Virus record (IMG/VR): IMGVR_UViG_2877982868_000002
Direction: 5' to 3' (one strand)
Origin: a virus
Taxonomy: Duplodnaviria; Heunggongvirae; Uroviricota; Caudoviricetes
Length of the DNA stretch: 48,765 bases
In this document: positions 1 to 48,765 of the stretch, one piece after another
Layout of the letters: each line of letters starts with the position of its first letter
How positions within the stretch are numbered: the first letter of the stretch is position 1
Position numbers and translations under genes: made by a program
The notes under the pieces: generated by a model
Told to the model about the DNA's origin: nothing
What the model saw: only the letters and a program-made list of their open reading frames with translations
Database searches by the model: none

Positions 1-10642: not shown

Positions 10643-10891
10643 ATGAGTAGAAGAGAAGTTTCAGATCACGATTGGCCGCCTGAAATCATCAAGGCGCGCT
10701 TACACATGGCTGGCTTATCACTGCGCTCTTTATCTTTAAAGGCTGGTTACAGCAGGGATTCGCTGAAAAGCGTATTACGTACTCCTTGCCGACCGTATCA
10801 GCAAATAATTGCTGATGCTCTTGGGGTATCGCCTGAAGAAATCTGGCCCAGTCGATACCAGGTTAAGAGCTATATGAGAAAGGCGTCATGA
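10643..10891 (+). CDS. ner: Ner-like DNA-binding protein (Ner/Nlp family)
   Basis: 82 aa; motifs SLRSLS..GYS..SL...L..PCRPYQQIIADALGVSPEEIWPSRYQ match Mu Ner; first gene of rightward early operon. Confidence 0.85.
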   Translation: MSRREVSDHDWPPEIIKARLHMAGLSLRSLSLKAGYSRDSLKSVLRTPCRPYQQIIADALGVSPEEIWPSRYQVKSYMRKAS

Positions 10892-10892
10892 T

Positions 10893-12983
10893 ATGTATGT
10901 CATTGCAAAAGAACTGATTGGCGCGCCCGGAATGCCTGCTACAACAAAAGGTATTCGCCAGGCATTACAACGTTACGTACAAGGGAAAAGCTGTTGTTCC
11001 CGTCGTCGCTCAGGCTCTAAAGCAACTGAATACAGCATCGACTGTTTACCTGAAGTGACGCAGCAGGCATTACGTGAACGCTACGCCCTGCAACTGATGA
11101 CGCAAAAAGTCGATGAATCACCGGCTCCGGTGGTGACAAAGGCCAGACGCTCGCCTGCCGTGGTTGATGCGGTGGAGGCATATCGCGGATCACCACAACT
11201 GATGGTCGAACGCCTTAATGCCCTGACTGAAAACCAGCGCCAGGTGGCTGATGCACGAATCGCGATCGTCAGCGAAGTTCTGAAAGTCGCGCAACAACCT
11301 GGTTTCAGCTGTGCGAAGGCTATCCGGTTTATCGTTGACAACCTGGCACGTTCGCAGCTGGACGAGCGCATTGTGGCAATGGTTGAGACGGCGAACGCCA
11401 AAAAGGGAAACAGCCGCGCGTTAAGTGAAATCACGCTGAAACGCTGGATTGCGGCCTTTAACAAGGCGCAGAACGCCGCTGAACGCCTGCTTTTACTGGC
11501 ACCGGGTAAGCGCCAGGAAATAAAAGCCGAAGATATTAACTGGCTGCCCGAATTTCTGGCGCAGTATCGCCAGTCAAACGGCCGACCAATGACCGAGGCT
11601 TACGAGGATTTTGTCGCTGAATGGCAGCACCGGCACGCTGATGAGCCTTATATGCTCGATATCATGCCGTCTTATGACACCATTCGCCGCGCAATGAAGA
11701 AACTGCCGGAAGTGGTGAAACAAAAAGGCCGGGTGACCGGCAGTGAATACCGCCAGCTTGAGGGATTCACGCGCCGCGACTGGTCAAAAATGCCGGTGAA
11801 TTATGTCTGGATTGGTGACGGTCACGGCATGAAGCTGAAATGCGCACACCCGGTTCACGGTCGGCCATTTGCACCGGAAGTGACCTTTGTTATCGACGGT
11901 GGCACGCGCTTTGTGGTGGGCTGGAGCCTTGACCTGGCTGAAAATGTTTTCGCCGTAGCCGGTGCCATACAGCACGGCATTCGCCATCACGGCAAACCGT
12001 TTCTGTATTACTCGGATAACGGCTCCGGGGAAACCGCCGACATCCTGGATAAGGAGGTTGTGGGGATACTGCCGCGACTGGGGATTAATCACCCGACCGG
12101 GATTGCCGGTAACCCGCAGGGACGGGGCATTATCGAACGGCTTAACCGCACATTACCGATGCGCATAGCCCGTAAATACCGCACCTATTTCGGGAAAGGT
12201 GCAGATCGCGAGACGTTACGCAAAACCAACCGCGATTTACGCTCGGCATTTACCGCCCTGCAACAGGGCAAACGGCTGAACGCCCGGCAACAGTCAGCGA
12301 TGCGTGATTTACCGTCCTGGGCTGAACTGATTGATGCCATTCGTGATGGTGTTGAGTGGTACAACAACCGGCCGCACGATGAATTACCGGTGAAGCCGAA
12401 CGGCAAGCATTACAGCCCGGCGGAGTTCAGAAAAAAACGCCTGGCGGAAGAGGACACGGAAATTGAATGGCTGTCCGATGTTGAGCTGCGGGATATGTTC
12501 CGGCCGATGGTGGAACGCCCTGTAAGACGCTGTGAAATACGCTGGCTGAATAATATTTACTACGCGCCCGAGCTGCGTGACGAGCATGGCCGTAAGGTGC
12601 TTATCAGCTATGACATTCATGATGCCGAACGAATTACCGTACGTCGCCTGGATGGCAGCGTGATTTGCGAGGCGGTATGGGACGGTAATAAACGCGAAGC
12701 CTTCCCGGTTAGCGCGGAATACTACAAACAGCAGCAACGCCTTAAAGGCATGCGTAAACGCGCAGAGGAAAAAATCCGTGATGCCGAGGATGAGGTTGTC
12801 AACGTGCTGGAGCACAAGCCGCAGGAGCCCTGGCTGGAAAACATATACCGCCCTGTGGGTAATACGGTGACCGTTCAGCAACCGGTCGCTGACGATGAAC
12901 CTGATGAAGAATACGAGCGTAATTTCCAGCGGGGATTGCAGTTGCTGGAAGCGAAATTAAAAGAAAATGACCCGCTGGCCTGA
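10893..12983 (+). CDS. A: DDE transposase (MuA-like)
   Basis: 696 aa; catalytic-core motifs VWIGDGHG, YSDNGSGE, GIIERLN; position after ner. Confidence 0.9.
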   Translation: MYVIAKELIGAPGMPATTKGIRQALQRYVQGKSCCSRRRSGSKATEYSIDCLPEVTQQALRERYALQLMTQKVDESPAPVVTKARRSPAVVDAVEAYRGSPQLMVERLNALTENQRQVADARIAIVSEVLKVAQQPGFSCAKAIRFIVDNLARSQLDERIVAMVETANAKKGNSRALSEITLKRWIAAFNKAQNAAERLLLLAPGKRQEIKAEDINWLPEFLAQYRQSNGRPMTEAYEDFVAEWQHRHADEPYMLDIMPSYDTIRRAMKKLPEVVKQKGRVTGSEYRQLEGFTRRDWSKMPVNYVWIGDGHGMKLKCAHPVHGRPFAPEVTFVIDGGTRFVVGWSLDLAENVFAVAGAIQHGIRHHGKPFLYYSDNGSGETADILDKEVVGILPRLGINHPTGIAGNPQGRGIIERLNRTLPMRIARKYRTYFGKGADRETLRKTNRDLRSAFTALQQGKRLNARQQSAMRDLPSWAELIDAIRDGVEWYNNRPHDELPVKPNGKHYSPAEFRKKRLAEEDTEIEWLSDVELRDMFRPMVERPVRRCEIRWLNNIYYAPELRDEHGRKVLISYDIHDAERITVRRLDGSVICEAVWDGNKREAFPVSAEYYKQQQRLKGMRKRAEEKIRDAEDEVVNVLEHKPQEPWLENIYRPVGNTVTVQQPVADDEPDEEYERNFQRGLQLLEAKLKENDPLA

Positions 12984-13054
12984 AATAAAAAAATAACCCG
13001 AGCGGCGACTCAGGTTATTTGATTAAACAAGGTATCAAATGAGAGGTTAATAAT

Positions 13055-13987
13055 ATGACTGATATTAACGATGTAATCAAGACCATTGATGAACTTATTG
13101 ATGGCGGCGTACTGACACAGTATGCCATCGCCAGAGAGGCGGGAATTTCCGACGGCACATTATCGGCTTTCCGTAAGGGAAAATATAAAGGCGATAACGC
13201 TGCTGTGGCTGCTTCCCTGCGTTCCTGGTATGAGAACTGGAATAAACAAAGCGCACTGCCGGAACCGCCGCAGTTTGTGGAAACGCAGACAGTCCAGGAG
13301 CTGCGCACACTGTTTCAGGCGGTTCGTCTGATGGGCTGTATTAACGTTATTGTGGGCGTACCGGGTGTGGGTAAAACGGCCACTGCCCGTAATTACTGCC
13401 AGGAGCAACCAAACACCTGGATGATCACCCTGTCACCCGCGCACTCCAGCGTCACGGAGTGTCTGCTGGAGCTGGCCGATGCGCTGGGGATTGATTACAC
13501 CCGCGCGAACAAAGGGGCATTATCCCGCGCCATCCGCCGTCGCCTGATGGGAACGCGTGGACTGGTGATTGTGGATGAGGCGGATCATCTTGGTATTGAC
13601 GGTCTGGAGCAACTCCGGGCAATTCAGGACGCCACGGGGATCGGGATGGTGCTTATTGGTAACCCGCGCGGATTGTTTAAAGGTGGACGCCGCGCCTTTG
13701 ATGATTTATCGCGCCTGTTCAGCCGTCTTGCCCGTACAAAACAACTTCGCAAGGCCAAAAAGGCGGATGTGCTGGCCATTGCCAGGGCGTGGGGGATCAG
13801 TGGTGAGGCCGAGCTGGCCGTCATGCAGGCTATCGCTGAAAAGCCGGGAGCGTTACGCGTTCTGACACATACGCTTAACCAGGCGTGGCTCACCGCCAGC
13901 GGTGAAGGTGCGGCGCTGACAGAAAAACATATTAATGCGGCCTTTAAAGAGGTTTATACCAACCCTGAATTACTCTCACAGGTGTGA
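13055..13987 (+). CDS. B: Transposition target-DNA activator ATPase (MuB-like, AAA+)
   Basis: 310 aa; Walker A GVPGVGKT, Walker B-like LVIVDEAD; directly after transposase. Confidence 0.85.
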   Translation: MTDINDVIKTIDELIDGGVLTQYAIAREAGISDGTLSAFRKGKYKGDNAAVAASLRSWYENWNKQSALPEPPQFVETQTVQELRTLFQAVRLMGCINVIVGVPGVGKTATARNYCQEQPNTWMITLSPAHSSVTECLLELADALGIDYTRANKGALSRAIRRRLMGTRGLVIVDEADHLGIDGLEQLRAIQDATGIGMVLIGNPRGLFKGGRRAFDDLSRLFSRLARTKQLRKAKKADVLAIARAWGISGEAELAVMQAIAEKPGALRVLTHTLNQAWLTASGEGAALTEKHINAAFKEVYTNPELLSQV

Positions 13988-14211
13988 TTATGGCGGTATT
14001 TTATATTCCTGATATTTACGGACGCTTTTACCTGGTTAATTTCGATAACGTGAAGGTGATTTCACTGGCCGAAAATAAAGAATGTGGCGATTTACTTTTT
14101 GAATTTAATGACCGCACACGAATGGTGATATCTGCCGGACTTGATCGCGAAGGTGCGACAGAAGTTTACAGCGGAATATGCCGTTCTGTTGGTGCGAAAC
14201 AAGTCAGCTAA
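13984..14211 (+). CDS. Hypothetical early protein
   Basis: 75-aa ORF overlapping B stop; position of Mu kil-region genes. Confidence 0.4.
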   Translation: MIMAVFYIPDIYGRFYLVNFDNVKVISLAENKECGDLLFEFNDRTRMVISAGLDREGATEVYSGICRSVGAKQVS

Positions 14212-14478
14212 ATGAGGTGTTATATGAATATGCAATCCTGCGGTAACAAAATGAATTTATTCGACTCCCTGAACAGCGCGCGCCGTCTGACCGAACTTGC
14301 CGGTGCGGTACTGGAACGCAGTAAGCGCTATCCGCAACGTTTTGCACTGAAAACCACGCCGCCGGTAGGCAACGTGCAGGGAACCGGTGAAATTGAAATC
14401 ACCATACAGACCAACGGCCTGCGCCGCCGTGTGAAGGCCACCCGCATCAGCGGCTGCACGGTTTACTGGGAGGTGTGA
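14212..14478 (+). CDS. Hypothetical early protein
   Basis: 88-aa ORF; alternative ATG at 14224 with SD gaggtg. Confidence 0.4.
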   Translation: MRCYMNMQSCGNKMNLFDSLNSARRLTELAGAVLERSKRYPQRFALKTTPPVGNVQGTGEIEITIQTNGLRRRVKATRISGCTVYWEV

Positions 14479-14479
14479 G

Positions 14480-14761
14480 GTGAAAAAAAATCTCATTGCA
14501 TGGGCGTGGTCGAGTGGTCTTATTGAGTTTGGTTACGTCCTGCCGGAAGGTGCATTGCCGATAGTTGCCGGAAAGCCTGCCACGGTACGGCATGTGATTG
14601 AGGTTATGGCGCGTCATGGACGTGATGAACAGGAGCAGTTACTGGTTCCGGGGATACCGGAAGCGGTGACGGAGGAAGAAGCCTTTAATGCCATGATTCG
14701 GTTCTGCCGTGAGGTCAGACGCCGGGTCAGTTATCCAAACAGAACGAGGACCAGAGGATGA
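14480..14761 (+). CDS. Hypothetical early protein
   Basis: GTG start at 14480 preceded by ggaggtg; 93 aa; tightly packed in operon. Confidence 0.45.
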   Translation: MKKNLIAWAWSSGLIEFGYVLPEGALPIVAGKPATVRHVIEVMARHGRDEQEQLLVPGIPEAVTEEEAFNAMIRFCREVRRRVSYPNRTRTRG

Positions 14762-15030
14762 GTAAAGTCGTACGCATTATTTTCGAATACAAGGAGCACG
14801 TTATCCATAAAAACGCGGATGGAACAGTGCGCATGGGGATAAGTCTGGACATACGTTCAACCGGGATAAAGCAGAAAGGTGATGGACCTGCCATGATTTT
14901 TGGGGTGGTTATGCTCGCGGAAAGCAGAGACTTTGCTGAACTTGTGGCAATGAAAGCCAGTGCGCTCATGAAAGATATGAGCATGCGTTCCGGGGTTATT
15001 AAAGGTAATGAATTTAATCAGCAGGGGTAA
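14758..15030 (+). CDS. Hypothetical early protein (paralog 1)
   Basis: 90 aa; N-terminus MSKVVRIIFEYKEH shared with next gene. Confidence 0.45.
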   Translation: MSKVVRIIFEYKEHVIHKNADGTVRMGISLDIRSTGIKQKGDGPAMIFGVVMLAESRDFAELVAMKASALMKDMSMRSGVIKGNEFNQQG

Positions 15031-15034
15031 TTCC

Positions 15035-15328
15035 ATGAGCAAAGTACGCGTTATTTTTGAATTTAAGCATGTTTCGCATGACGAAAAACCGGCAGGCAAT
15101 GACTGTGTTGAAGTGCATGAAAAGATTGGTGTGGATGTAAAAACAGAACGTGATACGAATAACAGGCCGACGTCACTCTGTGACGTTTATGTAAGTATTC
15201 TCCAGTATCACAGTCCTGAAATTATTCAGTTTCTCTCAGCGGAATTTCAGGCATCTGTACAGGCTTTTGGGGCGGATGCCATCATTAAACGCCACCGCGT
15301 GCATAAAGCATCAGGCACACTGCAATAA
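15035..15328 (+). CDS. Hypothetical early protein (paralog 2)
   Basis: ATG at 15035 (MSKVRVIFEFKH...), 97 aa; N-terminal similarity to preceding ORF. Confidence 0.45.
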   Translation: MSKVRVIFEFKHVSHDEKPAGNDCVEVHEKIGVDVKTERDTNNRPTSLCDVYVSILQYHSPEIIQFLSAEFQASVQAFGADAIIKRHRVHKASGTLQ

Positions 15329-15339
15329 GGAAAAACAAA

Positions 15340-15870
15340 ATGGCAAAACGCGTTACAAAATTAAAGGCCGCAGCCGAGGCTGCACCGCAGACCCGCGAAG
15401 AGGTCAGCCGCGATATCCGCACCCTGGGCGATATTCAGCGAGAGGCGCTGCGGCTGGAAACGGCGATGAATGATGAAGTGGCAGAAATCACCGCCCGTTA
15501 TACGCCGCAAATTGAAAACCTTAAAAAAGAAATCAAAGTGCTTTTTAAGGGGATTCAGGACTGGTGCAAAACCAACCGAGATGAGCTGACGAACGGCGGC
15601 AAAACAAAAACTGCCAATCTGACCACCGGCACGGTGTCATGGCGGCTGGGAAATCCATCATGCAGCGTCAGCCGTGATGTGGAAGGCGTGATTGAAATGC
15701 TGCGCCTTATGGGGCTTGAGCGATTCATCCGCACGAAAGAGGAAGTGAACAAGGAAGCCGTCCTGGCGGAGCCGGATGCGGTGAAAGGCATTGCCGGTAT
15801 AAAGGTGAATAAAGGCGCTGAAAGTTTTTATGTCGAGCCTTTTGAACAGGACGCCGGACTGAATAAATAA
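15340..15870 (+). CDS. gam: Host-nuclease inhibitor Gam (Mu Gam-like, DNA-end binding)
   Basis: 176 aa; strong similarity pattern to Mu Gam (TREEVSRDIRTLGDIQRE..., WRLGNPSCSV); SD upstream. Confidence 0.85.
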   Translation: MAKRVTKLKAAAEAAPQTREEVSRDIRTLGDIQREALRLETAMNDEVAEITARYTPQIENLKKEIKVLFKGIQDWCKTNRDELTNGGKTKTANLTTGTVSWRLGNPSCSVSRDVEGVIEMLRLMGLERFIRTKEEVNKEAVLAEPDAVKGIAGIKVNKGAESFYVEPFEQDAGLNK

Positions 15871-15967
15871 CACCACATTAAATCTTTAAATATCACATCG
15901 TTTTAATTATGGCGCTCGCGTCAGGGGACTGCCTGCGCCTGAAAGCTGAAAATAAGGAATCGGAAAC

Positions 15968-16510
15968 ATGGCATATTTTTATTTCAAATTAGACATAGTG
16001 TACACAAATAAATATTTAACCGAATATCAGCGGGATGTTTTACCGCTACGCAACAGTATTCTTCGGGCATTACTGAAAAATACAGGCGCTGCCGGATTGC
16101 GCTTAAAGCCGTTCGCCATGGACGTAATCAGTGAGTTTTATTTTTCTGGTTCTCTGCCTGCGGGCTGGCGTAAGCGCGATGATGTGGCTTTTATCGGGGG
16201 CGGACCGTGCTTTATTGCCAGACCTGATGAGTCATGCCCTGAAGGTCCGGCGATTGCCGCAATGGTTGAAGCCGCTGAACGCGAGTTAAGAAAGCGTCCT
16301 GATTTCCTTGTCTGGCTCTGTGAAAAGCTGGGGGTAATGAGAATCCCCTCCATGTTTAACACGGACTCCTGGTGGACCCCGTCACTCTCCCGTGATGCCC
16401 TGTGCGTGGTGTTTAAAGTAGGAACTTATGGCAGGGAAATAAAAGGGGGTATTCCTGAAGAATGCCAGGAGATTAAACATTCTGAATATGTGGCGCTGAC
16501 GGAGGAATAA
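15968..16510 (+). CDS. Hypothetical protein (semi-essential region)
   Basis: 180-aa ORF with SD aaggaa; AT-rich region. Confidence 0.45.
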   Translation: MAYFYFKLDIVYTNKYLTEYQRDVLPLRNSILRALLKNTGAAGLRLKPFAMDVISEFYFSGSLPAGWRKRDDVAFIGGGPCFIARPDESCPEGPAIAAMVEAAERELRKRPDFLVWLCEKLGVMRIPSMFNTDSWWTPSLSRDALCVVFKVGTYGREIKGGIPEECQEIKHSEYVALTEE

Positions 16511-16513
16511 TTC

Positions 16514-17047
16514 ATGATTGATGCAAAAGTGCTTGAAGGGGTTAAAAACTGGCTGCGTATTTACGGACGTCTGACCTGCGGTATTCTGGCTGAAAAAATG
16601 AATATGCCGCCATCCTCCATGGTTTATTTTCTGCGTGATGCGGTTGATGCAGGCGTGCTGACGGAATGTAACGGTTTTTATGATATTCCGCGTCCCCGCC
16701 CGGTGCAGCCGGTTCGTCGCAAATGCAGCCAGGAGTCTGCGGCTGATGATGTTCAGTGGTGCAGCTTCAGAAAATCCCTGCCGTGGATTGAAGGGCATGA
16801 TATTCCGTCGATGGCGTGGGAATTTGCTCAGGGCGTGCTGACCTGTGAAACCGTTTATGTGGTGGCTGAAGTTGATGAGCAGGCCATGAAAGAAGGCGTG
16901 CCCCAGTTTGTGATGTCGTATATCGACATCCGCCTGGGCGTCATTATCTGCGGTTTAAGCGGCTGGAATATCACCTCGCGCGTTCTGCGTTACCTGATTG
17001 TTGACCGGACGGCCGCGCCTGCCGGGATATCAGCGGAGGTGGCGTAA
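16514..17047 (+). CDS. Hypothetical protein (semi-essential region)
   Basis: 177-aa ORF tightly coupled to upstream gene. Confidence 0.45.
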   Translation: MIDAKVLEGVKNWLRIYGRLTCGILAEKMNMPPSSMVYFLRDAVDAGVLTECNGFYDIPRPRPVQPVRRKCSQESAADDVQWCSFRKSLPWIEGHDIPSMAWEFAQGVLTCETVYVVAEVDEQAMKEGVPQFVMSYIDIRLGVIICGLSGWNITSRVLRYLIVDRTAAPAGISAEVA

Positions 17048-17562
17048 TGTTCTTTAAAACATCAAACCCTTCCGCGCTGGCTGCGTGGCAAAAATACCAG
17101 CAGGACTGCCAGACGGTAAAAGATGAGGCGAAACGCCTTGAGGCCGTGCTGAATGTTGCGTGCCGGTCGGTATTTGAATTCAGTATCAGTGGTTTTTGTT
17201 TTAAGGGACTGCGTTTTACGGAGGACAAATATCCTTTTCATCGTGATTTATGGCGAAAACCAACTGCGTCGAATGGCTGGAGCTGCACACCGCGCACATC
17301 ACGTATTCCCAAAGCCCTGCGCGTTGCCTCTGACGAACTTAACAGTCTGTGGCGTGAATATTCGCCCGTCACGTATGCCAGAACCGATGCACTGTTGTTC
17401 TGGCTGGGCATTGATTTCTCGGCAATCCTGTTTGGCCCTGTGGAGTGGTTCTGCGTTGACGATGTGATTTACCTTCAGTGCGGCGTAAAACCCGCAAAAC
17501 AGAAAATGACCGAAATTCTGTCTGATGAGTTTTATGCTGCTGAAAAGCGAGTCAGGGGGTGA
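17047..17562 (+). CDS. Hypothetical protein (semi-essential region)
   Basis: 171-aa ORF; start overlaps previous stop. Confidence 0.45.
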   Translation: MFFKTSNPSALAAWQKYQQDCQTVKDEAKRLEAVLNVACRSVFEFSISGFCFKGLRFTEDKYPFHRDLWRKPTASNGWSCTPRTSRIPKALRVASDELNSLWREYSPVTYARTDALLFWLGIDFSAILFGPVEWFCVDDVIYLQCGVKPAKQKMTEILSDEFYAAEKRVRG

Positions 17563-17565
17563 TGC

Positions 17566-18117
17566 ATGATGATATTACAACCCATGGGGAGAAAAGGCCG
17601 TGCACCCGCTCATGTTCGCGCATGGACACCTGAAGAAGATGCGCTGCTGATTGCGCTTTATCCATCCACCCCGGTTAAGGATATTGCTGTCAGGATAAAA
17701 AGAAGTTTCTGGGGTGTACATAACCGGATTGTTTTATTACGCGGTACTTACCCGGAGTTGCTCAAATGCAAACGCCTCAGATTTAAACCTGATGAAGATA
17801 AATTTATCCGAAAAAATGCCAGAACAATGACCGGTAAGCAAATAGGAGAATATCTGGGGCGAGACCGGGATTCTGTCCACAATCGGGCGCGATATATTGG
17901 CGTAAGCATGAAAAAATACGGAGAGTTGCTGCCCTTCACCCGCATACCTGACGATGATGTTCGTCTTATTCGTGAATTACGGGATGCTGAATCACCACGG
18001 CGTCTTACCTTTAGGGAAATCGGCGAGAAATTTGAATTATCCGAGGGCACGGTGAGTTTTATTTATCACCGTCGTCGGACTGCCGAAGATGTTGTATTAC
18101 GGGAATTAATGCCATGA
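17566..18117 (+). CDS. Hypothetical DNA-binding protein with three internal SANT/Myb-like HTH repeats
   Basis: 183 aa; three ~45-aa repeats with pattern .PEEDxxLI...K.IA..I.RS...VHNR (WTPEEDALL, FKPDEDKFI, IPDDDVRLI). Confidence 0.5.
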   Translation: MMILQPMGRKGRAPAHVRAWTPEEDALLIALYPSTPVKDIAVRIKRSFWGVHNRIVLLRGTYPELLKCKRLRFKPDEDKFIRKNARTMTGKQIGEYLGRDRDSVHNRARYIGVSMKKYGELLPFTRIPDDDVRLIRELRDAESPRRLTFREIGEKFELSEGTVSFIYHRRRTAEDVVLRELMP

Positions 18118-18425
18118 TAACGACATTATTTGTTGAATCAGATGAACCCCTTGTGTGTGCCGTCGGAATGCCGGTCTGTGGCGGAACGCTGACCGGTGTT
18201 TATTTCGGGGATTTGCGCGGTTATCCCTGGCATTCACTGAATGATGCTTTCCCGCCTGATATGGAGGCTGTCGTGCTGATTGTTCAGTATGGTGACCAAC
18301 AGGAACTGCGCATCGGCCATATGGGGTATGAAGGCTTTTTTATTGATGAAGAAACCGGAGCCTGCCTTGAAGATGAGGACGGACAGGTGACGCACTGGTG
18401 CCATATTTCAGCTTTACCGGAATGA
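18114..18425 (+). CDS. Hypothetical small acidic protein
   Basis: 103-aa ORF, D/E-rich; start overlaps previous stop. Confidence 0.45.
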   Translation: MITTLFVESDEPLVCAVGMPVCGGTLTGVYFGDLRGYPWHSLNDAFPPDMEAVVLIVQYGDQQELRIGHMGYEGFFIDEETGACLEDEDGQVTHWCHISALPE

Positions 18426-18439
18426 CGGGAGGTGAATGC

Positions 18440-18790
18440 GTGAGAAGTTATATTGATAATGAAAAACTGAAGACAATCAGCGACTGTCTTAGCTTGCTGG
18501 CAAAAATAAAAGAAACCATTGAAGAGATTAAATTTCAGCTTGAATACGAACCCTGTGGCGATGATACATGGCGTAACTCTGCCAGAAAAGCACTGGCTGT
18601 CTTTCAGAAACAACGCCGGACTGTTGAATACCGCCTTGCTGTATTGCGCCAGGAGGAAAAGGAAAGAAATATAAGACGTCATGAACTCGTTAATGATTTT
18701 CTTGTTCGTGAATTAAAGGAGCGTGTGCCGGAGTCGGTATTTTTTGAGTGTGAGGCTGTTGCCCGTAGCAAAGCACTGGAAACTGATTAA
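18440..18790 (+). CDS. Hypothetical protein
   Basis: GTG 18440 preceded by gggagg SD; track ORF begins 18398; predicted coiled-coil-like. Confidence 0.4.
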   Translation: MRSYIDNEKLKTISDCLSLLAKIKETIEEIKFQLEYEPCGDDTWRNSARKALAVFQKQRRTVEYRLAVLRQEEKERNIRRHELVNDFLVRELKERVPESVFFECEAVARSKALETD

Positions 18791-18802
18791 ACAGGCAGGT
18801 GA

Positions 18803-19138
18803 ATGATGAGTATTGAATTAAGATCGTCTTATGAATATCGTAAAATTCTCATCGCCGGAGGCATGAAACCGGAAGATGCAGAAAAAATTGTTTCTTTTAT
18901 GGATAAAGAATGTGACAAACGGGATATGCCAGAAATTATTATGGATGACATGATTCTGCATTCAGCCGTAGCGTTAAGCCCGTTATGGATTGTGCATTCT
19001 CTTGCTGAAATTGCCAAAGGCACCGATAAACAGGCAGCTGTTGCTGCCCTTCAGACGCTTAATGAAATGCGTATATCTCCACGCCCGACATTAATACATA
19101 TGATTCTCTCCAGTATGGAGGATAAAGCAAATGAATAG
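18803..19138 (+). CDS. Hypothetical small acidic protein
   Basis: 111-aa ORF with SD. Confidence 0.45.
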   Translation: MMSIELRSSYEYRKILIAGGMKPEDAEKIVSFMDKECDKRDMPEIIMDDMILHSAVALSPLWIVHSLAEIAKGTDKQAAVAALQTLNEMRISPRPTLIHMILSSMEDKANE

Positions 19139-19328
19139 TCTACCCGCTGGATGGGCGCGGCCACTAATGGCCAGGAAGCATCATTTTTTTAAAACAGGCG
19201 AAAATATCAGTATATGTGGACGGTGGTTATATCTGGCTCATAATCGCGAGCCGGATACATTTGAAAGCCCTGATGACTGTGCCGAATGCCGCAGAAGAGT
19301 GAATAAGGAGAAAGATAATGGACAATAG
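19131..19328 (+). CDS. Hypothetical small Cys-containing protein
   Basis: 65 aa; C..C spacing (CGRW...CAEC) suggests zinc ribbon. Confidence 0.35.
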   Translation: MNSLPAGWARPLMARKHHFFKTGENISICGRWLYLAHNREPDTFESPDDCAECRRRVNKEKDNGQ

Positions 19329-19614
19329 TTCTCTGTTGTTCTGGTGCTTATATATCACATCCTTTTTCGGCGCATTTGTTATTACCCGGTGGTTATGTCG
19401 AAAAATCATCTGCTTTTTTGATAAAAGACATCCGGTTGAACGGGCGGCTGATGCGCTCATTCAGCAGGCCATTGTGTTATATAGCGGTGAATTTTTCTGC
19501 CGAATAACAACCAGAGATGGCTGGCACATAATGATTATTCCACCAACACACCATGCCCGGTGGGATGAGGCAGAAAAGGCTTTCCATGTCCGTAAAAAGG
19601 TAAATACGGTATGA
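19318..19614 (+). CDS. Hypothetical membrane protein
   Basis: 98 aa; N-terminal hydrophobic helix LLFWCLYITSFFGAFVI. Confidence 0.4.
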   Translation: MDNSSLLFWCLYITSFFGAFVITRWLCRKIICFFDKRHPVERAADALIQQAIVLYSGEFFCRITTRDGWHIMIIPPTHHARWDEAEKAFHVRKKVNTV

Positions 19615-20120
19615 GAGGAAAACTGATATCCGCCATTCATGTGGCAAAGCGCGAGCTTGCCCTGGATGATGAGACTTATACATCCGCGCTGCTGGCAGCC
19701 ACCGGCAAAACCAGCTGCCGGGATATGTCACCGGATGAGTTATCCCGCGTGCTGGATGTTTTCAAAAAACGCGGTTTTAAAGTGCGCCAGAAGCCGGTTA
19801 ACCAGGCCTTAAAACCGGGTACGGTGACCGCCAAAATTCGTGCCATCTGGAGGGTGATGCACCGGCAGGGCTTTATCTCTGATGGTGCGGAAACCGCCCT
19901 TAACCGCTGGGTGAAATCGCAGACGGCCGCGCAGAACGGTGGCGAAGGTGTGGCAAACTGGCAGTGGCTGGAGCAACACCCCGCCCTGGCCTCAGATGTG
20001 CTGGAGCGTCTCAAGCGATGGCACCGCCGCAAAATGCTGGCCGCGATGGGAATGCCCGAACGCACGCTGATGGGGTATGACGCCGTTTGCAGGCAGTATG
20101 AAAAATCACTTCCCCGTTAA
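19611..20120 (+). CDS. gemA: GemA-like regulatory protein (Mu gp16 family)
   Basis: 169 aa; position just upstream of mor; N-terminus MRGKLISAIHVAKRELALDDETY typical of gp16/GemA family. Confidence 0.7.
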   Translation: MRGKLISAIHVAKRELALDDETYTSALLAATGKTSCRDMSPDELSRVLDVFKKRGFKVRQKPVNQALKPGTVTAKIRAIWRVMHRQGFISDGAETALNRWVKSQTAAQNGGEGVANWQWLEQHPALASDVLERLKRWHRRKMLAAMGMPERTLMGYDAVCRQYEKSLPR

Positions 20121-20189
20121 CCCCAAATCCCGCCACAGCGCGGGATTTTTATTTTAAACTTACCGGGAACGCGAGAACCGGAGGCTGAT

Positions 20190-29678: not shown

Positions 29679-30625
29679 TGCCTACCCCGATTACACCGGC
29701 GATGATCACAGCCCTGATGACGGGCTACCGTTCTGATTTTCAGGCCGGGATGTCCATGGCCCCGTCGCAGTATAAAAAAATTGCGATGACCGTGCCCTCC
29801 ACATCGAAATCCAACACCTACGGCTGGCTGGGGCAGTTCCCGCAGTTCCGTGAGTGGATCGGCTCCCGCGTCATCGAGAAGATGAAAGCCTATGGCTATG
29901 CCATCGTGAACAAAACTTTTGAAGGCACTGTCGCCATTAGCCGCGATGACTTCGAAGACGACAACCTCGGTATTTATTCCCCGTTGTTCCAGGAGATGGG
30001 GCGCGCTGCGGCGGTACAACCGGATGAGCTGGTCTTTGCTGCCCTGCGTGACGGGATCAGTGCGGCCTGCTATGACGGTCAGAACTTCTTTGATACCGAA
30101 CATCCGGTTTACCCCAAAGTGGATGGCTCCGGGGATGCGCAGATGGTCAGCAATATGTTTGTGGCAAAAACCGGCTCTGTCGGCGCACAGGCTGATTACA
30201 GCGGTCCGGCCTGGTATCTGCTTGACTGCTCCCGCGCGGTAAAACCGCTGATTTATCAGGATCGCCGTAAGGCTGAACTGGTTGCCCAGACCAAAGTCGA
30301 TGAAGGTCGCGCATTCACCGATAACGAATTTGTGTTTGGTGCATCCGCCCGTCGCAATGTGGGCTACGGCTTCTGGCAGATGGCCTACATGATGCAGTCA
30401 CCGCTGACGCTGGATGCACTGTGGCACGGCTGGTCAGCCATGCGCGAATTTACCGCTGACGGTGGCCGCAAACTCGGCATTAAACCCACCCATATTGTTG
30501 TCCCCACCTCGCTGGAAAAACAGGCGGTGCAGCTGCTGGAGCGTGAACTGTTCGCAGACGGAAACGCAACCGTCTCTAACGAGATGAAGGGTAAGCTGGA
30601 GCTGGTTGTCGCGGATTATCTGTAA
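29678..30625 (+). CDS. Major head (capsid) subunit (Mu T-like)
   Basis: 315 aa; start overlaps I stop (TAATG); conserved order. Confidence 0.8.
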   Translation: MPTPITPAMITALMTGYRSDFQAGMSMAPSQYKKIAMTVPSTSKSNTYGWLGQFPQFREWIGSRVIEKMKAYGYAIVNKTFEGTVAISRDDFEDDNLGIYSPLFQEMGRAAAVQPDELVFAALRDGISAACYDGQNFFDTEHPVYPKVDGSGDAQMVSNMFVAKTGSVGAQADYSGPAWYLLDCSRAVKPLIYQDRRKAELVAQTKVDEGRAFTDNEFVFGASARRNVGYGFWQMAYMMQSPLTLDALWHGWSAMREFTADGGRKLGIKPTHIVVPTSLEKQAVQLLERELFADGNATVSNEMKGKLELVVADYL

Positions 30626-30668
30626 ACGGTGAGCCGGGCTTACGGCCCGGCCCCTGCGGAGGGCAAAT

Positions 30669-31079
30669 ATGAATGAACATCACACTGTGGCAGCAACAGA
30701 TGATTCAGGTCTTCAGGTCAGTGGTGACAATTCTGTCACGGTGCTGGCAGAAGTGCGTTGCAGTCGTTCGGCGTTTCGTCGTGCGGGGTTCCTGTTCACG
30801 CGTGGACGTCAGCAGGTTGAGGTCACCCCGGAGCAGCTTGCCCGACTGGAGGAGGAGCCATGCCTCACTGTGCGAATACTACAGACGTCTGCTGATGATG
30901 CGGGGAGCGTGGCGGGTGTGGTTCATGCAGTGGCCGGTACAGATTTAGCCGAAGCCGAAGCCGAAGCCGAAGCCGAAGCCGAAGCCGAAGCCGAAGCCGA
31001 AGCCGAAGCCGAAGCCGAAGCCGGACAGGATGCTCCCCGGAAAAAGACCGGTAACAAAGCGGAACAGGCCCGTGCATGA
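30669..31079 (+). CDS. Hypothetical head-region protein with (Glu-Ala)12 repeat
   Basis: 136-aa ORF; contains in-frame hexanucleotide repeat. Confidence 0.5.
   Translation: MNEHHTVAATDDSGLQVSGDNSVTVLAEVRCSRSAFRRAGFLFTRGRQQVEVTPEQLARLEEEPCLTVRILQTSADDAGSVAGVVHAVAGTDLAEAEAEAEAEAEAEAEAEAEAEAEAGQDAPRKKTGNKAEQARA
30948..31019 (+). repeat. Perfect hexanucleotide microsatellite (GCCGAA)x12 inside coding sequence
   Basis: 12 uninterrupted copies read directly from sequence; encodes AEAEAE... Confidence 0.95.
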
Positions 31080-31495
31080 ATTACGCCACTGAAACCGATA
31101 TGCGGGCGCGTTACCGCGAGGATTTGCTCAGGCCGTTACTGGCTGTGCCCCGTTCGGATGAGCCGGACACGCGCAAGCTGAACCGGGCGCTGACAGATGC
31201 GTCAGCCCTTATCGACAGCTATCTGTCCGCCCGTTACACGTTGCCGCTGGAGGTTATTCCGGCCGTTCTTGTTCAGCACTGTTGCGCGATTGCCTTTTAT
31301 TACCTGTGCGATCAGCGAGCCTCCGATCAGGCGCGTGACCGTTACCGTGAAGCGCTGGCCTGGCTGAAAGATGTCATGAACGGCAATGTGCCGGTCGGTG
31401 TGGATACGAACGGTGCGGCCCCTGAATCCGGGGATTTACCACAGGTTCAGTCTGATGCAGCGGTATTCGGGCGCAACCAGAAGGGCTTCATATGA
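31076..31495 (+). CDS. Head-tail connector/neck protein (Mu gp36-like)
   Basis: 139 aa; start overlaps upstream stop (ATGA). Confidence 0.5.
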   Translation: MNYATETDMRARYREDLLRPLLAVPRSDEPDTRKLNRALTDASALIDSYLSARYTLPLEVIPAVLVQHCCAIAFYYLCDQRASDQARDRYREALAWLKDVMNGNVPVGVDTNGAAPESGDLPQVQSDAAVFGRNQKGFI

Positions 31496-32052
31496 TTACG
31501 GAAACCGAACAGGAATACATCGCCCGTATCCGTGAGTATTTCGGGAATGAACTGGTGTCTGTTGACACGCATCCCGGCGACTGGAGCGACAGCGTACTGC
31601 GCACCATGCTGATTAACGCCCCGGCGATCTACGTTGCCTGGCTGGGTGCCGGTGAAGGCCGTACCCGTGGTCGCCTGGTCAGTCACTGGGTGTTCTACGT
31701 CATCGGCGACATGCTCAACGGGCGTGAGGCCAGCCGTCCCGGACTGTATCAGATTGTGGCCCGGCTGATTGCCGTGCTTAACGGCTTCAGAACAGAAAAA
31801 ACCTCACCGCTTTACTTTGAAAAGGCGGTCAACGGTTACACCGAAACCCAGGCGGACAGTGGTGCGGTGATGTATGCGCTTTATTTCTCCTGCGAGGAAA
31901 TGATCGCACCGCTGACCGATACCAGCTCGCTGGACGACTTCCTGCGTCATTACGAAACCTTTGTGGAGCCGCCCGGTACGCCGCCGTTTGAGGCACATAT
32001 TGATTTGCCGGGGAACACGACAACGGCGGTCGAACCGCCGGAGGAACTGTAA
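31492..32052 (+). CDS. Head-tail joining protein (Mu gp37-like)
   Basis: 186 aa; translationally coupled. Confidence 0.5.
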   Translation: MITETEQEYIARIREYFGNELVSVDTHPGDWSDSVLRTMLINAPAIYVAWLGAGEGRTRGRLVSHWVFYVIGDMLNGREASRPGLYQIVARLIAVLNGFRTEKTSPLYFEKAVNGYTETQADSGAVMYALYFSCEEMIAPLTDTSSLDDFLRHYETFVEPPGTPPFEAHIDLPGNTTTAVEPPEEL

Positions 32053-32298
32053 ATGAAAACCATCTTTATCAAACCCGCGCCGGGACGCCTGATTCGTGAT
32101 CCCGACACAATGCGCCCGCTGGCACAGGAGGGGGAGGAAAAGCCCTTTACGCCGTTCTGGTGTCGGCGTCTTGATGACGGCGATGTCATTCAGGCTGAAA
32201 AAGCCGCTGAAGAGGCTCCGGCTGTATCTGCGGATGCAACGACTGCGACAGAAAAACCGGTCGCCCAACCGGCATCCGATAAGGAGAAACCGCAATGA
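32053..32298 (+). CDS. Hypothetical small protein (Mu gp38-position)
   Basis: 81-aa ORF directly upstream of sheath gene. Confidence 0.4.
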   Translation: MKTIFIKPAPGRLIRDPDTMRPLAQEGEEKPFTPFWCRRLDDGDVIQAEKAAEEAPAVSADATTATEKPVAQPASDKEKPQ

Positions 32299-33797
32299 TT
32301 AATTTTGACGGGATCGGTAATGACCGCCGTATACCGCTGATTGAGGTTGAGTTTAATAACTCCATGGCTGTCACCGGCACTCCGGCACAGCGTCAGTGTG
32401 TGCTGCTGTTTGGTCAGGCGAGAATGAAAGAGAATGCCGTGGACGGTGCCGGTGTTCTGGATGTTCCGGTCAGGATCACCCGTGCGTCTCAGGCAACAGA
32501 ACTCTGGGGGCGCGGCTCCATGATTGCCCTGATGGTGGCGGAATTTATCGCCATCAATCCTGATGCTGAACTGTATGCCATTGCTCAGGGGAACGGCACC
32601 GGACAGGCAACGGCTGCGGCCATGAATCTGACCGGAACGGTCACCCGTGACGGGATTGTTTATGCCTGCGTGGGGGGGCGGCGTTATACACTCCCGGCAC
32701 CAAAAGGTAAGAAAGGCAAAGAACTGACCGACGAGCTGGCCGCGCTGATCAATGCCGATCCTGACGCGCCCTTCACGGCCTCCTCTGGTGCAGGAAGTGG
32801 TGATAATGGCGCAGGTCTGAAAGGGTCTCTGGGGATCACCGCCCGCTTTACCGGTGAATGCTCCGTTCATGATGTGCGCCTGAACTATCACGACGGGGAA
32901 GCAACCCCGGAAGGAATACAGGTCGCTATAGCCTATCCGAAACAAAAAGCGGCTAACCCGGATATCACCCGAAGCGTGGCGGGTATGGGCGATCGCCAGT
33001 ACAACTATGTCGTCATGCCCTATAAGGATGATGCAAACCTGAAAATCATCAGTGATGAGCTTCTGAAACGCTGGGGACCGGCCAAAATGTCTGACGGCGT
33101 GCTGTGGCTGGCACATACCGGCACGTTTGGTGAGGTGCAGGCATTCGGGGCAAAACGCAATGATTTTCTGGCGACCTGCACATCCATTCCCAAAGCCCCT
33201 GAACCGGATTACCTCTGGGCAGCGGCGGTCTGTGCCACCTGTGCACCCTCTCTGGGAGCAGATCCTGCGCGTCCGCTTCAGACGCTGGCGCTTCCGTCAC
33301 GCATGGCCCCGGCTCCGGCCGATCGTCTGACGCGTGAAGAGCGTAACAGTCTGCTGTGGGGAGGGATTGCCACGGTCAGTGTGGCTGCCGGTGATGTGGT
33401 TCAGATCGAACGTCAGGTGACCATGTATCGCCAGAACGTGTACGGCGAAAGTGATCCCAGCTATCTGGATGTGGAAACCATCTACACCCTCTCCTGGCTG
33501 CGTTATTCCCTGCGTACTTTTATCACACAACGTTTTCCGCGCCATAAACTGGCTGATGACGGGACGCCCGTTCGTGCCGGTCAGAATATCGTGACGCCGG
33601 AGATCATGAAGCTTCAGTTAATTTCGCTGGGTGAAGAGTGGGTGGAACTCGGGCTGGTCGAAAATCTGGACACCTTTAAAAAGAATCTGCTTGTGGAGCG
33701 TAATGCGTCAGATCGAAACCGTCTTGACGTGTTATGCACGCCGGATCTGGTTAACCAGTTCCGCTTCCTGGCAGCACAGATCCGTTTCATTTTGTGA
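32295..33797 (+). CDS. Contractile tail sheath protein
   Basis: 500 aa; SD aaggag; followed by tube gene. Confidence 0.8.
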   Translation: MINFDGIGNDRRIPLIEVEFNNSMAVTGTPAQRQCVLLFGQARMKENAVDGAGVLDVPVRITRASQATELWGRGSMIALMVAEFIAINPDAELYAIAQGNGTGQATAAAMNLTGTVTRDGIVYACVGGRRYTLPAPKGKKGKELTDELAALINADPDAPFTASSGAGSGDNGAGLKGSLGITARFTGECSVHDVRLNYHDGEATPEGIQVAIAYPKQKAANPDITRSVAGMGDRQYNYVVMPYKDDANLKIISDELLKRWGPAKMSDGVLWLAHTGTFGEVQAFGAKRNDFLATCTSIPKAPEPDYLWAAAVCATCAPSLGADPARPLQTLALPSRMAPAPADRLTREERNSLLWGGIATVSVAAGDVVQIERQVTMYRQNVYGESDPSYLDVETIYTLSWLRYSLRTFITQRFPRHKLADDGTPVRAGQNIVTPEIMKLQLISLGEEWVELGLVENLDTFKKNLLVERNASDRNRLDVLCTPDLVNQFRFLAAQIRFIL

Positions 33798-33805
33798 GGT
33801 AAGGC

Positions 33806-34171
33806 ATGAGCGGAAAACAGTATCAGGGTACGGCCACTATCCGTGTGAACGGTCAGGAATACGAGACGCTTGAGGGGGCTACATTTTCTCCGTCTGGTTT
33901 TGAACGTGAAGTGGTGAAAGGCGCGAAAGTCTATGGTTACCGCCAGAAACCACGTGAAGCGACGCTGGACTGCAAATTTCCGGCAGGCGGAGAAGGTTCA
34001 CCAGCCGCCGATGAAATCAACAACTGGACTGCGGTCACTATCGAGTTTGTGGCGGATACCGGCGAAGTCCACATGATGACGAAGGCCTGGAGCAGTGAAC
34101 CGGCCTCGCTTGACGGTGGCGGGGAGATCTCCGTGAAGTTCGCCAGCGCCTCCAGTACCCGTGTTCAGTGA
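33806..34171 (+). CDS. Tail tube protein
   Basis: 121 aa immediately after sheath. Confidence 0.7.
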   Translation: MSGKQYQGTATIRVNGQEYETLEGATFSPSGFEREVVKGAKVYGYRQKPREATLDCKFPAGGEGSPAADEINNWTAVTIEFVADTGEVHMMTKAWSSEPASLDGGGEISVKFASASSTRVQ

Positions 34172-34185
34172 TCAGGAAAAATAAA

Positions 34186-34662
34186 ATGACCACACGTAAG
34201 AAAAAAACGGCAGTTTCCGAGGCAGCCGTGATGGAGGCAATCCGGGAAGCACTTGAGGGGGCTGATCCACGCACTGCCGGGCTGACAGAGCAACTGGCAA
34301 AGGGATATGTGGATCTGCTTGATGGTCTGCCGTTTGGTGAGACCCGTGAATATCGTGTCACGTTCCGGGAACTGACAGCGAAAGACAGTATTGACGCAGA
34401 AGCAGAAGCCGAGCGCGTGGTGGAGACAAACAATGGCCCGATGCTGATAGCGTCTCCGTCGTTACGCGGTGTTGCACTGCTGCGCCGTCAGATTGCCGCA
34501 GTGGGAGACATTGAAGGTCCGTTGTCACCCCGTCAGATTGGACAGTTAAGCGAGCGCGATCTCTCCCGCCTGATGGCAGCGGTCAGCCTGCTGGATACCG
34601 CGCTTGCCGGAAAGCTGGCAGCTGACCGGGGGCGATCAGGCGCAGTGTCGGGATCAGATTGA
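34186..34662 (+). CDS. Tail assembly chaperone (short form)
   Basis: Located between tube and tape measure; ATG 34186 (track start GTG 34168). Confidence 0.55.
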   Translation: MTTRKKKTAVSEAAVMEAIREALEGADPRTAGLTEQLAKGYVDLLDGLPFGETREYRVTFRELTAKDSIDAEAEAERVVETNNGPMLIASPSLRGVALLRRQIAAVGDIEGPLSPRQIGQLSERDLSRLMAAVSLLDTALAGKLAADRGRSGAVSGSD

Positions 34663-34786
34663 AGAAGCGGCAATTATCCTGGGGATGGTGACAAAAAGCG
34701 GTCCGGAATGGGCGCTTAACCTCCCCCTGTCGCAACTTTACCGGCACTGCCGACAGACAGAAAAAATCATCAGAACGAAGCAGTAA
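34604..34786 (+). CDS. Putative frameshift extension of tail assembly chaperone (long-form C-terminus)
   Basis: Open frame (+1/-2 relative to chaperone) overlapping chaperone 3' end and ending 2 nt before tape-measure ATG. Confidence 0.35.
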   Translation: MPESWQLTGGDQAQCRDQIEEAAIILGMVTKSGPEWALNLPLSQLYRHCRQTEKIIRTKQ

Positions 34787-34788
34787 GT

Positions 34789-36864
34789 ATGGCCCGAAAT
34801 CTCAGAGCATCTCTGATAGTTGATTTGCTCGGCAATATCTCAGCCAAATCCCGCCAGTGGTCACAGGAGCTGGGGGCATTCTCACGCTCCGGCCAGGCGG
34901 GGCTGGGTGGCCTGGGAAATGCTGCCCGCCGTGCCGGGCAGGAAACAGATGTACTCGGAAGCAGGATGCAGCGCACGCTGGCCGGGGTGCGGGGCAGTAT
35001 CCGCCATGTCACTTCTGATTTTGACCGTCTTCAGGGCAGTATTACCGGCACCATCGGGCGGATCAGCAATCTTTACGGAATGCTGGCCGGTGGTGCTGCT
35101 GTATATGGCTTTAACCGGGGATTTATTCGCCCGGCAGCGGAGATGGAAACCTATATGATTCGCCTGAACTCCCTTTACAAAGGGGATCGGGCGAAAACTG
35201 ATGATGTCCGCAGGTGGGCAATACAGAATGCGAAGGAAACCACCTGGGGGCTGGCTGGCGTCATGCAGGAATATACGTCCAGTCTGGGCTTTGGTATGAG
35301 TGACAGGGAGGCCCGAAATTTTGTCACCATGCTTCAGGATCAGGGTGCCGTGGGCGGCTGGTCACTGTCCGATGCACAGGGGGCATCCCTGCAACTGAAA
35401 CAGATGTATGCAAGAGGCAGTATTCAGGCGGCGGATGCAAATATTCTTGCCACCTACGGCATTAATGCCTACCGCGTGCTGGCTGATCGTCTGGGTGTGG
35501 ACCAGAAAGTGGTCAGAAAACTTGGTGAAAAAGGGCTGCTTGGGCCGGACAGTATTCGCCTGTTATTTCAGACGCTGGCGGAACAGGCCAGGGGAGCACA
35601 AAAGGACGCAATGAATTCCTGGAGTGGCCTGACGGCCATGATGGGTGACGTCTGGGACCAGTTTGCCCGGGATGTGATGGACAGTGGGCCATTTGAAAAA
35701 CTGAAGGGTAATCTCAGGGGATTTCTTTCATGGGTTGACAGTGCCAAATCTGATGGCAGTTACCATTCCTTGGCGGAAAGCACGGCATCAGCCATGAACC
35801 AGGGCTTTGAGTATGCCCGTGATGCAGTGACTGGGTTTTATCAGGCGATCAGAAAGGTACGCGACACGCTTCAGGCTCTGCGGGATGCGGGCTATGGTGA
35901 TGCGCTGGATCGCATTGGTCAGGGGGCACAGACCGCCGCGAAATACCTGCTGTACATGTATCTCGCCACCCGTGCCCTGAAAATGGCGCGGGCTGTCGGA
36001 ACGGGGATTATACGTCCGGGTGCTGCATTGCTGGGATACGGATTATCAGCGGCGGCCTTCCTGACCTCACCTTTCCGGCGCTCTCCTCCGGCCGGAACAC
36101 CACCAGGCACATCTCAGGGACGAGGGCAACGTTTTATAAACTTTCTTACCGGGGTAAATCCGGCAGCCGTTCAGCCAGTACTTGTAACAAACTGGCCCAC
36201 AGGAGGACTGTCCGGCACCGGCGCGACCGATACATCCTCAGGCGGACGTCAGGGGCGGGGCCGCAGGAAACGCGGACCGGGGCGCGGAAGACCGGTCACG
36301 CCTCCCCTGCCACCGTCCCCAGTGCCACCGTCTCCCTCTTCTGGTGGGGCAGGGTTCTGGGGGCGCATGATGGGGCGCGCCGGTGGGTTACTTTCGTCTG
36401 TCGGTAGCCGCATGGGGCTGGGGCGTTTCTCCGGCTTTTTCCGCAGTGCCGGTGGACTGGCCGGCCGGCTGGGTGGAGGTGCCCTGTGGGCTGGCGCGAT
36501 GGCAGCCCCGGTTCTGCTGGATGGCAGCGCCAGTGCCACAGACAAGGGAGAAGCGGTCGGCTCTCTTGCAGGCAGTATTGCCGGTGGTGCGCTGGGGGCG
36601 GCAGCCGGACCTGTGGGGATTGCCATTGGTTCTACGGTGGGCAGCTATCTCGGTAACTATCTGGGGGGATGGCTGACTGAAGCCTGGCAGAAATTACGGG
36701 GCAGTGATGATGAAAGCAGTGGACAGGCGGTACAAAAAGCCTCTGCCCGTGTGGAGCTGGTTGCCCCGGAAGGGTGGCAGGCTCGCAGTATTGATATTGA
36801 TGACACGTCCGGTCACGGACTGGATGTGAATGTCTGGAACGGAGGGAATTATGGCCTCTGGTGA
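34789..36864 (+). CDS. Tail tape measure protein
   Basis: 691 aa; position after chaperone pair; Gly/Pro-rich C-terminal low-complexity segment. Confidence 0.8.
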   Translation: MARNLRASLIVDLLGNISAKSRQWSQELGAFSRSGQAGLGGLGNAARRAGQETDVLGSRMQRTLAGVRGSIRHVTSDFDRLQGSITGTIGRISNLYGMLAGGAAVYGFNRGFIRPAAEMETYMIRLNSLYKGDRAKTDDVRRWAIQNAKETTWGLAGVMQEYTSSLGFGMSDREARNFVTMLQDQGAVGGWSLSDAQGASLQLKQMYARGSIQAADANILATYGINAYRVLADRLGVDQKVVRKLGEKGLLGPDSIRLLFQTLAEQARGAQKDAMNSWSGLTAMMGDVWDQFARDVMDSGPFEKLKGNLRGFLSWVDSAKSDGSYHSLAESTASAMNQGFEYARDAVTGFYQAIRKVRDTLQALRDAGYGDALDRIGQGAQTAAKYLLYMYLATRALKMARAVGTGIIRPGAALLGYGLSAAAFLTSPFRRSPPAGTPPGTSQGRGQRFINFLTGVNPAAVQPVLVTNWPTGGLSGTGATDTSSGGRQGRGRRKRGPGRGRPVTPPLPPSPVPPSPSSGGAGFWGRMMGRAGGLLSSVGSRMGLGRFSGFFRSAGGLAGRLGGGALWAGAMAAPVLLDGSASATDKGEAVGSLAGSIAGGALGAAAGPVGIAIGSTVGSYLGNYLGGWLTEAWQKLRGSDDESSGQAVQKASARVELVAPEGWQARSIDIDDTSGHGLDVNVWNGGNYGLW

Positions 36865-38200
36865 CGGTCGTGGTGCGTTCCGTGGTGTGCCGTTCCTCGT
36901 CTGGCGTGAGCAGCGCGAACGTGGCGGGCGAAACATTGTCCGTCGGGAATATCCGTTACGGGAAACCGGTGGTGCAGACGATCTGGGACCTAAACTGGCT
37001 GAATTTACGTTCAGTGTACTTGTGATGGGGGATGATGTTCAGACACAGCGAAATCGTCTGCGTGATGCCCTTCGTGCTCCCGGTGCCGGGGAGCTGCTTC
37101 ACCCGGATTACGGCACGTTAAATGTGCTGATAAACAGCTTTGAAAGTCGTTATAACGCTGCTGAACAGGGCGTGGTTGAGTTCACCATTAATGTCACGCC
37201 GGTAAGTGATGATACCGCACCTGCTGTCACACAGGACACGGCCGCCATTCTGGAGCAGAAGAGTACCACCGCGCTCGGGAAGGTTTTTGAAACCCTGGAA
37301 GCGGGCTGGACGGTGATTTCTGACGGAATGCACGATGTCCAGGCAATGACCGAAACCATCAGCGATAAGGTGTCCGCCCTGGAAAATGCCGTTTCCGGCA
37401 TGGGGATTGTACAGGATATCAGTGCCTTTACTGCCACGTTCACGGCGCTGAAAGGGAATGCCACGGCATTACTGACAGCACCTTCCCGCATGGCCTCATC
37501 TTTTGCGGGGCTTTTCAGTGCCCTGATCACCCTGCCATCGCTGCCGTCACTGTCTTCAGGAGGCCTGAATACCCGGCCCGGTGGCAGTATCGGCCGGACG
37601 ACATCCGCCTTCTCTCAGGGAATGCCGCAACTGTACAGGACATTATCTTCCCTGCGTTACGTGCTGGATGAGCAGGATAATCCGCAGACTCTCATCGGTC
37701 TGACACCGGCAGCACAAAAGAATATTCGTCTGATACGGGCGGTAATGCAGAGTGCTGCCGTGGTGGCCCAGGCACAGACCGTGGGAAAACTGCTGGATCA
37801 GGTTCTCAGTCAGGAAACCCTGCCGGACAGTGACGCAGCCCACCGTACCTGGCCTGTCTGGCTGGAAAGTTCAGTTGATCTTCAGCGCATTAACCGTGAC
37901 TTAAGCGAAGCGCTCGAACGGCAGGTGATGACACTGTCCGGGCAGGGGTATACCGCCACGGCGCTGACGCTTCGTGATGCCAGACTGGCACTGACAGAGG
38001 ATCTGAATACACGGGGAGTTCAGCTACCCGGTGCAACAGTAGTGACTGTACGTACCACCGAGCCTGCACTGGTGACCCTGTACCGTGCCACCGGGAACAG
38101 TACCGGCTGGCAACGTTTTGTGCGCCGTAACGGTATTGTTGATCCGCTGTTCATTCCCGGAGGCCATTCAGTGGAGGTGATTAGTGAGCAGCAGGGTTGA
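36851..38200 (+). CDS. DNA circularization protein (Mu N-like)
   Basis: ATG 36851 with SD ggaggg overlapping tape-measure stop; ~450 aa. Confidence 0.6.
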   Translation: MASGDGRGAFRGVPFLVWREQRERGGRNIVRREYPLRETGGADDLGPKLAEFTFSVLVMGDDVQTQRNRLRDALRAPGAGELLHPDYGTLNVLINSFESRYNAAEQGVVEFTINVTPVSDDTAPAVTQDTAAILEQKSTTALGKVFETLEAGWTVISDGMHDVQAMTETISDKVSALENAVSGMGIVQDISAFTATFTALKGNATALLTAPSRMASSFAGLFSALITLPSLPSLSSGGLNTRPGGSIGRTTSAFSQGMPQLYRTLSSLRYVLDEQDNPQTLIGLTPAAQKNIRLIRAVMQSAAVVAQAQTVGKLLDQVLSQETLPDSDAAHRTWPVWLESSVDLQRINRDLSEALERQVMTLSGQGYTATALTLRDARLALTEDLNTRGVQLPGATVVTVRTTEPALVTLYRATGNSTGWQRFVRRNGIVDPLFIPGGHSVEVISEQQG

Positions 38201-39308
38201 ACTGTATCTGGGCGGTGAGATTTTTTCCGGCTGGCTGACGGTGAGTGTTCGTCGCTCTCTTGAACATCTGGCGGGCTCCTTTGAACTGGGGGTAATGATG
38301 CCCGGTGTACGCCTTCCGTCATCCGTCCGTGCCGGTCAGTCTCTGGAATTGCGCATTGACGGTCAGCCTGTGATCACTGGCTGGCTGGATCAGGTCCGGC
38401 AGCGCATCAGCGCCACGCGTTTTCAGATCACGCTCAGCGGACGGGATAAAACCGGTGACCTGGTGGACTGTTCAGCCATTCATCCGGGCAGCCAGTGGAG
38501 GAACCGCACGCTGGAGCACATTGCTTCAGATTTGTGTGCTCCGTTCGGGGTCACGGTGCGCTGGCAGGTAAATGATGCAACGGCAGCCCGGCCCTTTTCC
38601 ACCTTCACACTGGAAAACTCAGAAACCGTGGCAGATGCGCTGACACGGGCCGCGAGACACAGAGGCGTCCTGGTAACCAGTAATGCCGCCGGTGAACTGG
38701 TTTTCACTCAGGCCGGCAGTCAGCGTGGCGACACGCTGACGCTGGGCGAAAATCTGCTGGATTTGGATCACAACGTGGATCACCGTCTGCGCCACAGTGA
38801 ATACCGTGTACGGGGGCACGGGCGTGGTGGTGGTCATGCCGGGGATGCACTGACAGCCGGAACGCTGGCCGCACCCGTTGGTACGGTGACAGACAGTGCC
38901 ATCCACCGTTACAGACCGAAAATTGTGCTGGCGGATCATGCTGTTGATGCAGACGGTGCACGCCAGAGGGCTGTCCGGGAAATGCGCCGGGCGGTTGCCC
39001 GCTCTGTGCGCCTGACAGCCACCGTGCGGCACTGGTTTCGGGAGAACGGCCAGTTGTGGGATATCAACCTGCTGACGGCTGTCACGGCTCCCCGCACCGG
39101 AGTGGAAGAGCGTGATCTTCTTGTCTGTCAGGTGGAGTTTTCGCTGGATGCAAATCACGGCGAAACCACCCGTCTGATTCTGGCACCCCGTGACGGCTTT
39201 ATTGTTCCGGCAGAGCCGGGAAACAGCGGAAGCGGAAATGCGGGTGACGTGGACGCCTTCGTGCGGGCACAGATGAAAAAACAGGGGATTAAATTCAATG
39301 ATGAATGA
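38184..39308 (+). CDS. Baseplate hub/tail protein (Mu P-like)
   Basis: 374 aa, GTG start overlapping upstream gene; conserved order. Confidence 0.65.
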   Translation: MSSRVELYLGGEIFSGWLTVSVRRSLEHLAGSFELGVMMPGVRLPSSVRAGQSLELRIDGQPVITGWLDQVRQRISATRFQITLSGRDKTGDLVDCSAIHPGSQWRNRTLEHIASDLCAPFGVTVRWQVNDATAARPFSTFTLENSETVADALTRAARHRGVLVTSNAAGELVFTQAGSQRGDTLTLGENLLDLDHNVDHRLRHSEYRVRGHGRGGGHAGDALTAGTLAAPVGTVTDSAIHRYRPKIVLADHAVDADGARQRAVREMRRAVARSVRLTATVRHWFRENGQLWDINLLTAVTAPRTGVEERDLLVCQVEFSLDANHGETTRLILAPRDGFIVPAEPGNSGSGNAGDVDAFVRAQMKKQGIKFNDE

Positions 39309-39912
39309 CGAAGTCATCAGCCGCCTTCTGGCCCCCGTGATGCGGGGTGTTCGTCTGCTGTTCGGGCGTGGTGTACTGACCGGCACAACGGACACGCTGA
39401 AAATCCAGAATGTGCAAATCACCGGTATGGATGGTGAAACCTTTGATGACGTTGAACGCCCCCAGCAGTACGGGCAAATCAGCGTCCCCCTGCCTGGTGC
39501 GGAAGTTTTTCTGGCCTGTGCTGGCGGACAACGGGATCAGGCCGTGGTGCTTGTGGTGGAAGACCGCCGCAGTCGCCCGACCGGACTTACCGCCGGAGAT
39601 ACCGGCGTGTATCACCATGAGGGGCACCGTATACGTCTGACAAAGAACGGCCGGATCATTGTGACCTGTAAGACGCTGGAGATTTACGCCGATGAAGGTG
39701 TTCAGGTGGATACACCGGAGGCTCACTTTACCGGTAATGTCACAGTGGATAAGAACCTGCATGTCAAAGGCAATGTGTCCATTGACGGCACCGGAAGATC
39801 ACAGGGGACGTTCACGATGTCCGAAGCGGTTATTGCCGGGATCACCTATTCAGGTCATGTGCATCACGATAACGGTGAAGGCAGCAAAACGGGAGGACCA
39901 GAGAATGGCTGA
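39298..39912 (+). CDS. Baseplate spike/assembly protein V-like
   Basis: 204 aa; ATGATG start overlapping upstream stop. Confidence 0.65.
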   Translation: MMNDEVISRLLAPVMRGVRLLFGRGVLTGTTDTLKIQNVQITGMDGETFDDVERPQQYGQISVPLPGAEVFLACAGGQRDQAVVLVVEDRRSRPTGLTAGDTGVYHHEGHRIRLTKNGRIIVTCKTLEIYADEGVQVDTPEAHFTGNVTVDKNLHVKGNVSIDGTGRSQGTFTMSEAVIAGITYSGHVHHDNGEGSKTGGPENG

Positions 39913-40342
39913 TATTGCTGTCGTCTGGGATCAGGGTTGCGGTTCCCTGCAACTGAACGGCGCAGATCTTCTGACGGATAACAGCCTGCTGACTGCGGTC
40001 ATTATTTCACTGTTTACGGACAGGCGGGCGCTGGATTCCGATGAAATCCCTGACGGCACCCGTGACCGTCGGGGATGGTGGGGAGACAGTTTCCGGGAGC
40101 GCCCCGTTGGCTCCCGTCTCTGGCTGTTAAGCCGTGAAAAGACGCTGTCCTCCGTGGTCAGCCGTGCACAGGCCTATGCTGATGAAGCGCTGGCGTGGCT
40201 GCATAAAAGCGGTGCTGCCACATCCGTGGTATGTCATGCCATGCGTGTGGGGCATGCTCGCCTTTCGCTTTCCGTGAAAATCACCCTGCCGGACGGAAGC
40301 AGACATCCGATGATTTTTTATGCTGATATGAAGGGGGAATGA
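39905..40342 (+). CDS. Baseplate protein, GPW/gp25-like
   Basis: ATG 39905 (MADIAVVWDQG...), 145 aa; track ORF starts upstream at 39692. Confidence 0.6.
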   Translation: MADIAVVWDQGCGSLQLNGADLLTDNSLLTAVIISLFTDRRALDSDEIPDGTRDRRGWWGDSFRERPVGSRLWLLSREKTLSSVVSRAQAYADEALAWLHKSGAATSVVCHAMRVGHARLSLSVKITLPDGSRHPMIFYADMKGE

Positions 40343-41424
40343 TGCCTTATCAGCCCTTACCACTGGCGCAACTGATCACACAGACACAACAGGATATCAG
40401 CCAGCGCCTGCCCGGTTCGCAGCCGGGCGTGAATGAAACCACCCTGAATGCCATTGCGTATGCACTGGCGGGTCTGTCAGCACAGGAGCATGAACATCTG
40501 GCCTGGATCTCCCGGCAGATAATTCCGACAGAAGCTGATGAAGCCGAACTCCTGAAACACTGCGCATTCTGGGGTGTCATCCGTAAACCGGCTTCCCGCG
40601 CTGACGGACCGGTACAACTGATGCTGACCACGGATGCAGGGATCACGGAAGGCGTACTCCTTCAGCGAAGCGATGGGGTTGTGTACCGCATCACCGGCTC
40701 TGCGACCGGAAAAGCCGGAACACTGAATGTTAATGTGGAGGCGGAAAGTGCGGGGCGCGCTGGAAATACCCCGACCGGAACCCGCCTGTCCTTTATCACG
40801 CCACAGGCGGGCATCAACCAGACAGCCACGGTCACCGGCACGGGACTCACCGGTGGTGCGGATGTGGAAACGGTGCCGGAGTTGCTGTCCAGGCTGGTAT
40901 TCCGGGTACAGAACCCGCCATCAGGGGGAACACAGTATGATTTTGAACGCTGGGCACGGGAAGTACCGGGCGTGACGCGGGCATGGTGTAAGCCTGAATG
41001 GCCTGAGGCGGGTAGTGTTGGTGTGACTTTTGTTCAGGATAATAACCCTGACATTTTCCCCGGAGAAGGTGATGTGAAGCGGGTGGCGGATTATATCCGC
41101 AGTCATGATGATCCGGCGACGGGCCAGCCCGTTGGTCAGCCACTTGGGCCGACAATCAGCGTGTTTAAGCTGACCAATAAGCCGGTGGCGTTTGAGATCA
41201 GGATTGTACCCAAAACGCCGGAAAATCAGGCTGCCGTAAAACAGGCATTAACAGACCTGCTTTATAACGAATCGCGGCCGGGTGGACTTGTATTGCCTTC
41301 ATCATTCTGGCGGGCTGTTGCAGGGGTGAAAGGACTGGAGGATTTTGAAGTTCGCAGCCCGCTGAAGTCCGTGATGGCCGGAGATACAGAGTTGCTGACC
41401 GTGGGGGAAATCACATGGCTGTAA
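40339..41424 (+). CDS. Baseplate J-like protein
   Basis: 361 aa; conserved position before gp48-like and tail fibre. Confidence 0.7.
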   Translation: MMPYQPLPLAQLITQTQQDISQRLPGSQPGVNETTLNAIAYALAGLSAQEHEHLAWISRQIIPTEADEAELLKHCAFWGVIRKPASRADGPVQLMLTTDAGITEGVLLQRSDGVVYRITGSATGKAGTLNVNVEAESAGRAGNTPTGTRLSFITPQAGINQTATVTGTGLTGGADVETVPELLSRLVFRVQNPPSGGTQYDFERWAREVPGVTRAWCKPEWPEAGSVGVTFVQDNNPDIFPGEGDVKRVADYIRSHDDPATGQPVGQPLGPTISVFKLTNKPVAFEIRIVPKTPENQAAVKQALTDLLYNESRPGGLVLPSSFWRAVAGVKGLEDFEVRSPLKSVMAGDTELLTVGEITWL

Positions 41425-41975
41425 TCCTGACCCCGCATCAGCGCGCCCTGTTGCAGTTGCTGCCTGACGGGCTGGCATGGGATAAGCGGCCGTCATCCGT
41501 TCTTGCGGCTTTGTGCCTGGGCCTCAGTCATTCCACGGAGCGTGTTTCCTGGACCGGTAACCAGATGCTGGCAGAACGTTTTCCTGATTCATCCCGTCTG
41601 CTGCTGGAAGACTGGGAGCGTTATCTGGGGTTACCGGAATGTGATATGACCGGCGCAACCATTCAGGAGCGTCAGCGTTATGCCGGGAATAAATACCGGA
41701 TGAAACCCTCTCTTAACCGTGAATTTTATATCCGGTTTGCGGCAGAGTTTGGTTATGAAATAGATATTCAGCCATCACCGGATTCACAGTGGGTCAGTAT
41801 TGTCACGATTAACAGTGAAACCGGCTACCGGAATATGAATGTGCTGGATGATATTCTCACGCCGCTGCGTATTTATGAAGGCGGTGCGCTGGAATGTATT
41901 CTGAACCGTTATAAGCCTGCATGGCAGACGTTTATTTACGTATATGCAAACAGTCACGAAGAGGAGAATATTTAA
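41415..41975 (+). CDS. Tail protein (Mu gp48-like)
   Basis: 186 aa; overlaps tail-fibre start (TAATG). Confidence 0.55.
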   Translation: MAVILTPHQRALLQLLPDGLAWDKRPSSVLAALCLGLSHSTERVSWTGNQMLAERFPDSSRLLLEDWERYLGLPECDMTGATIQERQRYAGNKYRMKPSLNREFYIRFAAEFGYEIDIQPSPDSQWVSIVTINSETGYRNMNVLDDILTPLRIYEGGALECILNRYKPAWQTFIYVYANSHEEENI

Positions 41976-42886
41976 TGTTCCATGTTGATAATAATTCCGG
42001 CGTGGCGAATATGCCTGCGCTGGCACCGGCGCAGAGTAATACCACCACCTGGTTTACCGAAGGTGACGGACAAAAAGGTATCAGCTGGATTGGTCAGGAC
42101 TGGCTGAATATTCTCCAGGCCGAACTGCTGAATATTCTGGCTGAAGCCAGTATTCAGCCGGATAAGGCGCAGTTAAACCAGCTTACGCTGTCCATTAAAG
42201 CCATTATCGCTGCGAATGCCTTTTCCCGGAAAAACAACCTGAAAGAAATTGCTGATGCCGGTGCGGAAGCCCAGCGTCTTGCCCGTGGTTATCTTGGTCT
42301 TGGGGCGCTTGCCACAAAAAACAGTCTTGGTCCCGGTGACGTTAATGCTCTGGCGAAGGATCAGAACCTTGCCGACCTGGAGAATGCGGGAACCGCCCGT
42401 AATAATCTGGATGTTTACAGCAAAAGCGAAGGTGATAACCGTTACCTGCGCAGGGAGCAGAACGGCGCAGACATTCCGGATAAAGGCGCTTTTATCGATA
42501 ACGTCGGTTTACGGGAAACGGTAAATAAGGCTGCTGATGCCCTGCCATCGGGTGGAACCGCCGTGGCAGCAAACAGACTCGCCACCCCAAGAAATATTAA
42601 TGGTGTTCCTTTTGACGGAACGCTGGATATCAACATCACGTCAGGAATGACGCAGTCAACCGCAGATGGCCGGTATGTACAGAATGTTCAGCTTGGAGCA
42701 CAGAGCTATCATTCACCCGGAGGCAATGAAATGTCATGGAATTACAGCGCACCTTCCGGTTGTATGCTTTCCGGAATTAACGTGCAGGAAACCGGCTCCC
42801 GGTCTGCGGACAATATCGGTGGGGTCTATTATCGCCCGGTTCAGATTTATATTAATAATGCCTGGAGAACGGTAAGTTCAGTGTAA
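41975..42886 (+). CDS. Tail fibre protein; C-terminal ~125 aa encoded inside invertible segment
   Basis: ATG 41975; C-terminal half shares ~50 aa near-identity with the minus-strand cassette, then diverges. Confidence 0.75.
   Translation: MFHVDNNSGVANMPALAPAQSNTTTWFTEGDGQKGISWIGQDWLNILQAELLNILAEASIQPDKAQLNQLTLSIKAIIAANAFSRKNNLKEIADAGAEAQRLARGYLGLGALATKNSLGPGDVNALAKDQNLADLENAGTARNNLDVYSKSEGDNRYLRREQNGADIPDKGAFIDNVGLRETVNKAADALPSGGTAVAANRLATPRNINGVPFDGTLDINITSGMTQSTADGRYVQNVQLGAQSYHSPGGNEMSWNYSAPSGCMLSGINVQETGSRSADNIGGVYYRPVQIYINNAWRTVSSV
42492..42517. repeat. gix-like invertase recombination site (left), inside tail-fibre gene
   Basis: TTATCGATAACG-TC-GGTTTACGGGAA; both half-sites resemble Gin/Hin half-site (TTATCCAAAACC / TTCCTGTAAACC). 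Confidence 0.6.
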
Positions 42887-43879
42887 ACCACAGAAAAGGG
42901 TGCTGAATGCACCCTCTGAATTATTCCGGTTTTTCCGGCCAGGGAATCGCCTGGTAATGCCCCTCACTGGCAATATCATTAAAGTGCATTTCTTTAAGCT
43001 GTCGGATATACGCCATCCAGCGCGTCAGCTGTAATTTATTTTCATCGCTAATCATGTCCAGTTTTAATTCCGTTTTCCAGTCATCCACAGTTTCGTTGGC
43101 TTCCTGGAGCAGCGATGAGCGGCGCTTTTCAGCAACCGTCTTCCAGTTTACCGGCACCTTTGATATCAGGCCATCAGAAAACTGCCAGTTACCGTCAATA
43201 TTCACACCTTCCGGCAGTTCGTCCACTTCAACAACAGTAAAACCTGCCGGATATAAAGCAGAGACATCTTCAGCAACAGAGCAGATAATACCCGTTACAG
43301 GCGAAATACAGAGTTTGTATTTCTTTGTGAAAAGCGGGATAGATTCATAAAAATCCCTTCCGTCCTCACTCTGGAAATACTGAACATCCTCACCATAGGG
43401 TTTGTGTTCCGGGTAATATCGTTTTACGTTAATAAGCTCCATTATTTCACCTTGTTTTTGTTGAAAAGACAAAATCATCATATATTTATTCAGATAATCT
43501 GTTTTTTGAACTACTGCACTTTTATGCGCTGGAAGCTGTTTTCCACGAACCATCTATCAGAAACTGAACAGGTCGATAATATGCGGTTACCGTTGCATTA
43601 CCATCACCAGCGACATCAAGCCCTGTAAGTACGCATCCGTCAGGAACCTCAAAAATATTATATTGCATTCCAATCGTTGACCTTGAACCTCTTCGAATGC
43701 TTTGAACATAACGTGAGTCAGCCACAGACTGCGTCATCCCCGATGTAATATTTATATCCTGCGTTCCGTCAAATGGGACACCATTAATATTTCTTGGAGT
43801 GGCGAGTTTATTCGCTGCAACAGCCGCTCCGTTCGATGGCAGGGCATTCGCGGCCCTGTTTACAGTATCCCGTAAACCG
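42505..43879. other. Gin-invertible host-range DNA segment (~1.4 kb)
   Basis: Bounded by inverted gix-like sites; carries plus-strand fibre tip, minus-strand alternative tip and minus-strand fibre-assembly gene; gin immediately adjacent. Confidence 0.6.
42921..43442 (-). CDS. Tail fibre assembly chaperone (Mu U/Tfa-like)
   Basis: ATG 43440-43442 (MELINVKRYYPEH...) with SD; C-terminus ...ISDENKLQLTRWMAY...PWPEKPE typical of Tfa family. Confidence 0.75.
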   Translation of the reverse strand: MELINVKRYYPEHKPYGEDVQYFQSEDGRDFYESIPLFTKKYKLCISPVTGIICSVAEDVSALYPAGFTVVEVDELPEGVNIDGNWQFSDGLISKVPVNWKTVAEKRRSSLLQEANETVDDWKTELKLDMISDENKLQLTRWMAYIRQLKEMHFNDIASEGHYQAIPWPEKPE

Positions 43880-43880
43880 A
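43522..43880 (-). CDS. Alternative tail-fibre C-terminal cassette (promoterless, no own start; expressed only after inversion)
   Basis: Minus-strand frame ...GLRDTVNRAANALPSNGAAVAANKLATPRNINGVPFDGTQDINITSGMTQS... parallels plus-strand fibre residues then diverges; stop at 43522. Confidence 0.55.
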
Positions 43881-43892
43881 GGTTTCAGGGAT
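43867..43892. repeat. gix-like invertase recombination site (right)
   Basis: ATCCCGTAAACC-GA-GGTTTCAGGGAT, imperfect palindrome, inverted relative to the left site. Confidence 0.6.
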
Positions 43893-43946
43893 GCCGTATA
43901 TCTGCTTTAAAAGGCCTTTCCACCTCTTTTTAAGGAAGGTAAATAC

Positions 43947-44507
43947 ATGCTGATTGGCTATATACGCGTATCAACAAATGACCAGAACACAGGTTTACAA
44001 AGAAATGCGCTGGAATGTGCAGGATGTGAGCAGATTTTTGAAGATAAAATGAGTGGTAAAACGACACAGCGGCCGGGACTGAAGCGGGCACTGAAGAAAC
44101 TAAAACCCGGTGACACACTGATGGTCTGGAAACTGGACAGGCTGGGGCGCAGTATGCGCCACCTTGTTGCGCTGACAGATGAATTACAGCAACAGGGGAT
44201 AAATTTTCGTAGTCTTACTGACAACATTGATACGTCAACCCCCATGGGGCGCTTCTTTTTTCACATAATGGGTGCGCTGGCAGAAATGGAGCGTGAATTA
44301 ATTGTCGAACGGACACGGGCTGGTCTTGCAGCTGCCCGTGAAAGGGGACGAACCGGCGGCAGACCCCGTCGTCTCACGCAGGAACAATACGAGCAGGTCG
44401 GGCGTTTACTGGCCGGGGGTGTCAGTCGAAGACAGGTGGCACTTATTTTTGATATCGGCCTTTCAACCCTTTATCGTTATTATCCTGCGAGCGTTTCGGA
44501 AAAATAA
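43947..44507 (+). CDS. gin: Serine DNA invertase (Gin/Hin/Pin/Cin family)
   Basis: 186 aa; MLIGYIRVSTNDQ catalytic Ser motif, resolvase core, C-terminal HTH; SD aaggaagg. Confidence 0.9.
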   Translation: MLIGYIRVSTNDQNTGLQRNALECAGCEQIFEDKMSGKTTQRPGLKRALKKLKPGDTLMVWKLDRLGRSMRHLVALTDELQQQGINFRSLTDNIDTSTPMGRFFFHIMGALAEMERELIVERTRAGLAAARERGRTGGRPRRLTQEQYEQVGRLLAGGVSRRQVALIFDIGLSTLYRYYPASVSEK

Positions 44508-44606
44508 GACGCTCTCTTTGTTGGGCCTTTACTGAATTAACGCAAAATGGCGTTTATCGGTCTGTGGATATGATAATTCAGTTTATTCAGGAACAGGCTG
44601 ATTATT

Positions 44607-46646
44607 ATGACGTCCAAATGGGTTCAACTATCATCAATGCCCGGAAACTTTACTGTTAAAGTTTCCGGTGGTACAGCGGCATTTCTTGAGGCTCCCTTTC
44701 CTCCGGCCGAAACAAAAGGAGGAATGACATTTGCTGACTGTCTCATCAGTTTTAATACACGGGATTGCCTGTGGGTAAGGCCAGTATCCGGTGATCCGAG
44801 TGTGGAAATTACCGGAGCGGGTATTGGTGCGGTCATTCCGTTAAGTGCTGATGTTGCCGGTACTGCTGAACCGTCAGACTGGGATAATGCTGAAACACAT
44901 ACCCGTCCGTCAGGAAATGAAACTGCTTCCAGCTCCCCTTCCTGGTATTACGTGGTGGTTCTTGCTGGTCAGTCAAACGGTATGGCTTACGGTGAAGGTC
45001 TGCCACTGCCGGAGACATATGACCGCCCCGAACCGCGTATTATGCAGTTAGCCCGTCGCAGTACAGTCACGCCGGGAGGTAAAGCCTGTCAGTATAACGA
45101 CATCATTCTGGCCGACCACTGTCTGCATGATGTGCAGGATATGAGTGGAAAAAATCACCCGAAAGCGGATGTGGCTAAAGGGCAATATGGCACCGTGGGT
45201 CAGGGGCTTCACATTGCCAAAAAACTGCTGCCGTTTATTCCGGCAGATGCGGGGATTCTGCTGGTTCCCTGCTGCCGTGGTGGTTCTGCATTCACGGCGG
45301 GTGCTGACGGCACGTACAGTGACAACACGGGTGCTTCAGAGGACTCAGCCCGCTGGGGTGTGGATAAGCCGCTGTATAAGGACTTAATCAGCCGGACAAA
45401 AGCGGCACTGGCGAAGAACCCGAAAAACCGCCTGCTTGCTGTGGTGTGGATGCAGGGCGAGTTTGATATTGATGCGAAGCCGACGGAGCATTCCGCGCTG
45501 TTTCTGGCGATGGTGGAAAAATTCCGCGCAGACCTGGCTGAACAGGCGGAACAGTGTACCGGTGGCAGTGCTGCTGGCGTTCCGTGGATTTGTGGCGATA
45601 CCACGTATTTCTGGAAACAGAAAAATGAACCGGCATACCAGGCAATCTATGGCGGCTACAAAAACAAAACAGATAAAAACATTCATTTCGTTCCATTAAT
45701 GACAGATGAAAATGACGCGAATGTACCCACCAACAATCCGGCAGAAGACCCGGATATTGAATCCATTGGTTATTACGGCTCAACGTGGCGTAACAGTGCC
45801 GCCACCTGGACATCTGCGGACCGGGCCAGCCATTTCAGTTCATGGGCACGTCGTGGGATTATTTCCGACCGTCTGGCCACGGCAGTTCTGACTCATGCGG
45901 GGCGAACCACAGTAAAAGCCGATGTTCCATCTTCTGAAACTGAAGCACCAGTGCCGTCACCTTCAGAAACTGAAGCAGTAACCACAACACTGCTGTCTTA
46001 TCGTGTCAGTGAGTCAGAAGGAAATCTGAAAGCCCAGGGCTGGGAGCCGGCTGGCGGTAAAGCTGAAATTATCAGTGATGCAGGAGGCACAGGTGGTAAG
46101 GCAATGAAACTGACCAAGGAAACAGGTAAATCATCTTGGTATCTGGATCATGATGCCGGTACTGGTGCTGAACTGCTGAAAAATGGTGGTTTAATCAGTT
46201 GTCGTTTTAAAGTACCTGGCGACCTGGTGGCAAACCAGTATGTCATGGGGCTTTACTGGCCGGTTTCCTCTCTGCCGCAGGGTGTCACCCTGACAGGGGA
46301 TGCAGGGAATAATCTGCTGGCATCGTTCTACATCCAGACAGACGCAAAAGACCTGAATGTGATGTACCACAATGCAAAAGTGGCAACAAATAACCAGAAA
46401 CTGGGAACCTTTGGTGCATTTGATAATGAATGGCATACGCTGGCCTTCCGTTTTGCAGGAAATAACAGCCTTCAGGTTATTCCGGTTATTGATGGTCAGG
46501 ATGGTGCCGCGTTTACCCTGACGCAGTCACCAGTAGGAACTTTCCCGGTGGACAAACTCCGCGTAACGGATATCACAAAAAATGCAACTTACCCGGTGCT
46601 GATTGACAGCATTGTGGTGGAAGTGAAAAAAGCGGTAACAGAATAA
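44607..46646 (+). CDS. Multidomain carbohydrate esterase, SGNH/SASA-like (candidate sialate O-acetylesterase, NanS-p-like) with C-terminal putative glycan-binding domain
   Basis: 679 aa; VVLAGQSNGMAYGEG motif typical of SASA/SGNH esterases; Ser/Thr/Pro linker with SETEA duplication; located in cargo position between gin and com. Confidence 0.55.
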   Translation: MTSKWVQLSSMPGNFTVKVSGGTAAFLEAPFPPAETKGGMTFADCLISFNTRDCLWVRPVSGDPSVEITGAGIGAVIPLSADVAGTAEPSDWDNAETHTRPSGNETASSSPSWYYVVVLAGQSNGMAYGEGLPLPETYDRPEPRIMQLARRSTVTPGGKACQYNDIILADHCLHDVQDMSGKNHPKADVAKGQYGTVGQGLHIAKKLLPFIPADAGILLVPCCRGGSAFTAGADGTYSDNTGASEDSARWGVDKPLYKDLISRTKAALAKNPKNRLLAVVWMQGEFDIDAKPTEHSALFLAMVEKFRADLAEQAEQCTGGSAAGVPWICGDTTYFWKQKNEPAYQAIYGGYKNKTDKNIHFVPLMTDENDANVPTNNPAEDPDIESIGYYGSTWRNSAATWTSADRASHFSSWARRGIISDRLATAVLTHAGRTTVKADVPSSETEAPVPSPSETEAVTTTLLSYRVSESEGNLKAQGWEPAGGKAEIISDAGGTGGKAMKLTKETGKSSWYLDHDAGTGAELLKNGGLISCRFKVPGDLVANQYVMGLYWPVSSLPQGVTLTGDAGNNLLASFYIQTDAKDLNVMYHNAKVATNNQKLGTFGAFDNEWHTLAFRFAGNNSLQVIPVIDGQDGAAFTLTQSPVGTFPVDKLRVTDITKNATYPVLIDSIVVEVKKAVTE

Positions 46647-46792
46647 AAAAATCCCGCCGGTCATGATATGGCTGGCGGGAGCTACCTAACCCATAAAGGA
46701 AAATAAAAATACTCCCGAAGGAGTGGTTATCAGTCGCTTCGATGTTTTTACCCGATAACGAATTATGTAGTCAATATCAAAGGTAAGGTTAT

Positions 46793-46975
46793 ATGACATT
46801 CGTTCATACAATGCTGCTTTATTTCTGCGCTGTGGTCAGTGCGTTATATCTGGTGAGCGGTGGTTATAAGGTCATCAGAAATTATATTCGCCGTAAAATT
46901 GATGATGCGGCAGCTGAAAAACTCAGTAAAACAGCACAGGCACCGTCATCCCCAAACGACCCGACCCCGCTCTGA
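46793..46975 (+). CDS. Small membrane protein
   Basis: 60 aa; SD aaggtaagg; TM helix MLLYFCAVVSALYLVSGG. Confidence 0.4.
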   Translation: MTFVHTMLLYFCAVVSALYLVSGGYKVIRNYIRRKIDDAAAEKLSKTAQAPSSPNDPTPL

Positions 46976-47010
46976 TAACGGGGCAATATACCTGCAAAAG
47001 GAGAATATTC

Positions 47011-47256
47011 ATGCCAGAGATTAAAGGCACGGTTACTGAAGAGCTTGTCAAACAGGCACTTTATTCTGAAGAAGTGAACCGCGTGCTGAAGGCGCAGGTT
47101 CGCAAGGATTTTGAGGCACAAATCGACGCATATGTTGATGAAGTGCTGGCCCGAATGGTTGGCCGTTCTCCGGCTGAAAACAGCACGGAAAATGATCCTC
47201 AACCCGTAGAGCAACCAGAGCCGGTTCAGCCCGGAACTGACGGTACTATGATGTAA
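47011..47256 (+). CDS. Small acidic hypothetical protein
   Basis: 81 aa; strong SD aaaggagaa; followed by hairpin terminator. Confidence 0.45.
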   Translation: MPEIKGTVTEELVKQALYSEEVNRVLKAQVRKDFEAQIDAYVDEVLARMVGRSPAENSTENDPQPVEQPEPVQPGTDGTMM

Positions 47257-47265
47257 CAATACCGA

Positions 47266-47285
47266 CCGGCAGGTTTCCCTGCCGG
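47266..47285 (+). terminator. Intrinsic terminator-like hairpin
   Basis: CCGGCAGG-tttc-CCTGCCGG perfect 8-bp stem immediately after stop of 47011-47256, followed by T-rich gtttgtt. Confidence 0.4.
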
Positions 47286-47574
47286 GTGAGTTTGTTAATG
47301 CACGTTTTGTGTATTTTCCCTCCTGGGAGAACAGGCAGGACATATCAGCATCCTGAAACAGGAAGCATTTTTGGGTTTGTATGTCTTGCCATTTTGAGAT
47401 CGAGAACGGCGATAGATGAGCTGTAAGGGAGTCTTACAGGCAGGGCAAACAGGCTCTTTCATCCATGATAAAGATCTCCTTTTTATGCATCTCTGCTTTA
47501 CAGGAGACCGGGGAATATCATAGGATACGCCACGAGCTCGAAGTAAAGCATTGATGCAAGTTTTTACAGATTGA

Positions 47575-47600
47575 CCCAGCATAGTTCCAGCTATGCTGGG
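47575..47600. terminator. Strong hairpin flanked by T-runs (possible bidirectional terminator/insulator upstream of com-mom)
   Basis: CCCAGCATAG-ttccag-CTATGCTGGG perfect 10-bp stem; TTTTT upstream and TTTCACTTTT downstream. Confidence 0.45.
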
Positions 47601-47652
47601 TTTCACTTTTATGTAGTATCCTGTTGATTTGAAACATACTACATATACGCGT

Positions 47653-47826
47653 GATCCTACCTTCACTGTATAAAAAGTCAATAAAATGATCATTTTATGA
47701 TCGTTTTCACCACCTAACTCTTCGTTTTCTTTAAGTAAATAATCACCTCCCTGAATCATTGTTGATGACTTTTCAATCTATTTGTTGTATCAATTAAACA
47801 AATCGAATCGATCGTTTTTGTCGATC
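47653..47826. promoter_or_regulatory. com-mom regulatory leader with clustered Dam (GATC) sites
   Basis: GATC at 47653, 47688, 47699 (three within 50 bp) and at 47810, 47823 (in CGATCG context), all upstream of com ATG. Confidence 0.4.
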
Positions 47827-47873
47827 GATTGCATGAGAAAGGCATCAACAACAAAGCAGGAGGTTATGCGGTC

Positions 47874-48074
47874 ATGTATCGAAACATACGGTGCCGACAC
47901 TGCAATAAGCTACTGGCACGGGCCAGTTTCAGTTATCTGGAAGTAAAATGTCCGCGCTGTAAAACCCTCAATCAAATCACATCTCCGAGCGCCACAGAGC
48001 ACCCCACATACACAAGGAAATCCTGTCGTGGGGAACAGAAAGCAAGTCACATCCCGAATCATCAGCACGCCTGA
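47874..48074 (+). CDS. com: Com translational activator of mom (zinc-finger)
   Basis: 66 aa from ATG 47874 with SD ggagg; [11 protein letters not shown]...CPRCKT Cys4 motif as in Mu Com; overlaps mom start. Confidence 0.75.

Positions 48075-48765: not shown

Follow-up and report, generated by a model that had tools for sequence, protein, structure and literature searches.

The semi-essential (SE) early region of phage Mu is co-transcribed with A and B, specifies host-lethal functions and tolerates deletion, and its functions are largely unknown (PMC3325207, PMC3820752, PMC4553209). In E. coli O157:H7 Sakai, an apparently intact Mu-like prophage, Sp18, was described, whose DNA is packaged (PMC2669165). 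In lambda, the exo-xis/b-region (ea22, ea8.5, orf60a) contains small, early-transcribed, non-essential and mosaic genes of a temperate phage, which affect host physiology and the lysis-lysogeny decision (PMC10834534). We analyzed a block of genes that resembles these regions, located in a viral sequence of 48,765 nucleotides (IMG/VR record IMGVR_UViG_2877982868_000002; this whole stretch is referred to as the window). Positions 15968–19614 are a stretch of the early operon of an E. coli O157:H7 Mu-like prophage. Taken together, the nine genes found there probably make up the portion between gam and gemA of the semi-essential early operon in a transposable, Mu-like prophage of the Sp18 type, in which a conserved core is accompanied by exchangeable cassettes.

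Gene content and boundaries of the block

Nine plus-strand ORFs fill the block, and the same nine CDS are given by RefSeq in a 100% identical record, NZ_CP062769.1, where eight are designated "hypothetical protein" and one "DNA-binding protein". The ORFs and the features that border them are as follows.

15340..15870, plus strand: Gam, host-nuclease inhibitor, left border of the slot; 57% identity to Mu Gam, RefSeq "host-nuclease inhibitor Gam family protein"
15968..16510, plus strand: ORF1, 180 aa, pI 6.0, variable cassette; phrog_2260 (E 1.9e-71)
16514..17047, plus strand: ORF2, 177 aa, Mu gp11 homolog (67% identity), invariant core; Pfam Gp11_C, 132.8 bits (cutoff 27)
17047..17562, plus strand: ORF3, 171 aa, Mu gp12 homolog (55% identity), invariant core; phrog_2314 (E 7e-84)
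17566..18117, plus strand: ORF4, 183 aa, pI 10.2, invariant core; phrog_323, "transcriptional regulator, D5-like" (E 6e-58)
18114..18425, plus strand: ORF5, 103 aa, pI 4.05, net charge -16, variable cassette; phrog_6925
18440..18790, plus strand: ORF6, 116 aa, 20% D+E and 20% K+R, variable cassette; phrog_6158 (E 1.8e-57)
18806..19138, plus strand: ORF7, 110 aa, pI 5.2, net charge -5, variable cassette; phrog_1988
19131..19328, plus strand: ORF8, 65 aa, Cys29 and a C-x2-C motif, variable cassette; phrog_2358
19318..19614, plus strand: ORF9, 98 aa, one N-terminal transmembrane segment (residues 4–24), variable cassette; phrog_17269
19611..20120, plus strand: GemA/gp16 homolog, right border of the slot and final gene of the early operon; 43% identity to Mu GemA, RefSeq "gp16 family protein"
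20125..20148, plus strand: strong intrinsic-terminator-like hairpin directly after gemA, 9-bp stem followed by TTATTTT

Two starts differ from those in a mechanical ORF list. For ORF6, a start at 18398 was rejected in favor of GTG at 18440, which is backed by an upstream GGGAGGTG and by a PHROG alignment that begins at residue 15; the start of ORF7 was set at 18806. The Mu-like gene order is kept, with homologs of B, Gam, gp11, gp12 and GemA followed by a Mor/C-type gene, and this Mu-type context agrees with the original prediction, which had placed the block in the semi-essential early region.

Packing, composition and expression signals

The original prediction had also described the genes as AT-rich, tightly packed on one strand and devoid of enzymatic motifs, and these descriptions hold. 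The GC content of the block is 0.472, compared with 0.522 in the upstream early genes and 0.569 in 19611–42000, and only 0.4% of equal-length prophage windows are equally AT-rich. Within the block it falls from 0.502 (ORF1-3) through 0.462 (ORF4) to 0.444 (ORF5-9). Neighboring ORFs are separated by -11 to +15 nt, and starts and stops overlap in five places (17047, 18114–18117, 19131–19138, 19318–19328 and 19611–19614), suggesting translational coupling among the block genes. No enzymatic Pfam or NCBIfam family was matched by any product.

Promoter-like matches in the block numbered 9, versus 12.5 expected from shuffled sequence; all were weak, and no convincing internal promoter or terminator was found. 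The early transcript probably ends at the hairpin that follows gemA. The nine genes are probably co-transcribed with ner, A, B and gam, with the early promoter driving them at the onset of lytic growth. A different expression pattern would be expected if the cassettes were lysogen-benefit genes, expressed from the prophage so that the host is protected or altered (ORF9, for instance, might act in superinfection exclusion). The AT-rich composition, the transmembrane anchor of ORF9 and the two transmembrane segments of an alternative 61-aa cassette are consistent with such a role, as are the low-level Pe transcription over SE genes in Mu lysogens (PMC3820752) and the reverse-strand genes in the slots of some relatives (DUF2513 in L049, reverse transcriptase in L009). 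However, the nine genes run in the direction of the repressed early operon and overlap each other, and they lack convincing internal signals of the kind that set classical morons apart; we regard this explanation as quite improbable.

Conserved core and exchangeable cassettes

The gam-to-gemA stretch consists of three conserved genes, with predicted DNA-binding or Mu-type products, and six swappable small genes. ORF2, ORF3 and ORF4 were present in all 27 close relatives from IMG/VR, whereas ORF1 and ORF5-9 showed at least 10 presence/absence patterns in the same set. Cassette replacement junctions are sharp (15986/16505 and 18124/18790). ORF1 is missing from L006, L051 and several IMG/VR relatives, ORF6 is swapped out jointly with ORF5 in many relatives, 18124–18790 is replaced in L004–L006 by the 61-aa two-TM protein, and ORF9 is replaced or divergent in L005, L006, L049, L050 and L051. 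The proposal that the block is host-takeover or anti-defense cargo therefore suits the six exchangeable genes as far as exchangeability goes, but not ORF2-4, which are invariant and two of which are homologs of Mu gp11 and gp12. Seven of the nine genes have no homolog in Mu, so the products are not simply the known housekeeping early proteins of Mu, and knowledge of Mu carries over to these seven by position only.

In 26 other Mu-like prophages, gam and gemA lie 51 to 5096 bp apart (median 1.4 kb); the distance is 3741 bp in this prophage and 1908 bp in Mu. In the slot of 74 more distant Mu-like phages with Gam, many of which also have GemA, none of the nine block genes was found. The recognizable cargo in relatives' slots (HU, RdgC, HNH, reverse transcriptase, a SutA RNAP-binding domain, a YfbR-like HD hydrolase and Lar) targets DNA, nucleotides or transcription, or counters restriction. 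It is likely that ORF1 and ORF5-9 are shuffled by recombination at gene boundaries between Mu-like phages, and for some also with unrelated phages.

It could be argued that the ORFs are decaying or non-coding filler, that is, annotation artefacts within an AT-rich spacer. In public sources the only names given to the products, ORF2 and ORF4 excepted, are "hypothetical protein" or "uncharacterized", and some families are tiny. However, every ORF matches a PHROG family with E below 1e-30, Shine-Dalgarno-like motifs precede the ORF starts, and the reading frames are intact across hundreds of genomes. In comparisons with seven E. coli variants, ORF2-9 had pN/pS values of 0.00-0.25, a sign of purifying selection that effectively refutes this explanation, to which we give almost no weight. 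ORF1 showed higher values (0.62-0.68), with changes clustered at residues 10–23, which could reflect a recombination tract instead of an arms race.

Within the core, pN/pS was 0.12-0.15 for ORF2 and 0.09-0.21 for ORF3. The N-terminal half of ORF2, on our reading of its sequence, is a putative winged-helix, DNA-binding region. ORF4 is a basic predicted DNA-binding protein that appears to contain three helix-turn-helix modules (Myb/SANT-like, HTH and sigma-70 region-4-like); its Pfam matches, to Sigma70_r4, HTH_AsnC, MarR_2, HTH_11 and Myb, were below threshold, and it shares phrog_323 with Mu gp9. The core most likely works on DNA or transcription, as regulators of phage or host genes or as accessory factors for transposition or replication. 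A rival explanation is that the block, and ORF1-4 above all, provides the classical semi-essential functions of Mu (those of the arm, cim or gem type), which raise replication or modulate immunity or gene expression, and does not act on host defenses. The similarity of ORF2 and ORF3 to their Mu counterparts, the invariance of ORF2-4 in close relatives and the predicted DNA-binding features of ORF2 and ORF4 fit this idea; in addition, this phage has a single Mor/C-type activator and may need a further regulator. On the other hand, the absence of ORF2-4 from the 74 distant phages means that they are not general requirements of the lifestyle, quick turnover of ORF1 and ORF5-9 is not accounted for, and the sources consulted do not establish arm or cim as gp11 or gp12. 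We consider this explanation possible but somewhat unlikely.

Cassette products and the DUF551-like domain of ORF5

ORF1 is 40.6% identical to an SfMu protein (RefSeq "DUF5420 family protein") and 36-38% identical to proteins of Yersinia Mu-like phages, and Mu has no homolog. ORF7 likewise has homologs in SfMu and Yersinia Mu-like phages (34-36% identity) and none in Mu. ORF6, putatively helical on our own reading, has homologs of ~40% identity in the unrelated siphophages Fraca, AsXd-1 and SaltyDalty. ORF8 is a widespread small phage protein: tblastn hits came from 197 phage records, of which 167 are Pseudomonas phages (PB1 and F8 among them). It had no match in Pfam, Lar included, and its cysteines may form a zinc ribbon. 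ORF9 (Kyte-Doolittle 19-residue maximum 1.82) is confined to these Mu-like inserts.

The most acidic product, ORF5 (17.5% D+E, 1.9% K+R), is built of two modules: residues 1–38, which recur in the early regions of other Mu-like phages, and residues 41–103, a divergent DUF551-like domain. Its family aligned with K-12 YfdS of CPS-53, a DUF551 (PF04448) protein, with a probability of 81% and an E value of 1.3e-5 (hhalign), and YfdS itself matched both phrog_6925, the PHROG of ORF5 (E 7e-13), and Pfam DUF551 (22.2 bits), whereas ORF5 was below the Pfam DUF551 threshold. Residues 41–103 align to the DUF551 part of YfdS, including its V/ITHW...P..PE end. DUF551 is also the C-terminal domain of the Ea22 variant V2 of Stx phages, and ORF5, YfdS and Ea22 are alike in being small, acidic and modular and in being encoded where temperate phages keep their early or accessory genes (PMC10834534, PMC4776307). 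The N-terminal module of ORF5 is unrelated to the coiled coils that YfdS and Ea22 contain. This relationship names the domain and explains no mechanism. ORF5 had just 15 relatives among 1.84 billion representatives; in L011 its N-terminal module is joined to a different C-terminus, and in L054 and L056 its homologs lie between the gp11 gene and gemA. These proteins are syntenic with gp11 yet only 29-35% identical to ORF5, which suggests that ORF5 may be an old component of the lineage, not free cargo.

Several products had been called small and acidic and compared to DNA-mimic anti-restriction proteins. Strong acidity applies to ORF5; ORF7 is only mildly acidic, and the others are neutral or basic. 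The sole basis of the comparison was charge. If at least one early cassette protein, with ORF5 as the prime suspect, blocked a host defense (a type I restriction enzyme, for instance), perhaps by DNA mimicry or as a decoy, this would fit its net charge, the predicted early expression next to the host-nuclease inhibitor Gam and the quick cassette turnover among near-identical phages. The single positive lead is a Lar_restr_allev gene (34.3 bits, cutoff 28.6) in the slot of the distant relative L054, beside a gp11 homolog and two genes ahead of the ORF5 homolog; a "host nuclease inhibitor" PHROG occurs in two other slots. However, no product matched ArdA, Ocr, KlcA, Lar or any other known anti-defense or defense family in Pfam, PHROGs, PADLOC or NCBIfam, nor a solved structure in PDB by sequence. 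DUF551 has no reported anti-defense role, and acidity is common among Ea22 C-terminal domains (PMC10834534). AlphaFold2 models of ORF5 (all-beta, pLDDT 57.5) and ORF7 (six helices, pLDDT 54.4) were of low confidence, and Foldseek found no match with these poor models, which are neutral with regard to a binder role. We regard this anti-defense explanation as rather unlikely.

Returning to the reading of a conserved core with exchangeable cassettes, the cassette products would most likely bind host components and be non-essential. The candidates for this role are ORF5 (acidic, two modules), ORF6 (charged), ORF7 (predicted to be helical), ORF8 (small, with cysteines) and ORF9 (membrane-anchored); their effect would be to tune host takeover, host killing or counter-defense. 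In this broader sense, the early block is a reasonable hunting ground for candidate host-takeover or anti-defense proteins.

Comparison with known systems

Like T7 Ocr, ArdA and Rac Lar, the block products are small and predicted to be expressed early, and ORF5 is very acidic, but neither sequences nor profiles link any of the products to these proteins, and the low-confidence models gave no fold match. Ocr and ArdA are largely helical, whereas ORF5 is predicted, with low confidence, to be all-beta. The exo-xis/b-region of lambda has a DUF551 module in some variants (PMC10834534), but belongs to another phage family with a different replication strategy and has no homologous genes beyond the DUF551-like domain.

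The Mu SE/SEE region (gp11-gp15, gam to gemA), whose functions are likewise unknown (PMC3820752, PMC3325207), corresponds to the block in position, strand, operon context, homologous Gam and GemA flanks, and the gp11 and gp12 homologs. The slot is twice as long here, however, and ORF1 and ORF4-9, from other PHROG families, take the place of gp13, gp14 and gp15, including the reverse-strand gp15. The gp9-type HTH protein is double-length and follows gp12 here, whereas it precedes gam in Mu.

Sp18 and the Mu-like insertions of Stx-converting phages (LC727881, LC727895) represent the same phage type and host lineage. They differ in insertion site; here, the insertion lies within a lambdoid prophage, in its tail-assembly T gene. 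LC727881 carries the entire block at 95.5% identity, with two additional small genes between ORF4 and ORF5. Of 5426 complete E. coli genomes, 192 contain at least 80% of the block. Set beside these systems, the locus is an ordinary accessory region of an already known type, with a moderate pool of candidates of putative function.

Genomic setting of the block

Two nested prophages were recognized in the window from RefSeq annotation (that of the 100%-identical record NZ_CP062769.1) and the composition profile. Positions 1 to ~9500 (GC ~0.6) carry late genes of a lambdoid prophage, whose tail-assembly protein T gene, marked partial in RefSeq, is split at 9490-9672 by a Mu-like prophage that extends from ~9.7 kb (about 9700) to the window end at 48765. 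The lambdoid portal gene (4260-6844) is frameshifted according to RefSeq, and therefore the flanking prophage may be defective irrespective of the Mu insertion. Sp18, the Mu-like prophage of O157 Sakai to which we liken the present element by description, has been described as apparently intact and packaged (PMC2669165). Two records of Stx-converting phages, LC727881 and LC727895, label the phage type of the present element 'inserted Bacteriophage Mu-like phage'. The gene order of the Mu-like prophage is as follows.

Left part: repressor-like gene (minus strand), then a ner-like helix-turn-helix (HTH) gene, then transposase A
13055-13987: B (49% identity to Mu B), followed by five small ORFs
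15340-15870: Gam (57% identity to Mu), preceding the nine ORFs
15968-19614, plus strand: block of nine ORFs
19611-20120: GemA/gp16 (43% identity to Mu)
20190-20615: Mor/C-type activator (39% identity to Mu C, 27% to Mor)
Thereafter: lysozyme gene, then late genes

Judged by Mu homology and RefSeq annotation, the block lies on the early-operon strand, with the transposition genes and gam to its left and gemA and mor to its right, which is the position of the semi-essential (SE) early region. Its content agrees with this position: ORF2 and ORF3, plus ORF4 via the PHROG of gp9, are homologs of Mu SE genes, and the remaining six ORFs have no Mu homolog.

Two other parts of this prophage were noted. 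Upstream of gam, the adjacent early ORFs at 14758-15030 (90 aa) and 15035-15328 (97 aa) have near-identical N-termini, MSKVVRIIFEYK and MSKVRVIFEFK; the BLAST match covers 17 residues (E 0.033), and the pair may be a diverged tandem duplication. Toward the right end, cargo is carried at a second site, 44633-46672, where a gene for a 679-aa DUF6645 protein precedes small genes for DUF1378 and DUF826. This gene set is flanked by a gin-like recombinase (of an invertible tail-fibre segment) and by com and a mom-like gene.

The nine genes and their coding status

The nine ORFs, all on the plus strand and all called as CDS by RefSeq, are listed below.

15968-16510, plus: ORF1, 180 aa, no Mu homolog
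16514-17047, plus: ORF2, Mu gp11 homolog (Pfam Gp11_C, 132.8 bits; 67% identity)
17047-17562, plus: ORF3, Mu gp12 homolog (55% identity)
17566-18117, plus: ORF4, three HTH modules; phrog_323 'transcriptional regulator, D5-like', the PHROG of Mu gp9
18114-18425, plus: ORF5, 103 aa, acidic
18440-18790, plus: ORF6, highly charged; homologs of ~40% identity in the unrelated siphophages Fraca, AsXd-1 and SaltyDalty
18806-19138, plus: ORF7, helical in a low-confidence model; relatives only in SfMu and Yersinia Mu-like phages
19131-19328, plus: ORF8, 65 aa, Cys ... C-x2-C pattern
19318-19614, plus: ORF9, one N-terminal transmembrane segment; found only in these Mu-like inserts

The start of ORF6 was set at GTG 18440 because GGGAGGTG lies upstream of it and the PHROG alignment of the longer version begins only at its residue 15; for ORF7, the start is 18806. 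Re-examination of genes, packing, composition, charge and motifs showed that the original prediction had described the block accurately. It had reported tight packing on one strand with overlapping stops and starts, and the distances between successive ORFs are indeed -11 to +15 nt, with five overlaps. The AT richness relative to the flanks was also borne out: GC is 0.472 in the block versus 0.522 in the upstream early genes and 0.569 in 19611-42000, and only 0.4% of prophage windows of equal length are equally AT-rich. This bias is graded, with GC of 0.502 for ORF1-3, 0.462 for ORF4 and 0.444 for ORF5-9. As predicted, no enzyme family of Pfam or NCBIfam was matched. With regard to the small acidic products, the description fits ORF5 strongly (pI 4.05, net charge -16), whereas ORF7 is only mildly acidic (pI 5.2, net -5); ORF4 has a pI of 10.2.

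Comparison with seven E. coli variants gave pN/pS of 0.00-0.25 for ORF2-9, and these are therefore real genes under purifying selection. For ORF1 the ratio was 0.62-0.68 versus at most 0.25 for the other genes, and 7 of its ~14 amino-acid changes fall in residues 10-23 (window 15968-16040). Positive selection was considered and not adopted, as the changes cluster beside a cassette junction at 15986 and fit a recombination tract at least as well; the cluster could reflect either a recombination tract or diversifying selection. Two antisense ORFs on the minus strand, 16382-16798 (138 aa, over ORF1/2) and 18284-18682 (132 aa, over ORF5/6), are probably spurious because they are not annotated in RefSeq and purifying selection acts on the sense genes. 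The block had no Rfam match and no meaningful repeats, and thus contains no hidden RNA element or repeat array.

Functional labels from Pfam, PHROGs, NCBIfam and PADLOC were obtained for ORF2 (Gp11_C) and ORF4 (HTH) alone, the others being of 'unknown function'. ORF1 is 40.6% identical to a SfMu protein labeled 'DUF5420 family protein' in RefSeq and 36-38% identical to proteins of Yersinia Mu-like phages. We found no mention of the RefSeq accessions of the block proteins in the literature, and no paper on the function of Mu gp11/gp12 or dealing with anti-defence in the early region of Mu.

A conserved core and exchangeable cassettes

The close relatives compared were 27 from IMG/VR whose Gam is at least 93% identical. 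ORF2-3-4 were present in all 27. ORF1 and ORF5-9 showed at least 10 patterns of presence and absence, each being absent from some relatives, and the junctions were sharp (15986/16505 and 18124/18790). Variable presence with sharp junctions, the mark of cassettes, is thus found for ORF1 and ORF5-9 and not for ORF2-4. Deviating composition was likewise observed, with GC of 0.444 for ORF5-9 versus 0.569 for 19611-42000. These genes are not classical morons, as no consensus promoter-terminator pair surrounds any cassette and the genes overlap their neighbors.

Individual relatives illustrate the exchange. ORF1 (15986-16505) is missing from loci L006 and L051, and Mu lacks it too. In L004-L006, ORF5 and ORF6 (18124-18790) are swapped for a 61-aa protein with two transmembrane segments, and L051 has still other genes. 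In the Mu-like insert of the Stx2c phage LC727881 (L002:10167-10552), this 61-aa two-transmembrane gene and a 74-aa acidic ORF are located between ORF4 and ORF5, and the junction after ORF4 (window ~18113-18131) is therefore a repeated insertion point. In E. coli strain 102651 (L049, 5609-6019), a reverse-strand DUF2513 gene replaces ORF8 and ORF9. Mu has a reverse-strand gene, gp15, at the same position, and the DUF2513 gene could be expressed from the prophage.

A more distant set consisted of 42 Mu-like prophages from other species, together with 32 viral contigs that are more distant. Gam was conserved in these, and GemA often was, and none of the nine ORFs was found in their slots between gam and gemA; the sole ORF8 match was upstream of gam. 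Relatives of ORF8 were found in 197 phage records, 167 of them from Pseudomonas phages including PB1 and F8. The PHROGs of Mu gp13, gp14 and gp15 differ from those of ORF5-9. In 26 other Mu-like prophages, the gam-gemA distance had a median of 1.4 kb and extremes of 51 and 5096 bp; the present slot measures 3741 bp and that of Mu 1908 bp. The slot is thus a hot spot that varies in size and combines a core specific to the lineage with fast-moving cassettes.

Pfam and PHROG scans of slot proteins in the relatives detected DUF2786 with DUF7168, HU-type DNA-binding proteins, RdgC, reverse transcriptase, a SutA RNAP-binding domain, an HNH endonuclease with ORF4-like HTH modules, a YfbR-like HD hydrolase, DUF5131 and a 'host nuclease inhibitor' PHROG. 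Most other slot proteins lacked annotation. The largest slot, 5.1 kb (L009:7489-12585), contains a reverse transcriptase (RVT_1; phrog_1423) at about 10880-12270 and two Lcl_C-domain proteins, and may be defence-type cargo in the same position.

ORF5 and the DUF551 domain

The ORF5 family is tiny: a word-indexed search gave 16 clusters and an exhaustive search 15 matches among 1.84 billion representatives, from Escherichia, Salmonella, Serratia and a few metagenomic sequences. In UniRef, the entry identical to ORF5 is named 'DUF551 domain-containing protein'. The gathering score of Pfam DUF551 (PF04448) was not reached, and ORF5 and 13 family members had no match even at E <=10; a profile search of a big protein database returned family members only. 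The link to DUF551 was made via E. coli K-12 YfdS, which is cited as a DUF551 protein (PMC4776307, PMC10834534). Residues 50-117 of YfdS match Pfam DUF551 with 22.2 bits (cutoff 22), and over these same residues YfdS matches phrog_6925, the PHROG of ORF5 itself (E 7e-13). In hhalign, the ORF5 family profile aligned with YfdS at a probability of 81% (E 1.3e-5), pairing ORF5 41-103 with YfdS 51-118 and including the terminal V/ITHW...P motif. By these matches, residues 41-103 of ORF5 form a divergent DUF551-type domain, the remote homology being established through YfdS as a bona fide member. DUF551 has been described as a portable, often acidic domain of Ea22 variants of Stx phages and of YfdS (PMC10834534).

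The first ~38 residues form a separate module. The ORF5 homolog P0019 has it in common with a protein from the slot of a Mu-like prophage in Gilliamella (58% identity across 33 residues, E 1.3e-9); the C-terminal part of that slot protein is different. Paralogy of this module to the upstream ORFs 14758-15030 and 15035-15328 was also considered and rejected, as BLAST did not support it. In other Mu-like phages, two distant ORF5 homologs (29-35% identity) lie immediately after the Gp11_C gene and before gemA, a position which points to the family being an old, syntenic but dispensable component of the early region of this clade.

Is the block anti-defence cargo?

The original prediction had interpreted the block as candidate host-takeover or anti-defence cargo, possibly including DNA mimics. 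For six of the nine genes, reading them as cargo is reasonable, but charge is the one feature that points to anti-restriction. The combination of small size and acidity seen in DNA mimics of the Ocr/ArdA type is present in ORF5 and weakly in ORF7. None of the nine ORFs matched Ocr, ArdA, KlcA/ArdB and others in Pfam, PHROGs, NCBIfam, PADLOC or PDB sequences; PADLOC component models gave chance-level matches only (E >=0.0096), and PDB sequence searches with the concatenated products and the ORF5 family profile gave none below E = 0.4. AF2 produced an all-beta model of ORF5 (pLDDT 57.5, 14-sequence alignment) and a model of ORF7 with six helices (pLDDT 54.4, 12-sequence alignment), the alignments being shallow because the families are tiny. 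Foldseek searches of the PDB with these low-confidence models found no match below E = 1, which we count neither for nor against mimicry.

In L054, a relative with Gam 54% and GemA 51% identical, a Lar-family restriction-alleviation gene is located at 5061-5294 (34.3 bits versus a cutoff of 28.6). It adjoins the gp11 homolog and is two genes before the ORF5 homolog. This gene is the only tie of the slot to a known anti-defence family, and the tie is by position only. ORF8 had no Pfam match of any kind at E <=0.1, and so none to Lar (PF14354), compared with 34.3 bits for the L054 slot protein. Farther upstream, before the gp11 and ORF5 homologs, L054 (4143-4637) and L056 (390-890) encode a slot protein of 165-167 aa. 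A MazG-like identity for these proteins was sub-threshold (E 0.043) and is a lead, not a finding.

Within the composite reading given below, we regard it as rather unlikely that at least one product of the block is a true anti-defence protein. A more specific version would have ORF5, as an acidic two-module protein produced in the opening minutes of the lytic cycle, bind and neutralize a DNA-directed enzyme of the host (for example a nuclease of restriction or repair, or a sensor of the nucleotide pool), with ORF6-9 as further, unrecognised inhibitors traded among Mu-like, PB1-like and other phages; this is improbable. That ORF5 is a nucleic-acid mimic or decoy is likewise improbable.

Expression and proposed function

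The nine genes are arranged head-to-tail in early-operon orientation and overlap or lie at most 15 nt apart. In a pattern scan, a strong terminator-like hairpin (20125-20148) follows gemA, and promoter-like matches were no commoner than in shuffled sequence. In Mu, A and B are co-transcribed with the SE region, which is for the most part uncharacterised, includes host-lethal functions and is deletable (PMC3325207, PMC3820752, PMC4553209), the deletion being viable (PMC3325207). From the gene arrangement, the hairpin and Mu biology we infer that the nine genes would be expressed together at lytic onset. The core, ORF2-4, probably acts on DNA or transcription, and the cassettes are probably small binders of host components that would adjust takeover, killing or counter-defence. 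We consider this composite reading, a co-expressed SE early block with a DNA/transcription core and host-binding cassettes, reasonably probable.

It should be noted that the prophage has a single Mor/C-family activator, nearer to Mu C than to Mor, which is located downstream of the early terminator-like hairpin, with the lysozyme gene directly following it; the separate mor, gp18-20 and C arrangement of Mu is absent. ORF4 is a candidate switch for the promoter of this gene.

Relation to known systems

Accessory genes in the early regions of temperate phages are a source of many host-process inhibitors. The division into core and cassettes narrows the search for such inhibitors, separating ORF2-4 from six cassettes with fast turnover. 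Our analysis also adds the DUF551-like identity and two-module build of ORF5, the Lar restriction-alleviation gene in the slot of one relative, and evidence that all nine block genes are real. If a cassette does inhibit a defence or repair system, it would represent a family not described before and might supply a function for DUF551; if ORF5 neutralizes a host DNA-directed enzyme, this would be the first function for DUF551. The carrier prophage occurs in ~4% of the complete genomes of E. coli, among them those of many O157:H7 and other STEC strains. As it stands, the block would not surprise a phage biologist: it is the SE early region of transposable phages, a region of known kind, in a widespread prophage that is already sequenced and annotated.

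Follow-up and report, generated by a model that had tools for sequence, protein, structure and literature searches.

A predicted three-unit helix-turn-helix protein of the D5-like family from a Mu-like prophage early operon

What kind of protein is encoded by the small gene at 17566..18117 of this phage DNA, and how unusual would such a protein be among the early proteins of phages? The stretch that was analysed, here called the window, is 48,765 nucleotides long. A preliminary description of it had presented the product of this gene as a tandem array of three SANT/Myb-like helix-turn-helix (HTH) repeats of about 45 amino acids, each starting with an acidic PEED-like motif and ending in VHNR, and had suggested a multi-site DNA-binding regulator of a kind seldom seen in phage early regions. 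The ORF list confirms the gene itself exactly where it had been placed, on the forward strand, with 183 codons plus the stop, and the encoded protein is strongly basic, with a computed pI of 10.2. The repeats, the resemblances and the supposed rarity of the arrangement fared differently from one another.

The window contains a Mu-like prophage of E. coli, whose left end is at 9672; a Mom gene extends beyond the window on the right. A 2.7-kb stretch is identical in E. coli O157:H7 genomes, and at the identical O157 locus the same ORF is annotated as WP_000973023.1, "DNA-binding protein". The order of genes in O157 begins with a Ner-like HTH protein, the Mu transposase, an AAA ATPase (B), five small genes and Gam, continues with three genes of unknown function, the D5-like gene (WP_000973023.1) and five small genes, and ends with gp16/GemA, a Mor-family activator and a lysozyme; Gam, a homologue of Mu gp11, GemA, Mor and Ner were all confirmed in the window by Pfam and PHROG scans. 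The stop codon of the preceding gene lies at 17560-17562, only 3 nt before the ATG of the D5-like gene, and therefore leaves no intergenic space for a promoter. At its other end the gene shares an ATGA with the gene directly 3' of it, which encodes a 103-aa product of PHROG 6925; this overlap suggests translational coupling within the early operon. The Shine-Dalgarno-like sequence, the close upstream stop and the overlap together thus embed the gene in an operon, and no internal early-operon promoter scored above shuffle expectation. The end of that operon is, on sequence grounds, marked by the intrinsic terminator directly after GemA, for which the RNA fold has an energy of -13.5 kcal/mol (z -4.2), a value reached by none of 200 shuffles. 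A six-frame HMM scan of the window matched this one gene only, with no second D5-like gene. The features of the gene and its surroundings are collected in Table 1.

Table 1. Coordinates of the D5-like gene, the segments of its product and nearby signals in the window.
Feature	Position	Strand	Remarks
Shine-Dalgarno-like GGGGG	17555..17559	+	6 nt 5' of the ATG; read from the sequence
Whole ORF, D5-like early protein, three predicted HTH units	17566..18117	+	183 aa; PHROG 323
N-terminal arm, residues 1-17 (MMILQPMGRKGRAPAHV)	17566..17616	+	motif L.PMG.PG.CP.H; predicted disordered, pLDDT 44-63
Unit 1, residues 18-60, Myb/GcrA-type three-helix HTH (WTPEED...VHNRIVLLRG)	17617..17745	+	repeat HMM 35.5 bits
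Unit 2, residues 72-113, Myb/GcrA-type three-helix HTH (RFKPDED...VHNRARYIGV)	17779..17904	+	repeat HMM 44.5 bits
Unit 3, residues 126-170, divergent HTH (IPDDDVRLIRELRD...LTFREIGEKF...VSFIYHRR)	17941..18075	+	sub-threshold Pfam matches; AlphaFold2 helices
C-terminal helix, residues 171-183 (RTAEDVVLRELMP)	18076..18114	+	helix H173-181 (AlphaFold2)
ATGA stop/start overlap with the next early gene	18114..18117	+	ORF list and sequence
Intrinsic terminator directly after GemA	20125..20157	+	9-bp GC-rich stem plus T-run

The repeats recur with a period of 53-54 aa, made up of units of about 40-45 aa and linkers of about 10 aa. By eye, the motifs are plain in the first two units (W20-TPEED...GVHNR54 and F74-KPDED...SVHNR107). 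Unit 3 has the acidic start (I127-PDDD...) but ends in ...TVSFIYHRRR, so that the picture of three like repeats bounded by PEED and VHNR holds for units 1 and 2 and breaks down at VHNR in unit 3. Quantitative comparison gives the same division. In Smith-Waterman alignments of the single sequence, with 5000 shuffles, R1 and R2 match significantly (z 4.0, p 0.004), R2 and R3 align in register with a 5-aa insertion (z 3.0, p 0.013) and R1 against R3 is not significant (p 0.13). When sub-alignments of 25 homologues are compared with hhalign, the probabilities are 98.1% for R1 versus R2 (E 9e-14), 61% for R2 versus R3 (E 8e-5) and 10% for R1 versus R3. An independent repeat HMM, built from 357 repeats of unrelated multi-repeat proteins, recognizes units 1 and 2 with the scores given in Table 1 and gives R3 only 1.1 bits, on the part comprising helix 2, the turn and helix 3. 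The internal periodicity is therefore well founded for the first two units and weak for the third.

Structure prediction, which had been proposed as a check, does yield three three-helix bundles. The AlphaFold2 model, made with the 25-sequence alignment, has a mean pLDDT of 84.9, and with its pTM of only 0.54 it does not settle how the three units are placed with respect to one another. The predicted helices span residues 22-31, 37-43 and 48-59 in unit 1, 75-84, 90-97 and 101-110 in unit 2, and 129-140, 149-156 and 160-169 in unit 3, followed by the C-terminal helix; the first 17 residues are of low confidence. The third helix is the putative recognition helix in unit 1 (residues 48-59) as in unit 2 (residues 101-110). 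No tandem repeat is present within the gene at the DNA level, which rules out a recent tandem duplication of the DNA; the duplication is thus an old one. Taken from sequence comparison and the predicted model, the protein is best described as a pair of genuine repeats followed by a third HTH that appears structurally analogous and is divergent in sequence. The flanking segments are conserved as well. The motif of the N-terminal arm is kept across the three-unit subfamily described below, including relatives of 31-53% identity, with G11 and H16 invariant and M2, L4, P6 and P14 nearly so in the homologue alignment, and a C-terminal motif, R.TA.DA..RE.LP, is conserved within the same subfamily.

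The individual units resemble known domains to differing degrees. Against the sequences of the PDB, the family profile finds the R2R3 region of c-Myb with an E-value of 4e-6, in a single continuous alignment over units 1 and 2 that places residues 18-105 in register with c-Myb residues 60-149, linker included. The units have the usual build of Myb/SANT domains, three helices in about 50 aa with the HTH formed by helices 2 and 3. The protein alone falls below all of the Pfam gathering thresholds (16.9 bits against a cut-off of 24.4 for PF00249, and 16.9 against 22.9 for PF13921); among its homologues, 19 of 25 match Pfam Myb_DNA-binding at E <=0.01, the best at 6.3e-9. The label of a SANT/Myb-like array is thus borne out for the tandem tri-helical units, and goes too far for unit 3, which is no clear copy. 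When single units are compared as structures, the best match is the DNA-binding domain of Caulobacter GcrA (PDB 5yiu), and the protein has the fold of the N-terminal DNA-binding domain of GcrA. GcrA and the D5-like protein also have in common the sequence pattern W-T...IA..LG...AV..R...LGL. The Pfam scan gave no match at E <=10 to GcrA PF07750, which includes the C-terminal sigma-70-interacting domain; the rest of the protein beyond one unit consists of further HTH units, with no GcrA C-terminal domain.

Unit 3 looks, in sequence, more like sigma-70 region 4 or the HTHs of AsnC type than like the repeat of units 1 and 2. Pfam Sigma70_r4 scores 23.3 bits on residues 145-169, just under its cut-off of 24.1, and is matched, on unit 3, by 18 of 25 homologues (best E 8.9e-7). 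A sigma factor was nevertheless ruled out on domain content, region 2 being absent: the Pfam scan of the protein gave no match to Sigma70_r2, and TIGR02937, for which the cut-off is 42.9 bits, reached 18.9 and matched over region 4 alone. A Foldseek search of the PDB with the whole chain returned nothing significant, the best E-value being 0.08 and matches to sigma factors having a TM-score of about 0.18, as is to be expected when domains are joined by flexible linkers.

Many of the database entries for homologues carry the name "AsnC family protein", and a regulator of the AsnC/Lrp family would accord with these source names and with a match to Pfam HTH_AsnC-type on residues 131-163, which lies below threshold (21.5 bits against 27). 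We consider this scarcely credible. The AsnC_trans_reg/RAM effector domain is wholly absent from the Pfam results, the AlphaFold2 model is all-helical, and the other part of the protein is made up of two Myb/GcrA-type repeats; the name can be traced to the weak match with a generic HTH. Membership in AsnC/Lrp was rejected on this domain content, and since the RAM domain is missing the name is not justified.

The family to which the protein does belong has already been catalogued. It matches phrog_323, "transcriptional regulator, D5-like", with an E-value of 6.3e-58 (197.8 bits), residues 2-182 covering positions 80-256 of a profile of 319. The eponymous D5 of phage T5 aligns with the homologue alignment in hhalign at 96.6% probability (E 6e-10, 151 columns), query residues 17-171 corresponding to D5 residues 71-232 and the three units following in the same order; when the D5-like protein was searched by tblastn against the phage records, T5 was not among the matches listed at E <=1e-3. 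Mu gp9 (also E8 or Mup09, 99 aa) aligns with units 2 and 3 at 97.8% probability (E 8.5e-13, 36% identity, 90 columns), so that unit 2 pairs with the first unit of gp9, and unit 3 with the last unit of both T5 D5 and Mu gp9. Searching exhaustively with the profile brought up 12,956 relatives at E <=1e-3. These include one coherent subfamily of about 170-216 aa with the same three-unit layout, in which linker 2 and unit 3 are kept as K.GD....T+..D.DV.LIR.LRD...LTF.EI..KF, and also many long relatives with repeat arrays of up to 10 matched stretches, such as a helicase fused to an array in which the anchor motif W[TA]QEED occurs nine times, and a protein of 762 aa that is little else than repeats. 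One multi-repeat relative (P0033), with nine anchor motifs, scores 140 bits with Pfam Myb_DNA-binding, well above threshold. In BFVD, too, many phage proteins have two or three HTH units. With this many relatives, tandem HTH arrays are therefore common among phage early proteins, contrary to what the preliminary description had supposed, and on sequence the protein is a fairly ordinary member of its family. Searches of the literature on phage Myb/SANT proteins, on phage proteins of GcrA type, on the Mu-like prophage Sp18 and on the semi-essential region of Mu yielded nothing on this D5-like protein.

The genomic context in other phages is consistent. About 40 Mu-like loci in viral contigs carry the gene in a fixed slot, with gp11, a 171-aa gene, the D5-like gene and a 103-aa gene followed further on by GemA. 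Homologues with 35-48% identity lie in the early operons of P2-like prophages of Salmonella and Citrobacter. Apart from these prophages, about 230 complete E. coli genomes carry the gene, O157 and other STEC strains among them. In 13 P2-like loci it stands directly 5' of gene A, for the replication endonuclease, and it overlaps the start of gpA in all six of those with called genes; a Dam-type methyltransferase is encoded a short distance upstream in 12 of the 13, the Dam gene being absent from the Citrobacter phage locus L002. The theme common to the Mu-like phages, the P2-like phages and T5 is an early operon beside a replication module. A profile scan of genome contigs, limited to one genome per species and by the pattern, added one irrelevant distant locus.

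Domains of the SANT type may bind proteins instead of DNA, and GcrA pairs its DNA-binding domain with a domain that binds sigma-70. The D5-like protein might likewise be an adaptor, in which units 1 and 2 give only general affinity for DNA while a docking half, made up of linker 2, helices 1 and 2 of unit 3 and the C-terminal helix, contacts RNA polymerase, as a look-alike of sigma region 4, or else gpA or MuA/MuB. The near-threshold Sigma70_r4 score and its recurrence among the homologues would agree with this, as would the GcrA domain as best structural match of a unit and the overlap with gpA in P2-like prophages; furthermore, by column entropy, the most conserved segments of the subfamily are helices 1 and 2 of unit 3, linker 2 and the C-terminus, not the recognition helices. 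However, the GcrA C-terminal domain is not matched, and the similarity of the whole chain to sigma factors is not significant. Overall we think such a docking function quite improbable.

One point of moderate interest is the variation among alleles. Between the window and a common allele of 72-73% identity, divergence is limited to the D5-like gene, which has a dS of 0.69 as compared with 0.12-0.16 in the flanking genes. Across 26 distinct alleles, 29 of 41 codons in the turn-plus-helix-3 segments are variable versus 25 of 89 in helices 1 and 2 (Fisher p 7e-6), and pN/pS is 0.64 in the former and 0.18 in the latter, pS being similar. The concentration at turn-plus-helix-3 is seen in all three units, and the types of helix 3 occur in recombinant combinations (a-a-a, a-a-b, a-b-b and c-c-c). 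In the wider subfamily, too, only linker 1 and, in part, helix 2 of unit 1 are more variable than the recognition helices. Even in helix 3 pN/pS does not reach 1, so that positive selection is not demonstrated; much of the pattern is explained by the exchange of old alleles through recombination. Recognition helices that are the fastest-evolving part of the protein and recombine suggest that the DNA-contact surface is retuned between phage lineages. In orthologous regulators with one common operator the recognition helix is usually the part most conserved. A least-conserved helix 3 thus fits non-specific binding or changing targets; it would also fit a weak constraint on helix 3.

One cause of such change might be an arms race with host defences, in which the protein is sensed by defence systems that monitor HTH folds of the D5-like kind, or itself binds and neutralizes a nucleic-acid component of such a system, and the diversification of helix 3 reflects escape or retargeting. 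T5 D5, with which the protein aligns over its three units, triggers the type IX retron Kva2, for which binding of the HTH protein to the retron msdDNA is proposed from AlphaFold3 predictions, and an escaper phage carried mutations in D5 (PMC13405049). The island of divergence, the shuffling of helix types among alleles and the placing of the variation in the recognition helices would all be in line with pressure of this sort. Against it, pN/pS remains below 1 in helix 3, the raised dS points to old alleles swapped by recombination rather than to a proven burst of positive selection, the locus has no linked defence gene, and the PADLOC models gave no real match for the D5-like gene and four neighbours; moreover, the analogy is with a single preprint. 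We regard this explanation as unlikely. Only slightly less doubtful seems to us the broader conjecture that the three recognition helices are exchangeable specificity cassettes, by which each phage lineage would retune binding to an extended DNA target, or to one resembling retron msDNA, under pressure from defences that sense D5-like HTH folds. In a second version, which starts from the layout of the operon, the protein might also fill the place of the missing early-to-late switch.

An early-to-late switch has been considered in its own right, with the D5-like protein as a sequence-specific stand-in for Mor that activates, or permits read-through to, the sole Mor/C-family gene behind the terminator. 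A strong intrinsic terminator does separate GemA from the only Mor-family gene here, whereas gemA and mor overlap in Mu; among the products of the early operon, recognizable DNA-binding domains are confined to Ner and the D5-like protein; and the annotation of T5 D5 names it as needed for late transcription. Yet only about 40 bp lie between the terminator and the start codon of the Mor-family gene, with no promoter-like site reported there, and helix-3 types show no co-variation with the types of GemA-Mor intergenic region, two loci (L028 and L029) having the same R2 and R3 types with Mor identities of 100% versus 84%. The family occurs as well in P2-like phages, where the late switch is Ogr, and Mu itself carries both Mor and the D5-like gp9. 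We think it unlikely that the protein is such a switch. A search of the early region for candidate target sites in the form of short direct repeats turned up four two-copy families, all within coding sequence and none interpretable.

The reading that we favour, with moderate confidence, is that of a compact member of the D5-like DNA-binding family acting as an early accessory protein that binds duplex DNA. It would be made with the early proteins after induction and would bind duplex DNA, probably as a monomer, with up to three recognition helices placed in successive major grooves, in a manner analogous to c-Myb R2R3 and the bipartite domain of the Tc3 transposase. Like T5 D5, it might serve where early transcription meets replication, modulating early or host transcription and/or replication of the phage DNA, and it would not be a classical dimeric operator-binding repressor. 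That it binds DNA we infer by analogy, and binding at several sites is the most reasonable reading given its high pI and the annotation of T5 D5 as DNA-binding; the role of regulator, also proposed at the outset, may apply to it as well.

Just two points are of moderate interest, the modular variation of helix 3 and the connection with T5 D5 and Mu gp9; the rest is ordinary. For annotation, the misleading name "AsnC family protein" can be corrected and an uncharacterised gene tied to T5 D5 and Mu gp9. D5-like proteins are abundant early phage proteins with a mechanism that is still poorly defined, and natural alleles that differ almost only in three recognition helices offer a convenient system for asking what the targets of these proteins are and whether immune pressure acts on their HTH surfaces.

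Comparison with better-known systems helps to place the protein. With c-Myb R2R3, and eukaryotic Myb/SANT proteins generally, it shares tandem tri-helical HTH units of about 50 aa and, with c-Myb, the W-T-x-E-E-D opening of helix 1. Of the three signature tryptophans of c-Myb only the first is kept, as W20 in unit 1 and replaced by F74 in unit 2, the positions of the second and third being V/T and L (described as aliphatic) in the D5-like protein, which moreover comes from a prokaryotic virus. Its multi-repeat relatives match Pfam GcrA; the D5-like protein differs from GcrA in having three HTH units, not one. The archaeal CRISPR-repeat-binding protein (PDB 2lvs) and the bipartite domain of Tc3 (1u78) show a distant or purely structural likeness in contexts that are not shared, and serve as mechanistic analogues only.

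Mu gp9 likewise comes from a transposable phage, is encoded in its early operon and bears the same D5-like annotation. It has only two units, without unit 1, the N-terminal arm or the C-terminal helix, and it lies in the semi-essential early region upstream of gam, whereas the D5-like gene follows the homologues of gp11 and gp12; the gp9 slot of the window's phage is occupied by an unrelated gene. We know of no experimentally defined role for Mu gp9, and its annotation gives none.

T5 D5 (T5.118, 255 aa) is recorded as a DNA-binding protein that is involved in shutoff and on which DNA replication and late transcription depend. According to a 2026 preprint, it is an HTH protein for which AlphaFold3 predicts binding to retron msdDNA, has by mass photometry the expected mass of 26 kDa, and is toxic if expressed alone (PMC13405049). 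Both genes are early and adjoin replication genes, those for the D6 helicase, primase and polymerase in T5 and that for gpA in the P2-like homologues. At its N-terminus D5 is extended by about 70 residues, and at its C-terminus it has a longer tail rich in alanine and lysine; it is without the conserved N-terminal arm and comes from a virulent phage, whereas the gene described here comes from a prophage; given the extra N-terminal part, the two proteins need not be functionally equivalent.

The HTH repeat of the three-unit protein is also found on enzymes of replication. T5.108 of phage T5 (L059, 14546-17332) is described as a "replication origin binding" helicase and its annotation includes a SANT/Myb InterPro domain, and in the metagenomic relative P0033 the same HTH unit forms an array, with nine anchor motifs, behind a ResIII/Helicase_C helicase. 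Replication enzymes thus make further use of the repeat as an array for DNA targeting. A conserved gene order is seen in 12 P2-like prophage loci of Salmonella and Citrobacter (L003-L008 and L052-L057), where the three-unit gene is preceded by a Dam-type (MethyltransfD12) methylase and followed by the replication initiator gene gpA, the start of which it overlaps by 4 nt in L003-L008, the loci with called genes. The mycobacteriophage matches to units 1-2, for their part, fall under annotated DNA methylase or HNH endonuclease features.

Although the N-terminal arm of the protein, L.PMG.PG.CP.H (residues 1-17, window 17566-17616), is predicted to be disordered (pLDDT 44-63), it is conserved even in relatives with an overall identity of about 31%. 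Its role may be that of a minor-groove arm or of a short motif that binds a partner.

Mosaicism is strong in the early region: unrelated sequence (apparent identity 15-57%) replaces window 15900-16500 and 18400-19600 in prophages that are otherwise 90-100% identical. Just upstream of the three-unit gene, the gene for a 171-aa protein (PHROG 2314) contains a 28-nt imperfect direct repeat (17293-17320 and 17363-17390; 71% identity, 70 nt apart), which probably either arose by chance or reflects a small repeat within the protein. Three genes stand out at the right end of the prophage, encoding an invertase, a SASA/DUF6645 protein and a Mom-family product, and are listed with the other features below.

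Features of the window and of phage Mu discussed in the text
Feature	Sequence	Coordinates	Description
Mu gp9/E8	L060 (phage Mu)	5482-5781	99-aa early protein, just upstream of gam
Intrinsic terminator	window	20125-20157	9-bp stem, then T-run; -13.5 kcal/mol, z -4.2 (strong)
Gin-like serine invertase	window	43947-44507	Resolvase + HTH_7
679-aa protein	window	44607-46646	SASA carbohydrate-esterase domain + DUF6645
Mom-family gene	window	48028-48765	extends beyond window end

Phage Mu itself encodes a shorter relative of the protein, gp9/E8, which consists of two units homologous to units 2-3 (hhalign 97.8%, 36% identity); in the corresponding slot the window's phage carries an unrelated gene (15008-15328). 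The two phages also differ at the end of the early operon. In Mu, gemA and mor overlap, whereas in the window an intrinsic terminator, starting 4 nt past the GemA stop, separates GemA from a Mor/C-family gene (20190-20615) that lies about 40 nt downstream of it and is the sole one of its kind. Because this terminator precedes a single Mor/C-family gene, in contrast to the gemA/mor overlap and the two activators, Mor and C, of Mu, the regulatory cascade of this phage lineage must differ from that of Mu.

Follow-up and report, generated by a model that had tools for sequence, protein, structure and literature searches.

Coding-region simple-sequence repeats that change length rapidly by slippage are found in the classical contingency loci of Haemophilus, Neisseria and Campylobacter. 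Their repeat units are 1, 2, 4, 5 or 7 bp long, so that a change in copy number shifts the reading frame and switches the gene on or off. Short tandem repeats that vary by slippage are also used for outbreak typing, for example, the MLVA loci O157-3, O157-9, O157-17, O157-19, O157-25 and O157-37, whose units are mostly of 6 bp.

The closest described locus to the one analyzed here is a typing marker. A study of Japanese EHEC strains by MLVA (PMC10062581) lists EHC-5, which is absent from most O157 strains and highly variable where it is present. The study attributes the MLVA scheme for EHEC O157, O26 and O111 to Izumiya et al. 2010 and provides the EHC-5 primers in its S5 Table. Depending on the clade, 31-100% of O157 strains were scored 0 at EHC-5, and the remaining alleles have 2-14 units, whereas the other O157 loci named above gave a product in all or most Chiba O157 strains of most clades. 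In that report EHC-5 is a typing marker only, and its gene, prophage and protein are not named.

The closest described proteins are gp35 of phage Mu and HI1506 of the Haemophilus Mu-like prophage FluMu (PDB 2OUT). Both have a FluMu_N domain and a second, helical C-terminal domain, and their genes lie between T and J/gp36. The Mu record labels gp35 a "head-to-tail connector complex protein." In a 2025 cryo-EM study of Mu (PMC11915804), gp35 is counted among the probable structural proteins but was not resolved in the maps, and no cement proteins were seen on the capsid.

Identity of the array with marker EHC-5

The window, by which we mean the whole stretch of 48,765 nucleotides, contains 12 perfect GCCGAA units at positions 30948-31019 of the plus strand, as read directly from the sequence, followed by a degenerate 13th unit, GCCGGA, at 31020-31025. 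TRF delimits the array as 30947-31023, with period 6, 12.8 copies, 100% matches and a score of 154, and it is the sole TRF array scoring above 50 in the 48.8-kb window. A probe of three GCCGAA units gives 11 overlapping matches, all at the array, and none elsewhere in the window; 100 dinucleotide-preserving shuffles, used as a control, gave no match. In frame, GCC encodes Ala and GAA encodes Glu. The tract (residues 94-117) is therefore strictly (Ala-Glu)12 with Ala-Gly after it, equivalent to (Glu-Ala)12, and the host open reading frame (ORF) reads ...GTDL(AE)12AGQDAPRKKTGNKAEQARA around it. A first-pass annotation of this DNA had described a perfect in-frame (GCCGAA)12 array at 30948-31019, and sequence, TRF and translation all agree with it.

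The EHC-5 primers match on both sides of this array. The forward site is at 30876-30898 on the plus strand and the reverse site at 31040-31062 on the minus strand, each with 0 mismatches and as a single match in the window, and the predicted amplicon (30876-31062) is 187 bp long with 12 units. Like EHC-5, the array varies by whole units and has null alleles. The pattern of presence and absence is alike, the ranges of copy number are similar (1-16, 18 and 20 units here versus 2-14), and no difference was found at the DNA level between the window and the marker. The identification of (GCCGAA)12 as the known VNTR locus EHC-5 is thus secure. Because the primers match both sides of the array, the polymorphism that the first-pass annotation proposed for checking is already established, and is in routine use for EHEC surveillance. 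Literature searches by locus tag, by gene or prophage name and by repeat unit found nothing relevant; the match emerged only through the table of EHC primers.

That EHC-5 belongs to a prophage gene, the gp35 homologue of an Sp18-type Mu-like element, explains its frequent null alleles: just 227 of the 5426 complete E. coli genomes have the gene, and in this the locus differs from the O157 loci listed above. EHC-5 therefore reports on a mobile element and not on the chromosome backbone. The locus is a working epidemiological marker, and the practical weight of these findings beyond its present use is small. What is added here is the gene context of EHC-5, its origin from an AEAG sequence, its tendency to break assemblies and the weak constraint on its host gene.

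For O157 clade 2, S3 Table of PMC10062581 gives the same null frequency, 0.7619, for EHC-5 and EHC-6, and strain CEC18001 has both markers, which hints at linkage between them. The EHC-6 primers have no match in the window. We also considered a role for the repeat as a DNA or RNA structure and rejected it, as its folding is poorer than that of shuffled sequence (z = +2.4). The ORFs that cross the repeat on the opposite strand (RLRL..., SASA...) are unsupported and a mere by-product of it.

The gp35 homologue and its prophage

The array lies in an ORF of 136 amino acids at 30669-31079 on the plus strand, which encodes a protein related to Mu gp35 and HI1506. The ORF matches the Pfam family FluMu_N with 35.0 bits (gathering cutoff, 25.8) over residues 36-72, the family phrog_3622, and the NMR structure of Haemophilus HI1506 (PDB 2OUT) with E = 1.6e-4. 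RefSeq names the repeat-bearing protein "HI1506-related protein," and Mu gp35 is 51% identical to it over 41 amino acids of the domain core (BLASTP E = 2e-12). An NCBIfam search with the window protein gave no match.

The gene had been assigned to the head region by the first-pass annotation, and its neighbors bear this out. As with Mu gp35 and HI1506, it is flanked by the major head gene and the adaptor gene: the plus-strand gene for gpT, the major head subunit, is upstream (29678-30625), and that for gp36, the head-tail adaptor, is downstream on the same strand (31076-31495). The rest of this Mu-like head/neck module includes the gpI protease/scaffold gene (28554-29678) and, beyond gp36, gp37, DUF2635 and the tail sheath. 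The ATG of gp36 overlaps the stop codon of the gp35 homologue (ATGA), an arrangement that suggests translational coupling of the two genes. Between the gpT stop codon and the GGAGGG ribosome-binding site (30658-30663) of the gp35 homologue is a GC-rich plus-strand hairpin, GCCGGGC-ttacg-GCCCGGC (30633-30651), with a 7-bp stem and no T-run. At the equivalent position, the Mu record has a predicted terminator. Judged from these features, the hairpin may be an attenuator that lowers expression of gp35 and gp36 relative to the capsid protein.

Positions 10705-48765 of the window align at 98.4-99.8% with an Sp18-type Mu-like prophage of E. coli, and the homologue of the repeat-bearing ORF in strain Sakai is ECs_4975, in prophage Sp18. 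The first part of the window (1-9684) is occupied by a giant ORF with Ig-like repeats, of which 3227 amino acids and 22 Big_13 domains are within the window. Up to position 9671, this ORF matches siiEA, a gene for a BapA-related adhesin; from 9672 (TGTAACCAGG...), the match is to the left terminus of the Mu-like prophage. It thus appears that the prophage has inserted in siiEA and truncated it. When a query spanning the 9671/9672 junction was used, no complete E. coli genome searched covered 80% or more of it. The repeat-bearing gene also occurs in two records of Stx-converting phages (LC727895.1, 26891-27279; LC727881.1, 53827-54197), in each case inside a feature annotated as "region of the inserted Bacteriophage Mu-like phage"; such a feature represents the transposition of a Mu-like element into an Stx prophage. 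The lengths of these matches imply about 10 units in LC727895.1 and about 7 in LC727881.1.

In an AlphaFold2 (AF2) model of the window protein, residues 25-73 (30741-30887, plus strand) form the folded FluMu_N domain, a beta-hairpin, helix and strand with pLDDT of about 90. Residues 79-136, comprising the tract and the basic C-terminal tail (residues 120-136; 31026-31076, plus strand), have pLDDT below 50 and no secondary structure; the model was built from only 26 aligned sequences, and the disorder is a prediction. The tract itself is below 50 in this disorder assessment, which had been proposed in advance, and it lies in the predicted disordered segment that follows the folded domain. The suggestion of a flexible spacer is therefore a reasonable one. 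Consistent with a disordered linker, the sequence and length of this region vary among relatives. Fold searches with the AF2 model found nothing significant.

Members of the family share a layout in which a leader is followed by FluMu_N and then by a linker that varies and is often acidic; most end with a helical C-terminal domain (...RIR.AVA.L...P.HFT..G.P.V.AV...LG...). This last domain is absent from the window protein and from every Sp18-type allele read. While Mu gp35 and HI1506 have this second domain, Sp18-type proteins have (Ala-Glu)n and a Lys-rich basic tail of 17-20 residues in its place. Pfam does not name the family's C-terminal domain at E ≤ 10; a DNA-binding helical domain was considered as its identity, but this was a guess without Pfam support at that threshold. 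Distant relatives P0086, P0094 and P0115 have acidic or Ala/Glu/Lys-rich low-complexity segments after the N-terminal domain. Two other proteins, P0092 and P0096, carry a tandem pair of FluMu_N domains, in one case preceded by a long Ala-rich N-terminal region, so FluMu_N occurs in several architectures.

Length variation and origin of the array

Among the 104 listed records from complete E. coli genomes, the lengths of matches to the gene step by 6 bp and correspond to 18 sizes, namely 1-16, 18 and 20 units, the majority of the values being derived from match length alone. Direct reading of 18 loci found perfect arrays of 1, 2, 3, 6, 7, 8, 13, 14, 15, 16, 18 and 20 units, all in frame. Viral contigs have a spread of copy number like that of the E. 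coli genomes. At least 5 units are present in 87 of the 104 listed records, a figure that likewise depends largely on match lengths.

Differences between close relatives are particularly informative. Cattle strains 119 and 121 have 14 and 13 units, respectively, although the flanking 20,279 and 20,060 bases (40,339 in total) are identical. In the series to which these strains belong, the 417-bp gene (13 units, read in strain 121) occurs in 9 strains and the 423-bp gene (14 units, read in strain 119) in at least 3. More broadly, arrays of 6, 7, 8, 12, 16, 18 or 20 units are found in genes with 100% identity elsewhere. Because length alleles differ within otherwise identical genes and flanks, the tract must change faster than substitutions accumulate. 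The first-pass annotation had proposed that slippage varies the length of the tract without shifting the frame and that copy number be compared among related prophages. This comparison reveals wide polymorphism instead of an invariant number, with 18 sizes seen or deduced and every allele read from an otherwise intact prophage in frame, as the proposal holds.

The shortest alleles point to how the array arose. Those with 1 unit read TTA GCC GAA GCC GGA (L-A-E-A-G), and Mu gp35 has LAEAGG after its N-terminal domain, encoded with other codons (CTC GCT GAG GCT GGG). LAEAGG is invariant in about 20 Mu-type loci, in contrast to the variable (Ala-Glu)n of Sp18-type proteins. The multiple alignment is ambiguous in this region, and it is uncertain whether the LAEAGG of Mu and the AEAG of the Sp18 type occupy homologous positions. 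In both cases, comparison of these alleles shows that the array arose by expansion of a single GCCGAA-GCCGGA (AEAG) proto-repeat, which 1-unit alleles still have, and that this expansion is confined to the Sp18-type lineage. Variant alleles include arrays with interruptions (AEVE, AEAK or AETE), arrays with a duplicated ACCGAA and, in P0001, P0067 and P0059, expansion of the neighboring degenerate unit to (AG)n. Variants of these kinds are usually typical of an active microsatellite.

Short-read assembly commonly breaks at the repeat: draft assemblies often stop partway through the Ala-Glu tract and yield partial proteins that terminate in AEAE, as in P0052 (82 members) and P0061 (35 members). 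P0062 and P0069 are further proteins from draft genomes that stop within the tract, and IMG/VR contigs L027 and L029 end within the array.

Slippage in a probably tolerant linker

Constraint on the gene was evaluated by comparing prophages of different sub-lineages. For the N-terminal 93 codons of the gp35 homologue (30669-30947), dN/dS is 0.42-1.07. For the same pairs of prophages, it is 0.07-0.10 at the end of gpT (30371-30622) and 0.03-0.13 at the start of gp36 (31076-31345). Although each pair offers only about 10-23 differences and the comparisons are not mutually independent, the gap between the gp35 homologue and its neighbors is wide. The ORF is nonetheless intact and in frame in every copy read from an otherwise intact prophage, and the sole out-of-frame allele (PKPKPK) is in a prophage that lacks gpI and most of gpT. 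Judging from these substitutions, the gp35 homologue is far less constrained than its structural neighbors, yet intact. Since the ORF is intact, the protein is presumably used and the length of the spacer could matter. As a separate observation, dS is lower in the gp35 homologue (0.06-0.11) than in the gpT and gp36 neighbors (0.18-0.37).

We consider it likely that EHC-5 is a slippage-prone, in-frame VNTR in the Sp18-type gp35 homologue, located in a predicted disordered, weakly constrained linker in which changes in length are near-neutral. Strand slippage adds or removes GCCGAA units to give (Ala-Glu)n, with n from 1 to at least 20. The tract lies in a predicted disordered segment that joins the folded N-terminal domain to the short Lys-rich tail, and length changes there would be tolerated, making the tract an acidic spacer of variable length and not an expression switch. 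Slippage as the mechanism of variation is secure. That tract length is near-neutral is most likely, as we infer from a unit size that is a multiple of three and from a region that is unstructured and weakly constrained. The predominance of alleles with at least 5 units may stem from a bias in mutation, or longer spacers may be mildly advantageous.

It had been proposed that the array might be a contingency locus. Like the classical examples, EHC-5 is a hypermutable repeat within a gene, as strains 119 and 121 illustrate, which differ by one unit within 40,339 bases of identical flanks. However, in the classical sense the proposal fails: the array lies inside the ORF, and its 6-bp unit cannot shift the reading frame, so that alleles of intact prophages stay in frame and the gene cannot be switched on or off. 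In a broader sense, EHC-5 could still be an adaptive tuning locus, in which the length or charge of the spacer alters the action of gp35, such as the reach of the basic tail from an N-terminal domain bound to capsid or connector, and builds heterogeneity into the population. Such tuning would agree with a tract that mutates faster than 40 kb of flanking sequence, with pure arrays and expanded alleles in several sub-lineages, with the predominance of expanded over single-unit alleles among the 104 listed records, with an intact ORF whose stop codon overlaps the gp36 start, and with the acidic or Ala/Glu/Lys-rich segments of the distant P0086, P0094 and P0115. Nevertheless, we regard it as unlikely, given not only the absence of on/off switching but also lengths of 1-20 units with no preferred value beyond shared descent in those 104 records, the weak constraint indicated by dN/dS, and Mu virions without resolvable gp35 density (PMC11915804). 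A more specific idea, that the acidic (Ala-Glu)n repels DNA and, as a spacer of tunable length, controls how far the Lys-rich tail reaches or masks it, with slippage generating heritable heterogeneity of Sp18-type phages in a step at the capsid or connector such as DNA retention or ejection, seems quite unlikely. Should tract length prove to matter for virions, the locus would offer an unusual example of a tunable spacer in a phage head/neck protein.

Weak constraint might instead mean that the gene is a relic under relaxed selection, in which the Sp18-type gp35 lost its C-terminal domain and is drifting toward loss, the repeat being a junk expansion in a dispensable gene. The C-terminal helical domain of Mu gp35 and most relatives is indeed missing, dN/dS is about 0.4-1.0 compared with at most 0.13 in neighboring genes, and one allele reads the tract in another frame (PKPKPK). 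That allele, however, belongs to a dead element without gpI and most of gpT, while the alleles read otherwise have an intact ORF with the same start codon and the conserved FluMu_N core, and the gene retains a strong ribosome-binding site and a stop codon that overlaps the gp36 start; decay toward loss is accordingly very improbable. Even less credible is the idea that differences in copy number are assembly or sequencing errors in a low-complexity repeat. Draft assemblies do break inside the tract (P0052, P0061, and contigs L027 and L029), but lengths are consistent across independent complete assemblies (417 bp in 9 strains and 423 bp in at least 3), and fragment sizing by PCR in the MLVA scheme (PMC10062581) independently shows the variability, so an artifact is effectively refuted. 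Slippage in a tolerant linker thus remains our preferred explanation.

The out-of-frame allele is found at L022 1501-1860 (GCA_026134135.1, JAOWMW010000006.1). In this E. coli allele, small indels around the repeat cause three units to read as Pro-Lys (TKPKPKPD), and a deletion of about 1.8 kb has removed gpI and most of gpT from this decaying copy of the prophage.

Follow-up and report, generated by a model that had tools for sequence, protein, structure and literature searches.

The 1,377-bp region described here is a Gin-type tail-fibre tip inversion switch, a compact relative of the G segment of Mu. We estimate at roughly nine in ten the probability that it is a working Gin-family host-specificity switch of its prophage. 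The window, that is, the whole stretch of 48,765 nucleotides that was analysed, is an Sp18-type Mu-like prophage of Shiga-toxigenic E. coli. The switch as such is already known, inversion having been mentioned in the literature for the Sp18 prophage family. Its sole unusual feature is a single chaperone gene, compared with the two of Mu. A search of the literature for studies devoted to the Sp18 segment yielded just a one-sentence mention and an array table, and no published description of its crossover sites, junction, orientation frequencies or single chaperone was found in that search.

Results

Identity and distribution of the prophage

Sp18 of E. coli O157:H7 Sakai (ECs_4989-ECs_4992) is the same element, with identical gene order and orientation; the S, Sv, Sv', chaperone and invertase proteins are 100% identical between the window and Sakai Sp18. 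The chromosomal site differs: the window copy lies beside the gene for a large Ig-repeat protein, whereas Sakai Sp18 is located in sorM. E. coli M7638 gave a 100.0% match, and the prophage there sits within a lambdoid prophage. Prophages of the Sp18 type also insert into Stx phages.

Among 5,426 complete genomes, 785 matched a search query that included the widely shared invertase gene, and about 200 carry exactly this invertible segment. Employing the constant fibre part as the query, we found 4 loci only in genome contigs, among them a complete comparable segment in Citrobacter braakii and an Edwardsiella locus that ends at its own gix-like site; a scan of IMG/VR was far richer.

Table 1. 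Features of the invertible segment and its flanks (positions in the window)
Feature	Position	Strand	Remarks
Constant N-terminal part of fibre gene S, 176 codons	41975-42503	+	Outside the segment; attaches the fibre to the baseplate
Left crossover site, gixL-like	42492-42517		12-bp half-sites around central TC (42504-42505)
Variable fibre end Sv, expressed in window orientation	42504-42886	+	Linker of ~57 aa and distal tip of ~67 aa
Terminator-like hairpin followed by a T-run	42895-42917	-	Between the convergent fibre and chaperone genes
Tail-fibre assembly chaperone, 173 aa	42921-43442	-	Sole one in the segment; downstream of Sv'
Alternative fibre end Sv', startless, silent in window orientation	43522-43880	-	From translation and in-silico inversion
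Right crossover site, gixR-like	43867-43892		Inverted relative to the left site; central GA (= TC) at 43879-43880
Serine DNA invertase, Gin orthologue, 186 aa	43947-44507	+	Corresponds to Sakai ECs_4992, annotated DNA-invertase
Candidate Fis-dependent recombinational enhancer	43968-44031		Inside the 5' end of the invertase gene; conserved blocks

Two gix-like crossover sites delimit the segment

The 26-bp sites that the first-pass annotation had placed at 42492-42517 and 43867-43892 were found exactly there. The left site reads TTATCGATAACG-TC-GGTTTACGGGAA, and the right site, as its reverse complement, ATCCCTGAAACC-TC-GGTTTACGGGAT. Their proposed kinship with gix was borne out by comparison with the sequence in the Mu record, TTATCCAAAACCTCGGTTTACAGGAA, which is present at both ends of the G segment: the left site matches it at 22 of 26 positions and the right site at 19, and the two were the best matches to Mu gix on either strand of the 48.8-kb window. 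The best score per shuffle was 16-18 in 199 of 200 shuffles and 19 in the remaining one, a score of 22 being reached in none; chance palindromes as the origin of the sites were thereby ruled out. The right site, which aligns gap-free with Mu gixR, has a weak outer half-site (7/12 matches to Mu).

Read in the same sense, both cores are TC, and the two sites are inverted relative to each other. No third site scoring at least 18/26 to Mu gix was present in the window. The segment that they delimit, 1,377 bp against 3,060 bp in Mu, is indeed the shorter one, as had been claimed. Its ends lie in an inverted repeat with arms of 182 nt (42500-42681 and 43703-43884) that are 79% complementary; the four longest stretches of perfect match between the arms measure 20, 14, 13 and 13 bp.

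Inversion exchanges the end of the tail fibre

The fibre gene S comes after the gp47/gp48 baseplate genes. Its constant part is 46% identical to residues 1-191 of Mu S, matches PDB 5yvq (Mu S) with E=4e-49 and ends at the motif FI(D/Q)N(V/L)-GL(R/Q)ETVN, which is the position of the G-segment boundary in Mu. Together with Sv it makes up a 303-aa fibre that is matched over its full length by phrog_1833 (tail fibre). The Sv tip (fibre residues 231-302) is 41% identical to residues 437-503 of Mu S. Inversion fuses Sv' to the constant part, generating a 295-aa fibre, and the intact S-Sv' fusion is present in naturally flipped genomes, in agreement with the tip swap that had been predicted.

Sv and Sv' have 50 of their first 60 residues in common and are 61% identical overall. 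A near-identical linker of about 57 residues is followed by tips of about 67 and 59 residues. The earlier account of the fibre ends held for the shared beginning and the diverging tips; the tips themselves turned out not to be unrelated, and homology links them with one another and with the tips at the C-termini of Mu S and S'. Inversion swaps the last ~125 residues of the 303-aa fibre. A change of host range would be expected, given how the tips diverge and that they are homologous to the tip of Mu S.

The invertase and its candidate enhancer

The first-pass annotation had mentioned neither the invertase gene nor the presence of one chaperone gene instead of two. The invertase contains a Resolvase domain (PF00239, E=1e-51) and an HTH_7 domain (PF02796, E=2e-14), with the active-site motif YIRVSTNDQ including Ser9; its gap-free alignment with Mu Gin spans 181 residues (76% identity, 90% positives). 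At 60-80% identity to it there are 96 phage records; among the matches listed, those in this range are labelled DNA invertase or are unannotated. Between the right-hand core and the gene there are 67.5 bp, exactly as in Mu.

The invertase has the basic helix-B residues K46, R47 and K50, equivalents of K47, R48 and K51 of Hin, whose numbering is offset by one residue from that of the window protein. A Q-V-G-R-L sequence is present at the aligned positions of the Fis-contact patch (Q-x-G-R-L). In Hin, contact with Fis and the enhancer is made by K47, K/R48 and K/R51 together with Q151, R154 and L155, residues reported to be specific to Fis-dependent invertases (PMC3798978).

Two 15-bp G-N13-C blocks within the 5' part of the invertase gene, at 43968-43982 and 44017-44031, agree with the corresponding positions of Mu gin in 15/15 and 14/15 nucleotides, respectively, with just ~62% identity in the 34 bp between them. 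The DNA from gixR through the 5' end of the invertase gene aligns gap-free with Mu, and the blocks lie at the same distance from the right-hand core. On these grounds, 43968-44031 is the probable recombinational enhancer; its function is predicted from the work of Kahmann et al. 1985 (cited in PMC3798978). Across codons 6-30 of the invertase gene, which include the candidate enhancer, synonymous divergence was not reduced overall (pS 0.73 versus 0.71), and conservation in this region is confined to the two blocks.

Both orientations occur in natural genomes

We inverted the segment of the window in silico and compared the flipped version with complete E. coli genomes. It matched genomes of FORC_044, O157:H7 2-6-2 and 07_3636 in one piece with 100% identity. 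In total, about 181 complete genomes share the orientation of the window, against 23 with the segment flipped. In the latter, the crossover falls in the 13-bp interval 42504-42516, which contains the core. A search for both orientations had been suggested by the first-pass annotation, which named a single orientation, and sites that fail to align with known gix/hix sites, as refuting its reading; neither was observed, the second orientation having its junction at the core as predicted. Compared with the window, strain O157:H7 2-6-2 showed 1 mismatch in 4,604 nt of the left flank, 0 in the 1,377 nt of the flipped middle and 9 in 4,720 nt of the right flank. Strain 07_3636 contains the segment twice, once in each orientation, and both copies match their respective query with 100% identity.

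IMG/VR relatives with an invertase have the chaperone gene on the minus strand in 11 cases and on the plus strand in 4. Of 47 IMG/VR contigs ending downstream of the S gene, 11 stop within -21 to +30 bp of gix, compared with ~0.4 expected if contig ends were evenly spread. From the near-isogenic genomes, the two-copy genomes and the contig breaks, we infer that the segment switches within one clone. The ~9:1 skew between orientations may stem from the clonal way in which O157 has been sampled; selection or different rates of switching in the two directions would have the same effect.

One chaperone gene and two fibre tips

The chaperone, annotated as ECs_4990 in Sakai, belongs to the Caudo_TAP family (PF02413, E=2e-18 in Pfam), matches phrog_136 with E=6e-58 and is 30-32% identical to U and U' of Mu. 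Every Sp18-like relative examined had a single chaperone gene. With the segment oriented as in the window, the fibre gene that is expressed has no chaperone gene downstream, unlike in Mu, and only 34 nt lie between the stop codons of S and the chaperone gene. The hairpin in between has 9 pairs and the tail TCTGTGGTTT, and is terminator-like by match to the consensus; an equivalent hairpin is found in the relative L020. Seven related loci have lost Sv', gixR and the invertase gene and are locked in the window orientation. In these loci the chaperone gene is intact and converges with the fibre gene; comparisons among the seven gave it a dN/dS of 0.11-0.23.

This arrangement could mean that inversion turns the fibre on and off: only the flipped state, with the chaperone gene downstream of the fibre gene, would assemble the fibre, and the window state would produce fibre-defective, non-infectious particles. 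In the window orientation, the sole chaperone gene is indeed antisense to the late operon, and for the homologous tip of Mu S, the annotation gives an assembly chaperone of its own, U. Nor was a convincing promoter found upstream of the chaperone gene: sigma-70 scans gave none there in the window, and just one weak match (9/12) in the locked relative L020. Nonetheless, we consider an on/off switch unlikely. The chaperone-less end Sv is intact in every variant and under purifying selection, with dN/dS of about 0.1 (0.10-0.13 against the L009 allele); the seven invertase-less relatives are locked in precisely the supposed "off" orientation and have kept an intact convergent chaperone gene; and that orientation is the one found in the majority of natural genomes. 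In an array study of Sakai, moreover, ECs4990 and ECs4991 (silent strand) were co-induced without their neighbours, which points to a transcript of their own.

We also looked for late promoters of the Mu C type. The pattern TTAT-N4-7-ATAA gave 5 matches in the window, none of them upstream of known late operons. P-mom of Mu has the dyad TTATGCCCCAATAA, and the com/mom upstream region of the window is without it. The idea was given up as uninformative.

The purifying selection on the convergent chaperone gene of the locked relatives suggests one chaperone for both tips, and a comparison of chaperone type with tip type showed no clear pairing with either tip. Supported by the seven locked derivatives, this lack of co-variation and the apparent silent-strand transcription in Sakai, we tentatively propose a minimal Din-family host-range switch, in which a tip cassette of ~60-67 aa is exchanged and one chaperone, transcribed independently of the orientation of the segment, might serve both tips.

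Source of the orientation polymorphism

Could the switch be a frozen relic, with sites and invertase still recognisable but inversion ceased, the two orientations being old alleles inherited separately? The strongly skewed ratio of 181:23 would fit, as would the seven loci that have truly lost their switch. Against this, prophages of opposite orientation are near-identical (no mismatch in 1,377 bp and 10 in 9.3 kb of flanks), two copies of opposite orientation occur in one genome, contig breaks at gix are far above chance, and the invertase, which is intact, is conserved at 98-100% among loci whose fibre alleles have only 61-71% identity. We therefore regard a relic as very improbable. Least credible is that RecA-dependent homologous recombination between the 182-bp arms, rather than recombination at the gix sites, makes the polymorphism: the arms are 79% identical, and in allele L012 the region immediately inside the left site contains a patch from the other arm, acquired non-reciprocally, which indicates that homologous exchange or gene conversion between them does occur, but the exact runs (20 bp at most) are short for RecA-dependent exchange, the junction of the flipped genomes with 100% matches lies in the 13-bp run containing the core and not in the 20- or 14-bp runs, and an intact Gin orthologue and candidate enhancer adjoin the segment.

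Discussion

Proposed mechanism

As a working Gin-family switch, the region would operate as follows. The invertase would bind the two inverted gix-like sites, cut both at the central TC, and rotate and rejoin the strands, leaving the 1,377 bp flipped. By homology with the known systems, inversion would need host Fis bound to the candidate enhancer at the start of the invertase gene, and, as a Din-family reaction, negative supercoiling. Because the left site lies within the fibre gene, the constant part of 176 residues becomes joined to either Sv or Sv'. The window state would thus produce the 303-aa fibre ending in Sv, and the flipped state the 295-aa fibre ending in Sv', with the chaperone gene following it. 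Since there are two ends, and their distal tips are homologues of the receptor-binding tip of Mu S, lysogens as a population should release phage of two receptor specificities. The dependence on Fis and the enhancer, like the difference in host range, is predicted from these homologies.

Significance

Tail-fibre inversion is a classic form of bet-hedging that widens the host range of a phage, and here it is found in a transposable prophage common in Shiga-toxigenic E. coli. An active switch bears on the prediction of hosts that can be reached by Sp18-type particles. It also matters for annotation and assembly: flipped copies are often mislabelled as "hypothetical protein" or partial pseudogenes, and contigs break at the crossover sites. 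The single-chaperone layout, if confirmed, would inform how specific tail-fibre chaperones must be; the known mechanism of inversion is unchanged by it.

Comparison with known systems

The G segment of Mu has the same layout: a constant part of S, gixL within S, opposed variable ends, gixR, and an invertase gene, with an enhancer at its 5' end that has a candidate counterpart in the window. Site sequences, site-to-gene spacing and the protein motif at the crossover are conserved in the window, which, in the manner of Mu, has a crossover site inside the fibre gene and alternative C-termini inside the segment. The variable ends differ in length, ~120-127 aa in the window and ~320-335 aa in Mu, the central ~200 aa of Mu Sv being missing from the window. 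Mu has a chaperone for each fibre end, U and U', whereas the window has one Caudo_TAP gene. Unlike in Mu, the inverted repeat of the window runs on for 182 bp as imperfect coding homology. Another difference is the esterase module that lies between the invertase gene and com/mom in the window prophage.

With a small serine recombinase, two inverted 26-bp sites with identical cores and both orientations represented, the switch shares these features with the Din family. The C segment of P1 with Cin, the P segment of e14 with Pin, and Min of p15B combine interchangeable serine invertases, 26-bp sites and Fis enhancers with swaps of the fibre C-terminus. Two chaperone genes are found in P1 and e14, and six sites in p15B, compared with one chaperone and just two sites in the window. 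With two crossover sites, the switch is not of the multiple-inversion type (p15B Min, shufflons). The Citrobacter braakii relative (L004) probably has three sites.

Hin of Salmonella belongs to the same invertase subclass and acts with 26-bp sites and a Fis-bound enhancer (PMC3798978); the residues with which it contacts Fis and the enhancer are conserved in the window invertase. Hin flips a promoter and thereby switches flagellin genes, whereas the switch described here exchanges a coding end.

Crossover sites and inversion

The invertible segment (1,377 bp between cores) is bounded by two 26-bp sites, which the first-pass annotation had correctly placed and which form the outer ends of an inverted repeat (182 nt, 79% complementary). 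The left site reads TTATCGATAACG-TC-GGTTTACGGGAA and the right site, as reverse complement, ATCCCTGAAACC-TC-GGTTTACGGGAT. The Mu genome record gives gix as TTATCCAAAACCTCGGTTTACAGGAA at each boundary of the G segment, and the window's sites match it at 22/26 (left) and 19/26 (right) positions. These are the two best gix matches on both strands of the whole window, and 200 shuffles gave a best score of 16-18 in all but one, which reached 19; the likeness to gix that the annotation had proposed is therefore borne out. The central dinucleotides of the two sites are identical in the same reading sense, as serine-invertase inversion requires.

We flipped 42504-43880 in silico and ran the query against all complete E. 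coli genomes. In FORC_044, O157:H7 2-6-2 and 07_3636, 2,701 of 2,701 bases of the flipped query matched in one piece at 100% identity. Among complete E. coli genomes, 23 carry the flipped orientation, in which the fibre gene S is joined to the alternative end Sv' (flipped-query matches at ≥80% coverage), versus 181 with the window orientation, S joined to Sv. Finished genomes thus supply both orientations, for which a search had been suggested earlier, with exchange at the core. In strain 2-6-2 the exchange point is bracketed to the 13 bp 42504-42516, central TC included, a resolution possible because the repeat arms differ in sequence. Homologous recombination between the arms is an unlikely cause of the inversion, since exact runs between them are short and the junction lies in this 13-bp core run, outside the longer runs (20 and 14 bp) further inward.

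It is also unlikely that the segment is a frozen relic in which inversion no longer occurs. The 2-6-2 and window prophages are near-isogenic, with 1 mismatch in 4,604 nt of left flank, 0 in 1,377 of flipped segment and 9 in 4,720 of right flank, and 07_3636 holds two oppositely oriented prophage copies, both of which match their respective query at 100% identity. Among IMG/VR relatives with an invertase gene, the chaperone gene is on the minus strand in 11 and on the plus strand in 4. Contigs also break at the crossover site: of 47 IMG/VR contigs ending downstream of S, 11 (L027, L038, L039, L040, L042, L044, L061, L064, L069, L071 and L072) end -21 to +30 bp from it (~0.4 expected by chance), in Mu-like loci and loci like Sp18 (the Mu-like prophage of O157:H7 Sakai) alike. 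Such ends are the assembler behaviour expected at a two-state junction; invertible segments systematically cause breaks in assemblies and wrong annotations as partial "phage tail protein" pseudogenes. This is an actively inverting, compact Gin-type tail-fibre segment of the Sp18 family; what the first-pass annotation had observed is confirmed, and its interpretation is supported.

Features of the invertible segment and its surroundings (window coordinates)
Feature	Position	Strand	Remarks
ORF with Big_13 Ig-like repeats	1-9684		>3,227 aa; 16 matched stretches
Baseplate genes gp47, gp48	40.3-42.0 kb		Baseplate_J; Phage_Mu_Gp48
Fibre gene S	start 41975		first 176 codons outside segment
Left crossover site	42492-42517		
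Left repeat arm	42500-42681		
Sv	stop 42886	+	inside segment; 127 codons
Tail-fibre chaperone gene	43442 to 42921	-	Caudo_TAP; 30-32% identical to Mu U and U'
Sv'	43880 to 43522	-	start-less frame; 119 codons
Right repeat arm	43703-43884		
Right crossover site	43867-43892		
G-N13-C blocks	43968-43982, 44017-44031		15 bp each
SASA/DUF6645, DUF1378, DUF826 genes	44607-47256		first product 679 aa
GATC cluster	~47797-47830		
com, mom	47874-48765		Zn_ribbon_Com; Mom family; right end of window

Invertase and candidate enhancer

The invertase (186 aa; Resolvase, HTH_7) aligns gaplessly with Mu Gin over 181 residues at 76% identity. Its start codon lies 67.5 bp right of the right-hand core; the alignment with Mu is gapless from the right site into the gene, so the core-to-start distance is the same in both. 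A ~60-bp Fis-bound enhancer in the 5' end of the invertase gene has been described for Mu and Salmonella (Kahmann et al. 1985; Johnson & Simon 1985, cited in PMC3798978). At the equivalent place the window has two G-N13-C blocks, identical to Mu at 15/15 and 14/15 positions, whereas the 34-bp spacer is only ~62% identical. The window invertase retains the basic helix-B residues and the Q-x-G-R-L patch, described in PMC3798978 as conserved only in Fis-dependent invertases. Judged by sequence, a candidate Fis-bound enhancer is conserved in the 5' end of the gene.

Exchangeable fibre ends

The constant part of S is 46% identical to the Mu S N-terminus and ends at the Mu G-boundary motif (FIDNV/GLRETVN in the window, FIQNL/GLQETVN in Mu). 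Of the first 60 residues of Sv and Sv', 50 are the same, after which the two diverge (61% identity overall), in agreement with the earlier description of a near-identical stretch inside the sites followed by different tips. Each tip has its homologue in the C-terminal ~70 residues of Mu S and S'; that of Sv is 41% identical to the Mu S tip and matches the solved Mu S structure 5yvq. The Mu variable shaft has ~200 more residues, and this deletion plus the absent second chaperone gene account for a segment of 1,377 bp versus 3,060 bp in Mu, shorter than the G segment as had been claimed. The compact fibre belongs to a phage family already recognised, matching phrog_1833 over its full length. In naturally flipped genomes the 295-aa S-Sv' fusion is intact as predicted, and PGAP frequently calls it "hypothetical protein" or misses it.

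Relatives carry at least 4 chaperone-proximal and 2 distal tip types; the tips thus act as interchangeable cassettes. In one flipped locus (L012, E. coli 2012C-4502), the other arm's sequence occupies the first ~30 nt inward of the left site (equivalent of 42517-42532), and the right arm shows no reciprocal change. This patch is gene conversion between the repeat arms, which could help keep the ~57-aa linkers of both fibre ends alike.

A single chaperone gene

In Mu, each orientation has a chaperone gene of its own (U or U'), whereas the window segment has a single one, positioned after Sv'. In the window orientation, which is that of Sakai and of the majority, the expressed fibre thus lacks a chaperone gene downstream, and the chaperone gene runs antisense to the late operon. 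The same layout was found in a Citrobacter braakii relative and in every Sp18-like variant examined, so it is not a one-strain accident; at Mu- and D108-type loci the survey found a pair of chaperone genes.

As to function, the strongest rival is an on/off switch, in which only the flipped state would give a working fibre. Against it, Sv is under selection (dN/dS 0.10-0.13 versus a diverged allele), so the tip without a chaperone is not decaying, and locked derivatives are fixed in the window orientation. Seven IMG/VR loci (L020, L021, L022, L030, L032, L037 and L045) lack most of Sv', the right-hand site and the invertase; the chaperone-to-esterase gap is 314 bp in 7/7, indicating the same deletion. 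They retain the fibre gene and an intact convergent chaperone (dN/dS 0.11-0.23 among the seven). Among relatives, chaperone type tracks neither tip. In a Sakai microarray study, ECs4990 and ECs4991, but none of the Sp18 genes next to them, are listed as up ~2.1-fold at the transition to stationary phase. Layout across relatives, selection on Sv, locked loci, lack of tip pairing and the Sakai array together point to, though do not prove, separate transcription of the chaperone gene and a chaperone shared by both tips. No convincing chaperone promoter was found in the window or in the locked locus L020.

Prophage setting

The window is a Mu-like transposable prophage within an E. coli chromosome. 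Transposase-sized ORFs from ~10.9 kb occupy the Mu A/B position; their annotations in relatives are Mu transposase C-terminal domain protein and AAA ATPase. About 180 complete E. coli genomes, O157:H7, O26, O103 and O111 strains among them, match 2.7 kb around the segment at 95-100% identity. The Sakai Sp18 region has the same gene order and orientation with 100% identical proteins: ECs_4989 (fibre), ECs_4990 (chaperone), ECs_4991 (fibre fragment) and ECs_4992 (DNA-invertase).

A GATC cluster upstream of com/mom resembles the mom control region of Mu; the Mu C-binding dyad TTAT-N6-ATAA is absent there. Mu has nothing between the invertase gene and com/mom, whereas the window has genes for a SASA (sialate O-acetylesterase-like)/DUF6645 protein, DUF1378 and DUF826. 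E. coli M7638 has a lambdoid prophage with the same trio upstream of its holin, and the module therefore looks like one gained by the Mu-like phage from a lambdoid phage.

The Big_13-repeat ORF continues past the left window edge and stops ~100 bp short of the likely left prophage end; presumably it encodes a surface adhesin of the host. In Sakai the same Mu-like prophage lies in sorM, in M7638 (L011) inside a lambdoid prophage adjoining the terminase small-subunit gene, and it is also harboured by Stx1a- and Stx2c-converting phages (LC727881, LC727895). Such varied insertion places fit active transposition.

Comparison with known systems

The segment is not new, as the Sp18 family has already been described (Asadulghani et al.) and ECs_4992 is called a DNA-invertase in the Sakai annotation. 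Systematic surveys report confirmed Mu-like fibre inversions in prophages (PMC9881135). Literature searches returned no published description of the sites, junction, orientation frequencies, locked derivatives or single chaperone.

The C. braakii relative (L004/L056, 6812-9223) has a longer fibre of 472 aa and one convergent chaperone gene. It apparently has three gix-like sites, at 6812 (+), ~8856 and ~9205 (-), which would permit more than two alternative tips. The layout in the window matches the Mu-type host-range switch, but the paired chaperones of Mu are absent. By mechanism and membership, the window system is a Din-family (Gin/Cin/Pin/Hin) inversion system, with the recombinase, sites, cores, invertase-specific residues and observed inversion of that family.

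Follow-up and report, generated by a model that had tools for sequence, protein, structure and literature searches.

How does a phage that exchanges two tail fibre tips manage with a single tail fibre assembly (Tfa) gene that is coupled to only one of them? The question arises from the fibre locus of a 48,765-bp stretch of DNA, the whole of which was analysed here (the window). An earlier note on this DNA had claimed that the fibre expressed in the present orientation (41975-42886) is followed by no assembly gene on the plus strand, and that the only Tfa-like gene (42921-43442) is antisense and coupled to the alternative tip. It offered two readings: either the expressed tip needs no dedicated chaperone, or the present orientation yields assembly-deficient fibres.

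The window holds an Sp18-type Mu-like prophage, a type carried by E. coli O157:H7 and further STEC. A 2.7-kb region around the fibre locus was found at 100% identity in >130 complete E. coli genomes, O157:H7 and O111:H8 among them, and two Stx-phage records label the same region 'inserted Bacteriophage Mu-like phage'. RefSeq annotation at the identical loci gives the same gene calls as ours. The fibre gene is preceded by genes for baseplate J/gp47 and Mu gp48/YmfQ and followed by a Gin-type invertase, an inserted block of accessory ("moron") genes, com and mom. Identical prophages occupy different insertion sites: the copy in the window lies inside a giant Ig-repeat adhesin gene, that of strain PA20 in bcsA, that of strain M7638 beside a lambdoid terminase gene, and further copies inside Stx phages. 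As identical prophages are present at different sites, the element has moved recently. Asadulghani et al. judged Sp18 to be intact and spontaneously induced with its DNA packaged, and observed Mu-like contractile particles by electron microscopy (PMC2669165).

The features of the locus are as follows.

40339-41424, baseplate J/gp47 gene, upstream of the fibre gene
41415-41975, Mu gp48/YmfQ gene, upstream of the fibre gene
41975..42886, plus strand, tail fibre gene S as now assembled (Sc + Sv), 303 aa (ORF; RefSeq 'tail fiber protein')
41975..42504, plus strand, constant part Sc, upstream of the left crossover site and outside the invertible segment
42492..42517, left gix-like site, TTATCGATAACG TC GGTTTACGGGAA, inside the fibre gene (half-site PWM score 27.4)
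42500..42681, plus strand, left arm of an inverted repeat, 182 nt, 79% complementary, encoding a shaft piece common to both arms (repeat search)
42504..43880, invertible segment of ~1.37 kb between the central dinucleotides of both sites, carrying Sv (plus), Tfa (minus) and S'v (minus)
42506..42886, plus strand, Sv arm, 126 aa, the tip without a downstream chaperone
42895..42917, minus strand, G+C-rich hairpin between two convergent stop codons (terminator-like match; T-tract on the Tfa-sense strand)
42921..43442, minus strand, Tfa gene, 173 aa, the only one in the window (Caudo_TAP PF02413, E=1.9e-18)
43443..43521, minus strand, 79-nt A+T-rich spacer from the S'v stop to the Tfa start (TATGAT as -10-like hexamer, no consensus -35)
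43522..43878, minus strand, S'v arm, 118 aa, alternative tip with no start or promoter of its own, which joins Sc after inversion (translation and in-silico flip)
43703..43884, minus strand, right arm of the inverted repeat, 182 nt (repeat search)
43867..43892, right gix-like site, ATCCCGTAAACC GA GGTTTCAGGGAT (PWM score 28.8)
43947..44507, plus strand, Gin/Pin/Hin-family serine DNA invertase, 186 aa (Resolvase 1.4e-51, HTH_7 1.7e-14)

The assembled fibre resembled Mu S along its first 198 residues (5yvq_A, 3e-43), with 46% identity between Sc and the Mu S N-terminus. Residues 229-302 of the tip matched residues 435-503 of the Mu S tip (8e-5), and the tip also matched the short tail fibre 9cuy_c (1.4e-15). 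Sv shared 57-62% identity with the P2-like gpH and SfMu gp52 tips, S'v shared 51-57% with that of Hafnia phage yong1 gp74, and each was ~40% identical to the Mu S tip. An alignment of 14 sequences joined Sv, S'v, Mu S, S', P2-like gpH, SfMu, phAPEC8, CR8, yong1 and variant tips in one family, in which the last ~70 residues of the Mu S/P2 H C-terminal tip domain are homologous and the (Y/F)(Y/I)RP(V/I)Q...NG.W motif is included. No extra domain or extension able to act as an internal chaperone was seen in Sv in this alignment.

The two gix-like sites are 26 bp long and inverted, and their central dinucleotides (TC and GA) are complementary. As a positive control, the scan that identified them also recovered gixL and gixR of Mu where the G boundaries are annotated. 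The same scan ruled out further crossover sites by which Tfa or one tip could be inverted alone, as the whole window contained two gix-like sites and the next-best score was 15.8. Inversion of 42504-43880 in silico produced an in-frame Sc + S'v fibre followed by Tfa. The invertase and Mu Gin shared 75% identity over 181 aa. In the 5' part of the invertase gene, where G-type systems have a Fis-dependent recombinational enhancer, the first 200 nt showed no clear excess of nucleotide identity to Mu gin over the remainder.

Both states occur in nature. We compared the native and the in-silico flipped sequence with complete E. coli genomes, counting matches that covered at least 80% of the query. 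The window orientation (Sv ON) was found 181 times and the flipped orientation 23 times, so that Sv was ON in 181/204 cases (89%), a proportion inflated by clonal sampling of O157:H7. The flipped form was 100.0% identical in 3 of its 23 genomes, and strain 07_3636 carried two copies, one in each orientation. We conclude that the switch is active in nature, both orientations having been found and 100%-identical pairs among them, and that the invertase, the gix sites, the in-frame alternative fusions and the two natural states identify the locus as a Gin-type invertible tail fibre segment. The invertase recombines two inverted gix-like sites in the fibre gene, which fuses Sc either to Sv, the state of the window, or to S'v, and of the two fusions the second alone places Tfa downstream in the late operon.

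This organization shares much with the Mu G segment, which is also present in D108 and SfMu. In each case a Gin-family invertase lies immediately to the right of the segment, the two inverted 26-bp sites are of the gix type with the left one in the fibre gene at the GL(R/Q)ETVN(K/R)A position, and the segment is located between gp48 and com/mom. Sc shows homology to residues 1-198 of Mu S; the tips belong to the Mu S tip family and Tfa to the TfaMu family. The differences are that the Sp18-type segment is 1.37 kb instead of 3 kb and has one Tfa instead of two, that its fibre is 303 aa instead of 504 aa, that its tip-to-Tfa spacer is 79 nt instead of 2 nt, and that both of its arms repeat a 182-nt coding stretch. 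The arrangement of one assembly gene per tip that characterizes Mu G-type segments (S-U and S'-U') was not found here. Gin-family invertases likewise swap fibre C-termini in Min of plasmid p15B, the P1 C segment (Cin) and the e14 P segment (Pin), and the P1 and e14 segments have one Tfa per alternative tip. The Sp18-type segment, by comparison, combines two crossover sites with only one Tfa. In the literature that we searched, we found no description of the single-Tfa layout beyond the remark of Asadulghani et al. that the host-specificity function of Sp18 is 'atypical' or 'distinct from Mu' (PMC2669165), and no expression or infectivity data for either orientation.

The identity of the Tfa gene and its solitary status were both borne out. 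The protein scored 67.3 bits against PF02413 (cut-off 22.1) and matched Mu U over residues 17-147 (5yvq_B, E=2.3e-15), and the in-silico flip confirmed its coupling to S'v. On the plus strand, the fibre ORF is followed only by a 34-nt gap with a hairpin and then by the antisense Tfa gene, which bears out the layout given in the earlier note. That note had named a second chaperone elsewhere in the prophage as a finding that would speak against it; neither tblastn with a panel of 11 Tfa proteins nor an HMM of the same panel detected one in the 48,765-bp window. An antisense ORF within Tfa that is co-oriented with Sv (43054-43350, 98 aa) was rejected as a candidate, as it is open in Tfa group I only and not in groups II and III. 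Like TfaMu (Mu gp50/U; PDB 5YVQ chain B; PF02413), the Sp18 protein has a length of about 175 aa (173 versus 175 aa), and its gene comes next after a fibre tip. Identity to Mu U and U' was only 28-31%, and unlike TfaMu its gene is shared between alternative tips. The closest phage relative of its N-domain was phage 186 Tfa (50.5% identity), followed by the Tfa proteins of CR8, phiTE and POP18 (42-43%), which pair with Sv-like tips; the P1 U gene was a distant relative (35%).

According to three papers that cite North et al. 2019, production of the Mu fibre requires co-expression of TfaMu; the N-domain, the variable part of Tfa, binds the tip, and the conserved C-domain drives trimerisation (PMC8174754, PMC9608196, PMC7882524). 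Within the Sp18 clade this conservation pattern appeared to be reversed: by eye, the fibre-binding N-terminal half of Tfa was ~75% identical between groups I and II, and the C-terminal half ~50%.

To place the layout in its clade, an alignment of the Sc region was used to scan IMG/VR, and Sc, tip, Tfa and invertase were each annotated by HMM in the resulting 78 loci. The comparison with related segments that the earlier note had suggested gave a clear division. All complete Mu-proper segments (13/13; Sc 42-49% identical to Sp18) contained two Tfa genes in the order TIP+ TFA+ TFA- TIP- INV, whereas all complete Sp18-type segments (21/21, three RefSeq loci included; Sc 61-100% identical) contained one, in the order TIP TFA TIP INV. 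A Tfa co-oriented with Sv was absent from each of these 21, in which the ON tip was the Tfa-less one in 14 and the Tfa-coupled one in 7. The single-Tfa layout occurs with Gin proteins of two lineages, one of them 98-100% and the other 81% identical to that of Sp18, and with Tfa alleles of three groups (68-98% identity). Among the remaining invertase-linked IMG/VR segments, which were heterogeneous, single-Tfa counts are unreliable since the Tfa HMM catches only part of their Tfa; one of them carried an unrelated 90-aa ORF after its second tip (L185). A scan of genome contigs with the whole fibre protein returned mostly unrelated NINGVPFDG-motif proteins, the useful matches being those of C. 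braakii and Edwardsiella.

Tips and Tfa alleles proved to be combined freely. The Tfa-less arm of the E. coli segments always carried an xADNxGGVYY-type tip, represented by two subtypes and 12 nucleotide alleles, of which 11 had an intact ORF and one (L058) looks frameshifted. The Tfa-coupled arm carried three other, unrelated tip types. The coupled tips of Sp18 and of the IMG/VR segment L044 are unrelated, although the Tfa proteins themselves are 98% identical. All three Tfa groups (I, II and III) occurred in free combination with the three coupled tip types and the two Tfa-less subtypes. C. braakii ATCC 51113 (Sc 73% identical) contained three gix-like sites and three tip cassettes, as in multiple-inversion systems, together with one Tfa. 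In this genome Tfa is coupled to the xADNxGGVYY tip, and the tip that lacks Tfa is of a different subtype, so that Tfa-lessness follows segment position and not tip type. A second cassette lies upstream of the coupled tip, and inversion would put the same Tfa after that cassette as well.

Homologous tips were followed by Tfa within 0-8 nt in every other context that we examined (Mu, SfMu, P2-like, phAPEC8, CR8 and yong1). These include the fixed, non-invertible pairs P2-like gpH/gpG, phAPEC8 gp091/gp090, CR8 gp028/gp029 and yong1 gp74/gp75, which have homologous tips (39-62% identity) and homologous Tfa and which, unlike the Sp18-type segment, have Tfa 0-8 nt after the tip and no invertase. 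From these comparisons Sv appears as a real exception in a chaperone-associated family.

Pairwise Nei-Gojobori analysis of the last 78 codons among the alleles of the Tfa-less tip yielded dN/dS values of 0.04-0.15 at dS of 0.7 to >2, comparable to those of Tfa itself. These values indicate that the Tfa-less tip is under strong purifying selection, part of which may have been exerted in other phages with a cis Tfa, as tips are exchanged by recombination. Given the low dN/dS, the predominance of this tip in the ON state, the recent spread of identical prophages and the presence of the layout in 21/21 relatives, the assembly-deficient reading is unlikely, and we conclude that the one-Tfa layout, which is conserved throughout the Sp18-type clade, is most probably a selected design and not a defect.

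We also searched the segment for signals that could provide Tfa in the Sv-ON state. The spacer between tip and Tfa was 51-121 nt in single-Tfa segments versus 0-8 nt in Mu, SfMu, P2-like phages, phAPEC8, CR8 and yong1, and the A+T-rich spacers of the former contained -10-like hexamers. A consensus sigma-70 promoter before Tfa was not found at threshold in the spacers of Sp18 or of two further segments (L043 and L044), and the three spacer types shared no homology, such that they may be recombination scars instead of regulatory DNA. A Mu C-dependent late promoter upstream of Tfa was rejected, as neither the Mu box CATAAYCCC nor the box WAWYCCGCA, which is common to the putative late promoters of Sp18 (lys, I, P), was located nearby; a late-box match with 2 mismatches at 43235 is on the wrong strand and its core is missing. 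The hairpin downstream of Sv was kept with an altered loop in L043 and L044. In Sp18 and L044 its T-tract was confined to the strand in the Tfa sense; the L043 hairpin scored as a terminator on the Sv-sense strand.

Two readings preserve the first of the alternatives in the earlier note, that the expressed tip needs no dedicated chaperone, and sequence does not separate them. Our preferred explanation, put forward tentatively and at somewhat less than an even chance, is an active Gin-type host-range segment, a long-standing single-Tfa variant of the Mu G segment, in which one generalist Tfa serves either tip and is made from its own transcript in the Sv-ON state. Both tips would give working fibres, and the single Tfa would be a TfaMu-family generalist for whichever tip is expressed. 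That such a Tfa could serve Sv is plausible because the same Tfa occurs with unrelated tips, alleles combine freely, CR8, phiTE and POP18 pair related Tfa proteins with Sv-like tips, and two different tip cassettes precede a single Tfa in C. braakii; furthermore, the tip family is Tfa-dependent elsewhere, and Sv and S'v align with the Mu S tip. The weakest link is the transcript, which would start in or upstream of the long A+T-rich spacer. Spacers of 51-121 nt with -10-like hexamers are limited to single-Tfa segments, but no promoter reached the consensus threshold in the three spacer types, no Mu C box or Sp18 box lies near Tfa, and the non-homologous spacers may be scars. Evidence that Sv fibres work is tempered in that dN/dS may partly reflect selection in other phages with cis Tfa and in that the orientation counts are clonally inflated. 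The main rival, possible though less likely than the preferred explanation, is that a tip of the Sv type needs no Tfa either to fold or to function, in which case inversion would toggle between a naked and a Tfa-capped tip. Consistent with this are the lack of a co-oriented Tfa in 21/21 segments and of any detected Tfa promoter for Sv-ON, the single xADNxGGVYY signature of the Tfa-less arm in E. coli as opposed to three other types on the coupled arm, and the purifying selection and ON-state predominance that point to a working tip. TfaMu stays bound to the mature fibre and aids LPS binding (PMC8174754, PMC9608196). If Sv were Tfa-independent, the switch would thus change the tip plus the presence of an accessory adhesin. 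Against it, tips 55-62% identical to Sv are directly followed by Tfa in a P2-like phage, SfMu, CR8 and phAPEC8, the xADNxGGVYY tip is itself Tfa-coupled in C. braakii, where a different subtype lacks Tfa, and Sv has no extension that could replace a chaperone.

Two further readings keep Sv dependent on Tfa. Supply in trans by a different DNA copy within the cell seems improbable. Candidate sources are sister copies flipped during replicative transposition, a second resident copy, or the Tfa of a co-resident prophage; late read-through past the weak hairpin on the Sv side into gin might raise invertase levels. The T-tract on only the Tfa-sense strand in Sp18 and L044 suggests that late transcripts may continue towards gin, although the L043 hairpin has a terminator score on the Sv-sense strand. 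One strain does contain two copies in opposite states, and STEC strains carry many Tfa-encoding prophages (PMC2669165), but a conserved architecture is unlikely to depend on chance co-residents. Since TfaMu is bound to the fibre in stoichiometric amounts, traces of it may be insufficient. Inversion of the Mu G segment takes long compared with a single lytic cycle, which counts against supply by flipped sister copies. The second alternative of the earlier note, in which Tfa after Sv was lost by deletion, the window orientation gives unassembled fibres and the segment is decaying, fits poorly, and we consider it very unlikely. Tfa dependence of the tip family in Mu, the failure to find a cis chaperone or Tfa promoter, the frameshifted appearance of the L058 allele, and the 'atypical' host-specificity score of Sp18 (PMC2669165) speak for it. 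However, the layout is retained in 21/21 relatives across saturated synonymous divergence, dN/dS is 0.04-0.15, the Sv tip is ON in 89% of the complete genomes (181/204), and identical prophages are found at several insertion sites and in several serotypes.

What these readings imply extends beyond the window. Across the clade, a tip from an otherwise always Tfa-accompanied family probably works without a cis chaperone: either the tip is Tfa-independent, giving a two-layer switch between naked and Tfa-capped fibres, or the inverted Tfa is a universal chaperone made from an unrecognised, orientation-independent late promoter. Tfa chaperones are treated as obligatory, tip-specific partners in phage and tailocin host-range engineering. 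If our interpretation is correct, two or three interchangeable tips per Tfa, or a Tfa-free tip, would show the true specificity of these chaperones and could provide a minimal tip-plus-chaperone cassette for retargeting. The finding also bears on the infectivity of the Sp18-type STEC prophage in the orientation carried by ~90% of sequenced strains.

Both orientations of the fibre segment are found within one strain: E. coli 07_3636 (NZ_CP074928.1) carries two prophage fibre-region copies in a single genome, in opposite orientations.

4689361-4692081 (NZ_CP074928.1): fibre-region copy, 100% identity
2102889-2105609 (NZ_CP074928.1): fibre-region copy, 100% identity

A related Mu-like prophage occurs in Citrobacter braakii ATCC 51113 (L005; positions 6812, 8839, 9205 and 9934-11486). 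Its invertible region encodes a single Tfa and three alternative fibre tips and contains three gix-like sites. Beyond the invertase, this prophage also encodes a fibre with collagen repeats, which has its own Tfa of the DUF4376 type. The Sp18-type segment of IMG/VR contig L058 (6278-7307) appears to be degraded, with an apparent frameshift in the Tfa-less tip and an invertase match shorter than those of the other Sp18-type segments. A pin-type invertible segment was observed in an unrelated phage (IMG/VR contig L185, 5261-6933), with a collar-type tip and Caudo_TAP on one arm and an unrelated tip and a 90-aa ORF of no assigned function on the other. This segment may represent a different kind of chaperone asymmetry.

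At the left end of the window, an adhesin gene is the apparent insertion site of the Mu-like prophage.

1-9684: giant Ig-repeat (Big_13) ORF, open from the window start, TGA stop at 9682-9684

In the left-end region (9672-9850), the TGA stop apparently lies inside the first bases of the prophage, and the repeated TTTGATAC motifs that follow this end resemble transposase-binding sites.

The Sp18-type prophage also contains an accessory block that is absent from Mu.

44607-47256: inserted accessory-gene block, between the invertase and com/mom
47295-47759, minus strand: 154-aa gene with no function assigned, noted with the block

The block encodes a 679-aa SASA-esterase/DUF6645 protein, DUF1378 and DUF826; in lambdoid Stx phages, the nanS-p region is probably similar to it.

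A common box, WAWYCCGCA, was identified at three Sp18 sites.

20616, plus strand: WAWYCCGCA
28508, plus strand: WAWYCCGCA
37678, plus strand: WAWYCCGCA

Copies are situated upstream of the lys-like and protease I-like genes, and another lies within the N-like gene, ~500 nt ahead of the P-like gene. We regard these sites as candidates for the C-dependent late promoters of Sp18. They differ from the Mu late promoters in some details.

Follow-up and report, generated by a model that had tools for sequence, protein, structure and literature searches.

A probable NanS-p-type sialate 9-O-acetylesterase gene with a Mu-type N-terminal head in the right end of an Sp18-type Mu-like prophage

The window, i.e., the whole stretch of 48,765 nucleotides that was analyzed, contains an uninterrupted ORF of 679 aa at 44607..46646 (+), located between gin and com-mom exactly as the initial annotation had it. 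The product of this gene, which is of the ECs_4993 type, matches the Pfam families SASA and DUF6645 and the structures PDB 3pt5 and 6yp6. The left border of the insert is the DNA invertase gene gin (43947..44507, +; Resolvase, E = 1.4e-51, and HTH_7), and the right border is formed by com (47829..48074, +; Zn_ribbon_Com, E = 3.2e-12) and mom (48028..48765, +; Mom, E = 4e-77), with a GATC-rich stretch immediately 5′ of com. The phage Mu reference has the end of gin at 35673 and the start of com at 35768, which leaves a gap of 94 bp; com-mom of canonical Mu does lie straight after gin, as had been assumed. The esterase gene is present in the insert as described, yet it is not a single inserted gene but part of a module of about 3.3 kb with four ORFs. 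The others are a 60-aa DUF1378 ORF (46793..46975, +; PF07125, E = 1.2e-38), an 81-aa DUF826 ORF (47011..47256, +; PF05696, E = 2.8e-15), and, in a variable spot before com, a 154-aa ORF on the minus strand (47295..47759, −; phrog_26524) with a CxxC...CxxC pattern, which is conserved in part only across related loci. In Stx2 phage 1717, the gene directly after nanS-p includes a DUF826 part, to which the DUF826 ORF is 47% identical. Searches of the four ORFs against NCBIfam and PADLOC gave no match, and the gin-com junction of Mu, aligned to the edges of the insert, gave no informative match. Around the gene, 12 terminator-like sites were found, compared with 4.9 expected, and none of them lies between gin and the esterase gene; promoter-like sites in the same surroundings were no more frequent than in shuffled sequences.

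The region 43900-48765 is 100% identical to Sp18, a Mu-like prophage of Escherichia coli O157:H7 Sakai. The Sakai counterpart of the ORF, ECs_4993 (NP_313020.1), is likewise 100% identical and is annotated there as a “hypothetical protein”, the RefSeq name of the gene is “DUF6645 domain-containing protein”, and the NCBI label on fragments is “sialate O-acetylesterase”. The Mu-like nature of the context is seen in gin, Com, Mom, and a Mu transposase feature, together with the identity to annotated Sp18. Predictions class Sp18 as intact, and packaging of its DNA is spontaneous and efficient (PMC2669165); the Sp18-type element transposes into strain-specific sites (PMC7430833). The window element abuts the adhesin gene siiEA, whereas the Sakai insertion lies in sorM. 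At least 80% of the right end is carried by 167 of 5,426 complete E. coli genomes.

The catalytic SGNH/SASA domain comprises residues 112–430 (44940..45896, +). A core of this type with a GQSN motif had been proposed from the letters alone, and the HMM search bears it out: SASA (PF03629) matches residues 116–312 with E = 6.5e-12 (46 bits, cutoff 24.8), residues 104–428 match the NanS/YjhS structure 3pt5 with E = 1.4e-118, and GQSN is located at residues 121–124. All four SGNH blocks are intact, namely GQSNG (121–125), RGGSAF (224–229), MQGEFD (282–287), and RASHFS (406–411). The blocks reported for 3PT5 are 17-GQSNA-21, RGGSAF, MQGEFD, and R-x-SHFS (SHFS-303) (PMC10792757), and the RGGSAF and MQGEFD blocks are identical between the two proteins. 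By this block table, both catalytic residues are conserved: Ser123 (codon 44973-44975, +) holds the nucleophile position in GQSNG, and His409 (codon 45831-45833, +) the base position in RASHFS. The Ser and His of NanS were confirmed by mutagenesis in a study in which the acidic triad residue was not identified (PMC10017367).

Linker 2 (residues 431–458; 45897..45980, +) is flexible, is rich in Ser, Thr, Pro, and Glu, and carries the duplicated SETEA that had been noticed earlier, at residues 443–447 and 453–457 (45933-45947 and 45963-45977, +). It is followed by the C-terminal domain (residues 459–679; 45981..46643, +), a lectin-like jelly-roll domain of the DUF6645 family. DUF6645 (PF20350) matches residues 524–642 with E = 2.4e-69, and residues 459–674 match the C-terminal structure of phi24B NanS-p, 6yp6, with E = 1e-111; the lectin-like domain suspected at this end is the NanS-p domain. 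Over residues 102–673, the protein shares 78% identity with NanS-p of Stx2 phage 1717, so that the proposed resemblance to NanS-p holds for the body of the protein but not for its N-terminal domain, which is unrelated to the DUF1737 head. The E-values of 1e-118 and 1e-111 against solved structures rule out chance homology, and since a SASA match is present and Ser and His are conserved, the esterase reading stands. As judged from its sequence, the ECs_4993-type protein is almost certainly a NanS-p-type SGNH/SASA esterase. NanS-p proteins of EDL933 and O104:H4 are active O-acetylesterases on Neu5,9Ac2 and mucin and support growth on Neu5,9Ac2 (PMC8065619). A signal-peptide-like hydrophobic stretch was looked for in the first 50 residues of the window protein, and none was found. 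A full-length single-sequence AF2 model had a mean pLDDT of 33 and gave no usable fold.

The N-terminal head (residues 1–80; 44607..44846, +) is predicted to be an all-β, cupin-like domain. Its model is confidently folded and has six strands, and residues 81–110 have pLDDT values below 50. Linker 1 (residues 81–111; 44847..44939, +), which ends in ASSSPS, is predicted to be disordered and is the zone of the recombination breakpoint discussed below. Residues 1–101 have no Pfam match, with DUF1737 (PF08410) absent at E ≤ 0.1, whereas the control, NanS-p of phage 1717, shows DUF1737 at residues 3–50 with E = 1e-15; these residues are not alignable to the N-terminus of that lambdoid NanS-p. In comparison with L013, a related Mu-borne locus, dN/dS is 0.05 for residues 1–80 and 0.43 for the linker. 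In comparison with the Shigella-type allele, the pN of the head is 0.24, and synonymous sites (pS) are saturated. Folded and under purifying selection, the head is a domain distinct from DUF1737. A search with its fold gave no functional assignment.

The head is rare. HMMER, run exhaustively with residues 1–103 as the query against 1.84 billion representative proteins, returned only five matches. The matches that continue past the head (P0004 and P0008) are N-terminal fragments running into a GQSN esterase core; P0008, from Salmonella, is still fused to this core at 27–28% identity across the head. A later profile search added a Shigella sonnei-type fragment (P0009) with 59–62% identity. A protein of 1445 aa (P0005), in which the head matched in nine stretches, was rejected; it consists of Ala/Gly/Val/Thr-rich repeats, and the match covers only residues 53–102. 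The genomic surroundings of the head are uniform. All 12 IMG/VR loci retrieved by the head have the order baseplate, S, U, gin, esterase, DUF1378, DUF826, variable ORF, com, and mom. The Salmonella head likewise comes after gin, again within a Mu-like prophage at its right end (Mu Gp45, GP46, Baseplate_J, Mu Gp48, and fibre), and the Shigella-type head comes after a resolvase gene. A search of 50,697 phage records located the head in no more than two elements, both of them Mu-like and inserted into Stx phages. Two scans of genome contigs yielded no further loci, and a viral scan with the Salmonella head as the query yielded nothing. The head was found only fused to NanS-type esterases, in Mu-like right ends, and in E. 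coli, Shigella-type, and Salmonella sequences. At ≥95% identity, 204 of the 5,426 complete E. coli genomes contain it; carriers of the gene, mostly STEC, make up about 4% of these genomes.

These data bear on the possibility that the gene is a decaying remnant of nanS-p, brought into the Mu right end by illegitimate recombination, in which the N-terminal 100 residues are mere read-through. Many database entries are indeed partial or frameshifted fragments, and one of the related loci (L007) codes for 523 aa only. Yet the full-length ORF and all catalytic blocks are intact in the window and in most related loci, the head region recurs at high identity in the 204 genomes mentioned above, and its low dN/dS and confident folded model are not those of read-through sequence; moreover, the Salmonella head, at 27% identity, has kept its fusion to the GQSN core. 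A remnant is accordingly a very improbable explanation.

Per-domain identities reveal a mosaic gene. Between the window protein and the Mu-borne proteins of L012 and L013, identity falls from 95–98% in the head to 67–70% in the core and 41–47% in the C-terminal domain, whereas the lambdoid protein of phage 1717, whose N-terminus does not align, shares 82% identity in the core and 79% in the C-terminal domain. Relative to L013, dS increases stepwise along the gene (head, 0.11; linker, 0.67; start of the core, 1.56), so that a breakpoint falls in the linker, and DNA similarity to lambdoid and P2-like alleles begins at about 44941-44955. An allele with a DUF1737 head (P0022) was found in a P2-like prophage (GPO, P2 capsid, GPL, lysozyme, and LysC). 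Its protein is 93% identical to the window protein from the linker (residue 96) onward, i.e., its body is closer than that of the 1717 allele. At the DNA level, similarity to P0022 starts at 44945 (residue 113), amounts to 76–89% up to about residue 260–262, and is ~98–100% from there to the end of the contig. No close lambdoid donor of the divergent L012 cassette was found in the phage collection. The DUF1378 ORF stands beside the esterase gene in 12 of the 12 related Mu-like loci and co-varies with the cassette; its identity is 57–59% in L012–L015. Since Mu-borne heads are alike but their bodies are divergent, and since the window body is closer to lambdoid and P2-like alleles, the body can be regarded as an exchanged cassette. 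By these sequence comparisons, the enzyme body and the downstream small genes form a cassette that is shuffled among Mu-like, P2-like, and lambdoid prophages, and the head stays with the Mu backbone. There is nothing unusual in the enzyme as such, but the swap of the head and the shuffling across phages are modestly surprising.

We consider it quite probable that the mosaic gene encodes a NanS-p-type sialate 9-O-acetylesterase with a Mu-type head, carried by an active Sp18-type Mu-like prophage. The C-terminal domain would target sialoglycans, and the core would strip 9-O-acetyl groups from Neu5,9Ac2, either free or bound to mucin. The de-O-acetylated sialic acid could then be released by sialidases and used by E. 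coli. Since the protein has no signal peptide, it would leave the cell only at phage lysis, either free or on the particle, and the benefit would go to the lysogen population, to the phage in mucus, or to both.

A different role, the modification of a receptor, had been suggested in the initial annotation, and no evidence supporting it was found. In this scenario, O-acetyl groups would be removed from O-antigen, capsule, or colanic acid, which would aid adsorption or block superinfection. Such a role has been raised as a possibility for NanS-p (PMC8065619), the gene adjoins the tail-fibre/G-segment host-range module, and there is a weak PHROG match to a tail protein family (phrog_25867, E = 4.7e-5). 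However, NanS, an enzyme with Neu5,9Ac2 as its substrate, is the closest match to the core, and NanS-p alleles act on Neu5,9Ac2 and mucin glycans (PMC8065619). Pfam detects no tail-fibre or tailspike attachment domain, and the body is common to lambdoid and P2-like phages with different receptors. We therefore regard receptor modification as unlikely.

In phage phi24B, NanS-p (gp84) is a virion protein, and its DUF1737 domain binds capsid hexons as a hexamer; gp84 is later processed at SSP-containing linkers (bioRxiv 10.64898/2026.04.10.717836). The label of prophage cargo given by the initial annotation may thus be too narrow. Because DUF1737 docks NanS-p onto the phi24B capsid, we tentatively infer that the Mu-type head serves the Mu-like virion as a docking module of another kind; this is our preferred reading, plausible though short of probable. 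It is favored by the position of the head, which corresponds to that of DUF1737, in front of a disordered linker ending in ASSSPS, by the strict link to Mu backbones down to 27% identity, and by purifying selection. Yet recombination limited to homologous sequence would yield the same link between head and backbone without any function, and DUF1737 heads occur in both lambdoid and P2-like phages, so that heads need not be capsid-specific.

As the main alternative, the protein may be a soluble lysogenic-conversion enzyme that never enters the virion and has the sole task of feeding de-O-acetylated sialic acid to the STEC population. It would leave the cell at lysis or be produced together with gin at a low level, and the head would be an additional carbohydrate-binding or oligomerization module. 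This alternative is a genuine possibility, although we would not call it probable: the closest studied relative, phi24B gp84, belongs to the virion, where the N-terminal domain anchors it, and a generic glycan binder needs no strict tie to Mu-like backbones of the kind that the head retains across 27% identity. Returning to the docking reading, it can be extended to a more general proposal, in which the head is a new virion-docking module that shows a mucin-glycan esterase on a Mu-like myovirus and the bodies are payloads that the Mu-like, P2-like, and lambdoid prophages of STEC swap through recombination in the linker, each phage type having its own head. We hold this proposal to be possible, though not probable. 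If it is true, virion display of a sialate esterase, serving adherence to or penetration of mucus, would be common to STEC phages in general rather than particular to phi24B.

Through NanS-p esterases, the O-acetylated sialic acids of gut mucus become usable for Shiga-toxin-producing E. coli. To date, nanS-p genes have been treated as lambdoid (Stx-phage) genes, and the transposable Mu-like prophage adds another copy, probably active, which allele inventories based on DUF1737 or on a lambdoid context would miss. The enzyme body moves among three unrelated phage types, and the N-terminal head differs with the phage type; together with the capsid docking of DUF1737, this provides a testable hypothesis on the display of host-glycan enzymes by phages. 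A literature search revealed no mention of ECs4993 and no link of NanS-p to a Mu-like phage, although an earlier mention is possible.

Among known systems, the right end of phage Mu has gin, com, and mom in the same order and a GATC-rich region upstream of com, but 94 bp separate gin from com in Mu, compared with the four-ORF insert of ~3.3 kb in the Sp18 type. The NanS-p proteins of STEC (933W L0105/z1466; phi24B gp84, i.e., vb_24B_21; C-terminal domain PDB 6yp6) share with the window protein the SASA/SGNH core, the DUF6645 domain, S/T/P-rich interdomain linkers, and the lack of a signal peptide. Both are prophage-encoded, and a DUF826 gene lies downstream of the window gene, as in Stx phages. 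The window protein differs in its head of ~80 aa, which is all-β and not DUF1737, and in the place of its gene, which a transposable Mu-like myovirus carries between gin and com-mom; the lambdoid nanS-p of phage 1717 is located in the late region, between Q/stx and the lysis genes. Since two traits of NanS-p, the DUF1737 head and the lambdoid location, are lacking, the window protein is a variant rather than a canonical member.

NanS (YjhS, PDB 3pt5) is homologous across the whole catalytic domain, and GQSN, RGGSAF, MQGEFD, and R-x-SHFS are identical. However, NanS is a chromosomal, single-domain 9-O-acetyl-N-acetylneuraminate esterase of the nanCMS operon, whereas the window protein is phage-borne and has an additional head, two linkers, and a C-terminal lectin-like domain. 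Finally, the arrangement of a small N-terminal domain, a flexible linker, and an esterase is shared with the DUF1737 domain (PF08410) of phi24B gp84, and in both proteins an SSP-type motif ends the linker (SISSP in gp84 and ASSSPS in the window protein). DUF1737 has no sequence similarity to the window head, and its fold consists of one helix and three strands (bioRxiv 10.64898/2026.04.10.717836), in comparison to the six strands predicted for the head. DUF1737 occurs widely, in most cases as a protein on its own, whereas the Mu-type head is rare, with five matches among 1.84 billion representatives.

In a related Mu-like prophage, the gap between gin and com holds genes other than those seen in the window. 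In the Salmonella enterica locus L016 (GCA_037428405.1), a Mu-like prophage with a divergent esterase head, two additional small ORFs of 58 and 87 aa (9426–9910) lie between gin and the esterase gene, the second with a faint Xre-like HTH match. These additional ORFs make the gin–com gap look like a site where insertions accumulate in Mu-like phages generally. In the window, the gap also includes a minus-strand ORF of 154 aa (47295–47759; phrog_26524) with CxxC...CxxC motifs, located between the DUF826 ORF and com. No other part of the right end is as poorly conserved in the comparison with related Mu-like loci, most of which match 54–111 of the ORF's 154 residues at 70–96% identity. The ORF has no match in NCBIfam or PADLOC. 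Its position may be a variable moron or accessory slot.

Immediately 3' of the esterase stop codon (region 46647–46730), an A-run is followed by a GC-rich hairpin, CCCGCCGGTCATGATATGGCTGGCGGG (approximately 46653–46679), and a second hairpin, ACTCCCGAAGGAGT, lies at 46711–46724, preceded on the plus strand by an A-rich stretch. Read on the minus strand, this stretch is a T-run after the stem. The two hairpins resemble terminators that act on the minus strand, or in both directions, more than plus-strand terminators. On the right side of the insert, a GATC-rich palindrome, AATCGATCGTTTTTGTCGATCGATT, is located just 5' of com (47800–47830). The Dam/OxyR-controlled mom regulatory region occupies the same place in phage Mu; thus, the mom control region appears to be kept.

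Upstream of gin (41921–43553), the invertible segment carries tail-fibre (S) and fibre-assembly genes that are highly variable between the window and the related Mu-like loci L010, L013, and L015. Although the prophages are otherwise near-identical, the identity of these genes ranges from 63–68% in some loci to 100% elsewhere. The segment was found in both orientations among the Mu-like prophages compared.

NanS-p is not confined to lambdoid phages. An E. coli contig (GCA_052609765.1; locus L020) carries a NanS-p gene with the organization DUF1737–SASA–DUF6645 (6001–7660) directly 3' of the lysis genes (lysozyme and LysC) of a P2-like prophage. The DUF1737 head is therefore common to at least two capsid lineages.

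At the left end (1–9684), the window begins within the chromosome: its first 9.67 kb are siiEA, a giant adhesin gene, with 100% identity to EDL933 and others. The match to prophage-free genomes ends at 9671, placing the chromosome/prophage junction at 9671/9672, and the siiEA frame stays open across 13 nt of the left end of the prophage (TGTAACCAGGTGA) up to a stop codon. Hence, siiEA seems to have been cut off by the Mu-like insertion in this strain. The integration site differs from that of the Sakai prophage, which is inserted in sorM, whereas the window prophage occupies siiEA.

Follow-up and report, generated by a model that had tools for sequence, protein, structure and literature searches.

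[quoted passage not shown] DNA modification of the Mom type is toxic and its production is tightly gated in Mu. The regulation of Mu mom by Dam, OxyR, C and Com has been documented (PMC3378877, PMC4461284). An earlier note on the window (the whole stretch of DNA that was analysed, 48,765 nucleotides) had taken positions 47257-47873 for a long, structured and non-coding com-mom leader with clustered Dam sites and had suggested the epigenetic control known from Mu. The 617-bp stretch is interpreted here, with a probability of roughly 55%, as a junction of three units rather than a single com-mom leader, namely a com-mom control region at about 47779-47873, an exchangeable cassette at 47295-47740 and a hairpin at 47266-47285.

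The genes to the right of the stretch form an operon of the Mu com-mom type, with a Com zinc-ribbon gene that overlaps the Mom gene behind it where the prophage ends on the right. The com gene (47874-48074, plus strand) is annotated in RefSeq, matches the Pfam family Zn_ribbon_Com (E=1.9e-12), encodes a protein 47% identical to Mu Com and is preceded by the Shine-Dalgarno sequence AGGAGG at 47858-47863. The mom gene (48028-48765, plus strand), which overlaps com, encodes a protein 79% identical to Mu Mom (Pfam Mom, E=4e-77), and its GTG start falls inside a CCCCAC...GTGGGG hairpin.

Comparison of related prophages bears directly on the extent of the com-mom control region. The slot between the DUF826 gene and com holds at least four unrelated inserts among Mu-like prophages, and only about 95-110 bp next to com are common to all the variants. 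Everything to the left of about 47765-47779 is, judging from these alignments, a replaceable cassette that is absent from other com-mom prophages, and the designation of the whole stretch as a com-mom leader is not supported. Prophages of the AST198 and L027 types lack both the three-GATC cluster and the hairpins described below and keep com, together with mom or dcm. Behind the same structured module, prophages of the HCP4S3 and L039 types carry another small ORF at this place, also on the minus strand, and most of the changes between L039 and L050 in this ORF were found to be synonymous in a hand comparison. Other cassette ORFs, of 97, 68 and 66 aa, gave no Pfam matches. The com-adjacent slot looks like an exchange site for small accessory genes. 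A distant BLASTN search of a phage collection with the stretch retrieved only two Stx phages, each with an inserted copy of the same Mu-like element, and the late regions of Stx and lambdoid phages showed no similarity to it; a literature search for studies of Sp18 small RNAs or mom found no data on the region.

The Dam sites listed in the earlier note were all located, three of them (47653, 47688 and 47699) within 50 bp and two more (47810 and 47823) in CGATCG context. GATC density in the stretch is not that of the background, with seven sites per 617 bp against a window mean of 2.1, and seven or more are reached by only 1.8% of the 617-bp windows. Three GATC sites within 60 bp occur at only three places in the 48.8 kb. 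The three-GATC cluster (47653-47702) lies within the cassette, 175-220 bp from com, and its spacings are 35 and 11 bp as against 18 and 13 bp in Mu; the top matches of an OxyR consensus scan include none at 47653-47699. The site at 47653 overlaps the -10 element (TAGGAT, 47659-47654) of a minus-strand promoter-like site with TTGACT (47681-47676) as its -35 element. The site at 47688 is the centre of an 18-bp perfect palindrome, ATAAAATGATCATTTTAT (47681-47698), which is the longest perfect palindrome of the window and unique in it. Its consideration as a repeated operator was rejected because the window contains no second copy, even with 3 mismatches allowed. The sites at 47688 and 47699 are present in every allele that has the surrounding module, and that at 47653 is missing from the DETEC-type alleles.

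The cluster and the palindrome are both part of a conserved, strongly structured module of 255 bp (47486-47740) that comprises three stem-loops. Stem-loop I (47487-47558), recognised from folds and from the alignment, is a long imperfect inverted repeat, TGCATC..TGCTTTAC ... GTAAAGCA..GATGCA, the left end of which is exactly where homology to the HCP4S3- and L050-type cassettes starts; it contains a plus-strand promoter-like sequence, TTTACA-18-TAGGAT (47497-47526), identified in the promoter scan. Stem-loop II (47573-47602) has the loop TTCCAG; the perfect 10-bp stem pointed out earlier (47575-47584/47591-47600), with T-runs on both sides, was recovered and extends to 12-13 pairs. Variability within the module is highest in this segment, yet a stem is retained in every type (GACCCAGCATAG/CTATGCTGGGTT, GGCCCAGAATAG/CTATCTGGGTC and AGGTCCAGATAG/CTATCTGGACCT), and some prophages carry a tandem duplication of it together with its left flank. 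The T-run of stem-loop II reads TTTCACTTTTAT here, where the other types have CGCCCTTTATG or CCTCCCTTTATG; an intrinsic terminator was considered for this element and rejected, the stem being conserved and the U-run not. Stem-loop III (47610-47645), predicted by folding, pairs TATGTAGTAT with ATACTACATA in a 10-bp stem with a 16-nt loop.

The RNA fold z-score of the region is -4.5 for the plus strand and -6.4 for the minus strand, and hairpins followed by a T-run number nine in 46500-48100 against 1.2 expected in shuffled sequences. An Rfam scan of 46600-48100 at a permissive threshold gave chance-level matches only (all E>0.1), the best of them (tsr24) reaching 18.9 bits where the gathering score is 50. 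RNAalifold predicted 50 pairs, only one of them compensatory, a low number that is due to the low sequence diversity. The hairpin types were compared by eye, since MAFFT misaligns the hairpin arms between types and the diversity is low. A metagenome scan for the module yielded few new alleles and several chance matches, and in the search for other genomic contexts the module was seen in Mu-like prophages only.

The strand on which the stem-loops would act is suggested by wobble pairs and mismatches, and these hints conflict, stem-loops I and II fitting the plus strand and stem-loop III the minus strand. Such one-sided changes, which give G-U pairs on the plus strand in I and II and on the minus strand in III, are what might be expected if the module were a cis-antisense RNA unit with convergent promoters at 47497-47526 (plus) and 47681-47654 (minus) and overlapping transcripts. 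A plus-strand small RNA ending at stem-loop II or III would then pair with the mRNA leader of the minus-strand small gene, with stem-loop II as a kissing-loop specificity determinant, a role that would explain why it is hypervariable and yet always a hairpin. In every allele the two facing promoter-like sites are conserved, with TAGGAT as the -10 element of both; stem-loop II varies chiefly in its loop and upper stem and keeps its structure, the unit is duplicated in some phages, and different small ORFs lie behind the same module. However, promoter-like matches in the region are at chance level (2 against 3.2 expected in shuffles), the terminator T-run is not conserved, the module matches no Rfam family, truly compensatory pairs number only one or two in a set of low diversity drawn from E. 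coli prophages only, and the encoded proteins are not toxin-like. An antisense unit is considered unlikely.

In the three-unit reading, control of com-mom falls to the com-proximal module (47779-47873, plus strand), which is common to all the cassette types. Weaker homology of this module reaches back to about 47764, and partial matches to it cover query positions 523-615. It contains the inverted repeat AATCGATCG-TTTTTGT-CGATCGATT (47806-47830), in which the Dam sites 47810 and 47823 are spaced 13 bp apart, the only GATC pair of the window at this spacing. The arms of AATCGATCG-N7-CGATCGATT and the 13-bp GATC spacing are identical to those of GATC II/III of Mu; the third Mu-type GATC, 18 bp upstream, is absent, and its position reads ATCAAT. 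The suggestion of a Mu-type Dam/OxyR organisation is partly supported, at the CGATCG pair 47810/47823, which the earlier note had mentioned in second place, but not at the three-GATC cluster, which belongs to the cassette and has the 35/11 spacing. The repeat is proposed to be an OxyR half-site that is blocked by methylation.

The conservation of the repeat was examined in two sets of loci. Of the 58 viral contigs that a search of IMG/VR by pattern alone retrieved, about 47 have the repeat at a fixed distance before com, the distances being 43, 44, 49 or 70 nt. The arms are invariant and the spacer variable among these viral matches, an invariance that is circular because the scan selected for the arms. 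The independent set consists of the Mom-anchored loci only and is small: a search through Mom alone led to five other Enterobacterales genomes with the repeat upstream of com, and four of the five loci carry the 18-19/13 trio of Mu.

An OxyR-consensus-like site of 37 bp, ATCAATTAAACAAAT-CGAATCG-ATCGTTTTTGTCGAT (47789-47825), stands in the same register to the GATC pair as the OxyR site of Mu and scores 13/20, equal to it. Further phased matches to the OxyR consensus lie at 47758 (14/20) and at 47776 and 47780 (13/20 each). Among 1000 dinucleotide shuffles of the local sequence, 2.4% reached a best score of at least 13 and 0.1% one of at least 14, and none had four positions scoring 13 or more; the consensus is AT-rich and degenerate, and 7/10 per half-site is a weak match in absolute terms.

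A candidate -10 region for com was placed at 47837-47848 (plus strand) by lineage comparison, either as TG-a-GAAAGG (47837-47842) or as CATCAA (47843-47848), where the sister lineages read TATCAT or TATCAA. This patch is the most variable part of the com-proximal module and would be a very poor -10 element in the present lineage. The com transcription start is predicted at about 47849-47856, a geometry that resembles both Mu, with its leader of 22 nt, and P22 gtr, with its start 33 bp after GATC4 (PMC2909390). The distance from the repeat to com is 43 nt against 70 nt in Mu, that is, 27 nt shorter, and the repeat sits about where the C-activator site of Mu would be. The phage has a single Mor/C homologue (20190-20615), 39% identical to Mu C, and exact copies of its late-promoter motif CCGCAAARCCYGCC-N16-TAYGCT stand at the lys and I-like promoters (20620 and 28512) and nowhere else; a search for an activator site before com found nothing comparable to this motif.

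An alternative view is that the CGATCG repeat is the operator of a dimeric phage protein, the Mor/C homologue or another regulator, rather than of host OxyR, with the GATC sites incidental or serving SeqA or Dam in some other way. The near-perfect palindrome with its 9-bp arms is typical of dimer operators, it occupies the place expected for an activator in the short architecture, and its arms are invariant with a varying spacer. Against this, Mu has the same arms, with established OxyR binding and Dam dependence and with C bound at a different place (PMC3378877, PMC4461284); the phage homologue is only 39% identical to Mu C and its other target sites are completely different; and the repeat is of the same form, ATCG-N7-CGAT, as the OxyR half-sites of P22 gtr. 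Such an operator is improbable, and the OxyR-type reading of the repeat is preferred.

The description of the stretch as non-coding holds only in part. A small conserved minus-strand ORF (47295-47462) encodes a putative zinc ribbon of 55 aa with a CPxC...CPxC pattern (MKEPVCPAC...ICPACSPRRENTQNVH), preceded by the Shine-Dalgarno sequence AAGGAG at 47481-47476; in relatives it begins 4 nt upstream, as MDKEP. The repeated ACAGGCAGG motif mentioned in the earlier note was found at 47331 and 47436, which leaves only one further copy in the window. Read on the opposite strand, the motif is CCT GCC TGT, the Pro-Ala-Cys codons of the two CPAC knuckles. All nine distinct alleles keep the ORF intact, and it is under purifying selection, with seven synonymous and five non-synonymous substitutions where 23% synonymous were expected (p=0.0085). 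Some alleles have a Cys-to-Tyr change in the first knuckle. A homologue search with the ORF retrieved near-identical E. coli sequences only, none outside these prophages; zinc-ribbon matches in Pfam and PHROG were all below threshold, and an AF2 model (pLDDT 69) gave no Foldseek match to the PDB at E<1.

In RefSeq the ORF forms the end of a 154-aa hypothetical protein (WP_115801860.1), the upstream part of which (47463-47759, minus strand) is traversed by the three stem-loops and the 18-bp palindrome. This part is most likely non-coding, and the 154-aa frame is a lineage-specific fusion in which a 1-nt insertion joins it to the small ORF. Were the protein (47295-47759) genuine and divergent from com, the region would be mostly coding and the hairpins and GATC sites incidental, a view in accordance with the PGAP annotation, with the match of PHROG 26524 to residues 1-104 and with the chance, by rough estimate about 6e-5 per frame, of an open frame of 154 codons in DNA of 41% GC. 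However, PGAP calls the frame frameshifted in six of six diverged relatives, the upstream part shows no synonymous excess over its N-terminal 50 codons (9 synonymous against 22 non-synonymous changes) and behaves no better than the other two frames, the ATG at 47759 has no preceding Shine-Dalgarno sequence, and PHROG 26524 was probably built from annotations of the same locus. A genuine 154-aa protein is thus very improbable, and the RefSeq entry is probably a mis-annotation that masks two things, a gene for a 55-aa zinc ribbon and a structured, RNA-like module.

The third unit, a GC-rich hairpin CCGGCAGG-TTTC-CCTGCCGG (47266-47285), lies right behind the stop codon of DUF826 (47256), and the cassette junction falls within its 3' arm. 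It is a terminator-like end of the plus-strand late or moron genes and, on the other strand, a terminator-like end of the minus-strand small ORF. Its Rfam match is weak and confined to a terminator segment. Relatives retain the stem together with a proper T-run, a feature for which the copy in this window fails the criterion of the terminator scan.

The hairpins that had suggested a long structured leader belong to the cassette, and the com-mom leader of Mu, judged from primer coordinates, is only about 22 nt (PMC4461284). That the whole 600 bp is a structured plus-strand com-mom leader, with the trio at 47653-47699 as counterpart of the Mu OxyR/Dam site and the hairpins as attenuators, is the least probable of the alternatives, as the plus-strand promoter-like site at 47497-47526, the terminator-like stem-loop II of this lineage, the plus-strand fold z-score of -4.5 and the high GATC density have to be set against AST198- and L027-type prophages that have com without trio or hairpins, a trio spacing of 35/11 instead of 18/13, top OxyR-like matches that exclude the trio, the Mu leader of only 22 nt (PMC4461284) and a T-run behind stem-loop II that is not conserved.

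In the resulting model of the three-unit junction, upstream late or moron genes would end at the hairpin 47266-47285. The com-mom genes would be transcribed from a short, weak promoter starting about 20-25 nt before com, with the palindromic half-site ATCG-N7-CGAT and its two Dam sites over or beside the -35 region; together with the adjoining left half-site it would form an OxyR-type operator. OxyR would bind the unmethylated operator and occlude RNA polymerase, whereas Dam methylation would exclude OxyR and make com-mom transcription possible, after which, as in Mu, Com would activate the translation of mom. A recognisable site for the single Mor/C-type activator of the phage is lacking before com. 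The cassette 47295-47740 would be read from the minus strand, and behind a sigma-70-like promoter (47681-47654) would come about 170 nt of untranslated leader with the three stem-loops, then a strong Shine-Dalgarno sequence and the 55-aa zinc-ribbon gene. The three-GATC cluster and the 18-bp palindrome, placed on the cassette promoter, would tune that promoter and not com.

The lineage keeps the Dam/OxyR element and drops the activator site, which suggests a different logic for the timing of DNA modification in lysogens; such timing matters for how EHEC evades restriction and for its horizontal transfer, and this widespread E. coli prophage lineage is present in about 4% of complete genomes, O157:H7 included. 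Two non-exclusive readings go further and are considered unlikely: that the com-mom genes of Sp18-type prophages have lost the C-activator site and come under an agn43/gtr-like OxyR-Dam operator over the core promoter, and that the 255-bp module is an undescribed sense/antisense RNA expression platform. If the former were true, expression of a DNA-hypermodifying enzyme could be epigenetically heterogeneous in lysogens rather than strictly late-lytic, and the same could apply to the C5-methyltransferase of sister prophages. If the latter were true, a hypervariable central hairpin, facing promoters and a Dam-marked palindrome would make up a platform behind which varied small accessory genes are plugged in, beside an anti-restriction locus.

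Several known systems may be compared with this organisation. A type I toxin-antitoxin or cis-antisense cassette would combine a small hydrophobic toxin ORF with a structured leader and an overlapping antisense RNA; in the present cassette a structured leader and convergent promoter-like sites are seen, and the ORF encodes a basic zinc ribbon and not a hydrophobic peptide. Dam-sensitive promoters with a GATC in the -10 region are known from IS10 (pIN) and IS50. Here the GATC at 47653 similarly overlaps the -10/+1 region of the minus-strand promoter-like site, and those at 47688 and 47699 lie one helical turn apart just upstream; however, the promoter is only a consensus match, no transposase is involved and the 47653 site is lost in some alleles. 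The cassette is like a moron slot in being an AT-rich insert (38-46% GC against 55%) with its own promoter-like and terminator-like signals, in varying in content between otherwise collinear prophages and in adjoining an anti-restriction locus, whereas the presence of several small ORFs behind one conserved structured leader module is untypical of described morons.

The likeness to Mu includes the position of the overlapping com and mom genes at the right genome end, identical repeat arms AATCGATCG ... GATCGATT, a ATCAATTAAA box upstream, a strong Shine-Dalgarno sequence and a leader that is predicted to be short. The differences are that two GATC sites are present instead of three, that the C-binding segment of Mu (CCCCAATAACC), the T6 run and the TAAGAT -10 element are missing, no Mu-type activator site with its 19-bp spacer and T6 run being found between the GATC region and the -10, and that 3.3 kb of morons and the cassette separate gin from com, whereas in Mu gin abuts Pmom.

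The OxyR half-sites of P22 gtr have the form TTGATCG-N7-CGATCAA, with GATC sites at -46/-33 and thus 13 bp apart, and OxyR no longer binds there once the DNA is methylated (PMC2909390). The present locus shares with gtr and agn43 the half-site form (G)ATCG-N7-CGAT(C) and with it two Dam sites 13 bp apart; the gtr pair lies over the core promoter, and the pair here is predicted at about -45 to -27 from the putative start. In gtr, two GATC pairs in alternative sites 32 bp apart provide for ON/OFF switching, and agn43 has three GATC sites in a single site; neither arrangement occurs here, where one half-site only carries GATC sites, two of them, at the same distance of 22 bp from its neighbour as in Mu. 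The presence of only two GATC sites, where Mu and agn43 have three, counts against the model. With arms identical to those of Mu and the spacing of P22 gtr, Dam/OxyR control of com-mom through the CGATCG pair is therefore plausible on sequence grounds, and the proposed operator, being 27 bp closer to com and without a recognisable activator site, resembles that of P22 gtr and agn43 more than Pmom of Mu.

The window is a Sp18-type Mu-like prophage of E. coli, in which RefSeq annotation and Pfam place on the plus strand gin (43947-44507), a SASA/DUF6645 esterase (44607-46646), DUF1378 (46793-46975), DUF826 (47011-47256), com (47874-48074) and mom (48028-48765), Com and Mom being 47% and 79% identical to their Mu counterparts. 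Many EHEC chromosomes, O157 included, contain the 617-bp stretch between the DUF826 stop codon and com (47257-47873) at 100% identity; of 5426 complete E. coli genomes, 232 have related copies, and this Mu-like element is also found as an insertion in two Stx phages. The interval between gin and com (44607-47256) is filled by the NanS-p-like esterase, DUF1378 and DUF826, with nothing there in Mu; this trio is typical of Stx and lambdoid late regions. At the other end, a single open frame of more than 3227 codons (1-9684), which extends beyond the left edge of the window, stops at 9684 and presumably represents a host giant protein gene adjoining the prophage.

The five GATC sites listed by an earlier note (47653, 47688, 47699, 47810 and 47823, the last two in CGATCG) are all present. 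Their density exceeds the background, the stretch carrying seven GATCs where a segment of 617 bp has 2.1 on average (seven are attained in only 1.8% of such segments), and the excess holds although the stretch is AT-rich. Hairpins accompanied by T-runs number nine between 46500 and 48100, with 1.2 expected. Downstream, com and mom (47874-48765) have no GATC in 892 bp, about three being expected at the window average, and the early region (14143-20813) has only one (18822) vs about 3.4 per kb overall.

The structured module (47486-47740) is predicted to fold into stem-loops I (47487-47558), II (47573-47602) and III (47610-47645), with fold z-scores of -6.4 on the minus and -4.5 on the plus strand; it matched no Rfam family and was seen in no other genomic context. 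Stem-loop II is the hairpin of the earlier note, whose perfect 10-bp core is confirmed within a total of 12-13 pairs, with T-runs on either side. It is the most variable segment of a module otherwise nearly invariant and forms a hairpin of 12 bp whatever the type (GACCCAGCATAG/CTATGCTGGGTT, GGCCCAGAATAG/CTATCTGGGTC, AGGTCCAGATAG/CTATCTGGACCT), occurring also in mosaic forms and in tandem duplication. The T-run that gives it a terminator-like appearance in the window is not kept in the other types, and it is therefore not simply a terminator. A tandem duplication of a ~79-bp unit, formed by stem-loop II and the right arm of stem-loop I, is found in some prophages (L003 2522-3477, L050, L059 and L136), the two copies bearing different hairpin variants, and mosaic recombinants between the hairpin types exist. 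Two promoter-like sites with a TAGGAT -10 (47497-47526, plus strand; 47681-47654, minus strand) face each other and flank the stem-loops, such matches being at chance frequency. GATC 47653 overlaps the -10 of the minus-strand site, GATC 47688 is the centre of ATAAAATGATCATTTTAT (47681-47698) and GATC 47699 lies one helical turn further. ATAAAATGATCATTTTAT, the longest perfect palindrome of the 48.8-kb window and single-copy there, is invariant in all alleles with the module and, judged by its sequence, resembles an operator or UP-element. Where only one arm of a stem has changed, G-U pairs result: plus-strand ones in stem-loops I and II, minus-strand ones in stem-loop III. A cis-antisense RNA unit within the module, on which the strand signals and the facing sites bear, is partly compatible with the main model and is considered rather unlikely.

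That mom is controlled by Dam and OxyR is textbook knowledge for Mu. The Mu control region (locus L005, com starting at 2269) has GATCs at 2160, 2178 and 2191, spaced by 18 and 13, the latter two within AATCGATCG-gtaataca-GATCGATT. The Mu transcription start is at 2247 by primer coordinates (PMC4461284, PMC3378877), so that these sites lie at -87, -69 and -56 and the leader is 22 nt. The pair at 47810 and 47823, the only 13-bp GATC pair in the window, lies in AATCGATCG-tttttgtc-GATCGATT (47806-47830) with the same arms and spacing, and a ATCAATTAAA box is found upstream of the repeat in both phages. A pattern scan of IMG/VR for both arms, a set biased by construction, gave 58 loci, ~47 of which then have com at a fixed distance of 70 nt (Mu type), 43 nt (window type), 44 nt or 49 nt. 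An independent set, obtained by Mom search with one genome per species, includes five Enterobacterales loci with a 13-bp GATC pair 50-85 nt before com, the extra GATC of Mu being 18-19 bp upstream in four of them and 31 bp upstream in Edwardsiella; two marine gammaproteobacteria of this set have no GATC in that position. The OxyR tetramer consensus score is 13/20 for the Mu site and, in the same register, for 47789-47825, the highest in the window being 14/20 at 47758-47794; among 1000 local dinucleotide shuffles, at least 13 was reached in 2.4%, at least 14 in 0.1% and four positions of at least 13 never. Binding of the repeat by a phage protein instead of OxyR is regarded as improbable.

The stretch had been described as non-coding, which is true only in part, as a small minus-strand ORF is kept in every allele. 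RefSeq places a 154-aa minus-strand protein at 47295-47759, which PGAP tags as frameshifted in each of the six diverged relatives. All alleles retain the 55-64 codons of its C-terminal end (M(D)KEPVCPACKTPLQL...ICPACSPRRENTQNVH); this small ORF is preceded by the Shine-Dalgarno AAGGAG, and 7 of its 12 distinct substitutions among nine alleles are synonymous (23% expected, p=0.0085). The upstream 50 codons have 9 synonymous vs 22 non-synonymous changes, no better than the other two frames, and the long ORF of the window lineage owes its existence to an insertion of 1 nt (GATAAAG to GATGAAAG), by which two frames are fused. The RefSeq ORF is probably wrong, a recognition that is new, and a genuine 154-aa gene is held to be very improbable. 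The repeated motif ACAGGCAGG of the earlier note, which the window has only three times, two of them at 47331 and 47436, reads CCT-GCC-TGT on the opposite strand and there encodes Pro-Ala-Cys of both CPAC zinc knuckles. The small protein is an orphan by homologue search with sub-threshold zinc-ribbon matches only, and no structural neighbour was found with a medium-confidence model. The simplest reading is a minus-strand unit comprising a promoter, a structured leader of ~170 nt, the Shine-Dalgarno, the small ORF and a hairpin (47266-47285).

Alignment of the window with six diverged and two structurally different E. coli copies, then with viral and metagenomic contigs, revealed at least four unrelated fillings of the slot between the DUF826 stop and com, with lengths of about 475, 630, 735, 870 and 945 bp. 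The AST198 type has only a 66-aa plus-strand ORF, the L027/L029 type an unrelated minus-strand ORF of 97-100 aa, and the HCP4S3/L050 type combines the 66-aa ORF with a further small minus-strand ORF and with the structured module, in which one unit is duplicated. Phages of the HCP4S3 and L039 types carry a different small minus-strand ORF behind the same module, its differences being mostly synonymous by hand comparison of L039 and L050. All types have in common only the ~95 bp directly preceding com (47779-47873); a weaker similarity reaches ~47764. Neither the three-GATC cluster nor any of the hairpins falls within this block. The counterpart of the Mu element would be the pair at 47810/47823, not the cluster, and the description as a leader does not hold; a long structured com-mom leader is held to be very improbable. 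An exchangeable small-gene cassette (47295-47740) with a conserved structured module and a hypervariable hairpin is new.

In sister prophages, the place of mom behind the same com is taken by a DNA cytosine methyltransferase of 350 aa (L004 3134-4340 in NZ_AP043606, L010 in NZ_CP116067, and viral L021, L028 and L060; window equivalent 48028). The annotated start of this gene coincides with the GTG from which mom begins in the window (...CCTGyCGTGGGGAACA...); the swap junction therefore lies just past that codon, leaving the presumed Com-responsive initiation hairpin in place. Replacement of mom behind com by other DNA methyltransferases, including adenine methyltransferases, is already known (PMC3299994); no report of a C5-methyltransferase version was found.

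The composite picture as a whole is given a probability of roughly 0.55. OxyR would bind the unmethylated pair and block RNA polymerase, Dam methylation would keep OxyR off and permit com-mom transcription, and Com would then, as in Mu, unlock translation of mom (PMC3378877). Any role of the three-GATC cluster and the palindrome would concern the divergent cassette promoter.

The arrangement departs from Mu in activator site and promoter. The distance from repeat to com is 43 nt vs 70 in Mu, 27 nt closer, and the segment absent from the window holds the C-binding site, T6 run and -10 of Mu. Only one Mor/C homolog is encoded by the phage (20190-20615; 39% identity to C), whereas Mu has two Mor/C-family activators. 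An exact CCGCAAARCCYGCC-N16-TAYGCT is common to the lys-like and I-like promoters of the phage (20620-20655, 28512-28544) and was found only ahead of these genes, with neither it nor a similar motif before com. Loci of the long architecture have C-site-like sequences, such as CCATAACCC in L169, which matches CATAAYCCC of the four Mu late promoters. Among loci of the short architecture, the best candidates for a -10 are found 7-18 nt past the repeat: TGaTAGATT in Edwardsiella, TGgTATCAT in L067, TATCAT or TATCAA in sister E. coli lineages, and only GAAAGG or CATCAA in the window. From such candidates, com transcription is predicted to start at ~47849-47856, which would place the GATC pair at roughly -45 to -27, over the -35 region. 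This short, apparently C-site-less com promoter architecture is new. In P22 gtr, the OxyR half-sites are TTGATCG-N7-CGATCAA, and the window pair has the form ATCG-N7-CGAT. The gtr GATCs occupy -110/-97 and -46/-33, and OxyR no longer binds once Dam has methylated the DNA (PMC2909390); the predicted position of the window pair resembles that of the gtr GATC3/4 pair.
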